A DNA stretch of 63,527 bases, the filler included, from Fonticula-like sp. SCN 57-25 (Eukaryota): NCBI GenBank assembly GCA_001724245.1. It is 3 parts of 3 records of this genome, joined end to end, with 100 filler letters (N's around TTAATTAATTAA, not from the genome) between each part and the next. Parts side by side here need not be neighbours in the genome. Positions count along the whole stretch, not along the records: positions 22,131 to 43,789 come from MEDX01000079.1; 2 more parts are not named here. One strand, written 5' to 3'. Below are positions 1 through 63,527 of this stretch, one piece after another; position 1 is the first letter of the stretch; each line of letters begins with the position of its first letter. Position numbers and translations under genes: made by a program. A model generated the notes under the pieces. The model did not search any database. It was not told the origin of the DNA and saw only the letters and a list, made by a program, of their open reading frames with translations.

Positions 1-289
1 GGGAAACAAGTGGCGGGAAACAATTTGTGGATCTGGATCGACTTCGATCTGGATTGATTCTCATTTTAGACAAGTACTTTTCTCATTTTAGACTCGGCCC
101 AGAGATTATTGTTGTTCAAACTCGGAATGGAGTCAGGTCCAGATTCATGGGCTGAATCCGGGGCTGAGTATGACGTGATAATCAGCCAGTCATGTCTCGG
201 CAAAAGTGTGCGGGTCACGGTCGGGAGCGTCGCGTTACTCTTCTCGTGCTCCTTTCCTACTCCCCAGCGCGTCGATCTACCTGCCCGCC

Positions 290-779
290 ATGGATCACAG
301 CATGCCCATGGCCTTTTACTTTGGTTACGACCATGTGACCGTCCTCTTTGAAAAGTGGCACGTCATGGGCGACCCCGCCGGTACGCGATCCTCATGCTGA
401 TGCCCCATGTGCATGCGGCTGACACAGCGTAGGGTTTGCCTGGATGTGCATTGGCGTGTTCGTGATGGGCATCGTCTACGAGGTTATCCAGTCGCTCCAG
501 TTTGCGTACGACCGCAAGTACCTTCGCGCGATGGGGACGCGGCCGTACTCGGCATTTGACAGCGATGCGACGCAGGATCCGCCGGCCTTTGATTGGCGCG
601 CGCAGCTTGTCCGCTCGCTGCTCTACTTTGTGAGCACGTCGCTGTCGCTGGCGCTCATGCTCGTCGTCATGACGTTCAACGCGGGGCTCTTCCTGTCGGT
701 AGTGGGCGGCCAGGCGCTCGGGTTTTTTCTATTTCGCCGACAGAGGTACACGTCGGAGACTCCCATCAACTGTCACTAG
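290..779 (+). CDS. CTR1: Ctr-family high-affinity copper transporter (2 exons; intron 381-432)
   Basis: Met/His N-terminus MDHSMPMAFYFG, MxxxM motif (LMLVVMTFN) and GxxxG (GQALG) in TM3. The GTACGC...GCTGAC...TAG intron joins the two ORFs in frame. Confidence 0.9.
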
Positions 780-1072
780 AAAGATCGTCTAGACCGACCG
801 TGAGTCGCTGCACATATTCACTTTAGGCAAACACATACACTATGTTGCTTTTATTCATGCCATTTTTATGTTGAAATTTCGGGCAATGTATATTTCTTGT
901 ACCCCCAAACTCAATACATGCTCATATACACACTGATCTCGTTAAGTGTTCAAAGTAAAATTACAACTTTGCATGTCGTGAGCGCTCTGACAAAGATGTA
1001 TCAATGTTTGTATATTAAAAAAGTCGAAAAACACATATGATAATACTACACGGATGCTGCGAATGCGATGCT

Positions 1073-4000
1073 TTACGAGGGCCACTGGCCCGTCTTTTCA
1101 TAGATTGCGCGCTTCCACGCCGGCAGCTTATCGAGCTTTGCCTTGATCTCTGCAGCCTCTGCCTCCTGCTTGTGCGCGAGCGCGACCTCTGCCTCCTTGC
1201 GCTTCTTCTCCATCATGGCCTGCTTCCACGCGGGCTCATTACCGGTCGGCGCCGGCGGCAGCGCCATACTGCTTGTCGACCCGCCGGCGGGCGCGACACC
1301 CGCTGCAACCGACAAGGCCGCGGCGGACGACGAGAGTGCCGGCGACGACGCGGACGCAGCTGGCGACCCAAAGCGCGGCGGCGCCGAACCCCTTGACAGC
1401 GACCCTGAAGCTGAAGCTGACCTAGCCGGACCGGGCGTCGGCGTGAGCGGCGCTGCCGCAGAGAACGACGCGCCAGGCGTCGGCGACAGCACCGTCACGG
1501 GCGACGACGAGCGAGCCTGCCTCGCCTGACGCTCGGCGAGAATCTGCGAGCGCTTCCACGGCGGCAGCTGCGCGAGCTTGGCCTCCTCCTGCTGGCGCTC
1601 GCGCTCGGCGGCGCCCTCGCGCTCCTTGATCTTGTCGTGGTAGCGCTGTACGTTGAGATGGAACTGCAGCTGGCGCTTGATCTCCTTCTCCTCGAGCCAA
1701 GCGGGGTTGGCCGCAAGACGAGCCTCGAGCTCCTCGCGCGATGGCGTGCCCGGCGGGATTTCCGGCGCCTCGGGGGGTATCGGGTCGTTCAGCATCTTTG
1801 CCACGGCGGCGCTCTTTTCCTCGCCAAAGAAAGTGCTCTCAGAGCGCATGCGAGACCGCGACGCAACATCAAGAACGCGGCCAGGTGTCGCCTGCGGCGC
1901 CGGCGCAGCGGCGGGTGCGGCCACGGGCGACGCGCCGGTGGCCTCGCGCTGAGCGACGAGCGCAGCGCCGTCGATGCCCTTCTTGCGCAGCATGTCGCGC
2001 TTCCACGGCGGCAGCTTGTTAAACTCTGCATCGGCGTCCACCTTGACCTTTTCGATCGACTTGAGGTACTCGTTGTACTTTTCGTGCTGCCCGACGAGCT
2101 GCAGCAGTTTCTTGAGCTCCTTCTCCTCCTGCCAGCCGGGCGCGGCGCGCAGGCGCGACTCGATCTCGTCGCGCGGCGGGCAGTTGTCCGGCAGCGGCGG
2201 CGGCGGCTGCATCGTGGGGGCAGCGGGTTCGGGCTCGGGCGGTGGCGGCGGCGGCGCAGTCACGGCGGCGGCCGCAGCGGCAACCGACACGCGCGGTGTG
2301 AGGGAAGCCGGCGGCGGCGGCGGCATCGGAGCACCACCGGGAACGGCAGCAGGGGGCGGCGGCGGCGGGAGGCCAGCGGCGGCCGGCGCACCGGCTTCGG
2401 CACTGTCCGCGCCGCCCTCGAGCGGGTTGATGCGCGTGCGCATAAACTCTGCCTTTGCCATTGCGGCGGCGGCGGTGGCGGCAGCGGCCGCTTCCTCCTC
2501 TGCGCGCTTCTTTGCAGCAAGACCCGCAGCAGACTTTTCCTCCTCTTCGCGGCGGATCCTCTCCTCCTCTTCGCGGGCGAGCCTCTCCTCCTCCTCGCGC
2601 TTCTTGCGCTCTTCCTCCTCCTTGCGCTTGCGCTCGACCTCTGCCTTGAGGCGCGCGAGACGCTGCGCCTGGATCTGGGCGAGGCGCATCTCGAGCAGGG
2701 CGGCGGGCTTGTCGCGCAAAAAGAGCTTGCTGCGGCCAAACTGGTAGTCGCCGACGGCGAGGCCGAGCTGCTTGACGAGGTCGACGCCCGACTGGCGCGC
2801 GTCGCGGTACGGAGGTGCAAACACCTTGCGCTCGTCCGGCGGCAGCATGAACGCGAACCGCTCGATAAAGTCGGCAAACATGTAGCGGACGGGGAAGCCC
2901 TCGCGGCGGATACGCACCGTCTCGAGCATGCCAGAGTACCGCAGCTGCTTGGTGACAAAGTCATTCACGAAAGAGTCGGGCACCTGCTGCAGGTTGGGCT
3001 TGATGCAGCGCACGAAATAAGGCTGCGCGCGGCGCAGCACAACCATGAGGTCGTCCAGCGACGACTTGAACTGCAGGCTGACCGTCGGCACGCGGCGCTT
3101 CATCGTGTTGGTCGTCGACTCATCGCGCGAGTTGGCGGCGCCCGCGCCGCCCGCGTTGCCCGAAAAGCCAAACAGGCGCGCAATGAACGGCAGCTGGCTG
3201 TCCAGGAACGCCTCGAGCAGCTCGCCGCTCACAATGTCGCGGTTCTTTTCGAGGAAGAGGCTCGAGTCGTACGACACGGCGCCTGCGTAGTGGCGCACGA
3301 TAAAGGACGAGCGCGAAAGGCGGTCGACCTCAAAGTTGGGGTGGCCCTTGAAACCCGCCGCGAAGCGCTGCATGAGCGAGTCGGTCGTCGCCTTGGGAAA
3401 GTAGCTCTGCTCGTCGAGCACGTCCAGCAGGCCCGCGTTCTTCTCCGTGATCATGTCGAGGCACGCCTTGTTATCCATAAAGGTGATCTCGGTAAGCTTG
3501 AGGCCCTCGTGCTTGTACTCGAGCTGCTCAAGCTTGAAAATGTACTCGTTAAAGTAGTCCTGCAGCTGCTCATTCGCAAGATTAATGCAAAACTGCTCAA
3601 ATGAATTGCGCTCAAAATTCTCAAAACCAAAAATGTCCAAAACGCCAATGCAGCGGCCCTTAAAGTCGTCCGCCACCGACATGAGCGGCGTCCGGCCGGG
3701 CGTCCGCGCGGGCGCCCCGCTCGACCCGCCCACCGCAATGTTGCGGTTCACCGTCTCAATGATGGACGAGAACAGGCGGCCGTAGAGGTACTTTGCGAGC
3801 GCATCACGCGCGTCGCGCGACTTTTCAATCTGTAGCCGCGTCGTGATGAGCTCGCCGCGGATAAAGCTGGTGCGGTTGAGGAGCGGCTTGACGAGGCTCT
3901 GGACGGGCATGTCGAGCACGGCGCAGACGGCCTCGAGCGGCTCGGGCGTGCTCACGTCCAGCACCAGGTCCTTGTCCGACGGGTCAGCCGAAAAGTCAAT

Positions 4001-4972
4001 GTTGCCGAGGTGAAGGACGGCCGCGACCGTGCGGAACACGTCGTCCTGCTCCTCAGGCGTAAACATGGTCATGGCCTCGCGCAGCTCGGCGTACATCTTG
4101 GCATCGTTGACGCCGTCGATCGTCGTGCAGCCGCTCTTGTTGAGGTAGCGAAAGTCGGCGGGGCGCATGGAGCCGAGGCGGAGCATCTCGCGCTCCTCGG
4201 GCGACGCGCCGGCGAGCAGCTGGTAAAAAATGTGGTAGTTACGCTCGCGGCTCGCCTGATGCACGACGCGCGACTTTTCCAAAAGGTACTCGCGGACGCG
4301 CGCGCCGACAAGCACGTTGTCAACAAACTGGAGCTCGGTGAACTTGCCAAAGCGCGACGAGTTGTTGTTGTACACCGTCTTGGCATTACCAAAGGCCTCG
4401 AGCACAACGTTCACGTTGAGAATGCCCATCTGGACGTCCGAGGACTGGCCCTCAAGCGACGCCATGTAGCGGCAGATAAACTTCATGCTCTCCGTCTTGC
4501 CGGCACCGCTCTCACCGGAAATAATAAAGGCCTGATCGACGCCCGACGACATGAGCGCGGCGTACGCCTTTTCGGCAAGCGAGTAGATGTGGGGCGGCAT
4601 CTGCGTGATGGCCTTGCCGCGGAACGACGTCGGGTTCTCATAAAGACCCTTTACTTTTTTGAAGGAATTGACGGCCACAAGAATGGATCCAATGTATGTC
4701 TGAAGTGGGGCTATTAGCCAAACAAAGCGGGGGGAAAAGCCACGTACGTAGATGTTGTCGCGATCGTAGCGCAGCTCGAGGTTGCGCAGAATAGTCGGCT
4801 CGTCGAGGTTGTCCAGCGCAATCATGTCGTTGACGCCATTCTCGCCGAGCGCCTCTTGCGTCTTTTGCGAGGCGTCAAGACCGCTAATCGGCTTGTACAA
4901 GTCCTCGTCGACGTCCTCGAGTGCGGCGAGATCCGCCGCGCTAATACCCATCCCTTTAAGGGTCTCCTCCAT
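1073..4972 (-). CDS. Unconventional myosin heavy chain (class VII/X-like motor, SAH, Pro-rich and WKR-repeat tail); one 48-nt intron near 4700-4747
   Basis: P-loop GESGAGKT, switch I NNNSSRFGK, switch II DIFGFE, FVRCIKPN and QLRYSGMLE are all present. The in-frame insert VRGFSPRFVWLIAPLQ is a GTACGT..CTAAT..CAG intron. Confidence 0.95.
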   Translation of the reverse strand: MEETLKGMGISAADLAALEDVDEDLYKPISGLDASQKTQEALGENGVNDMIALDNLDEPTILRNLELRYDRDNIYVRGFSPRFVWLIAPLQTYIGSILVAVNSFKKVKGLYENPTSFRGKAITQMPPHIYSLAEKAYAALMSSGVDQAFIISGESGAGKTESMKFICRYMASLEGQSSDVQMGILNVNVVLEAFGNAKTVYNNNSSRFGKFTELQFVDNVLVGARVREYLLEKSRVVHQASRERNYHIFYQLLAGASPEEREMLRLGSMRPADFRYLNKSGCTTIDGVNDAKMYAELREAMTMFTPEEQDDVFRTVAAVLHLGNIDFSADPSDKDLVLDVSTPEPLEAVCAVLDMPVQSLVKPLLNRTSFIRGELITTRLQIEKSRDARDALAKYLYGRLFSSIIETVNRNIAVGGSSGAPARTPGRTPLMSVADDFKGRCIGVLDIFGFENFERNSFEQFCINLANEQLQDYFNEYIFKLEQLEYKHEGLKLTEITFMDNKACLDMITEKNAGLLDVLDEQSYFPKATTDSLMQRFAAGFKGHPNFEVDRLSRSSFIVRHYAGAVSYDSSLFLEKNRDIVSGELLEAFLDSQLPFIARLFGFSGNAGGAGAANSRDESTTNTMKRRVPTVSLQFKSSLDDLMVVLRRAQPYFVRCIKPNLQQVPDSFVNDFVTKQLRYSGMLETVRIRREGFPVRYMFADFIERFAFMLPPDERKVFAPPYRDARQSGVDLVKQLGLAVGDYQFGRSKLFLRDKPAALLEMRLAQIQAQRLARLKAEVERKRKEEEERKKREEEERLAREEEERIRREEEEKSAAGLAAKKRAEEEAAAAATAAAAMAKAEFMRTRINPLEGGADSAEAGAPAAAGLPPPPPPAAVPGGAPMPPPPPASLTPRVSVAAAAAAVTAPPPPPPEPEPAAPTMQPPPPLPDNCPPRDEIESRLRAAPGWQEEKELKKLLQLVGQHEKYNEYLKSIEKVKVDADAEFNKLPPWKRDMLRKKGIDGAALVAQREATGASPVAAPAAAPAPQATPGRVLDVASRSRMRSESTFFGEEKSAAVAKMLNDPIPPEAPEIPPGTPSREELEARLAANPAWLEEKEIKRQLQFHLNVQRYHDKIKEREGAAERERQQEEAKLAQLPPWKRSQILAERQARQARSSSPVTVLSPTPGASFSAAAPLTPTPGPARSASASGSLSRGSAPPRFGSPAASASSPALSSSAAALSVAAGVAPAGGSTSSMALPPAPTGNEPAWKQAMMEKKRKEAEVALAHKQEAEAAEIKAKLDKLPAWKRAIYEKTGQWPS

Positions 4973-5210
4973 CGACTGCGTCCCCCCGCTCGTCAGCAAC
5001 AAAACCACTTAAAGCGCACACGTACGGTAACCGCGTTCGCCATGGCGGCTGGTGGAATCGACCCGGCCTCGACTGCTTGCCGCGTTTCGCTGTGGAACGC
5101 GCCGGCCACGTGGATGGTATTCAACAGAACCGCGGCCCACCGATGCCTGTGCACATGACTGTGCACAGGCCTGCGGCAGTGTTGATGGGAGTGTGGTTCC
5201 AATGGCATCG

Positions 5211-5218
5211 CTGATTGG
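5211..5218. promoter_or_regulatory. CCAAT box (CTGATTGG) in the divergent myosin/phospholipase promoter
   Basis: Matches the NF-Y/HAP consensus CCAATCAG. The same motif recurs upstream of several other genes in the window. Confidence 0.45.
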
Positions 5219-5286
5219 TCGGTATAGATAGTGAAGGGTGTTTTGCTGGGATAGCGTGGGTAGTAGGCGCTCCCCCCTCTCTTCCG

Positions 5287-6882
5287 ATGCAGGTTCGGCT
5301 CTTGGTGGTGGCCCTCGTGCTTGCGGCCGCGGCCGTGGCGCATGGCCGCGACGACAAAATTAAGCACGTCGTGGTGCTCATGCAGGAGAACCGCAGCTTT
5401 GACCATCTCCTTGGTTATCTCAAGCGCCTTAATCCCGAGATCAATGGCCTGACCGGCAACGAGACCAACCCCCTTGACCCTAACGATCCCGACTCGCCCA
5501 TTTTCTACGTTTCGGACGACTCTGGCTACGTGACGGACCCCGATCCGGGCCATGGCGTGTACGATGTGACCGAGCAGGCGTACGGTGTCCGCGAGCACGC
5601 CCGCGACTACTACCCCCCTCCGATGGACGGCTTTGTCCAGAACTACGAGCAGCGGATCCCTGGCGGCGGCCACGAGGTCATGCGTTGCTTCTCGCCCGAG
5701 GCGCTCCCCGTGTCGACCGAGCTCGTCACCGAGTTTGGCGTCATCGACGAGTGGTTCTGCTCGGTGCCCGGCCCGACCATGCCCAACCGCTACTACCTCC
5801 TTTCGGCCACCTCGAACGGCGAGGCCGAGAACAACGTCCTCCCCATCGTCGTCGGTGCGCAGATATTCGCATATCTATTGAATTTTGACTGACAAATGTC
5901 CTTTTGTTGCCTTTTTTGTTTCTTTTTGCTTTTTATCCGCATAGGTTTCCCGCAAAAGACCATCTTTGAGATGATGGAGGATGGCGGCCTCACGTGGGCC
6001 TCGTACTTCCACGAGGCCCCCACGCCGCTCGCCTTCAAGGGCACCCGCACCCAGGGCGCGCGCGACCGCTTCTTCCACTTTTCCAAGTTTGCCGAGCACC
6101 TTGCCGAGGGCCGCCTCGCCACGCTGACGCACATTGACCCCCTGTACTATGGCGTCCCCGCCTTCCCGCCGAACGATGACCACCCCGACCACGACGTTTC
6201 GCTCGGCCAGGCGCTGTTCAAGGAGGTGTACGACATGCTCCGCGCGACGCCCATGTGGGAGAACACGCTGCTGATCATCACGTACGACGAGCACGGCGGC
6301 TTTTACGACCACTTCCCGACGCCGATCGACGTGCCCAACCCGGACGGCCAGGAGAGCGCCGAGCCGGCGTGCGACTTTACGCGCCTCGGCCCGCGCGTGC
6401 CGACCATTCTTGTGTCGCCGTGGATCGAGCGCGGTACCGTCGAGCACGGCGCGTCGGGCCCGCAGCCGTCGTCGCAGTACGACCACGCGTCGCTCGCCGC
6501 CACGCTCCGCGAAATGTTTGACCTGCCCGGCCCGCTCAACGAGCGCGACGCGTGGGCCGGCACCTTCCACCACCTGTGGGCCAACCGCACGACGCCGCGC
6601 ACCGACACGCCGCTCACCATGCCCGACCCGCGCCCGCTCCCCGCCCTCAAAAAGGTCAACGGCCGCGAGCCGGCTTCGGGGCTGCAGCAGGAGCTCGTCT
6701 ACATGCTCGCGGGCCTCAGCGCCGACTATGACGTCAAGCCCGAGGAGATGAACGTCATCCAGGCGGCCATGTACGTCCAGAAGCAGGTCAACGAGTACTT
6801 TGGAAGGCAGATGTACCCGGAGCACCTCCTCTGGGAGCGCCACTGCGCCGGAAAGTCGCTCGTCGACGACTGCACCTACTAG
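5287..6882 (+). CDS. Secreted non-specific phospholipase C / phosphoesterase family (intron 5855-5944)
   Basis: Signal peptide MQVRLLVVALVLAAAAVAHG, followed by family motifs HVVVLMQENRSFDH, SVPGPTMPNR, DDHP, ITYDEHGGFYDH and LGPRVP. Confidence 0.92.
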
Positions 6883-7222
6883 AAAGGCGGCCGTGCCGCG
6901 TTTGCCACTTGATACATTTATCGGGTTTAGAGACAGTTAATTGCAAGTTAATATATAGGTAAAAGTGAACGTGCAAGTTTGGGTTGGGAAAATAGGCAGA
7001 GAAAGACTCAAAAGTCGTACAATACCGATAAAATAATTACACAAAAATGCTATACCAAGCCAGGAATGCTTATTCTGCAGACAGTGAACGCACCAATTCC
7101 AATGCAAAGCTACTGCAAAGCAGTTTGCATAGAACGCTGCATCGCCTGAAGTGGCATTCAAGTCCCATGATCGACTGATTGTCTGATCTGATTTCTGATT
7201 GCATCTCTTGCATCTCGCAACG

Positions 7223-7873
7223 ATGGTGCGCCGCTCGCCGCCCCTTTCTGTGCTTGCCCGGCTAATCGCTCTCTCGGTGTAGTCGACGACGTGCGATGTG
7301 GAGCCCTCCCTGGTGGAGAAGATGAAGGAGTTCCGCTTCCGCAAGGAAAAGACGAACGCGGCTCTCCTCAGTGCGCCGGTTTGATCTCGGAAACGGCGCG
7401 GCCTAACATTGTTGTTCTTTTTGCGCGCAGTCAAGATCGACAAGGACCGCCTCATGATCGAGGAGGACGAGGCCTTTGACAATGACATTTCTGTCGAGGA
7501 TCTCGCCGAGGAGCTTCCCGATACGTCGCCGCGCTACGTCGTGTACAGCTACAAGTACACTCACAAGGACGGCCGCGTCTCGTACCCGCTCATCTTCATC
7601 TACTACTGCCCGTCCAGTGCGTCCCGCGCCAGGCGCCTTTGCTTTTTTGTACTCATTTATGTGCTGCCGCAGATGTCAAGCCCGAGATCAACATGCTGTA
7701 CGCGAGCTCCAAGACGCACCTCGTCCAGACGCTCCAGGTCCAGGGCAAGGTGCGCTGTTTTTTTGCTTCTGATCTTGTGCATCGACTCACACAATGAGCA
7801 GGCCTTTGACGTGCGCAAGAAGAGCGAGCTCACCGAGGAGTGGCTCCTCGAGAAGCTCTCGTACTTCCGGTAA
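7223..7873 (+). CDS. GMF: Glia maturation factor (ADF-H, Arp2/3 debranching factor); 5 exons, first exon only ATG
   Basis: Spliced product M|STTCDVEPSLVEKMKEFRFRK..ELPDTSPRYVVYSYKYTHKDGRVSYPLIFIYYCP..MLYASSK. Introns are 7226-7282, 7371-7430, 7617-7672 and 7750-7801. Confidence 0.93.
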
Positions 7874-8006
7874 TTTCTTTTGCGCATCCCGCAGTTGCCC
7901 TAAGTGGCTCATTGAACGCACTTTTGAGTAAATGAACGGTCGATATTGAACAGAGAGAAAAATGTCCTTTTCAGTTGTCCTTTTTATTGTTGCATATATA
8001 TAGAGG

Positions 8007-8625
8007 TTAGTTGACCTCGAGAAGGCCGAGGATCATGCTGCGGGGCGCCACAATGTTAGCGCGCGAAAAACGAAACACGGTGATCGCGGCGTACCGGTAG
8101 AGGTAGTAGAAGAAGGAGAGGAGGTAGAAGACGAGCTTGATGAGGCCCTCGCGCTTGTTAAAGTCGAGCTGGGCGTACACGTTGGTCGCATCGTGGAGGT
8201 ACTTGCGGCTGAGGACCCTGTGATCGCCCCGCGCATGAGCAAAAAATACGATAAAGAGAGCGCAAATGAAACGCACTTGCGAATGTTCCACGCCAGGAGG
8301 GGAATGTTCATAAAGAACGCGATCCAGCTCATGGAAAGGAGGAACACGGTCGTGAGGATGCCGTGGGCGGCGATCTCAGGCACGACAACCTTGTTCACCT
8401 GCTTGCAAAAGTCGATCGGGTTAACGTGATCCGACTCGAGATCAGTGTACAGAATGAACTAAATTGGCGAAATGAAAAGGAGAATGACGGCAAACCACGC
8501 GTTAGATGTGGATCGAGAGAGAAAAGCGCGGTGAGGACAGGAGTGCGTACCGTGTACACCATCGCAAAGAGCAGGAGGGCCGCAGCCAGGACGGCCAAGA
8601 TGAAAAGGAACGCTTCAAAAGACAT
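8007..8625 (-). CDS. ERV14: Cornichon / Erv14 ER cargo receptor (4 exons)
   Basis: Spliced product contains TDLESDHVNPIDFC, VVPEIAAHG and IKLVFYLLSFFYYLYRMI, with three GT-AG introns. Confidence 0.92.
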
Positions 8626-8937
8626 TATCGACGGCACCCAACTGGACTACTGGAAAATTGCAACAAAAACAAGGCAGCGTCAGTAACCGCGCCGGCAGCA
8701 AGAGAGGCACGCACCGAGCGATGCCGCTGGCGGTGCTGGTACCGGCGAAAGAGGAAGAAAAAGGTCACGTGATGAACAATAGCGCAAACTGCAATCCGGA
8801 TGTCAGCGTTTGGTGTGGCGAGTTAACCGGCGGGAACGGCTTGCTATGGCGACCCGAGCTATTTTCTGGTTGACGTGTCGTGCGTGCAGTGGGCGGGCAC
8901 CGCAGAGTGTACCCGAGTGATACCTGGGCCTGCATGA

Positions 8938-10566
8938 ATGAAAGACCGCGAGGTTTTGAATGAGCGCGCGGCGCTGCTGCTAGTTATCGCCCTGTCGGCG
9001 GCCGCGACGTTGGCAATGTGGCATGGGACGCGCACTCTCGTAGAGTCCCCCCTGATGGCCTCGTTTCTAGAGTCTGACCAGCGCGGCGGCGGAGGTATGT
9101 ATCTTGGCAACAGCTGGAGCGTGTCGACGGAGGGCATCGCAGATGGCAACCGGACAGCGGTCCTATCACCGTACGCGCTCGGCCGCTCGTCGGGCGACAG
9201 CACTGGCGGCATGTACGAAGAGGATCCACACGCATACAGCGTATGTACCTTCTCCAATGTGTGTTTGTCGAGCGCCGGGATGCATATCCAGGTTGCCGAT
9301 CCCGTTAGGCGATCTCTCCTGAACACTGCCGCAGCGCTGTGCGGATCGCCCGATCCGAGCGATCGCGCACCCTTTTGCAATTGCTTTTCGCGAACATTCC
9401 CCGCCGTATTTGAGGACCCGATGCTGTCTGGCGCGCGCCGCTGGGAGCGCGGCTCACACGTGCTTGTTGACACGTACGTCAAGGGCCACCAGATCGGCCA
9501 CTGGATCGAGAAGCTTGTCCTTCTTCACAGCGTCCTGTTGCATGCTCCTCTGTACCCCGCGCTGTCGTCGGTCGACGGCATCATATTCAACCGCCTGGAC
9601 CCCCCGCTTACGGAGCACGAGGCGTTTGTTTTGCGCGTTGCGACGGCGCGCCTGCCGAGCGCTCTTGACGCGCGCCACATGCTCTGGAGCCGCGACTTTG
9701 AGTCGACGGTCGTGTCGACCGGCGCGCGCGTGGTCGGCAGCCGCTGCTTTGAGCGCGTGACATACTCGCCGCTGCTTGCGACAATTGCGCACTCGGCGGC
9801 GGACGCGAACGCGTACCGCGCGCGGGCGTACGCGCTTGCGTGGCAGGACAGCGCGGCGCGGCCGGAAGAACGGCAGCTGCTCGCGTCGTCGCTGCGGCCG
9901 CTCAGCGAGACGTGCCCGCCGCCGCGCGCGCTGCTGCTGTTCCGCGCCGAGGACATGTGGCCGCGCCGCCGTCTTATCCTCAACGGGCACGAGCTCGCCG
10001 TCGCCGTGCTGGCCGAGCTCGGCATTCACTTTGAGCTCGTCACCATCTCGGCGTCCAACACGACCGCCGAGCAGCTCGCTCTCTTTGCTTCGGCCGGGCT
10101 CGTCGTGTCGTCGCACTCGTCGCAGCTCGCAAACGTTGTGTTTGCGCCACCGCGTGCCGCCGTCGTCGAGGTCACGCCAATGTTTCAGAACGGCGACTTT
10201 GCCGCCATCGCGCTGCCAATGGGGCTCGCGTACTGGTACGCGCTCGACGGGGCGGCTGACAGCGCCGACAGCCGCGTGCAGGATGCGTTCAGAGAGGCGC
10301 GGCTGGCCGAGGAGGGGCAGAGGGAGATATTGAACAGCTGCCTGCAGCGCTTCCTGGCGTGCGACGGCGAGGCGCTCTGCCTCATTCAGGCCGACGCGGA
10401 CCTGCCGGAAGAGTGCCACGCGAGGACAAGCCCGTACAAGCTCATGCAAAAGGGTGTCAAGCACGTCGACTTTTACACAAATATCAAAACGGTGATGCGC
10501 ATACTGAAAAAGGCGGTTGGCCACCTCAACGCCGCGTGCGGGGGGCGGTGGCCGGGCCTCTCATGA
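8938..10566 (+). CDS. Type II membrane glycosyltransferase, family 61 (DUF563)-like
   Basis: N-terminal TM anchor and GT61-type segments RRLILNGHEL and EQLALFASAGLVVSSHSSQLANVVFAPPRAAVVEV. Confidence 0.7.
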   Translation: MKDREVLNERAALLLVIALSAAATLAMWHGTRTLVESPLMASFLESDQRGGGGMYLGNSWSVSTEGIADGNRTAVLSPYALGRSSGDSTGGMYEEDPHAYSVCTFSNVCLSSAGMHIQVADPVRRSLLNTAAALCGSPDPSDRAPFCNCFSRTFPAVFEDPMLSGARRWERGSHVLVDTYVKGHQIGHWIEKLVLLHSVLLHAPLYPALSSVDGIIFNRLDPPLTEHEAFVLRVATARLPSALDARHMLWSRDFESTVVSTGARVVGSRCFERVTYSPLLATIAHSAADANAYRARAYALAWQDSAARPEERQLLASSLRPLSETCPPPRALLLFRAEDMWPRRRLILNGHELAVAVLAELGIHFELVTISASNTTAEQLALFASAGLVVSSHSSQLANVVFAPPRAAVVEVTPMFQNGDFAAIALPMGLAYWYALDGAADSADSRVQDAFREARLAEEGQREILNSCLQRFLACDGEALCLIQADADLPEECHARTSPYKLMQKGVKHVDFYTNIKTVMRILKKAVGHLNAACGGRWPGLS

Positions 10567-10804
10567 GGCAATATAAGTGTTTAATATAGCAGACTGGATA
10601 AAGATATATTCATGAAACGAGGAGGGTAGCGCCTCGAAATAACAATAATGACTCTACAGCTCAATCACTCAAAGATAACCAAAAGTACACTGCGAGCAAC
10701 TAAACAATCAAATGTGAAACATAACTCGTGTGAGGGGGGTTGGAATGATACAAAATTCTGATGGATAAATATCGCCCAAGCGGCGGTCTCGGGAAGCAGC
10801 CGGC

Positions 10805-12672
10805 CTACAGCTCGCTAAGGTCGATCTCGTCTAGCGCACCTTCCTCGTGCTCCGTCACGTTCGGCGTGCTCTCGTCGCTCTGGTCGCTCGGCGTTGCCGA
10901 CGCGTTGTTGTCATACCCCCCCTCCTCCAAGGCGCGGAGCTTTTCGTCCAGCGAGACGCTGCTGCGCTCAGAGTCGATGATATGCGTCGCCTGGTCGTCG
11001 CGCACGACGAGCGCTGCGGTGCTCATTTCCGGCCCCGCCGTGACGTAGCGAACGTTGGGGTTGACGCGCTGCAGCGTCTGCTGGCGGTAGTAAAAGGGGA
11101 TCTTGGAGTTTTGGCCGGCCATCTGGAGGCTGCCGCTCGAGTCGGACGACGACGAGATGCTCGAGCGCCGCGCGACCGGGGCGCGCACCGAAATGCTGAT
11201 GAGGATGACAGACACCATGAATACAGCGGTGATGTCGCTCGCGAGGTCGATGGCGGCGCCCTGGATGGGCTTGAGGTCCATGAAGCGGATGGCCGCCGAG
11301 GCCGCGAGCTGCACGAGAAAGGCGGCAAAGCCGAGCACGGTCGACCACACGATGATGGTCAGCTTGAGCGTCACGGCGCGGCTCGTCACGTTCATCCTGA
11401 CGCGCCCGATGCTTGCGATAATAAACGAGCCGAGGTAGATGTACATAAAGGCCATGGTGGTGAGGATGGGCACCAAGAGGGCAAAGAAGGCGATCTCAAT
11501 GTTGGACGCCGTCGCGCTCGCCGGGAACGACTCGCTGAGCGCGGACGCGGCGCCCAGAATGGCGAGCACCGGAATGCCAAGGTACGCGAGAATGCGCGCG
11601 CACATGGCCGCGCGGCGGATTCGCATGGGCGCGCCCACCTGGCGGTCAGTGATGGACGCCCAGTTTACGAGGAGGGCGACGAGCGAAAAGTAGGCAAAGA
11701 GAAGGCCGAGCCAGTAGACCATGCGGCTCATGGGGTACGGCCATGTGGCGTGCGGGCCCCAGGTCATCTCGTTCGTGCCGTACTGGATCACGCGGACAAG
11801 CGCGTAGAGGCCGTTCCAGCCAAACATAAACATGCGGAACTTGATGCCGGCGCCCTCGCTGTACTTTTGGTACACGAGAAAGCCCATCTGGGCGACCACG
11901 TACAAGAGAAGAAGGAGAAAGACCGAGAAAAGGCTCCAGCGAATAGCGTTGTAGCCCTCCGATAGCACAAATGTCGTTTTTACCGATTCAGCTGCGGCGG
12001 CGGCGCGTTAGCGAGGGCGGCGGTAAAAGCGCGCGCGCGTACCATTGGTGAGCGTGACAATGTAATTTGGCGGAATTGCAAGTAGCCGCTCGCCGTCCGC
12101 GGCCGATACCATTTGGAAGCGAGTGAGAACAGCGCGCGCGTAGTCGCTCTCCGGGTTGGCCGGCTGCAAAATGCCCCACTTGTCCTCGTCCTGGTACCCA
12201 GGGTTTTTCACGCTCGTGGAGATCACGATGACGGCCGGCGGTCCAACGATCGCATTAACTTGAACAACAGCGTCGCTCAGGCGGTCGCAGCCCGCATTAA
12301 AGACTTCCTGGAGCGACAGCACGAGGATGCGCGCGTCGCGCGTGATCGGCCATGTCAGCTCGCAGCCGGCCGACAGCTTGCCCACGTGCATCAGGGCGCT
12401 CAGGCGGTATTCCGAGACCACCATGTTGGCATCGAACGAGTCAATGCGCGAAACGACAGTGCCGTTGTACTAGAAAGGTTGGGAAGGAAAAAGAGAGGCA
12501 ACCCGTGAGATCGGTGCTTTTTTCGCGGGGAGGGAGAAGTGCCCCGTACCGGATCGATCACGCGGATCATCGCATTCGCTGGGGAAAAAAAAGCTACAAA
12601 AAGCGCCACCATACATAGGAAATATAGTGGGGCGCCCTTCCCGTGAGCGCTCATCCTGGAGACGCTCGTCAT
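10805..12672 (-). CDS. Signal peptide + PA-like ectodomain + seven-transmembrane (GPCR-like) protein (3 exons)
   Basis: Exons join in frame through GTACGG..TAG and GTACGC..CAG introns. There are seven hydrophobic segments between about 11950 and 11190 and an acidic Ser-rich cytoplasmic tail. The start could alternatively be 12612. Confidence 0.65.
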
Positions 12673-12750
12673 GGCGGCTGCCCTTAGTTGTGCCGGCGGC
12701 CTCGCCTGCTGTAGCGAAACCCCCGACCAAGCACGGAAAAGAGGGCTGAT

Positions 12751-12838
12751 GTGATTGGCCCACTCAATCGCCATGCACAGGCGGCCAATCAGCTTTCGAA
12801 TGCTTGGCTGCGGAAGGCAAACATTACCAGCCAATCAG
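12751..12838. promoter_or_regulatory. Cluster of three CCAAT boxes upstream of the 7TM gene
   Basis: GTGATTGG at 12751, CCAATCAG at 12785 and CCAATCAG at 12831. Confidence 0.5.
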
Positions 12839-13041
12839 GAGTCGATCGTCTTCCGACTCGGGGTGAGCGAGGCTCGATCACACTGTTTTTCGCTAAAGAG
12901 GTCAAAGAATGCAGCGGTGTCGTATCCAGGCAACGTAAAACAGCGGGAAGTGCAGAAATACATTCCGGGTAGCGTTGCGAACAAATGTACAGTATAGCTT
13001 GAAGAAAATGCAAAGAAAAACTCGAGAAAAGAGGGAAATGC

Positions 13042-14379
13042 CTACTCGGCGTCGCCTTCGGTGAGCGCGTTGCCGTGGCCCGGCTCGCCGCTGCGTTTCC
13101 TCAGGTGCTTGTGGAATCCCTCGCGCTGCGCATACGTCACGCCGCACTTGCAGCGAAACGGCATGTGAAAGTGACGCTGGAGGTGCGTCCGGAGCTTGTG
13201 TTTGCGCACATTCTTTTCCTGGACGTAGTCGCAGTACATGCACTTTGTCTGGTCCTCGGCCTCGATGTGCAGAATGTGCTCCACGAGCAGCTCGGCGGTC
13301 GGAATGTCCTGCAGGCACGCTTCTTGGGGGCAAAAGGGCAAGTTCCACTTTTTGTAGCAGCCGTCGCGGAACCACTCGGCGCTGTGCCGCCGCTAAAGAT
13401 CCGCGTCAGCAAGGATGATCGCGCGACATTCGCGTACCTTTTCGTCGTCGGTCCAGTTGGCGCTTGACCCGGCCGGCACATTGGGAAACGCGACGACATC
13501 CGAGGCGTGCGTGCGGGCGTTTGAGGACGAGCGGTCGCGCCACACGCGAGGCCGCTGCTGGCTCGCTGCGCCAGCCGAGCCCCGGCGTGCTCCCGTTGCC
13601 ATCATCTGCATGCTCGCGTGGTCGCCTTCCACAAGCTGGGCGGTGGACGCGAGCGACATGAGGGAGGCGGCAAAGTCGGTGACAGAGTGCTGAGGGTGGC
13701 CGCCGTCGTCCACAAAGAACGGCTGCTGCGGAGCGTCGACGCGGCCAACGCGCCTTACTTGAACCGGCATGAACCGCGGGATTTGCGGCGAAGACATCGA
13801 CGGCTGTACGCCGTGCGAATAGTCGTCTGCGATGGCAAACTCCTCCGCCACGGCCATCACCGGCTGCCCGCGCTGAACGGTGTGCCGCGGCAGCAGCGCC
13901 AGATGACCCGGGGCCGCGTTGGGCACGTTGAGAAGCAGAGCGCCGGCGCCCTGCACGCTGTGCATTTGCGGATGCTGGTAGATCGCCTCCATCCTCGGGT
14001 CGACGACATATTGGGCCTCATGGAGCGCTTCGACGGCGTCGAGGGGCTCGTAGAGGTACGCGGGTCCCGGCTGGAAGGTGCGCGGCAGCGGCACATTCGG
14101 CGCTATCGTTGTCACCACATGGCTATAACCCATCGCTGCCGCCTTGGACACGCCCTCTGCTGGCGACGAGCTTCCACGGCGGTCCGTTGGCAGCCCGACG
14201 GCATCGGCGGTGCGCTTACGGTTGTTGGTCGGAGCAGCCGAGCCCGACGGCAGGATCAGCGCAGATGGCATCATCGTGTTCACAGAACCAAGACCCAGAA
14301 GCATGTCTGCCTCACGCGCGTAGAGCTCTTCGTTGACGTTGTCTCCCGACGAAGCATGCTGGCTCGTCCTGCGAGACAT
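13042..14379 (-). CDS. C2H2 zinc-finger protein, putative transcription factor (2 exons)
   Basis: Low-complexity N-terminus spliced (GTACGC..CTGAC..TAG, about 13393-13437) to CMYC..HLQRH and CKC..HKH fingers. Confidence 0.7.
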
Positions 14380-15115
14380 CGACAAAGCTGGCTTTGCACA
14401 ATGCCTGCCTCAAGATGGGCGGGAAGAGTTGATGGGCGCGCGCGTGATTTATAAATAAAGTAAAGTCGTCCAGAATACAGATACCTACACAGCGCGGCAA
14501 CCGGGTGAGAGGCGGGCCGAAGAACCGACCGCGTACCTGGCGCACACCGCGGGCTATCGGGCACACCGCAGTCTCTTTGGCTTTTCCCTAGCTTTGCAGT
14601 CTGGCACTTGTAACGTCTCTAATTCTACCCTGGCATGCATCTGAGACGAAAAATGCTTTATCGGCATATCCGTTGCTGTTTCGTGTGTTTCGAGAGCAAA
14701 GTAGTGCAAAAGCTGCGTGTACGACATGAACGTGTCGTATGCCGGACGTATACGTTTCATGTGCGCCCCGTGTGCCCCTGTGCGGGTCCCCACCGAGCCT
14801 CTTCCCAGCCTTGCGACTTGCACGTCCCTTTTGATGCAATCAGCACAACCGTGCCACAACCCTGCTGCAATTAAGGCCTGGTCACCTGGATCGACCAATC
14901 AGGACGCGGCGACGACAATCACGAGACGACCCACCAAATTCCGCCTCATTTCCTTTTTGGGACGGTCATGGGGTCTATAAACCTCGCGCGTGGCCGCTTC
15001 CCTGGACGCACTTCCCCTCTGCTCGCACAGGTGCCGAGCGAGTGCAGGCGCGTTTGGATTTCCGTTAGACGATCCCCCTACCTTTATACAAAGCGCTTCT
15101 CTTCGTCTGTCTAGC

Positions 15116-16660
15116 ATGACGCAAACTGTGGCCGAGTTCTACGCTGGTCGCTCCGTCTTTGTGACGGGCGCCACTGGCTTCCTCGGCAAGTGCCTCATCG
15201 AGAAGCTGATCCGCTCGTGCCCGGATATTGGCTCCATCTACGTCCTCGTGCGCGCCAAGAGGGGTGTCGACCCGCGTCAGCGCGTGCAGGACCTCGTGAC
15301 GGGCGATCTTTTCCAGACGCTCCGCGACACCAAGCCCGGGTTCGAGTCAAAGGTGGTCCCCGTGTGCGGCGACCTCCTCGTCGACGGCCTCGGCATGTCG
15401 GAGGAGGACATTGCCACCCTCCGCGAGAACGTTTCGGTTATCATTCACGTCGCTGCGACCGTCAACTTTAACGAGCATATCAAGACGTCGCTTCAGCTCA
15501 ACGTGATCGCCGTCAAGCAGCTCCTCGCCATGTCGCGCACCTTTAAGGACCTCAAGGCCTTTGTGCACACGAGCACGGCCTACTCGCAGTGCGACCGCGA
15601 GCACATTGAGGAGCGCTTCTACGAGCCTGCCATGGACGTTGACGCCCTTATTCAGCTCGTCAAGTCGATGCCCGAAGAGACGGCGGCTGCCGCCACGCCC
15701 GGCCTCCTCGGCAAGCGCCCCAACACCTACACTCTCACCAAGTCCCTGGCCGAGGCCATTGTCAAGCGCGAGGGCCAGGGCCTTCCGGTCGCTGTCATGC
15801 GCCCGTCCATCGTCGCCGGTATCCGCGCCGACCCCGTCCCCGGATGGCAGGACAACCTCAACGGCCCCGCCGGCATGTATGTTGCCGCGTCGGCTGGTAT
15901 GCTCCGCGTCATGCAGGGCAATCCCAACGCCGTGATGGACCTCGTGCCCGTTGACCACTGCACGTCTCTCCTTATTGCGATCGGCTGGAAGCTCGGCACC
16001 ACCTATAAGGTTGGCGACGAGCCCAAGGTGTACCACTGCACGTCGGGCACCCTGAACCCGTGCACGTGGGGCGAGCAGATCGATTACAGCTTCCGCGCGT
16101 ACAGGAGCCGCGAGCCCCTCGTCGTGCCGCTCATCGAGCCGTCCTTCCGCTTTGTGCAGAACCCCACGCTGTTCAAGACGATGGCCTTTTTCGTGCACAC
16201 GCTCCCGTGCGTCCTCGGCGACACGATGCTTCGTGCTACCGGCCAGAAGCCCGTGCTCCAGCGTATCTTCCGCAAGCTCAACAACGCAATTGACGCCTTC
16301 CACTTTTTCATCAGCCACCAGTGGAGGTGGGACATGGACAACACCATGCAGCTGCGCAAGGATATGGCGGCCGCTGACCGCACCACCTTTGAGTTTGATA
16401 TGACCATCATCAACTGGCCGTCGTACATCGAGTCCTTCTTTGTTGGCGCTCGTCGCTTCGTGCCCCGCCAGGACCCTGCCGTGCAGGCCCGCAACCGCGT
16501 GATCCAGCGTCTCATCCACTTTGTCTTCCTCACCCTTTGCTTGCTGGCGCTGGCCTTTGCGTCCCTCTCCATGTACAATGTTATTACTGGATCGGAGGTG
16601 ACGGCGACTGGCCTCGTTGACATGGCCGTCTCGCGCTTTGCCCTCCCCGCTTCCCAGTAG
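15116..16660 (+). CDS. FAR1: Fatty acyl-CoA reductase (NAD-binding + Sterile domain + C-terminal TM)
   Basis: VTGATGFLGK, HVAATVNF, PNTYTLTKSLAE (YxxxK) and RPSIV motifs, plus a C-terminal hydrophobic helix. A CCAAT box (14895) and a TATA-like element (about 14975) lie upstream. Confidence 0.93.
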   Translation: MTQTVAEFYAGRSVFVTGATGFLGKCLIEKLIRSCPDIGSIYVLVRAKRGVDPRQRVQDLVTGDLFQTLRDTKPGFESKVVPVCGDLLVDGLGMSEEDIATLRENVSVIIHVAATVNFNEHIKTSLQLNVIAVKQLLAMSRTFKDLKAFVHTSTAYSQCDREHIEERFYEPAMDVDALIQLVKSMPEETAAAATPGLLGKRPNTYTLTKSLAEAIVKREGQGLPVAVMRPSIVAGIRADPVPGWQDNLNGPAGMYVAASAGMLRVMQGNPNAVMDLVPVDHCTSLLIAIGWKLGTTYKVGDEPKVYHCTSGTLNPCTWGEQIDYSFRAYRSREPLVVPLIEPSFRFVQNPTLFKTMAFFVHTLPCVLGDTMLRATGQKPVLQRIFRKLNNAIDAFHFFISHQWRWDMDNTMQLRKDMAAADRTTFEFDMTIINWPSYIESFFVGARRFVPRQDPAVQARNRVIQRLIHFVFLTLCLLALAFASLSMYNVITGSEVTATGLVDMAVSRFALPASQ

Positions 16661-16949
16661 ATACTCGCATAATGTTCATCAATTTGTTTGCACTCGTGCA
16701 ATGTTTTGTACTATGATACCGCTATATAAACTCCTGATCTGTTGATTTCGAAATTCTCTAGTCTCGACCGATTGGCCCAAAATGGCAAATTTAGATCAAT
16801 CGCACCATATTAGGGAATTTAACCGTATTAGGAAGTTTCCGATTGGCATGTCTGCAAGACGAGTGTCTGCTGCAAAAATTTCTTGTTGGCAGAAAACGTT
16901 TGCGAAAAAAGGAAGACTTTCCGTGTCCGTTAGCACCTCTTTTGCCCGC

Positions 16950-18438
16950 ATGATGGCATTTCATGGTTGCAACGAGATCGAGCGTCCGATGCCGAGCCCG
17001 TCGGGCACGCCAGGAGCGTTGCGCCTCAGTGGGCTCGGGTCGCAAGGTTGCGATGCGGCTGCGCCATCGACCACGGGCCTACGTCTCAGCATCGACGGTA
17101 TGCGCGTGAGCTGCCGCTTGCGCCACAAAGGGCTAACGCTTGTTTGGTATTCTCAAGGCGTACCGCATTCGCTTTCTTTGTCCTTGAGTCGCCCGATCGA
17201 GCGCCCCACCGACAGCCGGTCTTTGGTGCCAAGCGCGATCGAAAATTCCACTTTGCAAGCGGTTCGCGTTGCTCATTGCAACGTTCTGTTTACTAACATC
17301 TGTATGGCAGGACATGTCTATTGCTTTTGTACCATGCGGTCTCGAGTCCCACTGTACGGCACAGCTTTCTCTCTGATGATCTTGGCTGACTCGTTCCTCT
17401 CAGCAAATCCAGCCGCAGATCTTGCAACAAACGATTTCTCCGCCAAGGTGAAAAAGGTGCACAGCGCACTCAGCCACGCTGCATTGCATGATTCTAACGA
17501 TGCCATAGGAGAGCCGAGAGGGTCCGACCCGCCCGCCCAATTCTTATCTTCTTTTCAACCGCGAGCGTCGCGCGGCATTTCGAAAAATGTACCCTTGCGT
17601 TTCCCCAGGCGACACATCCATCCTTATCGGGAGAGAGTGGAATGCACTATCTTCTGTACGCCCAATTCTGCGCAGGGCAGGATGTCACTCACACTGTGGA
17701 CAGGAGGAGCGTGAAAAGTATGACGCCATGGCGTCTGAGCTGCGCCTTCGGTTTCACGCAGAAAATCCCGACTACAAGTACAGCAACAAGGCGCGCAAGC
17801 GCGCTGCAGAAGCAGATGCGCCTCGGATGATAGTTCCCAAGCTACTCGCCGACGATTCTTTTGTTCTCCAGAATGTGCACCGCGGGCCCGCGGAACTGAG
17901 CGCAGTGGCGGCCCCCGCAGCGCTGGACCCTCGCAGCACCCAGAATTCCATGCCGCCCAGTCCCGTCGCATTGGCTTCGTCGGCAGACATTTTTTCTCAG
18001 GACGACGATTCTTTTAGTTCCTTTTCCGACGCCCAAACTGTGCGGCGTTGCTGGGGATGAAATTTGGACTAACCAATGCCGCAGATCCAAAGGCCCCTCT
18101 CGGCCTTCTTTTGGTATCTCAAAGTCGTGCGGCCAACGCTTCAACTCGAATATCCAGCGGACAGCATGGCACTATTAAGGTACGCTGCGACATGGAAATA
18201 GTAATGGCACGCTGACATGGAGTGTAGCACCCGTATGTCACATTCCTGGCGCCAACTGCCGCCAGAGAACAGGGTGATTTTCGAATCTCTGGCGCGGCAG
18301 GATCAGCTACGCTATCGGGCCGAGCTCGAAAAATTCGCGTGTACAGCAGATGGCTTTCCTCCTGCCTTTTATCCCGAGCAGTTCACAGGGCTTGGCCAAG
18401 GCAGCAGCTCCTTTAACGATTCGGGCCCTGTCAACTAG
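16950..18438 (+). CDS. Two-HMG-box protein (SOX/MATA-type box followed by HMGB-like box); about 8 exons, start uncertain
   Basis: Spliced box 1 is PTRPPNSYLLFNRERR..IGREWNALSS|EEREKYDAMASELRLRFHAENPDYKY. Box 2 is QRPLRPSFWYLKVVRP..SHSWRQLPPENRVIFESLARQDQLRY. Confidence 0.75.
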
Positions 18439-18565
18439 GTTTCCTGTTGATTTATGGCATTGATATAATTTGTATATATATTGCGCGCATTCATTTCCTT
18501 ATTTATTTATTGCTGGATGTTTCAAATGTAGTCACGAAAGAGCCAAATGGTCACATTAAGCATGC

Positions 18566-20156
18566 TCACGCAACGGGGTACTTCATATCACCGACATTGA
18601 AGCCGACGGCCGGGAACTTGACGGCGAACTCGGCAACGCGCTTGCCAAGATCGCGCACGGCCGGGATGTGCTGACCGTCCTTGAGCACCTCCTTAAAGTC
18701 CTTGAACTTCTTTCCGGGGATGGTGGCGTTGAGGCGCGCAGTCTCCTGGATCGCCTCGTGGACAAAGTCCGCCACGACGCGGAAATCCTGCGGGCCGAGG
18801 CCGCGGGTGGTCATGGCGGGCGTGCCAATGCGGAGACCGCGGGGCACGAGCGCGGACTTGTCGCGGGGCACCGTGTTCTTGTTGGCGGCAATGTTGACGA
18901 GCTCGAGCATGCGCTCGACGCGCGCGCCATCGAGGCCGACCGACGTCAGGTCGACGAGGCACAGGTGGTTGTCGGTACCGCCCGACACGATGCTGTAGCC
19001 GTGCTTCATAAAGGCATCAGCAAGAGCCTTGCTGTTCTCCACGACAAGGCGCGAGTACTCCTTGAACGAAGGATCGGCGACCTGCTTGAGCGCGACAGCG
19101 AGGGCAGTGATCGTGTGGTTGTGCGGGCCGCCCTGGTGGCCGGGGAACACGGACGCATTGACGGCGTTCTCAAGCTCGTACATGGTCTCTATCAGCCACA
19201 CAGCGTAAGCGCACTATTAAAAAAAGCAAAGGCGCGCGTACTCTCGCCCTTGGCGTTGACCGAGCGGACGCCCTTGCGGTAAAAGATCATGGCGCCGCGA
19301 GGGCCGCGGAGCGACTTGTGGGTGGTCGTCGTCACAAGGTCCGAGTGGATAAAGGGCGACGGCGCAACACCGGCGGCGACCAGGCCGGAAACGTGGGCCA
19401 TGTCGCTGAGCAGCCAGGCACCGACGCTGTCGGCGATCTTGCGCATGCGGGCGTAGTCGATGCTGCGCGAGTAGGCCGAAAAGCCAGCGATGATGAGCTT
19501 GGGGCGGAAGAGGGCAGCCGAGCGCTCGAGCGCGTCATAGTCGATGAGGCCGGTCTCCTCGTCGAGGCGGTAGGGCATGGTCTCAAAGTAGGCCGAGATC
19601 GCCGAGATCTTCTTCTTGTCGGTCTGGTAGCCGTGCGAGAGATGGCCACCGTGGGGAAGGTCCAGGCCCATGATGCGGTCGTGCGGCTTGAGGACGGCAG
19701 CGTACGCGTGGAGGTTGGCGGGCGAGCCAGAGAGCGCCTGCACATTGACGCCCCACTCGGCGGGGTCAAGCTGGAAGGCCTCCAGGGCGCGCTTCTGGCA
19801 GAGCAGCTCGCTCTGGTCAATGAACTCGTTGCCACCATAGTAGCGGGCGTTCGGGTAGCCCTCCGAGTACTTGTTCTGCATCACAGAACCGAGCGCGTCC
19901 AGCACCGACATGGAGGTGAAGTTCTCCGAGGGGATAAGATCGATGCTCGTGAGCTGGCGGCGCTTCTCGCGCTCAATGATATCAAAGACCTCCGGATCCG
20001 TGTCCACAAGACGGCCGTTGAGGGTCTTGGTCCACTGAAAACAAAAGTAGGGTTAGAGCACATGTCAAACTAGTCAATTAAACGCACGGAAGGGAAGCTA
20101 GAGGTCGCCAGGGCACGACGGCCCACCGGCAGCATGCCACGCATCACCCGTTGCAT
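18566..20156 (-). CDS. SHMT2: Serine hydroxymethyltransferase, mitochondrial (3 exons)
   Basis: [27 protein letters not shown] (PLP lysine) and [11 protein letters not shown] motifs. Arg-rich presequence [20 protein letters not shown]. Confidence 0.95.
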
Positions 20157-20247
20157 GGCGCTCTTCTACGGCTCGGAGCAAAACTGAAGTAAGACGATTC
20201 CGATTGGTCACGGCAGATTTGCAAATTTTCCACCTCTGTTGTCATCG

Positions 20248-20737
20248 ATGGACATTGAGCTGGGGCGCGTCGGCGGCGGCGAGGCGTCAAAGCCGGCGCT
20301 CGACCTGTCGCCATCGCCGAGCCGGTCGCCTCGCGGGGACGCCGCGCCAATGTCGCCGAGCAGTGTTCATTCAAGAATGGGAAGCCCCGGCGTGAGCGAA
20401 GCGCATCAGGTGTCGTGGGGCTTTGACCCGGCCACTGACCGCGTACTGCACGAGTTTGAGACCGTCCGCGACAAGCAGCTGCAGCTCGCCCTCGACCATG
20501 TGAACCTGCCGCCGCTTGTCGTTGACGATGTTTCGGTTGACAATTCCGAGGAGAGCTCTGCAGAGGCCTTTGAGCGCAACGCCGCGCGGTTTCTGCAGCG
20601 CGAGGAGGACATGAGCAAGCTAATGCGAAAGTTGGACGACTTGACGGCAGCTGCGTACGGCCTTGCATGCGCTTATAGTGTGTCGCTAACGTGTGCGCTC
20701 TAGTGAAAAGATCTTTTTATTTGCGCAGATGGGGTAG
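20248..20737 (+). CDS. Small coiled-coil protein, CCDC28/DUF4061-like (tentative)
   Basis: GFDPATDRVLHEFETVRDKQLQLALDH..EEDMSKLMRKLDDL resembles the CCDC28 core. The last exon follows a GTACGG..CTAAC..TAG intron and is uncertain. Confidence 0.5.
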
Positions 20738-20956
20738 CCGCAGATGGCGTGGCACCGCGCACGCCGCTGAGTATATGTGTGTTTGGGCATATTTAGTGTA
20801 CACTACTGTTGATTGTATTATCGGTGTAAAAAAGAAATATAGGCAGTACTCATATATGTGCAGACAAAAACAACTGATATTGGCGGTGATGACGGCGATG
20901 GCTCGCACATGGCACCTTTGGGTGGCATTAACATATAGCGAGGGACAGCAGTCCGT

Positions 20957-21740
20957 CTAGAATCCGTATCCCCAGAAGCCATAGATGGGATACATCGAAA
21001 ACTTGTGGGCGGCCTTGTAGCCGCTCTTGTTGGCCCAGATAGGTCCCAGGATCTGGTTGCAGCGGGTTAGAGCCGAGCAGCGACAGCATCGCGATGGGTG
21101 CGTACGTTCTTGACGATCCAGGGCAGCGAGTCAAGGGCAATAAAGCGCTTGCTATCTTCGGGAGACATGTTGAAGCGGACGAGAACAAACATCTCGCCAC
21201 CTTCCTTTTGAACGTGCTCGAGGATCTATGCAAGCCAGTTAATTCGGGAATCGCTCATCAAAGGGTACGTACGTCCTTGTTAATGATCGCGCAATCTTCG
21301 GGAGAAAGGAAGCGCTCCAGGAACTGGCCGTTAAGCTCGGTCTCCTCGTACAGCAGATGGGGGTTCAAAAAGTCAAAGATCTGCTGCGCCAGATCGCCCA
21401 TCTTGCTGACGCCTTCCTGCGTCGGCGGCTTCTCGGCCACGACCGCGTCCAGCTGGCCAAGGAGGCTGTCGAGCTCGCGGTGCTCGGAAGACAGCTTGGC
21501 AACATGCGCCTTCACCGCCTCGTTGACTTCCTTGCCCTCGCTGTACTTGAGGAAGGCCTTGAAAATAACGTCGTCCTCATTGCTGTGGTGGTGGTGGATA
21601 AAGTGGGCCGTCTGCTCCGAGTAGAACCGGAAAGCCTCAAAGTCGGCGCTCTCAACACCCTTGGAGTTTTTGATAACGCTCTGCAAGAGGTTACGAATGA
21701 CGTTGTGTATGACCTCGGTGTCGGTCGCGAGGGATGACAT
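20957..21740 (-). CDS. Hemerythrin HHE cation-binding domain protein (3 exons)
   Basis: H..HHHHSNEDDVIF..EHREL..HLLYEE pattern. Two GTACG introns splice in frame to the end ..FWGYGF*. Confidence 0.8.
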
Positions 21741-22030
21741 TCCCGCTGCAGGTGCGCTAGGCGACAAGGGGAATGCAGGGCAGCCGAATGATAATCGCCA
21801 AAAGCGGCAGAAACCATGCGATATTGACCAATCAGCGAGCACCCCTGAAAGGGGTTTCGATCCGGATCCAAGTTAACGGGGGCTGTGACACACAGTATAG
21901 AAAGGAGGATAATGGTACGCATGGAGGACACGTACGGGGAGGAGAAAGATCGAAAGTATGACAGGATGGTTGGACGTTAGCAGGTGAAAAAGGGTGATAA
22001 ATCCAGGCTAACCGTCGATCCACTGTCTAG

Positions 22031-22130
22031 NNNNNNNNNNNNNNNNNNNNNNNNNNNNNNNNNNNNNNNNNNNNTTAATTAATTAANNNNNNNNNNNNNN
22101 NNNNNNNNNNNNNNNNNNNNNNNNNNNNNN
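22031..22130. other. Assembly gap with artificial TTAATTAATTAA all-frame-stop linker
   Basis: N44-TTAATTAATTAA-N44 with the same design as the second gap. Confidence 0.95.
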
Positions 22131-24406
22131 AGCACGTGCCGGTGGCAACGACGTTCGAAAGCGTGTTGGCGGGCCAAGCCGCGTTGCTGAACGTGTTGGC
22201 AGCGCACATGTTGCCTGCAGATCAGATGGAGAGTAAGCGACAGCTGACGATGAGCCACTGGCGTACGAGTACAGGGAGACGTGACGGTCGAAGCCCAGTT
22301 TCCGTTAATGTCGCACGCGCGCGTTGGCGCTCCAGAGTATCCAGAGACACACGACCCGGTCGCGGAGGCGCCCGCATTGGTGATCGGCCAGTTTGCATTC
22401 TGAACATTGTTCACCGCCGAACACTTGATCTCTGCAAGATCTGTTAGTCGCTGAAGGATACGACTCGTCAATCAGCGAATGGGGATGACGTACGAACACA
22501 TGATCCGGTAATGGCGCCCCAGGCACCCGTAGCACCACACGCGCGCTTGGGAGCCCCTGACCAGCCCGCATTGCAGGTTCCGGAGCCGTCGGTCAGCGAA
22601 AGAGTGAGAGGCCACGTGACCTTGTTTGTTGAGTCAGCAAGCGCAGGGCACTGATAACCTGTGCACCGTCAAATGTCAGTAGGCGTTTTGAATGCGGGTG
22701 ACGATGGCGCACGGGTGCACGGCGACGTGACAGTGCCCCAGGTTCCAGCCGCAGAGCAGGCACACTGCGGCGAGCCATGGTATCCGGATTGGCATGTGCC
22801 CGTGGCTGTGAGAAGGCTGCTCGTCTGGGGGAAGGTTGCGGTTCCGATGGTGGAAGCGGCGCACACGCGGCCTATGGAATGGAGGCGTAAGCCCGCTAGA
22901 CATCATCAGTATGATATATCTGACGCACGAACACACGGCGAGGTAACAGTGGTAGACCACACGCCGTTGTTATCGCAAGCTCTAGTGGGAGAGCCCGCGT
23001 ATCCGTTGATGCAAGTTCCTGCGCCCGATACTCCGGCGGACGTGAGGGGGAATGTGGCGAACCCGTAGCTGCCTGAATTGTCGGCCGGGCAAGTTCGCTC
23101 TGGGGGATGGTAACATTAGCATGCGCCGCACCAAGCCCACATTCACGTACTGACGCAAGGGGACGAGACGGCTCCCCAGACCGTGTTCGTGCACGTCATT
23201 GTGGGTGATCCCATGAACGTAGCCACGCAGGTTCCGGTCTTGGTCTCGCCGGTGTACGCGAATGGGAAGTTTGCATTATCCTTGAGAATTGCGTTGCAAC
23301 TGCTCACTTCATTTCGACAGACACCGATCGTTAGAATTTGGCTATTCGATGAAGGGTACCATACCATTGCATGTGATCCCGTTGCCGCTATACCCGAGGT
23401 TACAGGTGCAAGCGCCATTGTTGCATGTGGCGGACGTGTGGCAAGTGTTGTAGGTAAATGCGACATATGGCTTGTAGGTGCCCGAGCTATAGATATGCGA
23501 TTCCCAGTACCCGAGGACGGTAGATGTTGTGGTGGCGCGAAGTGATGTCTATAATCGAAAACATTTGGCATAAAGTCAACGCGAGAGTCTTTCGCATGCG
23601 CCAGTGAACGTACTAAAGTGTTGCTTCCCCGAACGGCGGCGTTCAACATGTTGTTGGTCAAGTTGATTGTGTACCATCTTTGTTGACGTTAGCCACCGCT
23701 ACCGTGAATGATTATGGCATAGTTTTGTCGTACCTGCTTCCTCTGGAGAGCGGCGTAGCGGTCACAGCGCCAAAGTTAGAGGCCAAAGGTGGTTGGTTAC
23801 TCCACTTGATGCCAGTGTTTGTCCTTGTTATTGGAAAAAAGAGCAGACGCAATACTTCGGTTAGCAAGACTGTTCTTCATTCGCGTCGAATTGTCGGTGC
23901 GTACCAGGCAACGGAGGGTGCGTCGATCGTCACCGCTGCAGGTGCTCCTGAGGTACCCCAGTTGAGCCAGAGGACGGGCGTTCCAGTTGCGCAGAATCTC
24001 GAGGGGGTGGGCTGGATCATGGGTGTTTAGCGCCATTCATGCGTACTAGAATATTCGTACGGCAACGCCGCTAAAGTCAAAGTGCCAATAACCGTAGATA
24101 GGATTGGTGCCGGTGCCACCGCGCACGTATGTCCAGCGCCACGAGGCTATAATTATAATGTTCAGTTATTTTACCATCGCTGCAGAGGTGCAGAGTATTG
24201 GATCCTGTGTCGTACAGGTAATGGCGTAGTTGTTGTTAATGTTTAGTGCCCAAGTAAAAGCCGAATCTTTCATGTAGATGTTGGTTTGGCCCAGCACAGA
24301 AGTAGCTGCTCATTGAGAGTTAGATCATCGAAAGGGTTTCCTGTTCAGTACCCAGCATGGCTACAGCAAGCGCGAGAACGGCAACTGTTGACGTTGGCGT
24401 CATCAT
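22131..24406 (-). CDS. Secreted/cell-surface protein: signal peptide, DNRLRE-like domain, EGF domain, at least 6 sushi/HRM-like Cys repeats; 3' end lost in the gap
   Basis: Hand-spliced across about 12 introns: MMTPTSTVAVLALAVAML|ATSVLG..GYWHFDFSGV..AWTNTGIKWSNQP..KPYVAFTY, then CHTSATCNNGACTCNLGYSGNGITC, then repeats C..A(N/T)(F/W)P..GTC..GY.GSP.R.C...G.W....SPC. Confidence 0.8.
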
Positions 24407-24993
24407 CTTCTCTGTCGCACAGGCGGAGCTGGGCGGCTCCGCTCTGCCAGGAAGAGAAACAACAAACGAGAAAATAAAACGGGGCCCCTCTCCATTATCG
24501 CAATCATGAGTTTCCCCGTGCCCCGAGGTCCATCTCAGCATACTCGTTTTTGACTGGACATCGGAGGTCAGGCGTGTGCGGGGGGAGCTAAAATTGGTCC
24601 AAAAAGGAAGTTTTTGTGGTCACGGTTGTCACCCCTGCGTGCTAGATTCCTAAAGCGGATATCTTTATTGCAAATGAACCAATCACACCGCCCCTTCTTT
24701 TATATGGTTTGCGTGGTGAAGCGTGACAATCCGAACTAGGCAGGTGCTTATGCGAGATAAGGGTTTAAATCCACCAAGATTCCACCCCCGATTTCCGATT
24801 TTTGAAGCACTGTACGCATGATGCACCACATCATAAATCTCACTTACCGTATTTTTGTTATTGAATGGTATCCTCTGAGCGTAAAACAATGGGCGATTGT
24901 AGATGCTGCAACAATAGTGTTTTTTGAAGAAGTTTAATAATCAAATCAGAGTTACGAACAAGTACAAAGATGTACATAGCGAGGAAGAGAAAG

Positions 24994-26355
24994 TTATTGT
25001 GTCTTGTCCTTTCCTCCACGAGAGCGAGCCAAGCCAAAAAGCCGCAAAACTGCCGGAAACACGACAAGCAAAAAGATTGGTTGCACAAAATGAACCAAAA
25101 AGCGCCAGTTGCCTGTGAGCTTATGTCCCACTAGTGCCACCGCAGCGGTGTTAAGAATGGCCTTGCTGTATGTGAACACGGCAAATCCAGCAACGGCAGC
25201 CACCGCACGGAGCAGCAGAGGTCCGCTAAGTTGGAGGTTGCGCGCACGAAGAAGCCTCACGAGCACGACGCTCGCGACCAATCCTAGCATTATGGCAGTT
25301 TTCTCATAGGCCGACGAGTTGCGCATGTGGTGTGCTCCGGTGCCCGATTGAAGACGGCAGTATGACTCGTAATTGCGCTGCCATTCCTCTGGATGCACAG
25401 TCATCTGGTCATAGTGCGATTCTAGTACCTCCAGGGCGAGCGTCACAGCAGAGAGCACCAAAAGCAGAAACGTCAGGGACGCAAACGACAGCTTTCGGAA
25501 AACTCGCTGCACCGGCTCAGTGCGCCACAAAAGATAGAGGATAAAGTAGCAAACGCCATAGGTGAAACCAACAAGGACGTCCATGACCGTGTGGGTGCCC
25601 AAGTATGTAATCTCAAAGACGGTGTAAACTTCATAGATGAGCGCTAGCGCGGCGGTGGGGATCTTCCAGCGCGAGGGTGCATGGTAAACGAGAAAGAGGG
25701 ACAAAATTAGACTCATCATCGAGTGACCAGAGGGAAGGCTGTAGCCTGCGGAAAGCGTGTGTGAGTATGCGAGGAAGCGACGGCACGGTCATCCCGTACC
25801 TCCTCCGCAAGAAACCGCATGCCCAGAGGTGCAAAACCAGAATCCGCGCGGAGATGCAATAAAGCTCTTGCTAAAATTTTTGATCAAGTGACCAAAAATG
25901 ATGTAGAGATAGAGCTGCGCGCCAAAGTGGATGCTGAAGAACGACGCGACGACGAAGGCGACCTGCATGTAGATGAAGCTGTTGGTCGCCTTGTGCCACC
26001 AACTCAAGAACGCGTTAACATCGTCGCCCAGTGGGAACGTCTCCATCAAAAATTCGGGCAACCAGCAGTTGACACGCTGAATGTCCACCTTGAAGAAACG
26101 AAGGGCCAGCAACTCGCAGGCCAGCAGCGTGAAGGCCACGCCGACGGCGAGCCCCAACCAAAAGGTGGGCCGGTTCTGGCCCACGTTGTCATGCGACGTC
26201 TTGGAGGCCGGGCCATTCATTTCAGGCACGCTGTCGGTCGCGTCACGGGCGGCAACGCCGTTGGCAGCCTGCGGCGACACGTGCTTGCCGCTGGGACCAT
26301 CAGCAGCGTTCATCGTCAACCCCGCCACCGGCCAATGTTGGTTTAAAACCGACAT
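24994..26355 (-). CDS. PAP2-superfamily multipass membrane phosphatase-like protein (2 exons)
   Basis: KSFIASPRG, spliced GGGYSLPSGH and YLGTHTVMDV motifs, with many TM segments. The start is uncertain. Confidence 0.7.
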
Positions 26356-26580
26356 AATCTGGAGGCTGTGCTTTATAGCGATAGCGGCTGTATCCGTATA
26401 CACGATAATGTTTTGCCCCGACGCTCTGTCGCCAATGGTGATATTGTAAACCTATGCGAGGCACGCACACATTGCGGACACTACCTCCTGCTTAACTAGA
26501 GCGAGGATAGCTCAGGCCAGCTTCACCTCCTCCGGGTCTATCTTGAACACGTCACGTGCCATTTAATTTGGCGCGAACAA

Positions 26581-27953
26581 ATGGCCGATGATGCTGCACG
26601 GACTCGACGCGCCGTACCAGCCGAGGCGTTTTACACATCTGTGGGAGCTCAGCTGAGCGAAGCTGTACGAAAACGCTCGTCTGATGCACTTGCCAGCGCG
26701 CATCACCGGGTAAAAATAGAGGCAGCGCTTCGAAGTAATACCCCGCTCCCATCTGCAACAATTTCGCGCCATAACATTTCCCGCGACTTTTTCAAGCTTC
26801 GAACCGCGCTAGAGTATAGTCGGGAAGACCGCGAACAGAAGGTATTTGTGTTCATGTTTGAGGATCCGAGGAATGGGTGGCGGCGGTTTCAAGTGGCCCC
26901 TTTGGACGAGTTCTGGTTGCGCTATAGGTACGCGCATAACTATTGACCACGCCGACGCGGTTCTCACGTTTGCAAAGCGATATGCAGAGCTCTGAGCGCC
27001 ATTTCTATGAGATCATCCCCGACGGAGTTCCGTGCAAGCTCTACTTTGATCTTGAGTACAAACTTGCCCCCAACGAAGGATGCGATGCCGAGGCGCTCGT
27101 CGCGTCTTTCAAGTCACTTGTGTCCGGCGAGCTCGAGCAGGCCTACGGCGTATCAGTAGACCCAGAGATGATTCTTGATTTGCGTTCAGCGAGCGCGGGT
27201 AAATTCTCGAGCCATTTGATATGGGATCTTCCGGGCGTCGCATTTGCGGATAACGTTCAGGCGGGCAACTTTGTGCTCAGCATGCTCTCCAGGTTTCGGG
27301 CCTGCATTTCCGATGGGCAGGATCCCCGCAGTGCGGCCATGAAGCGGCTACTTGTGAAGAATGAGCAAGGCGAGACGGAATTTTTTGTTGATCAAAGCGT
27401 CTACACGCGGAATCGCGCCCTGCGGATATATCTCTCGTCCAAATTTGGAAGCCGTGCTGCATTCCACCCCGCTGACCATCCATCGCCAGGGCTCGTCGCG
27501 CCGTCTCGCGCTCTTTTCGAAAGGTCTTTGGTGACTCACCATGTCTCCGCGCCCGCGCGGCTGCTCACTGCCACAGGGCCGTGTTCGTCGTCCTCGAGCG
27601 CGCCCTTTGTTGACTTCCCTTCCGCAGACGGCGCGGCGCCGTCAGATCTGGACGCATTCGTGCTCTCGATCGCTACTGAGAATGGGGGCCCCAGTGCGAC
27701 CATCCGCTCTCGCCAGCTCAGCCCGGATCGCGGGACACTGCGCTTCAATATGGCGGGCAATCGGTTCTGTCACAATGTCCGGCGCCAGCACAAGTCAAAC
27801 AACGTCTACTATGACGTCAAACTCTCGCACGGCGTCGTGTTCCAGCGATGCACCGACACTGATTGCAGGGGGTATCGCTCTTCACCCCGGCTTGTTCCGG
27901 TGGAGCTTTTGCCCGATCCCTCAAAGGCAGGCGCAGCAGAGCCTCAAGCATGA
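26581..27953 (+). CDS. PRIMPOL: DNA primase-polymerase PrimPol (intron 26928-26977)
   Basis: HFYEIIPDGVPCKLYFDLEY (DxE), KFSSHLI, DQSVYTRNRALR, and the UL52 zinc finger CHNVRRQHKSNN..QRCTDTDC. Confidence 0.93.
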
Positions 27954-28022
27954 ATTAGAGTGTATCAAAGTGTATTAATGTACATAATGTTTTATAAAGT
28001 GATGCAGTTCAATCGCTGGTGG

Positions 28023-30285
28023 TCAGGAAAGTATCATGTCAGGGTCGGTGCCCAGGAACACCTGCGACACGCGCGCAGACAAGGCGTCCCCGATTAAGCG
28101 TGGGTCGGATCCTTGCCTCGTGATCACCACCTGGGACAGAGCGTGCCTGTCCTTTTCGATGGCCGAGACCAAGAGCTGCAGCGTGGGGTATTGCCGCAGA
28201 ATGGCTTCCGCGACGGGCGGAGAGACCATCGGAATGGCCTGAAAGCGAAAAGTATGGTGAGCGGGAAGCAAGTACACATCAAGCTCGTACGCAAAGCATA
28301 TTTTTCCAGCCCTCGCGAAGGGTCGCCGCGCCTTTCTCGTATGATTCCAGATCAAAATTGTACGACAGCTGCACTTTCCTGGGTAGGCGGCACGCACATG
28401 TCAGTACGCAGTCACATCCTGAGATGGTGCAAGCGTACCTCTCTGGCTTTTGAGCAACCTCTTTCAAAAACAGGTCAAACTCGTTCATTAATTCCGAGAT
28501 AGTGTCGCACTCCACAATGCAAACACCGCACGTCTGAATAGTAAAAATGTACGATTGGAGCGTCTCGGGGTTCAGGCCCGCGGACGAGGACTGGGCGCCC
28601 GCCTGCTCGGCGCCGCTGCGGATCTGCCGCACGGCTTGCCGAAACTCCCGCGTCAGCTGAGTCGCCAGTTTCTGCTGGTACTTTTGACGCTGATAGAGGA
28701 AAAGGACCGGTCTAACCTTTTCCCTCGTCGACTCTTTCAATAGCTATATAATACGAGTGAGCAGACAGCGACAGCTCCAGGGCAAGGATGCGCACGGAAT
28801 CCAAAAAACTGCCAATCGTGTCCTTTTCAATCTCGGCGCCAATCCACTCGGCAGTCCGGTAGGCCACCATGTATCCGCCGCCGTCGGCCGTCTTTAGTAT
28901 AAGCCTAGCATCGATCTGTTAGTGCCGGGCAAGCGTTCTTTGCCGCGCATACGATTCGTCCAGCGGGATCGGCTTCTCGCGCATCGTGCACATGCTCTCC
29001 TTTACGTGTGCACACAACGATGCGTATAGTGATGATTGATCTAGCACAGGCGAAACTGTGACGGACGTCTCCTGCAGCAGCTCTTCAGTTGTCTTGCGCG
29101 AGACGCGGGGCGCCTTGGCCTTGCCACTCTCCGGCCGTTTTGTCGTCGGCTCGGCCGGTGCGCTCTCCTCTTGATTGTTCTTTTTGCGCGGCTTTGGTAC
29201 GCCTTTGTCCTTGCGAGGCTTGCGAGTTTTGGTCACAGGCTCTGCCGATTCAGCCACGGGTGCCGGGTCCTTACCGCGCGCCGCACTGTGGCCAGGGCGG
29301 CTCGGCTCCTCATCGCTCGAGGAGCTTTCCGAGGACGACGGTGGGTTTCTAGTGGCACCGGAAGCTGGCTCGGTTGCTGCGCTCGCTCTTACTGAGGCGT
29401 CGGAGTGGGGCCGTGCGGCCGGCCGGGGCGGCGAACTCGAGGAGGCACCATTCGTTTTGCGCTTCTTCCCAGTGCTTGTTGATAAAGGATGCGCCAGTAC
29501 TTGCATCACTTCATCAGAGTACGTCGGCACTAGCGATTTCGTCGGCCGGGCGCGGCGGTCCTGTCTCTCGAGCAAATGGTTTTGGATCACGCTCGATGCC
29601 TTGGATTCCGATATAGGGGTTTCCTCAGCGTCGTCCTCGTCATGCTGAAGTTGGCGCTTGCGCTTACGCAGCATATCGCCATTACCGGTCTCCGTCGTAC
29701 TACCGGTGCTCGTTGGTGGAGGTGTCGCATCGTGAAGCGTGTCCGGTAGGACCGCGAGGGGCGTCGGCGTCGGTCCCACACGGGCGATCCTGGGATTATC
29801 GGTTACCATCGGCAAAACAAATGCAGCAATGCGTACTGGCGGTTGATCATTGTGTTCATGGGGGCCAACTCGTCATCGTCTAAATCAATCGTTGCTGGCG
29901 CCTGGGGGGTTGCAGGGGAAGCGAGCCTCGTTGGGGCGAGTCCGTGCACCTGGGTGTCAGAGTGACGGTCGACGGATCCGGCGCGCGAGGCAGGCAGCCT
30001 CCCCCAGGAAGGAGTAGAGGCCTGACTCGTTCCTACACTGGCCTGCGAGGTCGGCGGAAAGGGCGGCGGGCTCGGGGTCGAGTCGTCGTCATCGTCGATC
30101 TCGTACGGTTGCGCGGTCGAGCCCATCACAGCCCTCTGTTCTACACGTCCAGCAGCAGGTGCACCGCCGTTGGCAGAACCATCTGATGGTGAGGGGTTCG
30201 CTGAGCGGTGGCGAGACAGCACCAGGCTGGTGAGCGAGGGGCTAACCGCCGAACTTCGTTGGTGGTTGTCACCCGCGTTTGACAT
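28023..30285 (-). CDS. EME1: Crossover junction endonuclease regulatory subunit EME1/Mms4-like (multi-exon)
   Basis: Disordered N-terminus, an ERCC4-like middle region, and C-terminal HhH segments QAIPMVSPPVAEAILRQYPTLQLL and RLIGDALSARVSQVF. Confidence 0.7.
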
Positions 30286-30456
30286 GCCGCTGTGCAGGTG
30301 CATGCTGCTAACAACATCTATCAATGGCTGATAAACCCACCATACATGTATCAGATCCGATAAATCCACCATATGACGACACTAGTTTTATTTGTGGTTC
30401 GACGGATAAAAGGAGGAACAAAGTAAACAACAACAGTACACTGCACTACGGCGAAC

Positions 30457-31749
30457 TCACGCGCGGGAGTAGGCATCAATCTTGCGCTGCAGAGGGTCGA
30501 GGCAAGGACCCAACAGGCGGAGGAACGAGGGCTTGTCGATGACGAGGCACGTCACGGCGGACTCGGCCACGACCGTGGCGGCGCGAACACCATCCCTGAG
30601 CAGGGCGACCTCTAAAAAAGCAAAAAAACCGGCGAATGTTAGCCACTTGACAAAGTAGAAGCAGGGCATCGCACCGCCAAAGAATTGTCCCGCGACGAGG
30701 CGCTCGACAATCTTGTCGTTGCCCTCGGCATCCCGCTGGCTCACCACGACCGTGCCATCTTCAATGATGAAGAACAGGTCTCCCTGCTCCCCCTCCTTGA
30801 CAATCGCCTGACCAGCCTCAAACTCCTCGCGGCCGAGCACGTCCGAGAGGCGAATGATCTCCATCTCGCTGAGCTCCTCAAAGAGCGGCACCTTCTTCAA
30901 AAATTCCGCGTACTTGACGCGGCGGTCGTACATCGACCTGACAACGCTCTGGCGGAACGTGTCACGGTCCACGGCCCACACGGTCGAGTCCTCCAGCGCG
31001 ACGACGCTGGCGGCGCGGGGCTGCATGTAGAGCAGGGCGAGTTCACCAAAGCCCTGCCCGGCCGAGTACTTGGTCTTGGACTCGCCGTCCTTGATAACCT
31101 CAAACTGACCGCTGGCCACAATATAAAACTCGTCTCCTTCATCACCCTGCTTGATCAAAAACTCGCCCTTGGCAACGGTCCGCTTCGCGACCGCATCCAC
31201 CACCTCTGCAAAGGCAATCTGGTTAGTTTCAAATCGAGGCCACAGCGGGAGGTGCGCACGGCTGAGCTGAGGCGAGTCAAGGTGCCTAAACAGGAGGAGC
31301 TTTTTCAAATAGCCATGGATGAGCTGGGCATCTTCGGCCGACTTTTCGTTAACAATTCGAATGCGCTCGGTCGACGTCGTCGGATCATAGGACTCCCCAG
31401 CAACCGACTCCCGGCGGTTTCCAAGGCGGACCTTCTTGGACTCACCCTACAAAGTGGAAAGGAATGAGCACAGTGGTGGAGGACGGAGGGAGAAGGGCAA
31501 GCGTACCGCAAACTCGGTCCTCGATAGCCGCTCAAGGGTCCTATTGTTCGGACGCTGGCCCTCCGAAGCCGCAGAGGACTTGCTCTCTAAAAGTAAATAG
31601 GAGTGAGCAAAGATATGGCCCAAAGGTTGAGTAACCAGAAGGGAAAACATACGGCGCAAAAGATAGAAAACAGCTCCTCCGACAGCAAGCCCGGCCGCAG
31701 CGGTCAAGATCGGGTGTTCCTTCACGGAATCGACAATCTTGGACAGCAT
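30457..31749 (-). CDS. PKAR: cAMP-dependent protein kinase regulatory subunit (type II-like inhibitor site) with N-terminal signal-anchor; introns 31587-31652, 31447-31506, 31206-31259, 30612-30674
   Basis: Inhibitor site RRESVAGESY and two cNMP domains with phosphate-binding cassettes FGELALLYMQPRAASV and FGEVALLRDGVRAATV. Confidence 0.9.
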
Positions 31750-32070
31750 TCCAAAAAAAGTCCAGTAAAACTCAATTCAGAGCAGGCTGCAAGTAAATAA
31801 AATTAAGGAGAAACACCGAAACGAAGACGCTCCCGCCAAGTCGAGGTCCACCGACCGTTCCGAGCTGCTTTACCGCGCCCTTTCCTTTTCCTGGCACCCT
31901 GCCTCTGAAAAGCAGGAGCAACAAGGCCGGCACAACAACCAAACGATCTCGACCTGTCACACTGCTGTGACAGGTCGGATTTGGCGGGAGATTTTGAAAT
32001 CCCTGTGCGCTGGCTGGAGCGGGTGGCGGCACCCTCCCCCTCCCTGCCCGCCCACGCAGAGCGCGCGAGA

Positions 32071-35000
32071 ATGAGGAAAGTGCTTATGGTGGCGGAGAAG
32101 CCAAGTATTGCCAAGCAAGTCGCGGCAATTTTGGCAGGGCATGAGGCAACCCACAAGCGGACCGGGCCGTCAAAGTACAACCTCAACTTTGGGTTCAATT
32201 GCATGCTCGATGGCGCGGATGCACCGGCGGTGATGACTTCGGTGCTCGGGCACGTCACTACACTGGACTTTACGAACGAGGCAAAGAACTGGCAAGGCGT
32301 TTCTATGCTTTCGCTCTTTACGGCGCCCATCTCCCGGCGGCCATCTGACGTACGCACGGTGTTGCACGGCGCGCGCGATGCTGATCCATATGTTTGCGTA
32401 GGATATGGGCAATGTGGTCAAGAACCTGAAAGCAGAGGCGCGCGGAATGACAGACCTGATCATTTGGACGGATTGTGATCAGGAAGGCGAGCACATTGGG
32501 TTTGAAATTATCAACATTTGCCTGCCCGTGTCTCCACGAGCCCGCGTCCGCCGCGCCCACTTTTCGGCAGTCAGCCCCAGGTACACACACTTTTACTTTT
32601 CCGACACCATGTTACTGAAATTTTATGCAGGGACGTGCATAGAGCCATGGCAACATTGACCGAAATGGACCAGCGCAAGAGCGACGCGGTGGAGGCGCGC
32701 TCCGAGCTGGATCTTCGCATTGGAGCTGCCTTCACGCGGCTCCAAACGCTCACGTTACAGCCTCGGTTTGAGGATCTCAACAAGCGCATTATTAGCTACG
32801 GTATGTGGGCCTTTCAGTTTTTTTATGCTCATTTTGTTTCAGGTCCATGTCAGTTTCCCACCGTTGGATTTGTCATTGATAGGTACATGCGCATCCAGTC
32901 GTTTGTCCCGGAGCCCTTCTGGAAGCTTGTCGTTCGACACCGAAAAGTGCGTCTTGCTAATCACCTAGTTATGCCAATTAACCCTTTCCAGGCGAATGTG
33001 GATGTCTCGTTTCATTGGCAACGAAACCATTTGTTTGACGAACAAATCTGCCAAGCGCTCTACGACCGGTGCTCGCTTTCGATGCCTGCGCGGGTGGCCA
33101 TGGTCCAGACGCGACCGACCACGAAATAGTGCGTCAATTATTTACTTTTGTGCTTTGACTCATGCGGTCTCTAGCCGGCCGCTGCCGCTAACAACGGTGG
33201 AGCTGCAAAAGGCCGCCTCAACCTTTTTGCGAATGTCTTCAGCCACTGTTATGAAGGTTTGCTTTCCCCATTTTAATATGCTTTTTCTAAATCTGCACAG
33301 ATCGCGGAGGATTTGTACAACAAGGGATTTATCTCGTATCCACGTACCGAGACGGATTCGTTTGACCGCGGCTTTGACTTTCGCCCTCTCGTCGAGCGCC
33401 AGACAGGGGATCGCGACTGGGGCACATATGCTGACGGGTCCGGCTGCACTGGCAATAGTTTGCTTTTTCTTAACGCGTTTTGTGCCTTGTAGGCTGCTTG
33501 CGGGTCGCCTCTGCCAACCGCGGAATGGGTCGCACAATGACCGTGCGCACCCGCCGATCCACCCGACCAAGGCGGCGACCGGAGATATAAACGCGCAGGC
33601 CCGCAAAGTGTACGAGTTTATCACTCGTCGCTTCCTCGCCTGCGTGTCGGACGACGCGCGTGGCGAGCAAAAGACGGTGGAGATTGAGATTGGCAAGGAG
33701 ACATTTTCGGCGAGCGGGCTCGTCGTCACCGAGCGCAACTTTTTAGACGTGTATCCGTACTGGACATGGAAGAACCAAGCGATGGCGCCGTTCGCCGAGG
33801 GCGAGACTTTTATCCCCGATCACTTTTCCATTGAAAGCGGCTCCACCACGGCGCCGCACCATCTCACGGAAGCCGAGCTCATCACGCTGATGGACAAGAA
33901 CGGGATCGGTACGGACGCGACGATCCACGAGCACATTGCAAAGGTGCAGGAGCGCGAGTACATTTACAAGCACCAAGAGTTTTTCGTTCCGTCAACCATG
34001 GGCGTTGCGCTGGTGGAGGCGTACAGCTCGATGGGCTACGAGCTCTCCAAGCCGCATCTGCGCGCCAAAATGGAGGCCGACATGAAGCGCATCTGCGATG
34101 GTTCCATGACCAGAGAGCAGGTGGTCAGCGAAGCCGTCGCGCTTTACTCGCGTATCTTTGAGGACGCGGCCAATCGCAGGATGATGCTCGTCGATGCAGT
34201 GAGCAAGTACTTTAACGTGCCGCCGCTGGACGGCGGCGGTGCGCAGGCCTCTTTCGACGGCCCGCCGGACGACCACGACGTGCCGCCAGGCCCGCCGCCC
34301 ACGTCGTTCAACCCGCTCATTCGATCGAGGTCCGGCCCCCAGCATGCTGCCGCCGCTCCCGCCGCCGCTCCGCCAGCGGTGGCGCGCGCGCCGCCTCGCG
34401 AGGATGAAGTTGATATGGATGATCCGGATTTGATCGTACTGTCGGACGATGACGACGTATATGCCCGCCCTGCCCAGCCGGCGGCGCCAACGAGAGGCCC
34501 GGCGCCGCCTGCGCCCCCTGCTCGCCCTTGGGCACCACCGCCTGCTGACGCTCGTCCTATCGCACCCCCAGCTGCTTCGGCTCGTCCGTTCGCACCAACG
34601 GCAGGCCGCCCGGCGCCCGCCTCGCCTCCACGACCCACGGGGCAACCTTTCCCGCCGACCGAGCAGTTTTCGCCGGGAAGAGTGGTGCCCGTTCCGCGGT
34701 CGTTTGACCACCTGCAGACGCCGTTGCCTGGGCTCCTCGGGGCGGGTGAAGAGGACATCATGTCAGATTTTGGCTCGTTCGGAGGCGGCGATTCGGTGCG
34801 AATGTATATAATTCCTGCGGTTCTACTAATGCTGGCCTAGTTTGACGCTCCCGCGAGAGGGTTTGCCAGCAATCCTCGTGGGCAGGCGGAGCATTCGCGA
34901 CGCCCTGCGGCTCCGGCCCCTCGAAACGTGCGCACGATTGTAATATGCTACTCTATTCCCTAACGTTGTGATTGCGCAGGCACCTGCGGGAGGCGAACGC

Positions 35001-35618
35001 TACGTGTGCGGGTGCGGCGACATTGCAAAAGAGTTCAAGGTGAACAAGGCTGGACCCAACCAAGGACGCCTTTTCTATGCATGCGCCAAGCCTCAACAGG
35101 ACAATGAACGCTGCAAGTTCTTTTTCTGGGCCGACGATGGCGGGTCGAGTGAACAGAGCGGCGGGTACGGTGGACAGGGCGAGTATGGCGGCGGCGCCCG
35201 CGCGGCTCCGAGGGCCAATGACGCTGCGAGGCGCTGGGACTCGAACTCATCTCGCCCCGCTGGCGGCTCTGGACAGGGCGGAGGCAACGACGTGTGTTAT
35301 CACTGCAACCAGGTACGCACGGGGAAAAAATCGTATATTTACAACTAAGCACATATTTTGGTACAGCCGGGCCACTGGGCCAGTGCGTGTCCCGACCGGA
35401 ATGGCGGTCAGGGCGGAAGCCGTGGACGATCGCGCGGCGGAGGATCCTTTAGCCGGCGTCCTCGCGGTGGTGGAGGTGGTGGGTACGGCGGCGGCGGCGG
35501 AGGGTACGGCCGCGACGACGACGACCTCGACGGCGACGACGGCGAGCGGCCGCCGGCGCGGCGGGCCGGCTCCACGCGAGGCCGAAGCGGCGGCTACTCG
35601 CGTCGAAAGAACATGTAA
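32071..35618 (+). CDS. TOP3A: DNA topoisomerase III alpha (about 11 exons) with C-terminal GRF zinc finger, CCHC knuckle and RGG tail
   Basis: VLMVAEKPS, TSVLGH, IWTDCDQEGEHIG, GPCQFPTVGF, ISYPRTET, GIGTDAT, VNKAGPNQGRLFYAC and CYHCNQ|PGHWASACP. Confidence 0.93.
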
Positions 35619-35681
35619 AATATCAGAAATAGCCTTGTATAGCTCTGTAGAATTCTATAATACACGTGTGTCTATGTATGT

Positions 35682-36080
35682 CTATGCGGCTACTTGGTAC
35701 AGCACTCGTACCCGCAACGAGCACTCTTCGCACGTGGCGATGGTGCAGCCTTGCTCCATCTCGGCGCAGCGCAAGCGAAGCCACCCGCCACAGCGGCACG
35801 CCATCGCAAACAGGTCGCCTTCCTCGTCAAAGTCAAACTCGCTCAGATCGTACTCTGCGTGCGCCGACGTTTCCACGCCGCCCTGCAGCAGGCCGGCGTC
35901 GTACTTTGCGCGGCGCTCGGCGTCCGCCAGCACCTCGTACGCTTCGCGCAAGCGAATGAACACCGAGTCATCAGTGCTGCCCTTGTCTGGGTGGTGTATG
36001 AGGCTCAAGCGCTGGAATTGGGCGCGGATCTCGCGCGTGCTAGCGCCCTTGTCCACACCGAGCGTCTCGTAGTGCGACAT
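35682..36080 (-). CDS. DPH4: Diphthamide biosynthesis J-protein (J domain + CSL zinc finger)
   Basis: MSHYETLGV..HPDK..AYEVLAD, followed by ACRCGG and CEECSL. Confidence 0.88.
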   Translation of the reverse strand: MSHYETLGVDKGASTREIRAQFQRLSLIHHPDKGSTDDSVFIRLREAYEVLADAERRAKYDAGLLQGGVETSAHAEYDLSEFDFDEEGDLFAMACRCGGWLRLRCAEMEQGCTIATCEECSLRVRVLYQVAA

Positions 36081-36093
36081 GGCCCACGGGCAG

Positions 36094-36141
36094 CCAGTTT
36101 GCGTGCCAGTTTGCAATCCAGTTTGCGTACCAGTTTGCAAA
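36094..36141. repeat. Four tandem 12-nt units CCAGTTTGC(GTG/AAT/GTA/AAA)
   Basis: Read directly in the 107-nt spacer between the DPH4 and RCAN start codons. Confidence 0.85.
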
Positions 36142-36187
36142 GCTGACCCATCGATCGGGAGGTGCGTGCTCGTTGGCGCCGCCCGCC

Positions 36188-36877
36188 ATGGCAGCCATGT
36201 TCAAGAACACGAATACTGTCACTATTCGTGTCAAAGGCGATAGCCAGAGGTGCGTTCTCTTTGCACGTTTCTAGATTTGACCGCTGACTCGTTTCCCCAG
36301 CATGATGGCGTTTGATTATGGCCATCTGAGGATGATGCTCGGAACACTCGGGTCAATCGTGTCGTTCACGTCGTACCGCACGGCCGGGCGAGCCACGGTT
36401 GTTTTTGAAACGGATCGGTCTTGCTACGAGACGTACCTCAGGCTACACCATGTTGTTATTGGCAATTGCCTTATTAATGTGATCCCAGAGGAGGCCACGC
36501 ACATGGAGCACCTCTCGGCATCGTACCTTGGCCTTCCGCCAAACACGGGGGCATTCATTGTGTCGCCGCCGCCGTCTCCACCTCCGGAATGGGCACCCGG
36601 CTCTGAATCGTCGCCCGTGCAGAGTTTGAATTTGAGCATGGTCGCGCTGGCATTGGACGACATTTCGATGCGCTACGATGGTTCGGGCAGGCTGACCCTC
36701 CTAGCGGACGCTGAAGGGCAGGGAATCCCGAGCATCATCGTGGAGGACTACGATAATGTATCGTGTGACTACGACATGGATTCTTCGTCGAGAAAGCAGC
36801 GCATCCCACAAACCGTGCGGCCGCCATTGAGCGCGGGCCTTCATTCGCCCCACTCCTACAGCGTGGGCTCGCAATAG
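36188..36877 (+). CDS. RCAN: Calcipressin / regulator of calcineurin (intron 36250-36300)
   Basis: RRM-like N-terminus, FIVSPPPSPPPEW (FLISPP motif), PSIIVE (PxIxIT) and PQTVRPP (TxxP). Confidence 0.88.
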
Positions 36878-37078
36878 ATACTTGACCAAGGCCACCAACG
36901 GCCTATTTTTGAAAACTCACCTAGAAGTAGTCTTACCATTGACCATTATTTCTTATTGTATGGATACATTGTTTCGTTTCTCGCTTTCGTGTAAATAATA
37001 TTGATATTATTCTTACAAGGGTACTACTAATACAAGCTGGTTCGAAATTCAACGGGATACACAACAGCACGAAGAGAT

Positions 37079-37769
37079 CTAGTGTAGTCGCCGCCGCCGC
37101 CGCCGCTGCGAAGGGTGGGACACCACACATGCGTGAAGCTGGCGCGATACGCACGCCAGGCTCCGCGCGGTTCTTTCGTCCAGGAAGCCGATAAGCCGGC
37201 TCTGTATTTTGCACACTGTTAGCGTAGGGGGGCACTGTTTGGCGAGCGCGCACCACAAGCTCGGGGATCTGCAAGAACTGGCGAATAGGGAGCGGCTCCT
37301 CTGTCCCACTCGCCCTGCATAACGCCCAGAGGAGTGGCCACCCCACAGAGTCCTTGATCTGGGCCGAGAGGGCGGGGAGCTGGCGCAGCCTATCTGTGGG
37401 CATCTCTGTTCCGCCGCCGCCAACGTAGGCGTAGGTATTCACGACTGTGCGGAACACTGAGTCGTACAGGCCGCCCACCACCAGCAGCCTGGTAGGCGTG
37501 AGCTCGACAAAGCGGGCGAGCGCAGCGGCCGACGGCGCCGACGGGTGGCGGATCTCCCATGACGCATCCGACAGGCGAGCGAGCTCGAAACCCTGCTCGA
37601 GCAAGAGGGAGCGCGCGACAACGCCCACGACGTGCACAGCCTTGCTGGCGCCGCTCTCGCTCACGGCCCGCTCGAGCGACAGCGGTATTCGGTACCGCCC
37701 GTCGGCGTCAAAGCCGCTGTTGTCGATCCGGGTGACAAATTCAGTCACCGTCATCCCCGTGACCACCAT
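37079..37769 (-). CDS. FBXO7/SKIP22-like protein (FP/PI31-like domain + F-box; 2 exons)
   Basis: VVARSLLLEQGF and LSAQIKDSVGWPLL segments, and a spliced F-box FLQIPELV|SRLIGFLDERTARSLACVSRQL. The start is 37769 or 37754. Confidence 0.65.
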
Positions 37770-37775
37770 ATCACA

Positions 37776-38780
37776 ATGGCGTCGACGCACGCGGTCGGCG
37801 GTTCGAGTACCACCGGGAACGGCGATGGCGCGGGCTGGCAGCCGCCGCCGCCTCTGCCTGGCGGCTTCTACAAACGCCCAAGCCCGCCTTCTGCTGGGGC
37901 AGCCTCTGCAGCGGGGTCGGCGATGCCGGCGGCGCAGGCAGCAGCAGGACAGCACCGGATTGCTCAACCAACGCCGCAACAGCCGAGGCAGCGCCCCGTG
38001 GCCGCGAGGTGCGAGCCGTGCAAGAGGGACTTTTTCAAGCAGGAGCACTACGAAGCGCACTTGCAGACGCACGAGCGGTGCCACGCGTGCGAGTACAGCG
38101 CGTCGAGAAAGTTTCTCGAGGTCCACATCCGGCAGCAGCACGAGACGGGGAGAGCCAGTCTGCCGACCCTCGACACGCCCGAGCAGATCGCTGCGTGGAT
38201 CGCCGAGCGCAAGAAAAAATGGCCTAGTGCGCAGAATTTGAAGCGCAGGCAGGAGGAGGAGAGCCAAAATGGAGCCAAAGTAGCCGATCCCGAGACCAAG
38301 CGGCAGCGAAGCGAGCCCGAGCAGGCCGCGGCTCCCCCGCCATCTGCACCAAACCCGCTTGGCATCGACTATGGCGAGTCGGCCTCTTCGGACGACGACG
38401 ACGATGCGCCCGAAGTGCAGACGAGGGTGCCTGGGCTCCAGGTCGAAGACGAGGCGCCGCCGAGCACGAGGGCCACACCAGCGCCCGAGGTCAAGGCATT
38501 GGAGCCCGCGGACCGCGCAGCGCCGGCGCCGACGCCGACGCCCTCCACGCCCTCCACGGCAGGCAAGCGGACATGCCGGTACTTTATGCGAGGCTCCTGC
38601 CGCAACGGGTCAAACTGCCAGTACTCGCACGAGCGGTCCTCCGCCTCGGCCAGCCAGCACCCCCCGCCCGCTGCGAACGACGGGCCATCGTCGCTCCTAA
38701 AGTCGCTGCTGGCCAACGACGTGCGCCGTGAGCGGTTCGTGCTTTTGCAATGTATTCAGCATTTGGTCTCTTCTTGGTAG
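37776..38780 (+). CDS. NUFIP1: NUFIP1/Rsa1-like box C/D snoRNP assembly factor with C2H2 and CCCH fingers
   Basis: CEPCKRDF..HLQTHERC..H, LDTPEQIAAWIAERKKKWPS, CRYFMRGSCRNGSNCQYSH and SLLKSLL..LLQCIQHLV. Confidence 0.85.
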   Translation: MASTHAVGGSSTTGNGDGAGWQPPPPLPGGFYKRPSPPSAGAASAAGSAMPAAQAAAGQHRIAQPTPQQPRQRPVAARCEPCKRDFFKQEHYEAHLQTHERCHACEYSASRKFLEVHIRQQHETGRASLPTLDTPEQIAAWIAERKKKWPSAQNLKRRQEEESQNGAKVADPETKRQRSEPEQAAAPPPSAPNPLGIDYGESASSDDDDDAPEVQTRVPGLQVEDEAPPSTRATPAPEVKALEPADRAAPAPTPTPSTPSTAGKRTCRYFMRGSCRNGSNCQYSHERSSASASQHPPPAANDGPSSLLKSLLANDVRRERFVLLQCIQHLVSSW

Positions 38781-39039
38781 CGGGCCATGGGCATATGTAT
38801 GTAATATAGAGTTTTCTTGTATTGAACTTCATCTCTCGCACCGCCGCAACAGAGCAGCGAAAATAAGCGCGCACGCGCGCATGATACATACAGGCAAAGG
38901 GGAGACAAACGTAGAGAGAGAATTCCGAGTATCAATCAAGAAGCATTAAGAGACGCATGTCAACGAAAGTAAACTGCACAAATACCGGCCCATACTTACA
39001 GTACCAAAAATCATCACTCGACTCTAAGCACAGCGCACG

Positions 39040-41041
39040 TTACCGCCTGTCGTGCGTGCCGTTCTTGCGCTTGCCCTGGAACAAGTGACGCGGCATGGCT
39101 GTCCCGATGTGGCGATCGGCCTCACCGGCGCGACCGCGCAGGTTGCGCTCCCGCTGGGCCTTGCGAATGATGCGCTCGACCTCGCTCTGCTGCACCTCGT
39201 CACGGAGACCGGACGCCGACGCGCTGCGATCGCGCACACCGGCAACGCTCTTTGAACGGGCGCGCTTCTTGTCGTCGGCACCCTCCTCGACGTCCTCGGG
39301 GCCCCTGCTGACGGAGCGGGCGCGCTTGCGCGTCGACGAGCGGCTGCGGGCAACCGCCTGGTCGGCGGCCTCACCGGCATCGAGACCCATGCTCTTCATC
39401 GACTCCTTAAAGTCGCTCGTCGAGAGGATCTGGCGCGAGCGCTGGGCAACCGGGCGGTTCTTGTGCAGCACCTTGACGGAGCGGTGGCGATTGAGCATGA
39501 GCAGCTTCTTGTCGCGGATTGTCTTTGCGAGCTTCTTGCGATCGAGGGTCTCCTCGGTCTCCTCCTCCTCCTCCTCCTTGTCATAGTAGCCGGCGGCCTC
39601 GAGGGCCTCCTCCTCGCGCTCGAGCGCGTCGAGCTTGGCGACAATGTCGGCATCGAAAAAGTCGGCAATGTTCTTGCCGTCCCAGATCTCGGGAATGGCG
39701 TCGTACTTCCACTCGTCGTCGCGGAGCATGTAGCTCTTCTTCCAGTCCTTAATGTAGACGCCAGCACCGCCGTTCTCGCGCTCAATGTCGCGCTCGAGCT
39801 TGCGGCGCATGGGGTCGTTGTGATCGTAGACAACGCGCTCCTGGACGACCGGGGGGCGCTCCTTGCCGTCGCGGGGCGTCGGCTGCGAAACGTGAAGCTT
39901 GGCGGTGATGTCCTCCGCCTTGCGCGTGCGGAGCTTCTGCTCAACGCGCATGGCGAGGAGCTTGTCGCAGGCGAGCTGGCGCACGTCCATCACGCCCTCG
40001 TCAGTGAAGCACGACGTCTGCATGAGCTCCACGCCGTCGTCGAGGACCGAGTTGACGAGCGCCTTCTGCTCCTCGGTGAGCTGGTCAAAGCGCATAACGT
40101 CCACCTTGTTGATAACAAGGATAAGCGGCTTGTTGGCGAAAAGCGGCTTGATGCTGTGGAAGAGGCTCACCTGGGCGGCAATCGAGTAGCCGCACTGCTC
40201 CGAGAGGTCCATAAAGTAGAGGATGCACGCGCGGAGATGGGCAAGGGCAGTGATCGACTGCATTTCAATGGTGTTGCGCTCCTCGAGAGGGTGATCCAGA
40301 ATACCGGGGGTGTCGATCACCTGCCAGCGAAGGTAGCGGTAGTCCATGTGGCCGACAAAAAGCGACTTTGTCGTGAACGCGTAGGGCTGCACCTCCACCT
40401 GCGCGCGGGTCAGCTTGTTCATGAACGACGACTTGCCGACGTTGGGGTAGCCGGTGACAAGAAGCGTGCGGGTGCTGGGGTCGATGGACGGCAGGCGGCC
40501 AAGATGCTGGCGAACCTCCTCGAGGTACTCGAGCGGCTTCTGCATGCCCTTGATGAGCGTGCACATGCGACCGAGGCAAGCGCGCTTCAGCTGCTTGCAG
40601 CGGTACAGCGAGTCACCAAACTTGAGCAGGCGCAGGTAGTCCTTGGCGATGTTGGCAATGTGGTGCTTGGCCGCGTTCGCCTGGCCGAGGGCGAGCTTGT
40701 AGTGGTCGCGGTCGTACAGGACGTTCATGAGGTCGCTGTAAAAGGGGTGCACGTCCTGCAGCGAAGCGGCGGGTTAGCACCAGTATAGCAAATGCGCATA
40801 CAAATCAAAGACGCACGTCAAGCTGCGGAAAGTCGGTGAGGGCCTGCTCCAGCTTGTCGTGGAACGACTGAGCGGCAAACTTGCACTTGCGCATGTAGAA
40901 GGAACGAATGCGGTTGATGGCATAGTTCTTGTGGATCACCGTCGGCGTCTTGCGCTGAGTCTTTGACAGCACAATGTCAATGAGCTCCGTGGCGGTCGGC
41001 ACCGCCTGGATCCGCTTGAAATTGTACAAGCTCGACGCCAT
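39040..41041 (-). CDS. NOG1: Nucleolar GTP-binding protein 1 (60S biogenesis; 2 exons)
   Basis: [36 protein letters not shown], and C-terminal [17 protein letters not shown]. Confidence 0.96.
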
Positions 41042-41278
41042 GGCTGCTGACCTGTGGAGTGGAAAGCTGCGGCGTGTGGCCACGCGGATGTACGATATCT
41101 AGCGCGCAATCTGATTGGTTCCCCGTGGTCATCGTGGTGCGCACTTTGCTCCCCTCGATACATCCATCTGGGGTGGGCTATTTGTGGTACCCCCGGGAAC
41201 CGTTGTTTCGTTTGTGTCTTTTTCAGCTGCCGCCTTGCTCTCCCCTTCGACGGGCACAAGGACCGAGAAAGATTCGCC

Positions 41279-42071
41279 ATGGCTCTCTTCATCAAGGCAT
41301 TCATGGACTGGCTCCGGTCCCTTTTCTTCAAGGAGGAGATGGAGCTTACGCTTGTCGGCCTTCAAAACTCCGGAAAGACGACGCTCGTCAACGTGTTGGC
41401 GGTACGCGATCGTGACGCATTTGCCGTGACCTCCTATCCTCTATATAAGCATAACCAGTGAATTCTCGCTTAAACTCCTGTTTGCCCCGGGGCCTTTGCT
41501 ATGGTTTTCTTACCAATTTTATTTTTACGCACAGAACGGGCAGTTCAATGAGGACATGATCCCCACCGTCGGCTTCAATATGCGCAAGGTGACCAAGGGC
41601 AATGTCACGATGAAGCTGTGGGACATTGGAGGCCAGCCGCGCTTCCGGAGCATGTGGGAGCGCTACTGCCGTGGTGTCAACTCGATTGTGTACGCAAGGC
41701 GAAAAAAGATCTGTTAAAGCTAATCGGCGTTGGACCTACAGTTTTGTTATTGATTCGGCCGACCAGGAGAAGCTCGAGGCCGCCAAGACGGAGCTCAAGA
41801 GCCTGCTGGAGAAGCCGCAGCTCGCCGGTATCCCCGTTCTTGTGCTCGGCAACAAGAACGACTTGCCCGGCGCCCTTTCGGTGGAGCAGGTCATCGACCG
41901 CCTGTACGCTTGCCGCGGTGAATTCCACAGCTTCTCTAACCCTGATACGCCTCTAGTGATCTCAAGAGCATCTCGAACCGCGAGGTTTGCTGCTACTCCA
42001 TCTCGGCAAAGAACCAGGTGAACATTGACATTACCTTGCAGTGGCTCATCAAGCACGCCAAGAGCAAATAG
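41279..42071 (+). CDS. ARL8: ADP-ribosylation factor-like 8 GTPase (4 exons)
   Basis: [62 protein letters not shown] and GNKND. Confidence 0.95.
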
Positions 42072-42493
42072 ACAGTGCAGGCGCTTGGTTATGGCCGCGC
42101 TTTTCACGCTCTCGTTTCCCCATGCTGTTCTCTGTTCACACACCTTCGGTCGTTATTTTTCCTCTTGTTTTCTTTCGTTCCTATCTATCACACTGGCCTT
42201 CCTATCTGTGCGCCTTGCGTACCGTCTTTTCGTTCCGACAGCCTGGGCTGGGTAGGCGTGAAAGCGGCGCGGGTATGCATCCTATAGAATTTTCCCTTGT
42301 CTTTTTTGAACCTTTTTGTCAAATTGACGAGGAAGACCCTCTCGTTTGCGCCGTGTGTCTGAACAATAAAAAAGTAAGGAATATTTACGGGCTCTTTTGC
42401 ATTATGTAGATATGATATGGGCAGGCAAAGGGAATCATCAAAAGGTAGCAGCAGGAACATGGCTCGCCGTTTCTCGTGTAAAGAAGAGCATCT

Positions 42494-43789
42494 CTAGAGC
42501 CTGTACTGCAGGGTGCGGAAGGGTCTAATGGGCGCCTTCATCTCGTACTTGGCCGCCTCCTCGAAAGCGGTGGACGCCTCGATAGGCTGGCCCGTGGCGA
42601 GGTAGAGGTGCGCGAGGAGCGCCCAGGACATGTAGTCGTGCTCGTCGGCCTCGATGGCCGCCCGCAAATAGTGCTCCGCCTGCACGGTGTACTCGCTGGC
42701 GGTCTGCGACCCCTGCGGGGCTTCCGCGGCCAGCCTGAGGAGCACGCGACCGAGCCCCTGCAGGGCGGCCGTGTGCGACAGGTCAAACTGGAGGGCATTC
42801 TGAAAGTGCTTGGTCGCCTGCTCATAGTTGCCGCGGCCCTCCTCGATGCGGCCCGCGCACGTCCACACATTCGCGTCGGCGAGGCGGATCTGCGCGGCCT
42901 CGCTGACGCACGTCTCCGCCTCGTCCCAGCTGCCAAGGCCGATAAAGAAGGCGGCCGAGGCCGTCCACACGGCCACGGCCGTCTCCATCGCCTCGCGGTG
43001 CTCGGGGACTTCAATGTCGGCCGTCACCGAGACGGTCGAGGCTACCATATTGAGCGCCGCGGGGTGGTCGCGCGTGGCATCGCGCCGGCTGAACGACCGC
43101 TGTATCCGGGAGGTCGGCGGCACCGTGCCCGAGACCTGCGAACTGGCGAGCATCTGCATCATGGTCAATTTGTGCCCGGGTTCCGTGCTCTTGGCAAACG
43201 CGACGACCGCCTGTTGAAGCGTGCCGAGCGCCTTGGTCGACCCGACGGTCAGGATTTCAATGGACGCCTGCGTGAGGAGCAGCTGCGCGTCCGGGGCCCC
43301 GCCCGCCTCGCACGCACGCAGCGCCGCCTCATAGTCCTTCTGGCCCGACAGGATGAGGGCAAAGAGATGGAACACATCCGAGCTCTGCTTGTCGACCTTT
43401 AGCGCCTCGACGACTTGGTGCCGCGCCTTGTGCAAGCGGGCGCGCTCCGCCTGGAGCAGCGCCGCGTTGTACGAGATGGTCAGGCCGGCCATCGCGGGGT
43501 CCTTGCTGGCTTCCGCAAATGCGGCGCTCGCCTCCTTCCGCAGCCGCTCCGCCTCCTTGGCGCCCGACGTGCGCGCCAGCCGCGCCTTGGCGACGGCGAT
43601 GAGGTGTTGTAACCGCGGCACGTTGGGATCCGCGCGCCCCAACCCCTGCTCTGCAATATGCAGCGCTTCGCGGGGGCTACTCAGCGGGTGCAGGAGAAGC
43701 TCCGCGGCCAGGACGCTCGCCCTTGCGTCAAAGAGGCACTCGCGCGTGACGGCGAGCGCCTCCACATGGCGGCCTGCGCGCGCGAGCGT
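42494..43789 (-). CDS. TPR protein, TTC7/Ypp1-like (C-terminal part; 5' end lost in the gap)
   Basis: Tandem TPRs, FHLFALILSGQKDYEAAL, and C-terminal EMKAPIRPF as in the TTC7/Ypp1/NPG family. Confidence 0.7.
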   Translation of the reverse strand, partial: TLARAGRHVEALAVTRECLFDARASVLAAELLLHPLSSPREALHIAEQGLGRADPNVPRLQHLIAVAKARLARTSGAKEAERLRKEASAAFAEASKDPAMAGLTISYNAALLQAERARLHKARHQVVEALKVDKQSSDVFHLFALILSGQKDYEAALRACEAGGAPDAQLLLTQASIEILTVGSTKALGTLQQAVVAFAKSTEPGHKLTMMQMLASSQVSGTVPPTSRIQRSFSRRDATRDHPAALNMVASTVSVTADIEVPEHREAMETAVAVWTASAAFFIGLGSWDEAETCVSEAAQIRLADANVWTCAGRIEEGRGNYEQATKHFQNALQFDLSHTAALQGLGRVLLRLAAEAPQGSQTASEYTVQAEHYLRAAIEADEHDYMSWALLAHLYLATGQPIEASTAFEEAAKYEMKAPIRPFRTLQYRL

Positions 43790-43889
43790 NNNNNNNNNNN
43801 NNNNNNNNNNNNNNNNNNNNNNNNNNNNNNNNNTTAATTAATTAANNNNNNNNNNNNNNNNNNNNNNNNNNNNNNNNNNNNNNNNNNNN
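43790..43889. other. Assembly gap with artificial TTAATTAATTAA linker
   Basis: Same 100-nt N/linker design as the first gap. It truncates both flanking genes. Confidence 0.95.
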
Positions 43890-46800
43890 TTATGCACACG
43901 GAGCTGGAACACGGAGAGACCCGTCATCCACGCGACAAAGCGCGTGAGCGTCGTCTTGCCGGCGCCGGACACACCGATGAGCAGAAGGGGGCCCTGCACC
44001 TGCTTGAAGACACGGCCGATGCGGAGAACGTGCTCGAGCACGTCGTCGAACAGCACGAGCGGGACGTCAAGCTCCTCTTCGTAGAAGACGCGCAGGCGAG
44101 CGCGGATAAACTCGCGCAGCTCCTCCTGGTCGACCGGCACGTAGTTCTTTGACAGCCAGTCCGAGTAGAGAATCGGGCGCTGGAGGGCGCGCTCAACGCT
44201 AGAAAGAGCACCGCCAAAGTTCTCCGTCGCAACGCGGTCAATAAGCTCGTTGGTCCACTGGCGCTCCTCGGGCGTGACGAGACGGTCACCAAAGAGGCGA
44301 AGAGCCTCGTGCGCCCAGAGACGCACAAGGCCGTCGGCGTCAAGCTCACCCGCAAGCGGGCGGATGGCCTCGTAGATGCCGCGCACCCAGCGGGTCAGCT
44401 CACGCGGCGAGTAGATGTAGTGCGCCTGCTGGTCGGGCGTAAAGTGCTGCTGCGAGGCAAGGTAGACCTGCACCATAGAGTCCGTCAACGGCGTTGCGAG
44501 AGAGCGCAGAGACGGGGTCATCTTGAGGGCCGCGCGGTTGAACGTTCCGTAAATCGCACGCAGCGACTCCTCGCCGGGGTAGTCGACAAGGACAATCGGC
44601 GTGTGACGCATGAAACGGGGCGAGAGCGGGACACGGCCGGGATCGGTCGGCGGGTTGCACGCACCCACAAACTGGATGCGGTCGAGGCGAACCCACTGGC
44701 GGTCCGACGTACGCCAGAAGCCGTTCTGCTCGATGAGCTGGCGCATGAAGCTGATAACACGCTGGGTGCCGTACTTGTCCGCCGAGGGCAAGTTGATTTC
44801 ATCGCAGAAAAGAACAAGCCACTTGCCGGGGACCGTGGGCGAGAGCACGAGGCCGCTGGGCGTCTTGCGGAACTCGCAGTACTGCTCGAAACTCTTGATG
44901 AGGAGCTCGGGGGTCGTGGCACTGCTAAAGTTGAGGCCGATAACCTCAAGCTCGGGCAAAGCACGAAGCGCAGCAAAGAGCGTCATGGTCTTTCCGGAAC
45001 CAGGAGGACCGCAGAGCAAAAGCGGGCGGTGCTCGGCAAGCCAGCCGTACAGCACATCCTCGTGGCGAACGGTGTCGACCGTCGGAACAACCACGTCGGA
45101 CGCGATGACGCGGTGCGTCTCAATATCGACAACCGGAACGCGAGATTGCCACGGGACCCACTCGCCCGTCGCCGCATTCACCTCATAGTCGAGAAGAGAG
45201 CGATCAGGCGACGGAAGAGACGTTCCCGACGTCGCAAGAATAAAGTTGCTAAACTCGACACGCTGCGCAAGGCGAGCGTCACCCGCAAACGACCACAAAA
45301 GGGCAAACAGCAGGCGCCGCGAAGCAAAGCTATCGACCAGGTCCACCGACATAGGGAAGTCGGTGTGGAGCTCGTTGTAGTCCTGAATGATGCGCACGCT
45401 CTTGTTCAGCATGGAGAAAAGAGTGCCGAGAGCACGAATGCGCGAAAAGTCCATGATGTGCTCAAAGCCTTCAGCAAACGCGAGCGCGCGAGACACCAGG
45501 CCGTCCGGAGAGAGGGCGGCCTCCCAGATGTTGGCGCAATCGCGCTGAATCTGCATCGACGGCGGGACAGCCTGCGCAGCAGGCTCGGTCTTTCCCTTGA
45601 CGGGGCTGCTCGTGGGCGCCGGGACATCGCCAAAGGTCGTGTTCGAGTCATCCAGCGGACGCGAGCGAAGCACTTGCAGGTAGTGGTAGTAGAGCATCGA
45701 AAGGCCAACGACATCCTCGCTGTACCAGACCATACCGCAACGACTGACCGTAGCCAGCGTGGCCGACTTGAGATCCTGCACCTCAAACATGATGCGCATG
45801 TTGGGCGGAAGCGACAGGCGCTCGCCGTTGGGAAGCGTGAGGAGCTTGTTGTCATCGAGCACCGAGTTCAAGTTCTCCACCCATTCAGGATCGACATCAC
45901 CGTCAAAGATCACCCACTGGCGCTTGGTCAGCTCGCCACGAACGTTATCGAGGACCTTGCGCAAAACGTGCGTGAAGAGACCGTCGGTCCATTCGCGCGT
46001 CGTGGGGTCAAGCGTGCCGTAAAGCGCCTCCTTGGGGATGGCCTTGGGGTCAATGATGTGGGCGACGCCCTCAACACCCTCGACGCGCTGCAGAGCCTGC
46101 AGGAGAACAGACCACGACGAGGACTTGCCGCTGCCGGAAGGTCCAACAAGCATAACACCGTGGTTGATGCGCTGGATCTGGTAGAGCTGCAGCGTCTTCT
46201 CCACCCAGGCGTCGGACGGCACGAGATGGCGCTCGGCGCACACGGCGTGAATGGCCGCGCGAAGCGCCTCGAGGTCGGCAGGGCGGTAGGGAATGCCGGG
46301 GAACACGTCAGCAAGCAGGCTCTTGAGAAGCGGTATATCGTCCGCAACGAGCTTGGGCACGACAGTCTCGGCGACCGACTGGATGAGAATCTCCTGCTCG
46401 GTGGACGATGAAGCGGCCTCCGACTGGCGGCCCTCCTGAGTGAGCAAGCGAAGGCGCTCGCGCTTCAAGTTACCCGCCGAAACAAGCACCGACTTGAGGG
46501 CGCGGAGACCAAAGTCATAGTGAGGCTGCGGCGAAAGCTGCTCGAGACAGAGATTGAAGAACGGAACAATCTTGGACGCAAGCGTTTCGGCCGTGCGGAA
46601 GCCCTGGGAGAAGAGCATCACCTGCGAGATCATCTCGCGATCGGGCTTGGTCATGGCCATGCTGCGGAACAGCTTCTTCAAGTTGTCGGGAAGGTTCGAG
46701 CGACCGGCGTAGCCAGGGTTCATAGTGATGAAAATACCCGTGGACGGCTGCACGACAACGCGCTTCTCGACCAGCTCAATCTCGATCTTGCCAGACTTGC

Positions 46801-49800
46801 CAGCATGATCCTTGAGGGCAACCTGGATCGTCTGAATCTGCTGCGAAACGGCAGAGAGAATGCGCTCCTCGAGACGGTTGAACTCGTCAAAGCAGCCGTA
46901 CGCGCCGACCTGGCAAAGACCGACGAAAATGCGGCCCATCGCCTGGAAATCAAAGTTTTCGTCGCAGCAGAACACGAGGACAAAGCGGCCGAGCTGAGCA
47001 CCGAGCGCCTTGACGGACTCGGTCTTTCCGGTACCGGCGGGACCAAACGGAGAGCCACCGAGGCGCAGGTCGAGCGCCTGGGTCATGGTAAGGAAGCAGC
47101 GGTCCGTGAGCGGCGTCTGCACAAGCTTGTCGACGACACCGAGGTACTCGTATCCATACTCAAACTTGGCGTTGGCCATATGGATGGAAAGGCGGTCGAG
47201 CGACGAGGGCTCGCCGCGCTTGGCATCGTAATAGAAGCGCATGTGGTACAGCCACGCGAAGGACTTGGGCGACACAACGCGCTCCGCGATGAGAGAACGC
47301 ACGAGATCCCTCTGGTGCACGAGCTCGGTAATGAGGTGCTCGCACTTGCGGCGGTGAATCGGCTGCAGCTCGTCAAGCACTGTGTCGGCAAGGAGGTCAA
47401 GCGCCTCCTTGAGGCGGTGCAGGATATGGCCCAGGTTGGTCGTAGCGGCAGCATTGTCGGTCAAGGCGCCCTCGACGGCCGCTGTCCAGTTGATCTGCGC
47501 AGCGAGGACGACGAGCTGGCAAGGCACAGCGCTGATCCACGACAAGTACTTTTCGGCAGCGAGAGGCCCAGCCTCGGGAGCAGCCGCGAGATCCTGGCAG
47601 CTTTCCAGCGAAGCGACAGCCTCCGACAGCTCAATAGCAAGAGTGCGCTGCATCTCGGCCTGAAGGGCGGAAAGCCACTCGTTGATGCGCGGCATCTCCT
47701 TGATAGAGATGGTCTTGCGGAACTTGATCTCCTCGCCTTCCTTGGAAGCCATACCCAAAATCGTGGTGGCTTCCGCATCCAGCAGGAGGGAGGCAAGGCC
47801 GGCAAACATCTTCTTAAAGTGCTTCTGGATCTTGACCAGATCCTTGGCGTTACCAATGATCTCGAGCAGATCTTCGTCACCAACAAAGTAGAAGCGCGGG
47901 AATGCCGCGCGTTCCTTTTCAAGGTACTCGCCGAGCGCCTTCTGAATCTTGGCCAGCATGTCGGCAAGGCGCTCGACCGAACGCTGCACGTTCGCGATCG
48001 CAATGACCTCGAGAACCTGAGGAGCCTTGGCAACCTTCTTCATCATTCCGAGGAATTCCTGGTTAATCGACTGGAAGCGAGACGACTCGGTCGGCAGAAG
48101 CGCCTTGATATCGGCGGAGCCCGAAAAAATGCCCTCCAGGTAGACCCACTGGCGCTGAACATCAATCCAGACATCAAAGAGCAGGTTCACGCGGTTCAGC
48201 TTCTCCTCCCACGCCAGTGCTTCGTCCTCAAACACCTTGAAGAAGGGCGACAGCTTCATGGCGGACATGCTGTTGAGATGCTCGCCGCACTTGGCAAAGA
48301 GTTCGTCCCAGCCGCGAATGAGGTGGCACTTGCCCTGGTAGGGGACCAGCTCCAACTCGTACGCCTGCCACGTCTCGCGGACGGTCTTGAGGTACTCTTC
48401 AAGCGCCATTTCACCCTGGGCAACAGTGATGACTTCCTTGACGGGAACCTCGTTCTTGGTCAGATTGAGCCCCCAAACGTGACCAAGAGTCATCTCGGGC
48501 AGGAGGATGCGACCCTCGACGCGCAGCTTCTTGAACAGCAGCTTCCAGTGGCGCTCGCGCAGAGCCTCCGACTTGAGCTCGGCGATAAGAAGGTTGATCT
48601 TGATGTACTGACGAACCATAACCTGCACATGCTCAAAGGCAGCATACTGCTTGAGGCGCGCAGGCATGTCGCGGAGCAGGCCCTGCAGCTGATCGAGGCC
48701 AGCGCGGACCTTGCGCGGAAGCACGGAAGCCCACGGGGTCTCACCGAGCTCGTTGAGCGCCGCCCACACCTTGGACAGCTCAACCCAAACAGTGCGAAGG
48801 TCCTTGAGCTCCTCCAAGAGCGGGGCAATGCGGTCATCTTCGCGGGCCTCCAGATCCAGCGCCTCCTTGGCGCGAGCAATCTGCTTCACGCTATCGGCCA
48901 AGCGCTGCATGCGGCCCTCAAAGACAGACATAGTGTTGAGCGCCGCCTCCGGGCGCACGTCGCCTTGAATGGGCTTGCCAGCATCCCACTCGGCCATGAG
49001 CTCCTTGACACGCGCGTCGATGCTCGAGTCCTCGGCAAGCACCTTCTGCTGAAGGGTAGAGAGGCGGTTCTGAATGTCGTCGGTCTTGCGCGCAAGGATC
49101 TCGCTGTAGGCCGACCACTCGCCGCTCACCTGGTCAAAGTAGAGCCAATCGGCCGGGAAGGCAAAGCGCTGGCGCTCGAGCTGACGCTGGCCGGAACGGA
49201 AGTCGTCGAGCTGGCTTTCCCACGCGGCCGCCTTGCGCTTCAGGTCCTGCACAAATGTGATAAATGTAACGGCGGCCACGGTACTGTCGCCGTCCAGCGT
49301 TTGCTCCTCGAGCTCGATGCGAGCCTGCGAGATAGCAGTGAAGAACTCGTGCATCGCCTGTCCCAAACGCTTGCCATACCGAGTGAGGAGCTCGCGCTGC
49401 CAAGCGTCATACTTTTCGTTGACCTTGCTCTGCACCTGGGCATACTCGACGACGAGCGGGCCAAAAGAACGCGATACATCAGAAGTATCAAACGTAGAGC
49501 GCGCCGTGCGGATCTCCGCCAAGAGGCGCTGCCAGCGGCCGAGGTCATTTCCAAGCTTGCCAAACACAAGCGACTCGTCAAGATCCCACAAGGCTTGGTA
49601 CTGGAGCCACACGGTGGTGTACTCGGACACCTCGCGCAACTTGCCCTCTACTGCCTCGTAAGCGCGCTGGAGCTCGCCGCTCTCAAGAAGGCGCCCAAGA
49701 AGCGAACGGAACGACGCGGTTTGGGCGCCAGAGTCGGCGCGCAGATCAAAGCGGTTGCTCTGCAAAAGAGGAAGGTCGCACACGGCGCCAATGAAATCGT

Positions 49801-52800
49801 AAAGCTGCTGGATCCACGTCACTCGAGAGCTCTCGAGCGGAGGATCCAAAAACATGGTCTGGTTGCGGATGCGAAGCTCGTGGACCTGGCGGCTGAGCGG
49901 CGGGGCAACAGTGTGAACCGCCTCGGCATCGCGCTCCGACATCAAAGCAGCTGCGCGAGCAGGCGTAAGGGAAGAGCGCCCACCGCGACGCTTGCGGGGC
50001 GTGGAGGAAACACCGTCGGTGTCGTCCAACTCCAAGTGGGGGTTTGTCGGATCCTCGGCGAGGAAGACCTTGACCCAGGCACGCACTGCCTCCTGGAGAC
50101 GCTTGATGAGAATCTCTGCCAGTTGGGCGTTGAGTCCAGCAGTCCACGTCTGAACGTTGCTGTACGACTTGTAGTTGAGCTGGTCGACCTGCTTCTGGAG
50201 CTCGTTGACGTGCTCGGCCAGCACGTTGGGGCGGAATGCGCACGTCCGAAGGGCCGCGATGCTCTTCTTGGACGACTCGGTGATGGCAAACAGCTCATCA
50301 GCGCTGTTGGAGTACAGCATCACGCTGTCGGAGAATTCACGCAACAGACTGGTATGCGCGCGAGCCTCCGAGAGGCGATCGGCGCCGCCCGTGACGAGGG
50401 CATCCCACGTGAGGCCCGAAGTGCGCTCGAGCAGCACGCGCACGCTCTTGCGGATAGACGCGATGAGAGGGCGAACCGAGGGATCGGCATCGACGCGCTG
50501 CGTCGTCAAGTTGTACACGTGCAGGGTTTCGCGCAGCGTGACGGCGTGCGGATAGACCATGCGACCGAGCTTTGCAGTCTGGGCGATCGCCGGCGGAATA
50601 GGGAAATCGTATGCGCGGGTCACGCCCAAAACGCTCGACGAGGCACCCGAATCGGCAGCAGCTGCCAGGGCGCTGGACGACTCGAAAGCAGACACCGCAC
50701 TCATGTTGTTAAAGTTGCGGACCTCCTTGAAAAGGGTCTTGAGGTCTTCCGGAAAGTTCACGTCCACGTGAAGGCGCACGACTCCGTCAATGCGGCGACG
50801 CTCGACAATGAGCATGTGGCCGGCAACCTTGAGATTGCGCTTGGACACGTCCTGCACCCAGGACTCAAAGATCTGCTTCGGGTCGAGCTTCTTGTGGAAA
50901 GCATTGAACTCGCTGAGCAGCTTCTGAGAGGCCGTGTACTTCTCCCAGCCTTTGCCGAGGACGTCCTCGACGCGCTGAATGTTGGCCAACAGCTGGCGCT
51001 CAATCTGACGCGCCCATAGAATGTGGCCTGACACAGGAGGGAGATCGCGCAGGGTGGCGAGACGAGCAGCCGGCGATGCCTCGTACTTGCGAAGGAAGGA
51101 TTGCCGGAGCTTTTCGATATCCTCCTCCACGTTCTTGAGCAATGTGGCTTGGTAGTCCTGCACCGCAGCGCGAACCTTGGGACGCACAAAAAGAGCGTTA
51201 AACTGCGACAGAACGCGGAACATGTCGGATGAGTTGCGGGCCTCGCCGAGGCGCTCGCGGAGAAGCTCGATGATGCGCGATTCGACGTGCGAGACGCGAA
51301 TCTCATAATCGCGCTCCGACGTCACCCAGATGTCGATGCCTTCAGGCGAGAGATCAAGCGCATCAATGAGTTTCAGTGGCGAATACGCACTGTCCACTTC
51401 TTCGACCGCGCTTTTCCCGCCATCAAGGTGCATTTGGCCGGACTGCACAACGTGCGTGACCGTGTTGAGCAACTGCGCGTGACGCCGGCGGAAGGTCTGC
51501 AGAGCAGTAACGCGATCCTTTAGGCGAGAGTGCTCAATGACGACCTTGCTGATGATCTCGTGGCGCTTGCGCAAGATGTCGCGCAGAGCGCTCACAATGT
51601 CATTGGTGCCAGAGTCAAACTTGGCAAAAAGATCCTCCAGTTGCGCAGCAATGTGCTCAAACTCGGTCATGGGCATCGCCATCAGGCTTCTGCCAGGAAC
51701 AATACGAAGAATCTGCTCCATAAGGTCGCGCGAGATCGAGCGCGTAACGAGCGAGGCGAGGCGCTGCGCCGGGTATTGCGTGTTGCGGGCCTTCTTGTTG
51801 ATATGGCTCAACAGGCGGGACACGCTCTCAGAGAGCGTAGGAAGATCCTGGGCCGAAAGCAAGTCGTTGATAGGAATGTCCTTGAGAAGCGACTGGTAGC
51901 GCGCGATCTTTTCGAGTTCCTCCTTGACTCCGTTGTCGTTCTCAAAACTAACAGAGACCGTACGGTGCCCCTTGGTGGCCTTGAGCAAATTGAGCGTCAG
52001 CTGCACGCCTTCGCCGTTGATTTGGTCCTCCACGCGTCTAAGAACAGCCTCCTTGGCGGACCAGAAGGAAATCTCCTGCTGAGCAGAGTGTGAAGCCACG
52101 TCGTGCTCGTGCTTAATCGCCGCTTGAATATCGCGCAGCCACACCGCGACATGCTGAGAAATCTTTCCCATGTAGGCAGCATCGCCCATGTCACCGGTAA
52201 AGTCGCCCAATGAAGCCTTGCGACCTTCGCTCGCCGCCTTTTCGAGCATCTTCACCACGGCAGCAGGGATGGCGAGCTCGACATCGGAAATTCCCACATT
52301 CTGCTGAAGATTCAACAATGAACGCGCAAGCTCCGACATGTTCTTCTTGACATTCGGAATGACGGACTTTTCCTTGTCGGCATCCTTGGAACTCGCGACA
52401 TACGAGTTGAAGTAGGGCGAAACAGCGTTCTGGATGTACGAGTGCAGCTCCTGGAACGGCGATTCCTCTCCAAGATTCAGCAACTGCAGCTGGGAGGCAA
52501 TCGACCGGTCCGCCTCAATCACACTACCGCGCTTGATAAAAGCCACGGCCGACTGGTGGGCAACCGAAAAGGTCATACCCAACTGCAGGGTGAGCGTGTG
52601 CTCGCTGTCATTCTCGCCTTCGTTCTCCTGCCCTTCTTGGCTCGACTTGAATACCACCAAAACAGGGTACTGCGCGTCTGTAGCAAACTTGAACATTGTG
52701 CTCACATTGTCCGGCTTCTCCAGGAAGGCGCGAGTGACCTCATCCTTGAGCTCGAGGGTCAGGGCCAAAAGGCGCGAAATGTAGAGGCTCAGAGGGCCTA

Positions 52801-52876
52801 CGTCAGTCACGGCGGTCACCAAGGGTGGAGAACCCTCTGCCACCGCCGCGGCCTTTGCGTCGTCAGACGCGTCCAT
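43890..52876 (-). CDS. DYNC1H1: Cytoplasmic dynein 1 heavy chain (N-terminal ~3000 aa, truncated in AAA4 by the gap)
   Basis: P-loops GPAGTGKT, GPSGSGKS, GPPGSGKT and GVSGAGKT, plus CFDEFNR and WVENLNSVLDDNKLLTLPNGERL, in an uninterrupted ORF. Confidence 0.97.
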
Positions 52877-53070
52877 TCTCTCACTCCGCACTGAGACGGC
52901 AAACTAGGAAAGACAGATGTCCGCTCCTTTGTTTCTCGTCCGTGTGCCTCGCAAAAGCGCGCTAAGCGAAAATACGCCAAAAAAAAGCGCGAAAGATTCT
53001 TTACCTTTCCAAGTCTCATTTGCAGTAAAAAGACCACGTAAAATACAGAGTAGCAATCAGATAATCAGTC

Positions 53071-53850
53071 ATGATCATGATGGAATCAACGTCTGCAGGG
53101 GGAGGAGGCGCGCTGCTGCGACCGCCGCTCTTTCCCGGCCCTGTTCGCCGCCCGCGCGATGCAAGCGACGACTTTTTCTTTGAAGGTGATTCGCAGCGAG
53201 CGAAATGGTCGAGGCGGCCTGGAACGCAACAGTGGAACAGTAGACGAGTCCCAGACAACGACGATGACGCCGTGCTAGCTTCAACGAACGCGATCCACTG
53301 CGCCACAGCGGGCTGCCACCAAACCTTCCAAGACGGCTTCTCCTACGAACTACACTTTAACGCGGCCCATCGCAACGTGTGTCGCATTTGTCGGCGCATA
53401 TTCGTCAGTGCTCGTCTGCTTGACATTCACGTTCTCGAGACGCACGACACCCTTTTCAAGGTGATGGCGGAGAGCGAGCGCATGTACGCCTGCCTTGTGG
53501 AAGGTTGCGAGCGCAAGTTTATGACCGCCGAGAAGAGGCATATGCATTTGGTGGACGCGCACCGGTTCTCTAGAACCTTTCGCTTTGAGCGCCCCACGGC
53601 ATCAACTCATGCTAGTCAAGCTCGTCGGGGCTCGTCGTTTCCCACAAGCATTGCTTTCGGGCGCGGCGCTCGCAAAGCATTCCATTCCACAAGGCACCAA
53701 CAACCTCTACCACCTCGGCTTGAGCAGGCGCATCCGCCATTAGCTGCAGCCCCTGTAGAGCCAGAGGTGCCGGCAGGGCCAAACCGCCGGGAACGCCGGG
53801 AGCAAGCAAGACTGGCGGCGGCCGCTCACCCGGACGCGATGGAAGATTAA
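53071..53850 (+). CDS. ZNF511: Zinc finger protein 511-like
   Basis: DDFFFEGD, C..AGC..YELHFNAAHRNVCRICRRIF..LLDIHVLETHD..YACLVEGC..RHMHLVDAH. Confidence 0.85.
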   Translation: MIMMESTSAGGGGALLRPPLFPGPVRRPRDASDDFFFEGDSQRAKWSRRPGTQQWNSRRVPDNDDDAVLASTNAIHCATAGCHQTFQDGFSYELHFNAAHRNVCRICRRIFVSARLLDIHVLETHDTLFKVMAESERMYACLVEGCERKFMTAEKRHMHLVDAHRFSRTFRFERPTASTHASQARRGSSFPTSIAFGRGARKAFHSTRHQQPLPPRLEQAHPPLAAAPVEPEVPAGPNRRERREQARLAAAAHPDAMED

Positions 53851-54002
53851 CAAACATATATGCACTATAGAAACCTGTACTTTTAGTGTACTGACCTATT
53901 TACGCAGTATGCACTGTAAACTATTGTTATGGTCAAATGTATATTCGGCATCATGCACTGCTTATGATAGTTTCATTATTTATACAAAGTGCTGCGCAGG
54001 AG

Positions 54003-55182
54003 CTACAGAGGCGATACATAGGCCTGCCGTGTCTTCTTCAAATACCGCTCCAACAGCATATTAAAGTCGCGAATGACAAAGGCGCAAAGGACGTTGTAAA
54101 AAAAGTCAGAGATGTGCTTGAGGCGCAGTGTGACGAGAGATTTGCTATCAATTGCCTCAAACTTGATCAACCATTGCTCTGTAAAGCAAGTGGATGAGCA
54201 AGTGAACACGAAGAAGAAGAAGAAGAATGTATGGACCACGTACCCATGTACTGCGCCAGATCAAATATCCTGGTTAAAAGCACAATGTACGCCGAGTCGT
54301 CGTCACTGAAACCAAACTGTCAGCCCTGTATTCCATCGAAAGGGGAGCGGGAGCGCACATGCGGAGCCGCATTACGTTCGCCTGCAAACGTTCCACTCCC
54401 ATTGCAAAATTGTTGCTCATGCGCGAGAGCAGTTTGCGCTCAGATGATTTGTCGGTGATCTCCTTGATAAACTTTAGCTTGCGAGCTAGCGTATTTTGGA
54501 TCGAGTCCAATTGAAGGCAAAACTCGTCAAGCTCCTTGGCAAGATTCACCGTGTCCTCGAGATCTTCTTCCTTGAGCTTCTGCAAGTAAATCAAAATTGT
54601 CTCGCATGAAGTGAACTTTGCTTCGATCGCGGTGAACTTGGCGCCGGGCTGGAACCACAGGTTGCGGGGGACCCAGAGACGCTGAGTTACATACCCGCCG
54701 CGCACCATCGTCTGCCCGAGCGTGCGCATTAGCCAATACGGACGCGAACTGATCGAATCCGGCGGCTCGTCAGGCTGCTCGCCAAGCAGCTGCGCCTCCT
54801 CAAACTCGAACGCGGCATTCGCAGAGGTGCCGACGCTGTGCCGGGTGGCTGTCAGTTATCGGGCGACATCGCCAAACTAGCGGCGTACTGCGCAATCTCA
54901 GATACACTACTCTGAATAAACTCCATTCGAGCTGTGTACTCGGCAACCTTGTCATTGATCTTGGACCGGTCCTCGTCGCTCAGACCCGTGAGGGGCTAGG
55001 AGCGGCCCAAGATGTAAGCACAAAAAAGAGATGGAAAGACAAGGCGGTACCTCGACCGTCAAATAATAAATCGCGTCATCGTAACAATTGATCGCATTCA
55101 CATAATCTCCACTGTTGTCCAGGCGCACTGCCTCTTCAGCGCGCAACAGTGCTGTGGCGACCTGAACCCAAACACTTTCCAT
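54003..55182 (-). CDS. MIT-domain protein of an uncharacterised fungal-type family (about 5 exons)
   Basis: N-terminal MIT helices (AVRLDNSGDYVNAINCY..KVAEYTARMEFI) and the conserved block RPYWLMRTL..GGYVTQRLWVPRNLW. Confidence 0.7.
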
Positions 55183-55254
55183 GGTCGCTAGGGAAGACGA
55201 TCCGGGCCGGTTGTTTATTGGTTGAGAATCAGAGAAATCAGAACAAATCAGTTG

Positions 55255-55696
55255 TCACTGTGTGGTGTCGGCATCGGCGCCGTGCGAATCGGCCGCCGTG
55301 AGCAACCGCACGGCGTGCTCCTTGACCCTGTGTAAGCGCTGCTTTAGCATTTTTTCCTGTTGAAGGGATTCTTGTAGTGTGTTCTCGAGCGAGGAGAGTA
55401 CTTGCTCAACTCCAGTTGTGTGATTTCTGGCGGGAAAGCGTGAGAACGACGATGCACGATGCATATTCCTCCCAGGCGCACCTGCTGCGATCCAGCTGAC
55501 GACGAAGTTCACCGTTGACAGTGTTCATAAAGCTTTCCATTATCGTCTCTTGCTGGGGGACTTCAACGGCGTTCTCTTCTTCAAAGCCACACGTTAGCAC
55601 TATTTCAGCCCACAGTGACGCACCATCTTCGTTGCGCCTGCGCTTGCCGGGTGAAGCAACAGACGCCTCTTTGCGCACAGCGTTTTCTGCGTCCAT
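55255..55696 (-). CDS. Small hypothetical coiled-coil protein (2 exons)
   Basis: Two ORFs join in frame through a GTGCGC..CTCAC..CAG intron. It has an NLS-like SPGKRRR and a C-terminal heptad helix. Confidence 0.55.
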
Positions 55697-56301
55697 GGCT
55701 AAAGAATTCGCGTGTTTTCACGTCGAGGACGGCAGAAAGGGAACGCCGAAGAAGGGCGCGCGAAAGGACAACTCTAGCCCAATTTGAATTCACCCAATGT
55801 CAATTCGGCCTCATCCATAAATCCCGCATCTGGATCCGCCCTCCTTGGACCGCTTCTTCCCACACACGCGTATGTTTTGCCAATTATGAGGATAAGAGAT
55901 TTGTGTGGCATGCTGTAGTACTGTATTCAAGTGTGTACCTATTTCTGTGCTATACTATGGAATATCTGGTATCATACATTAATTATATGGCATGGCTATC
56001 CATACTGCTGTGCATATATAGCTGTATTAGTTGTTCCGCCCGCACGACAATATTATTTGGTTCTCCGCTGGTTCTCCGCACGGCCAACACCAGCCAACTT
56101 GCGCCAACATGAGGCCAACATGCCAACATGCATGGCGCGGAAATGCTTTGTCAGCTTTACGTGGAGCTTATGTGATGTTCTGCAATCTGATTCGATTGCA
56201 AAGCTCGGCAGACCACCCACCCACCCGCACCCACCCCGCCATATGGGGAGTTCATTCTAGCAAGGACGCTGGACACTCCCAAGAAGCGATCAAGTCTGCA
56301 A

Positions 56302-59208
56302 ATGGCGAGTCTAGAGACTGCGAAGAGGACGCCCTTGTCAACGCGGAGGACAGATGGGAGCAAGCGAGCGCGAACGATGAGCTGCGAAGAACAGCTCAAG
56401 ATGGGCCGCGAGTTGGCTCTTGACAACAAGTGGGACGAGGCATTCAATGTGCTCAGCATCGACAGCAAGGACAGCTTTATTTCAGTGCGCAACTATTTTC
56501 ACCGCGATGGTCTTCTCATAAAGTCTGGTTGTAGGGCGAATACCATTACTACAAAGGCATTGCGGCGCTGCGCTGCGGGTACTACTCGATGGTGACAGAC
56601 CAATTCCGCAAGGCGGTGACCTTGCAGTCACCATTCACACGGCAGCTTCAGTGCATTTATCTTTGGGCTTTGCACGAAATCAGCCATGGAGATCTGCAAA
56701 GGGCTCTCGCAGTACGCTTAACAGCTCGGCTTAATGCGTATACTCACTGTATGGTGCAGCTGCTGTCCAAGTTGCACCAAGCCTTCCGCCCGAGCCCGCT
56801 GATCCCGTGGCTTTCAAACGCTCTTATCATCAAGACCCAGGCAGAAGTTTTGGTAAAGCAACACGAGGTGCGCTCTATATAGCGCCTATACTTGTGTCTG
56901 ATACTAGTAGACCCGGGCAGCGCAAGCGCTGGTGGAACGGGAAATCGAGCTGACATTGCCCGCCTCGCTGGACAACCTTTCTGCTCTTTTATTTGCTCTT
57001 CGCGATGTGGTTCAAAAGTCGGACTGGGCAGGTTTCGATGCAAAGCGACTTTCTTATCTTGAGGCACTCGAGGCGGTATTGCTTCCCGGTGCGTGTTTGC
57101 GTTTTCGCTTGATCGTGCTCATTCGCAGTTGGCATCGTAGACCACGCTCTCAATCACGAGCGGTTGGCAACACTCGCCGACGTGATGGATGACCTAGACA
57201 CGGGCGCCGCTGCCCGCGTTGTGCGCGCTGCAGGCGCCCTTTCGCCGTCTCCCTATCCGTCGCTCTGGGCCACTAGCGCCGACATGGAAACCACGCCGAT
57301 TCTCCTATTCAGCATGGATGAGGAGGAGAGCAGGCAATTTGACTGGGCTTGCGATGAGGACGATATGGATACGAGTGAGGCGCCTTCCCCTACAACGCTG
57401 TCGCACATCGAACCGCCTGCACCGCCACCGGCCGCCTTGGACGTCTCTCCGCCAAAATCGCCGTCTTTAAAGAAGCGTAGCCGGTCATCGAAAGGGCCAA
57501 CGCCACCACGCAATGCCTCTGCCAAAGAGGCGCCCAGGGACGATGCTCCTCCGCATGCCAGCGCTGTGCACGCCGCCGGCGTCATGGGGGCGATGCGCTC
57601 TGTCGTTGATCGGAAGCCGCTGATTGGCAAAGGCGCAGCGAGGGTGCCGCAGATGCCGCCCGCCGGCTGCGACCCGCTCACCGAGAGCGAGGCATGGGCG
57701 TGGGGCCTTTCCGGCGGCTGCTTTGTCGGCGCACCAACGTTTGACCTTTCGTCGAATATGCCAAGCCTAGTCACCAAGGCATTTGAGTTTTGTTTGGCGG
57801 AGCCTATATCTGTTGTGCGAGGTGTTTTAGAGGCGTGCGACATTGATTCGTCGCTCTTTTTGTCGGGCAAGATTGCAAAGCAAGGCGGCTCCAAGATGGT
57901 GGAGGTGCGGCGCCAAACAGTTTACGATGAGGAGGACTGGCACTGCACTTCGCAGGTGTCGCACGTTTCGGTGAAGGAGTACGTTGCATATCAGACAATG
58001 ATGCACGAGCGCCAGCTGCAAGGGCTACCGCTTGTTGCAAATGAAAAGGCGGATCTCATTGATTTTGCCACCAATTTGGATTTGGATGCCAAGGTATGGA
58101 CGCCACAGAATGAGCAACTACGCAAGCTGCCGCCATTTTTGCGGCCCGGCGACCCCGACGGAATGCTTGGCCAGTATGAGCACAATATCCTCGGCCTGAA
58201 CTGCGCGCAAATGTACATGAAAGTAAGCGGGTGCCGCACACCAGGTACGCGCTGTGCCCCACCACTGGATATTTGTTAACCTGTGTTGGCCGAGTAGCGC
58301 ACCAGGAGAACAACGACTTGTGCTCGGTTAATATCAACCTGGGTCCGGGCGATTGCGAGTGGTACGGCGTTGATGCAAAGTACGTGCGGCAACTCGAGGC
58401 ACTTTGCGCACGGTACGCGTCATTTGGTCCACGCTTTGTTTACTCATGGATCGAGCGCAGGTATGGGCACGAGTTTACGAGCGGCAGCTGGTGGCCAACG
58501 GAGAGGGACCTGATGCAGGAGCAAATTACGGTTACTCGATTCACGCAGCGTCCTGGGGAAGTTGTCTACGTCAATATGGGCACGATTCACTGGGTAAAGG
58601 CGCTAGGTGCTACCAACAACGTGGCATGGAATATGGCGCCCTGCGATCCGCACATGTATGGCATGGCGGTGGCGCGCTTCCACCTGAACCTCAAGATCGG
58701 GTTCCAGTCGGTGATGCCCATTGTCGCACTATCGTGGCGCCTCCTCGCCCCGCAATCGCCCGTGATGAACGACCCTCGTGTGCTCGTGCGCGTTAGAGCT
58801 TTCTGCGAGAATGGTCTTGAGAAGGAGCGCCGAATTTGGGCCGAATGCCAACGCCGCCAAGTTCCATACGTTATGGCAACAAAGTCGGCGGCCGCGGCTG
58901 AGGCACTCTACTGCAACCGGTGCCTTTGCGAAATGTACGCGGTCGTCTTTGTCTCGAGCCAGGAATCCACGCAAAAGAAGGAATCACACGCAGTCTGCTA
59001 CAAGTGCTCACAAAGGACTTTCCGCCAAGGAGATACACTGGCTGTTGTGCGTCGCCAGATTGCGGATCTGGAAGATATCTTGGTGGGTGCTGACTCGAGG
59101 CTGGATGAGTTGGCCCGAGCGAGCATGGCGCTGAGCACGCCTCTGCTGAAAGACGAATCCATTCCTGGCGAAATTGAGCCTCACTTATCAGGCCCGCCGT
59201 ATGTTTAG
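56302..59208 (+). CDS. KDM6: KDM6/UTX-like JmjC histone demethylase (TPR-like N-terminus, JmjC, C-terminal zinc finger; about 7 exons)
   Basis: FATNLDL, QMYMKVSGCRTP|AHQENNDLCSVNINLGPGDCEWYGV, RFTQRPGEVVYVNMGTIHWVKALG..NNVAWN, and YCNRC..CYKC. Confidence 0.88.
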
Positions 59209-59359
59209 GTTGTATGCATATTATTCTTTTATCAACGGTAGTAGCTGTATACGCCTTTGATGGCTCTTTTGTGGCATTGTGTGGACCGTTATCAAGGGGC
59301 GTCGCTGTAAATATATATAACATTGGCATTGTATATCAACTTTATTTAACACCAGAATT

Positions 59360-61334
59360 CTAGTTTGCCGCAAAGAGGTCCACTGCAGCGTCGCGTTCCG
59401 TGGCGGCAACGAGAAGGTTGGCGTCAGGGATCCATGCAAGCTCGGTGAATACTGACGAACTTGTCTTTTCTCCAGATGCGTCCACAGTGTCTTGTGTGAG
59501 TGCGCGCGCGAGACGGAGACCTCCCACAGCCGGCGACCAACACAGATCCCCCGCGTCGCCTACGAAAATGGCCTTTGATACTCCCTGAGGAACGTAGAAC
59601 TCGCGCACAATTCCGCGGCCCGTTGGCTCGGGCGGCGGAGCCGAACCGAGCGGGGCCATGCGCATGTCCCACAAAACGACCCCTGAGTCAACATTGCCTG
59701 CAAGAAAGAGCGTCCCGCGAACATCCAGGCTGTTGATCATGGCTGCCGCGGCACTCGCGGGCCGGTGCAGCTTGAGTGCCACGCGCGATTGCCGTACATC
59801 CCAGATGGAGACAGTGCCGTCCGAGGAGCCCGCAGCAAACGAGTCCGTCAGCGCCGAATTCGTAGGAAGCGCCTTGAGAACCGTCGTCATGGTCTCTGTG
59901 TTGAATGTACGCAGCGGTGCAGATTCCCGTGAACCGATGGCTGCGCTGTCAAACAAGACGACGCGGTGCATGCGCGCCTTTGGTGAGGACTCTGAGATGA
60001 TGACCTTGCGGCGGCCGTCCGACGGGAGCACCTGCACAGAGAGGAGCGCCTTTGCTTCCTTGCGTGGAATTAGCCCGCGGATGGACGGTGTGCTCGATGT
60101 GTCGGTCTCTGTGGGGACGTCCATCAGGAGAAGCGAAGACGACCCGCCCACGCCAAGCTCCTTTGTAGCAACCGCCATCATCCCGCCGTCGTCAAGCGTG
60201 TCCGCCGACGTGGCATAACACCCCGGCAGTTTGCCGCTATACACTTCCTAAAGCGCAAGGAGTGAGCTGTACGCATAAAGTGGGCCTGCGGTTAGAGGAC
60301 GCACCTGGCCCGACGTGGTCCAGGTCTGCAGATTCCCGTCACGCGCCATCGTCACGATGTGCCTGTGTCGTTGCGAGTACACGGCCACATAGACAGTCTC
60401 CTTGTGAGAAACAAGCGACTTGACACAATGCAAAGAGCTAATATTGGTCGGAGAGGCAAACGAAGGCGGAGGTGCAGCACGGGAACGCCGCCCGATGCGA
60501 ACCAGAGCAAACTCTACGTCGTGCCGAAGGCTTTCTTCGGTGAACTAAAACAGAATGAGTCAAGAGCTGATGCAAGGTAATGCGTACCGAGCCAAGAACG
60601 TCAAGGAACTCCTCAGTGACGCTGGGTTCGTTGAGCTTGTCAAACAAGCCGGGAACAAACTCGAGCGTGCGACAGAGAATTGTGACGGCAGCCAGCCTGG
60701 TTTCGACCTTTCGTAATAATGAGAGAATAGTGCGAACAGCGCCCGACAACGACACATAGTCCATCCTTACAAGGCCAGCGAAAGCGTCCGCGTGGAGGTA
60801 CACGCTTGCACGATCCGCGTCAACCGACCGCGGTACGGTCAGATGCTTGACAATTGCAGGAACAAAGTTTTCACGAACGCGTCCTTTGAACGGCTCGGGA
60901 AGTCTGCGCAATTACAAGTAAAATTAGAGATAGCAGAAGGAGTGTGGGTGCCACGAACCGTGGTAGTAGGAGAAGGAACGGCTGCACTGTTTGAAGCTCG
61001 GCTAGCACCTTGGGAGAGAAAGCAACCGCATTGAATGCAGCAAGAAAGTCGTCCACGACTTCCTCCATAGGTGCGCCGGTTGTCATCGTGGCCAGAACCT
61101 GCTCAATTTGCTGCACCACTGCGTCCAGAGACTCGCCCCTATTAGACATGTGAGCCATAGGCCCCTGCAAATGGCGCGTGCGCACCTCCCATGCAGGGCA
61201 GAGATGATGTTTTGGAAGAGCCGACGCGTGTCCTTGGGCCGTATCTGCGACGTGATCTGGTGCAGGATGGCGAAGAGATCCCTCGCGAGAGGGATCTCTT
61301 CGGGAGAAATGTCTACTTCGATTGCGATTCGCAT
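59360..61334 (-). CDS. Uncharacterised protein with helical N-terminal region and C-terminal WD40 repeats (multi-exon)
   Basis: WD repeats SHKETV..RDGNLQTW, AAGSSDGTVSIWDVR and AGNVDSGVVLWDMR. N-terminus is MRIAIEVDISPEEIPLA. Exon joins are only partly resolved. Confidence 0.6.
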
Positions 61335-61572
61335 CGCAGCCGACCTATTCGCTACACCTTGACGAAACAAAGGCGGCAATCCGGATGAAAAGGTTAGAAA
61401 AAGGGCGCGAAATCGAAACCACTCGGTTACCAACTTGCCCTCGGTGAATCCCGCCAACCGCGTCTACTGCACCGTCTGCGCAGCCACAAGGACAGAGCGT
61501 ACAAGGGCCTGAAGCAATTCTTTTCCCCCTTTTCTCTCTTCTACTCAGACTATCCAAAGGTATTGGCTGAGG

Positions 61573-62242
61573 ATGGCGACGACGCTGGAGGAACTGGAGC
61601 TGCCGAAAGCGGCCGTACTCCGGATCGCAAAGACCAAGGTATGCCGCGCCGTTCAGCGGCACACGCATGACTGCCGCCCCACTTTGTACTAAACATGCGG
61701 GTCGTGCGTTTTCGCCTTTCTTGCAGCTTCCAGATGCAGTGCAGATCGCCAAGGACGCGCGTACGGCGCTCTCCCAGTCAACGACTGTTTTTGTGAGCTA
61801 CTTGTCGGCGACGTATGGCACATAGTTTCTCGCCCGAACTCGGCAGTCGCGTTGACACTAACTATTGCTTTCTTTGCCAGGGCGCTTGACATTGCGCACA
61901 CAAACCGCCAAAAATCAGTCACGGTTGACAATGTGCTGCAGGCACTCGAGGAAATGGACTTTGCAGGCTTTGTGGAACTTATCCGCGAACACCGGCAACA
62001 GCGTGCGTACTTTGCTCATCTGGCTTTGTTGCGTATATCGACTCAATTCCTCTTTTCCAGTGCAAGCTCAGAAGAAGGCCAAGGCTCGTAGAAAGGTCAA
62101 GTCGACCAAGGAAGGGGATGCGACCGAAGCGGATCCTGCCGCTGGCGCGCGCGACGAGGAGAACGCTAGTGATGACGAAAACGACGCTGCAGATGAGGAG
62201 GAGCCGCCAGTGTCGCCAAGCAAGCGCCCGCGCAGCAGCTGA
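61573..62242 (+). CDS. POLE3: Histone-fold protein POLE3/Dpb4/CHRAC17 (4 exons)
   Basis: Spliced ELELPKAAVLRIAKTK|LPDAVQIAKDARTALSQSTTVFVSYLSA..VTVDNVLQALEEMDF with an acidic tail. Confidence 0.85.
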
Positions 62243-62553
62243 GCTTGCAGTGGACACTTTTGTATACACTTTTTTGTATCATTAGGTGGTTGTGTGCAGA
62301 TCTCCGTCAACGACAATGCACCGTGAACCGCATAATCTCCGTGAGACGAAAGGCATGTGCTCGCTCATTGCGGCATCGCATAGACGAAGCAAAACTTTTT
62401 ACGACTAGAAAGAGGCCGGTTGGGGCAATAAAGAGGTACGATGACTGGGAGACCGACATGCATTCTATGCCCATGAGAACAGCGACAACACTCGGTAGAC
62501 GAATAAAAAAGACATAAAATGGCAAAGAGACAAGGAAAAAATAAAACCATTGT

Positions 62554-63120
62554 TTAGATGACTGTCTTGCGGTCAGTGAGAACGCGAATAATGCCGCCCT
62601 GGCCTTCAACCTCGAGAACCTAGCGGAGAAATGAACAAAAAAAAAATAAAGGAGCAAAATAACGCACCCGCTCGTGCCACGCCAAAAGAACGGCATGGGG
62701 CGCAGACTCGTCCAGCATACCAGCGTAAATGTACTGGAAGAGCGTGTGGCGCTGGTTCTGGTCGAGCCCCTTGACAACCGACGCAATGTCGGCGTTCTTC
62801 ACGCTTGTCAGGGCCGAGATCACGGTGGCGACATTGCGGTCCTTGGCGGTCTTGGGAGCGTTAACCCCAGCGCGGCCTTGTGACAACGCGGACACCTCTT
62901 TGCTGCCGACCGGCGGATTCTCCAGCGCCGCGGCAATAGCACCAACGGTGTCGCCCTTGCTCACAAGCTGCGAGACAGTCTTGGCACGCTGCGCCACAGC
63001 GGCATCCTCATTGACGCCCGAGTCATCGTCAACATACCGATTCTCGTCAAAGGCGTCAACGTCAATCTTGCGGTAAGCAGAGCTGCCGCCCACCTCGGCC
63101 TTCTTCGCCATAGACGCCAT
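62554..63120 (-). CDS. ARPC5: Arp2/3 complex subunit 5 (p16-Arc; 3 exons)
   Basis: YRKIDVDAFDE, ALENPP, LFQYIYAGM and LLAWHE|..GGIIRVLTDRKTV. Confidence 0.93.
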
Positions 63121-63527
63121 GACGCAGGATCCTCTTTTTCTTCTTTCCCTCGGACGAACGAACAAAGAAAAACACAAAACAGAAAAATGACCAATTTGTC
63201 AATTTGTGGAGAAGCGATCCGATTGGTGGATTTTGAAAGTACAATCACGGGCATTTTTATGATGGGCTTTGGGTATGGATCCACCCAAGGCTCTACTCTG
63301 ATATAGTACGGATACCAGAAATAATGGAGAACAAGTGTATTAATTGTGTTTGTTAATTCACGTATTGTCCTGTCTCTTAGCATCCCAGTTTGTATTGACA
63401 AATAACAGAAACCGCAATAATTACAAAATGCGCTCTCCAAAACAATGCGACAAAGTGCAAGCTACTTTCTAGCTGCGCGAATGGCTTCAATGGCAACCTC
63501 ATTATGAATAGCTCCATTGTCGACAAG

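What the first reader, a model, noticed from the sequence alone, without database searches (positions are those of the whole stretch)
23360..24406. Prokaryote-type DNRLRE/CBM96-like domain domesticated in an intron-rich secreted eukaryotic protein
Seen (hand-spliced and invisible in the ORF track): signal peptide, then DSAFTWALNINNNY..YVRGG..YGYWHFDFSGVAP..VLWLNW..VTIDAPSVAWTNTGIKWSNQP..WYTINLTNNML..GSNT..WESHIYSSGTYKPYVAFTY, then an EGF domain. Established: the DNRLRE domain of bacterial/archaeal surface proteins (CBM96 members bind alginate) has the ordered pattern D..NYG..yl.FDLS..L.L..W.E..ITWNNQP..W..DVT..S.E..P.L.VTY. Inference: this is a horizontally acquired carbohydrate-binding head, now split by several introns and mounted on a eukaryotic stalk, possibly a prey or biofilm recognition lectin. 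The locus looks more AT-rich than the core genes.
Basis: partly seen in the sequence, partly recalled or inferred. Interest (0 to 1): 0.7.

Follow-up and report, generated by a model that had tools for sequence, protein, structure and literature searches.

The report
CBM96-like head on protist surface protein
An uncultured single-celled relative of fungi has a real, intron-rich gene for an exported surface protein whose tip is a diverged copy of a binding module otherwise known mainly from bacteria and archaea, set on a stalk like that of animal Eph receptors.

Summary
On the minus strand, 24406 to 22131, 13 exons joined by 12 GT..AG introns give one open frame of 525 codons, cut by a contig end. 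It encodes a signal peptide, a head of about 173 residues, an EGF-like unit and at least 5.5 four-cysteine repeats.

No RNA run was listed. In four DNA metagenome runs, 21 of 24 exonic variants shown are synonymous third-position changes.

I could not send the spliced head to the curated libraries. Two stand-in profiles built from verified bacterial and archaeal CBM96/DNRLRE domains match it over the whole domain: 27.7 bits (E 1.3e-10) and 26.2 bits (E 3.4e-10). hhalign gives 96% probability, and 0 of 4000 shuffles reach the real score.

The stalk repeat folds confidently, and its best fold match is the EphA2 cysteine-rich domain.

Horizontal origin is plausible but unproven. Identity to prokaryotic members is at most 34%, no donor is resolved, there are six introns, and GC3 is ordinary. 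The lysines and arginine that bind alginate in the founding member are not kept, so the ligand is unknown.

The scan has noted CBM96 38 times before; none of the 8 notes shown was eukaryotic.

The parts
24352..24406 (-). Exon 1: start codon (ATG at 24406) and most of the signal peptide; ends in phase 1
   Evidence: Splice model. Reading on into intron 1 meets a stop.
24216..24305 (-). Exon 2: end of the signal peptide (residues 1-24 read by eye, cleavage after VLG is an inference) and first strand region of the head
   Evidence: Related metagenome contigs match 24208-24288 and then diverge. Codon 32 carries a synonymous variant.
24061..24146 (-). Exon 3: head, with the FDFS strand that aligns to the family's FDLS
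23905..24011 (-). Exon 4: head, central strands up to the first Trp of the family motif; holds the head's only Cys (residue 84)
   Evidence: Codon 87 carries a synonymous variant.
23734..23823 (-). Exon 5: head, IKWSNQP motif (family: ITWNNQP)
23614..23677 (-). Exon 6: head, WYTINLT strand (family: W..DVT)
   Evidence: A diverged related copy in runs X2 and X5 matches 23602-23680 only, that is the exon plus donor and acceptor.
23365..23548 (-). Exon 7: last strands of the head (KPYVAFTY) and an EGF-like unit with five Cys
   Evidence: EGF_3 scores 21.7 bits, below its cut-off of 28.5. The C-terminal part of the head alone scores 14.2 bits against the stand-in profile.
23151..23306 (-). Exon 8: stalk repeat 1 (four Cys, about 52 aa), phase 1-1
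22929..23099 (-). Exon 9: stalk repeat 2, phase 1-1
22713..22871 (-). Exon 10: stalk repeat 3, phase 1-1
   Evidence: Ten of 11 variants shown here are synonymous.
22494..22658 (-). Exon 11: stalk repeat 4, phase 1-1
22267..22431 (-). Exon 12: stalk repeat 5, phase 1-1. This is the repeat that was folded.
22131..22214 (-). Exon 13 (partial): first half of stalk repeat 6, cut by the contig end. The rest of the gene is missing.

Best explanation
This is a real, spliced nuclear gene of an uncultured holomycotan protist (the fungi-plus-nucleariid branch). It encodes an exported cell-surface protein.

After a signal peptide comes a head of about 173 residues, which is a diverged homologue of the prokaryotic DNRLRE/CBM96 beta-sandwich binding module. 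The head is followed by an EGF-like unit and a rod of at least 5.5 sushi/Eph-CRD-like four-cysteine repeats, each in its own phase 1-1 exon. The C-terminus (anchor, or fn3, membrane span and kinase as in some relatives of the stalk) is lost at the contig end.

Most likely the rod holds the head away from the cell, and the head binds an extracellular polymer, probably a glycan. That ligand is probably not alginate in the manner of the founding CBM96.

Shown: the gene model, the profile homology of the head, and the fold class of the stalk. Inferred: the beta-sandwich fold of the head, ligand binding, surface display and the domain's origin.
For: Gene model:
- 13 exons give an open frame of 525 codons.
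- Splice signals are uniform, and retained introns would put a stop in frame or shift the frame.
- 21 of 24 exonic variants shown are synonymous third-position changes.
- The contig's other genes are eukaryotic. NOG1 is 63% identical to a chytrid's and 60% to Fonticula alba's.

Head, first stand-in profile:
- It was built from 62 bacterial and archaeal segments. Of these, 22 of 22 tested pass both the PF24517 and NF033679 cut-offs.
- It scores 27.7 bits, E 1.3e-10, covering profile positions 19-183 of 186. The head alone scores 30.7 bits.
- 2000 full shuffles reach at most 8.7 bits. 2000 shuffles that keep the motif reach at most 18.2. With the motif masked the head still scores 12.9 bits.
- hhalign gives 96.3% probability, E 2e-9.

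Head, second stand-in profile:
- It was built from 54 segments picked by the curated Pfam model, not by the motif. It scores 26.2 bits, E 3.4e-10.
- Without the 10 segments that carry the exact motif it scores 25.3 bits.

Head composition: 10 Trp and 11 Tyr among 173 residues, with few charged residues.

Stalk:
- Five repeats share 10 invariant columns.
- The AlphaFold2 model has pLDDT 95.6.
- The top Foldseek match is the EphA2 CRD, TM 0.80.
- 614 library proteins carry the repeat. Of 32 scanned, 4 end in fn3 plus a kinase, and others carry varied N-terminal heads.
Against: - The curated Pfam and NCBIfam models could not be run on the spliced product. Single head exons hit nothing.
- No structure of the head could be predicted, so the fold is inferred from sequence alone.
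- The N-terminal part of the head alone scores only 2.8 bits.
- By the profile alignments, the residues essential for alginate binding in TM6-N4 are mostly replaced: the R36 equivalent is Ile, K22 is Ser, K27 is Thr (PMC9971899 passages). The mapping is approximate. The head has only 10 Lys plus Arg.
- No relative with this head was found. None of the 150 best stalk-repeat proteins has it, and none of 10 metagenome loci or the rest of the window does.
- Only 5 of the 24 exonic variants shown lie in the head.
Confidence: 0.6

Rival explanations
1. Origin rival: the head was not acquired horizontally by this lineage. It belongs to an old, vertically inherited but poorly annotated eukaryotic branch of the CBM96 / TGF-beta-prodomain-like fold family.
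For: - Six spliceosomal introns lie inside the domain, and its GC3 (64.0%) is within one SD of the window's long open frames.
- Identity to any of 116 prokaryotic reference domains is at most 25-34%.
- The head sits on a long branch (1.89 against a median of 0.54), with only 0.67 support for a bacterial sister group.
- CBM96 is reported in two diatom gene models (PMC12028343, passage) and as a frequent add-on of GH71 enzymes (PMC12394665, passage; the taxa are not stated).
- One of 22 archaeal or bacterial reference segments passes the Pfam TGFb_propeptide cut-off.
Against: - The family is frequent in prokaryotes: at least 123 loci hold one exact motif, and 23 of 121 and 18 of 121 sampled genomes have it.
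- The passages seen describe it in archaeal and bacterial surface proteins and enzymes.
- No eukaryotic relative of this head turned up in my limited searches.
Confidence: 0.35
2. Function rival: the head keeps the fold but is not a lectin. It binds a protein, or it acts as a structural cap or prodomain-like module of a receptor ectodomain.
For: - The basic groove residues of the alginate-binding founder are not kept.
- The fold is shared with TGF-beta prodomains, which bind protein (PMC9971899, passage).
- The same stalk carries many unrelated heads in other proteins: subtilase, VWD, ALK glycine-rich domain, FG-GAP.
- The head's single Cys (residue 84) and the five-Cys EGF-like unit could form an inter-domain disulfide (inference).
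Against: - The family's characterised members and partners are carbohydrate-active (PMC9971899, passages).
- The head is rich in Trp and Tyr (21 of 173 residues), as sugar-binding faces often are (general knowledge).
Confidence: 0.25
3. The resemblance to DNRLRE/CBM96 is chance or convergent motif similarity.
For: - The single exons hit no curated model.
- Identity over the hhalign alignment is 17%.
- The first reference set was chosen by the very motif the head resembles.
Against: - 0 of 2000 full shuffles and 0 of 2000 motif-kept shuffles reach the real score. The motif-masked head still scores 12.9 bits, P 4.5e-6.
- A profile from 44 references that lack the exact motif still gives 25.3 bits, E 6.5e-10, across the domain.
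- hhalign gives 96.3% probability.
Confidence: 0.05
4. The head is bacterial contamination or a chimeric assembly joined to a eukaryotic gene.
For: The window is a metagenome bin of joined contigs.
Against: - Six introns with the same GTACG donors and CTAAC branch-like words as the stalk introns interrupt the head. The frame runs unbroken from the signal peptide through the head into the EGF-like unit and stalk on one contig.
- Several other metagenome runs hold the same exon-intron stretches.
Confidence: 0.02

Closest known systems
CBM96 (Pfam PF24517) / DNRLRE domain (NCBIfam NF033679). Solved members: 7VBO (TM6-N4 of alginate lyase Dp0100, Defluviitalea phaphyphila) and 8WAB.
   Same: - Same length class, about 160-170 residues.
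- The conserved blocks come in the same order: N-Y, FD.S, W....I.W.NQP, W..(D/N)(V/L)T, P.(L/V)...Y.
- Full-length profile matches. The PDB members were found with the reference profile.
   Different: - It lies in a eukaryotic gene split by six introns.
- 6 of the 9 specified motif residues are kept (E to N, T to K, N to S).
- The conserved Arg before FD.S, and most Lys that bind alginate in TM6-N4, are replaced.
- It is almost uncharged (D+E 2.3%, against 10.7% in the references).
- It is fused to an EGF-like unit and an Eph-CRD/sushi-like stalk, not to enzymes, fn3 or PKD domains.
Sushi-like subdomain of the Eph receptor cysteine-rich domain (EphA2 CRD, 8TRS/3MBW); also the HormR domains of class B GPCRs and complement CCP modules
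   Same: - The stalk repeat has four Cys, an invariant Trp and a five-strand fold.
- The top Foldseek matches are EphA2 CRD, TM 0.75-0.80, rmsd about 2 A.
- Sequence hits to Sushi, HRM and Ephrin_CRD are weak, as is the hit to factor B CCPs.
   Different: - Here the unit is repeated at least 5.5 times in tandem, one per phase 1-1 exon. In Eph receptors it occurs once.
- No Foldseek match reaches E 1e-3, and single repeats stay just below the Pfam cut-offs.
Metagenomic and Blastocystis proteins with long arrays of the same repeat (P0001-P0150), some ending in fn3 plus a protein kinase; and the receptor family noted earlier in this genome (e1-7130711)
   Same: Same stalk module, with E down to 0 and up to 30 repeats. 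The layout is a variable N-terminal head followed by a stalk.
   Different: None of the 150 best has a CBM96-like head. Whether this gene ends in a kinase is unknown because the contig ends.
CBM96 annotated in eukaryotes: diatom Thalassiosira weissflogii TwChi29 and TwChi34 (CBM96 plus PKD; PMC12028343)
   Same: A eukaryotic gene model carrying a CBM96 assignment.
   Different: I saw one passage only. Those domains sit with PKD in chitinase-related proteins, in a different lineage, and their sequences were not compared here.

Membership tests
CBM96 / DNRLRE (PF24517, NF033679) | Score over the curated cut-offs (26 bits for Pfam, 34 bits for NCBIfam) | not testable with these tools
   The spliced product cannot be handed to the library tools. 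The five head-only exons, scanned singly, hit nothing in Pfam or NCBIfam.
CBM96 / DNRLRE (PF24517, NF033679) | Domain-long similarity to a profile of verified members | tested here: met
   - Stand-in HMM 1 (62 references; 22 of 22 tested pass both curated models): 27.7 bits, E 1.3e-10.
- Stand-in HMM 2 (54 references picked by PF24517): 26.2 bits, E 3.4e-10.
- hhalign: 96.3% probability.
- 0 of 4000 shuffles reach the real score.
CBM96 / DNRLRE (PF24517, NF033679) | Ordered conserved blocks, including W.E..ITWNNQP (invariant in the 22 aligned references, which were chosen by that motif) | tested here: met
   All blocks are present in order. The motif keeps 6 of 9 specified residues. Gly of N-Y-G is Ala.
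CBM96 / DNRLRE (PF24517, NF033679) | Beta-sandwich fold as in 7VBO and 8WAB | not testable with these tools
   Structure prediction accepts only unspliced window translations. No database relative of the head was found to fold in its place.
Alginate-binding CBM96 in the sense of TM6-N4 | Basic groove: K10, K22, K25, K27, K31, R36, Y159 (PMC9971899) | tested here: not met
   I transferred the numbering through the profile alignments (an offset of 15 fits 12 named residues). This gives R36 to Ile, K22 to Ser, K27 to Thr; the K25 position is Arg. The mapping is approximate at this divergence.
Sushi/CCP, HormR and Eph-CRD superfold (stalk repeats) | About 55 residues, four conserved Cys, conserved Trp, small beta fold | tested here: met
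   - The alignment has 10 invariant columns, including 4 Cys and a Trp.
- pLDDT is 95.6.
- EphA2 CRD matches at TM 0.80.
Pfam Sushi (PF00084) | Score over the cut-off of 20.7 bits | tested here: inconclusive
   The best single repeat scores 20.5 bits. HRM scores 20.5 against a cut-off of 26.2, and Ephrin_CRD 17.4 against 27. Multi-repeat relatives pass easily.
EGF-like domain | Six Cys in the C-x-C pattern and a score over the cut-off | tested here: inconclusive
   EGF_3 scores 21.7 bits against a cut-off of 28.5. Five Cys lie between residues 200 and 224.
Horizontally transferred gene or domain | Nested with support inside a prokaryotic clade and absent from related eukaryotes | tested here: inconclusive
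   In the FastTree of 110 rows the head is sister to 15 bacterial tips with 0.67 support, on a branch of 1.89. No eukaryotic proteomes could be searched.

The most novel reading that the evidence does not exclude
A glycan-binding module of prokaryotic origin was captured long ago, filled with introns and wired as the ligand-sensing tip of an Eph-like, sushi-stalk surface receptor, perhaps coupled to a kinase at the missing C-terminus. The host is a phagotrophic relative of fungi. This would be a pattern-recognition receptor for bacterial or biofilm polysaccharides, built by exon shuffling outside animals.
Probability: 0.15. Interest if true: 0.75.

Novelty: new variant of a known kind. Interest (0 to 1): 0.45.

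Why it matters
If the reading holds, a binding module typical of bacterial and archaeal surface proteins and glycan-degrading enzymes has been built into a eukaryotic surface protein made of animal-style shuffled modules (EGF-like unit, sushi/Eph-CRD-like repeats in phase 1-1 exons). That happened in a lineage next to fungi.

This bears on two questions: how unicellular opisthokonts assembled their extracellular recognition proteins, and how far domains of prokaryotic type contributed to them.

It also offers a nearly uncharged, aromatic-rich CBM96 variant whose ligand is unknown. On its own it remains one new domain combination of known parts.

Tried and rejected
- Single head exons against Pfam and NCBIfam: no head hit. 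They are too short to be informative.
- Whole genome of the window: none is held, so no genome-wide paralogue count was possible.
- The search for homologous proteins with exon 7, longer proteins: 51 candidates, none at E <= 0.001.
- RNA evidence: no RNA holder was listed among 23 runs. The four runs laid are DNA contigs, so they show no splicing.
Nine matched only the EGF part, and one matched residues 12-60 at 38%.
- tblastn of the head against those 10 loci and the window found nothing beyond the gene itself.
- Head relatives among the 150 best stalk-repeat proteins: none. The best stand-in HMM hit was E 0.14 and the best phmmer hit E 0.01.
- Other stalk-repeat genes in the window: none.
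- Donor search by pairwise comparison and a tree: unresolved.
- Supplements of PMC12394665, searched for which GH71 members carry CBM96: no occurrence in 3 files, and one PDF of pictures could not be read.
- Earlier notes of this scan: 0 notes hold 'CBM96 eukaryote intron', and there was no look-alike of the stalk repeat.
- The third homologous-protein search was left unused. A head exon of at most 35 residues cannot reach significance against 5.8 billion sequences unless the match is nearly identical.
- The contamination or chimera reading was rejected because of the shared intron signals.
Full report
**What is there**

The window is three metagenome contigs joined by N runs and a TTAATTAATTAA linker, with N at 22031-22130 and 43790-43889. 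The finding lies at the low-coordinate end of the middle contig, on the minus strand.

Starting from the ATG at 24406, I joined 13 exons across 12 introns of 46-81 nt. This gave one open frame of 525 codons that runs off the contig end at 22131.

- The product has a hydrophobic signal peptide. I read residues 1-24 by eye, and cleavage after VLG is an inference.
- A head follows, from residue 25 to about 197.
- Next is an EGF-like unit at residues 198-225. EGF_3 scores 21.7 bits, below its cut-off of 28.5.
- Last come five and a half repeats of about 52-57 residues, each with four cysteines and each in its own phase 1-1 exon.

**Is the gene model real?**

- All 12 introns are GT..AG. Eight of 12 donors read GTACG, and 9 of 12 introns hold a CTRAY branch-like word.
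- Ten of 12 introns would put a stop in frame if retained. The other two would shift the frame.
- No RNA run is listed for this stretch, so I used population variation instead.
- In the contigs of four DNA metagenome runs, read laying showed the 40 best-supported variant places; 82 more were not shown. Sixteen lie in predicted introns, which make up 700 of the 2276 nt. Twenty-four lie in exons.
- Of those 24, 21 are synonymous third-position changes and 3 change the residue. This is the signature of purifying selection in exactly this frame.
- Only 5 of the 24 exonic places lie in the head (4 synonymous), so the support there is thinner.
- Diverged related contigs in runs X2, X4 and X5 match exon 6 plus its donor and acceptor (23602-23680), or exon 2 plus its donor, and then run on unlike the window (tables 7 and 8). 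This fits a second copy or a sister species whose exons are conserved and whose introns are not.

**Whose gene is it?**

- The same contig carries open frames for a PAP2 protein, a primase-like protein, a cNMP-binding protein, a topoisomerase (Pfam Topoisom_bac), NUFIP1 and NOG1.
- Among named proteins, NOG1 is most like those of chytrids (63%) and Fonticula alba (60%).
- The organism therefore lies in the fungi-plus-nucleariid branch and has no close sequenced relative. This agrees with earlier notes on this genome.
- The holder runs are bioreactor, wastewater, aquatic and 'fungus' metagenomes.

**The head**

Single head exons hit nothing in Pfam or NCBIfam, and the spliced protein cannot be passed to those tools. 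I therefore built stand-in profiles in the script box.

First profile:
- I scanned prokaryotic genomes for the motif W.E..[IVM]TWNNQP.
- Sixty-two of these had enough open frame on both sides. Of 22 tested, all 22 pass both PF24517 CBM96 (49.7-163 bits) and NF033679 DNRLRE (35.7-116.6 bits).
- A profile of the 62 scores the spliced protein at 27.7 bits, E 1.3e-10 for this single comparison. It aligns profile positions 19-183 of 186 to residues 40-204.

Controls:
- The head alone scores 30.7 bits, and the reversed head -1.0.
- 2000 full shuffles reach at most 8.7 bits.
- 2000 shuffles that keep the motif in place average 6.8 +/- 4.0 and reach at most 18.2.
- With the motif masked the head scores 12.9 bits (P 4.5e-6).
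- The C-terminal part alone scores 14.2 bits. The N-terminal part alone scores only 2.8.
- hhalign gives 96.3% probability, E 2e-9, over 133 columns at 17% identity.

Second profile, built to remove the motif bias:
- I let the curated Pfam model pick CBM96 domains in 247 prokaryotic genomes. It found them in 23 of 121 genomes of one bacterial phylum and in 18 of 121 of one archaeal phylum.
- A profile of 54 such segments scores 26.2 bits, E 3.4e-10.
- Without the 10 segments that carry the exact motif, it still scores 25.3 bits, E 6.5e-10.

The homology claim therefore stands on sequence evidence. The fold was not tested.

**How the head differs from known members**

- The reference profile finds two solved members, 8WAB and 7VBO. 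7VBO is TM6-N4, the alginate-binding founder of CBM96.
- I transferred that numbering through the profile alignments. An offset of 15 fits twelve named residues. In the head, the Arg36 position is Ile, Lys22 is Ser, Lys27 is Thr and Lys25 is Arg. The mapping is approximate.
- The head is nearly uncharged: K+R 5.8% and D+E 2.3%, against 8.0% and 10.7% in the references. It holds 10 Trp and 11 Tyr among 173 residues.
- I therefore expect a binding module with a ligand other than alginate bound in the TM6-N4 manner.
- The head has one Cys (residue 84), and the EGF-like unit has five rather than six. A disulfide between the two is my inference.

**The stalk**

- The five full repeats share 10 invariant columns.
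- The folded repeat has pLDDT 95.6.
- No Foldseek match reaches E 1e-3. The top rows are the EphA2 and EphA4 cysteine-rich domain (TM 0.75-0.80), followed by HormR domains and complement CCPs. The sequence profile touches factor B CCPs at E 1.2e-3.
- In the library of 1.84 billion proteins, 614 carry the repeat, 214 of them at E <= 1e-10.
- Of 32 long ones scanned, most are HRM/Sushi/Ephrin_CRD arrays. Four end in fn3 plus a protein kinase. Others carry subtilase, FG-GAP, ALK glycine-rich, VWD, CHRD, ricin-type or Big_5 modules.
- Of 10 clusters looked up, one is named (Blastocystis sp.) and the rest are metagenomic.
- None of the 150 best carries a CBM96-like head.
- The stalk therefore looks like a general scaffold for varied heads. 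Our gene's missing C-terminus could be an anchor or a kinase; that remains open.

**Origin**

- The family is common in prokaryotes.
- The head is only 24-34% identical to the best of 116 reference domains over 61-145 residues.
- In a tree of 110 rows by 166 columns, it sits on a branch of 1.89 against a median of 0.54. Its sister group is 15 bacterial tips, at 0.67 support.
- It holds six introns, and its GC3 is ordinary.
- I could not search eukaryotic proteomes.
- CBM96 is already assigned to two diatom gene models (PMC12028343, one passage). It is also described as a frequent add-on of GH71 enzymes, with the taxa not stated (PMC12394665, passages; no occurrence in its supplements).
- Searches for CBM96 or DNRLRE found 23 papers. 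Searches for PF24517, NF033679 or DUF7594 found 3. None that I read describes this architecture.
- An old transfer is plausible. A recent one is unlikely. Vertical descent is not excluded.

**Verdict**

The family assignment is supported by stand-in profiles. The transfer and lectin readings remain hypotheses. This is a new domain combination of known parts.

Noticed in passing
window 22031-22130 and 43790-43889: The window is not one molecule. It is three contigs joined by N runs around a TTAATTAATTAA six-frame stop linker. The gene studied is cut at such a joint, and what lies below 22031 belongs to another contig.
   Followed up: yes
window 43892-52900, minus strand: An open frame of 3003 codons with no intron encodes the N-terminal two thirds of a dynein heavy chain (DHC_N1, DHC_N2, AAA_6, AAA_5, AAA_7, start of AAA_8). 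It is cut by the contig joint. The absence of introns contrasts with one intron per roughly 40 codons in the gene studied.
   Followed up: partly
[not shown]
   Followed up: partly
window 22131-23306, minus strand: All six stalk-repeat exons begin in phase 1, and the five complete ones also end in it, one module per exon. This is the layout associated with exon shuffling of extracellular modules in animals, seen here in a holomycotan protist.
   Followed up: partly
window 23602-23680 and 24208-24288: Runs X2, X4 and X5 hold diverged contigs that match only exon 6 or exon 2 with their splice sites. This points to a second copy, or a sister species, with the same head. It could not be retrieved as sequence.
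   Followed up: partly
window 26940-27953, plus strand: An open frame with a Herpes_UL52-type primase motif (E 1.8e-8), probably a PrimPol-like gene.
   Followed up: no
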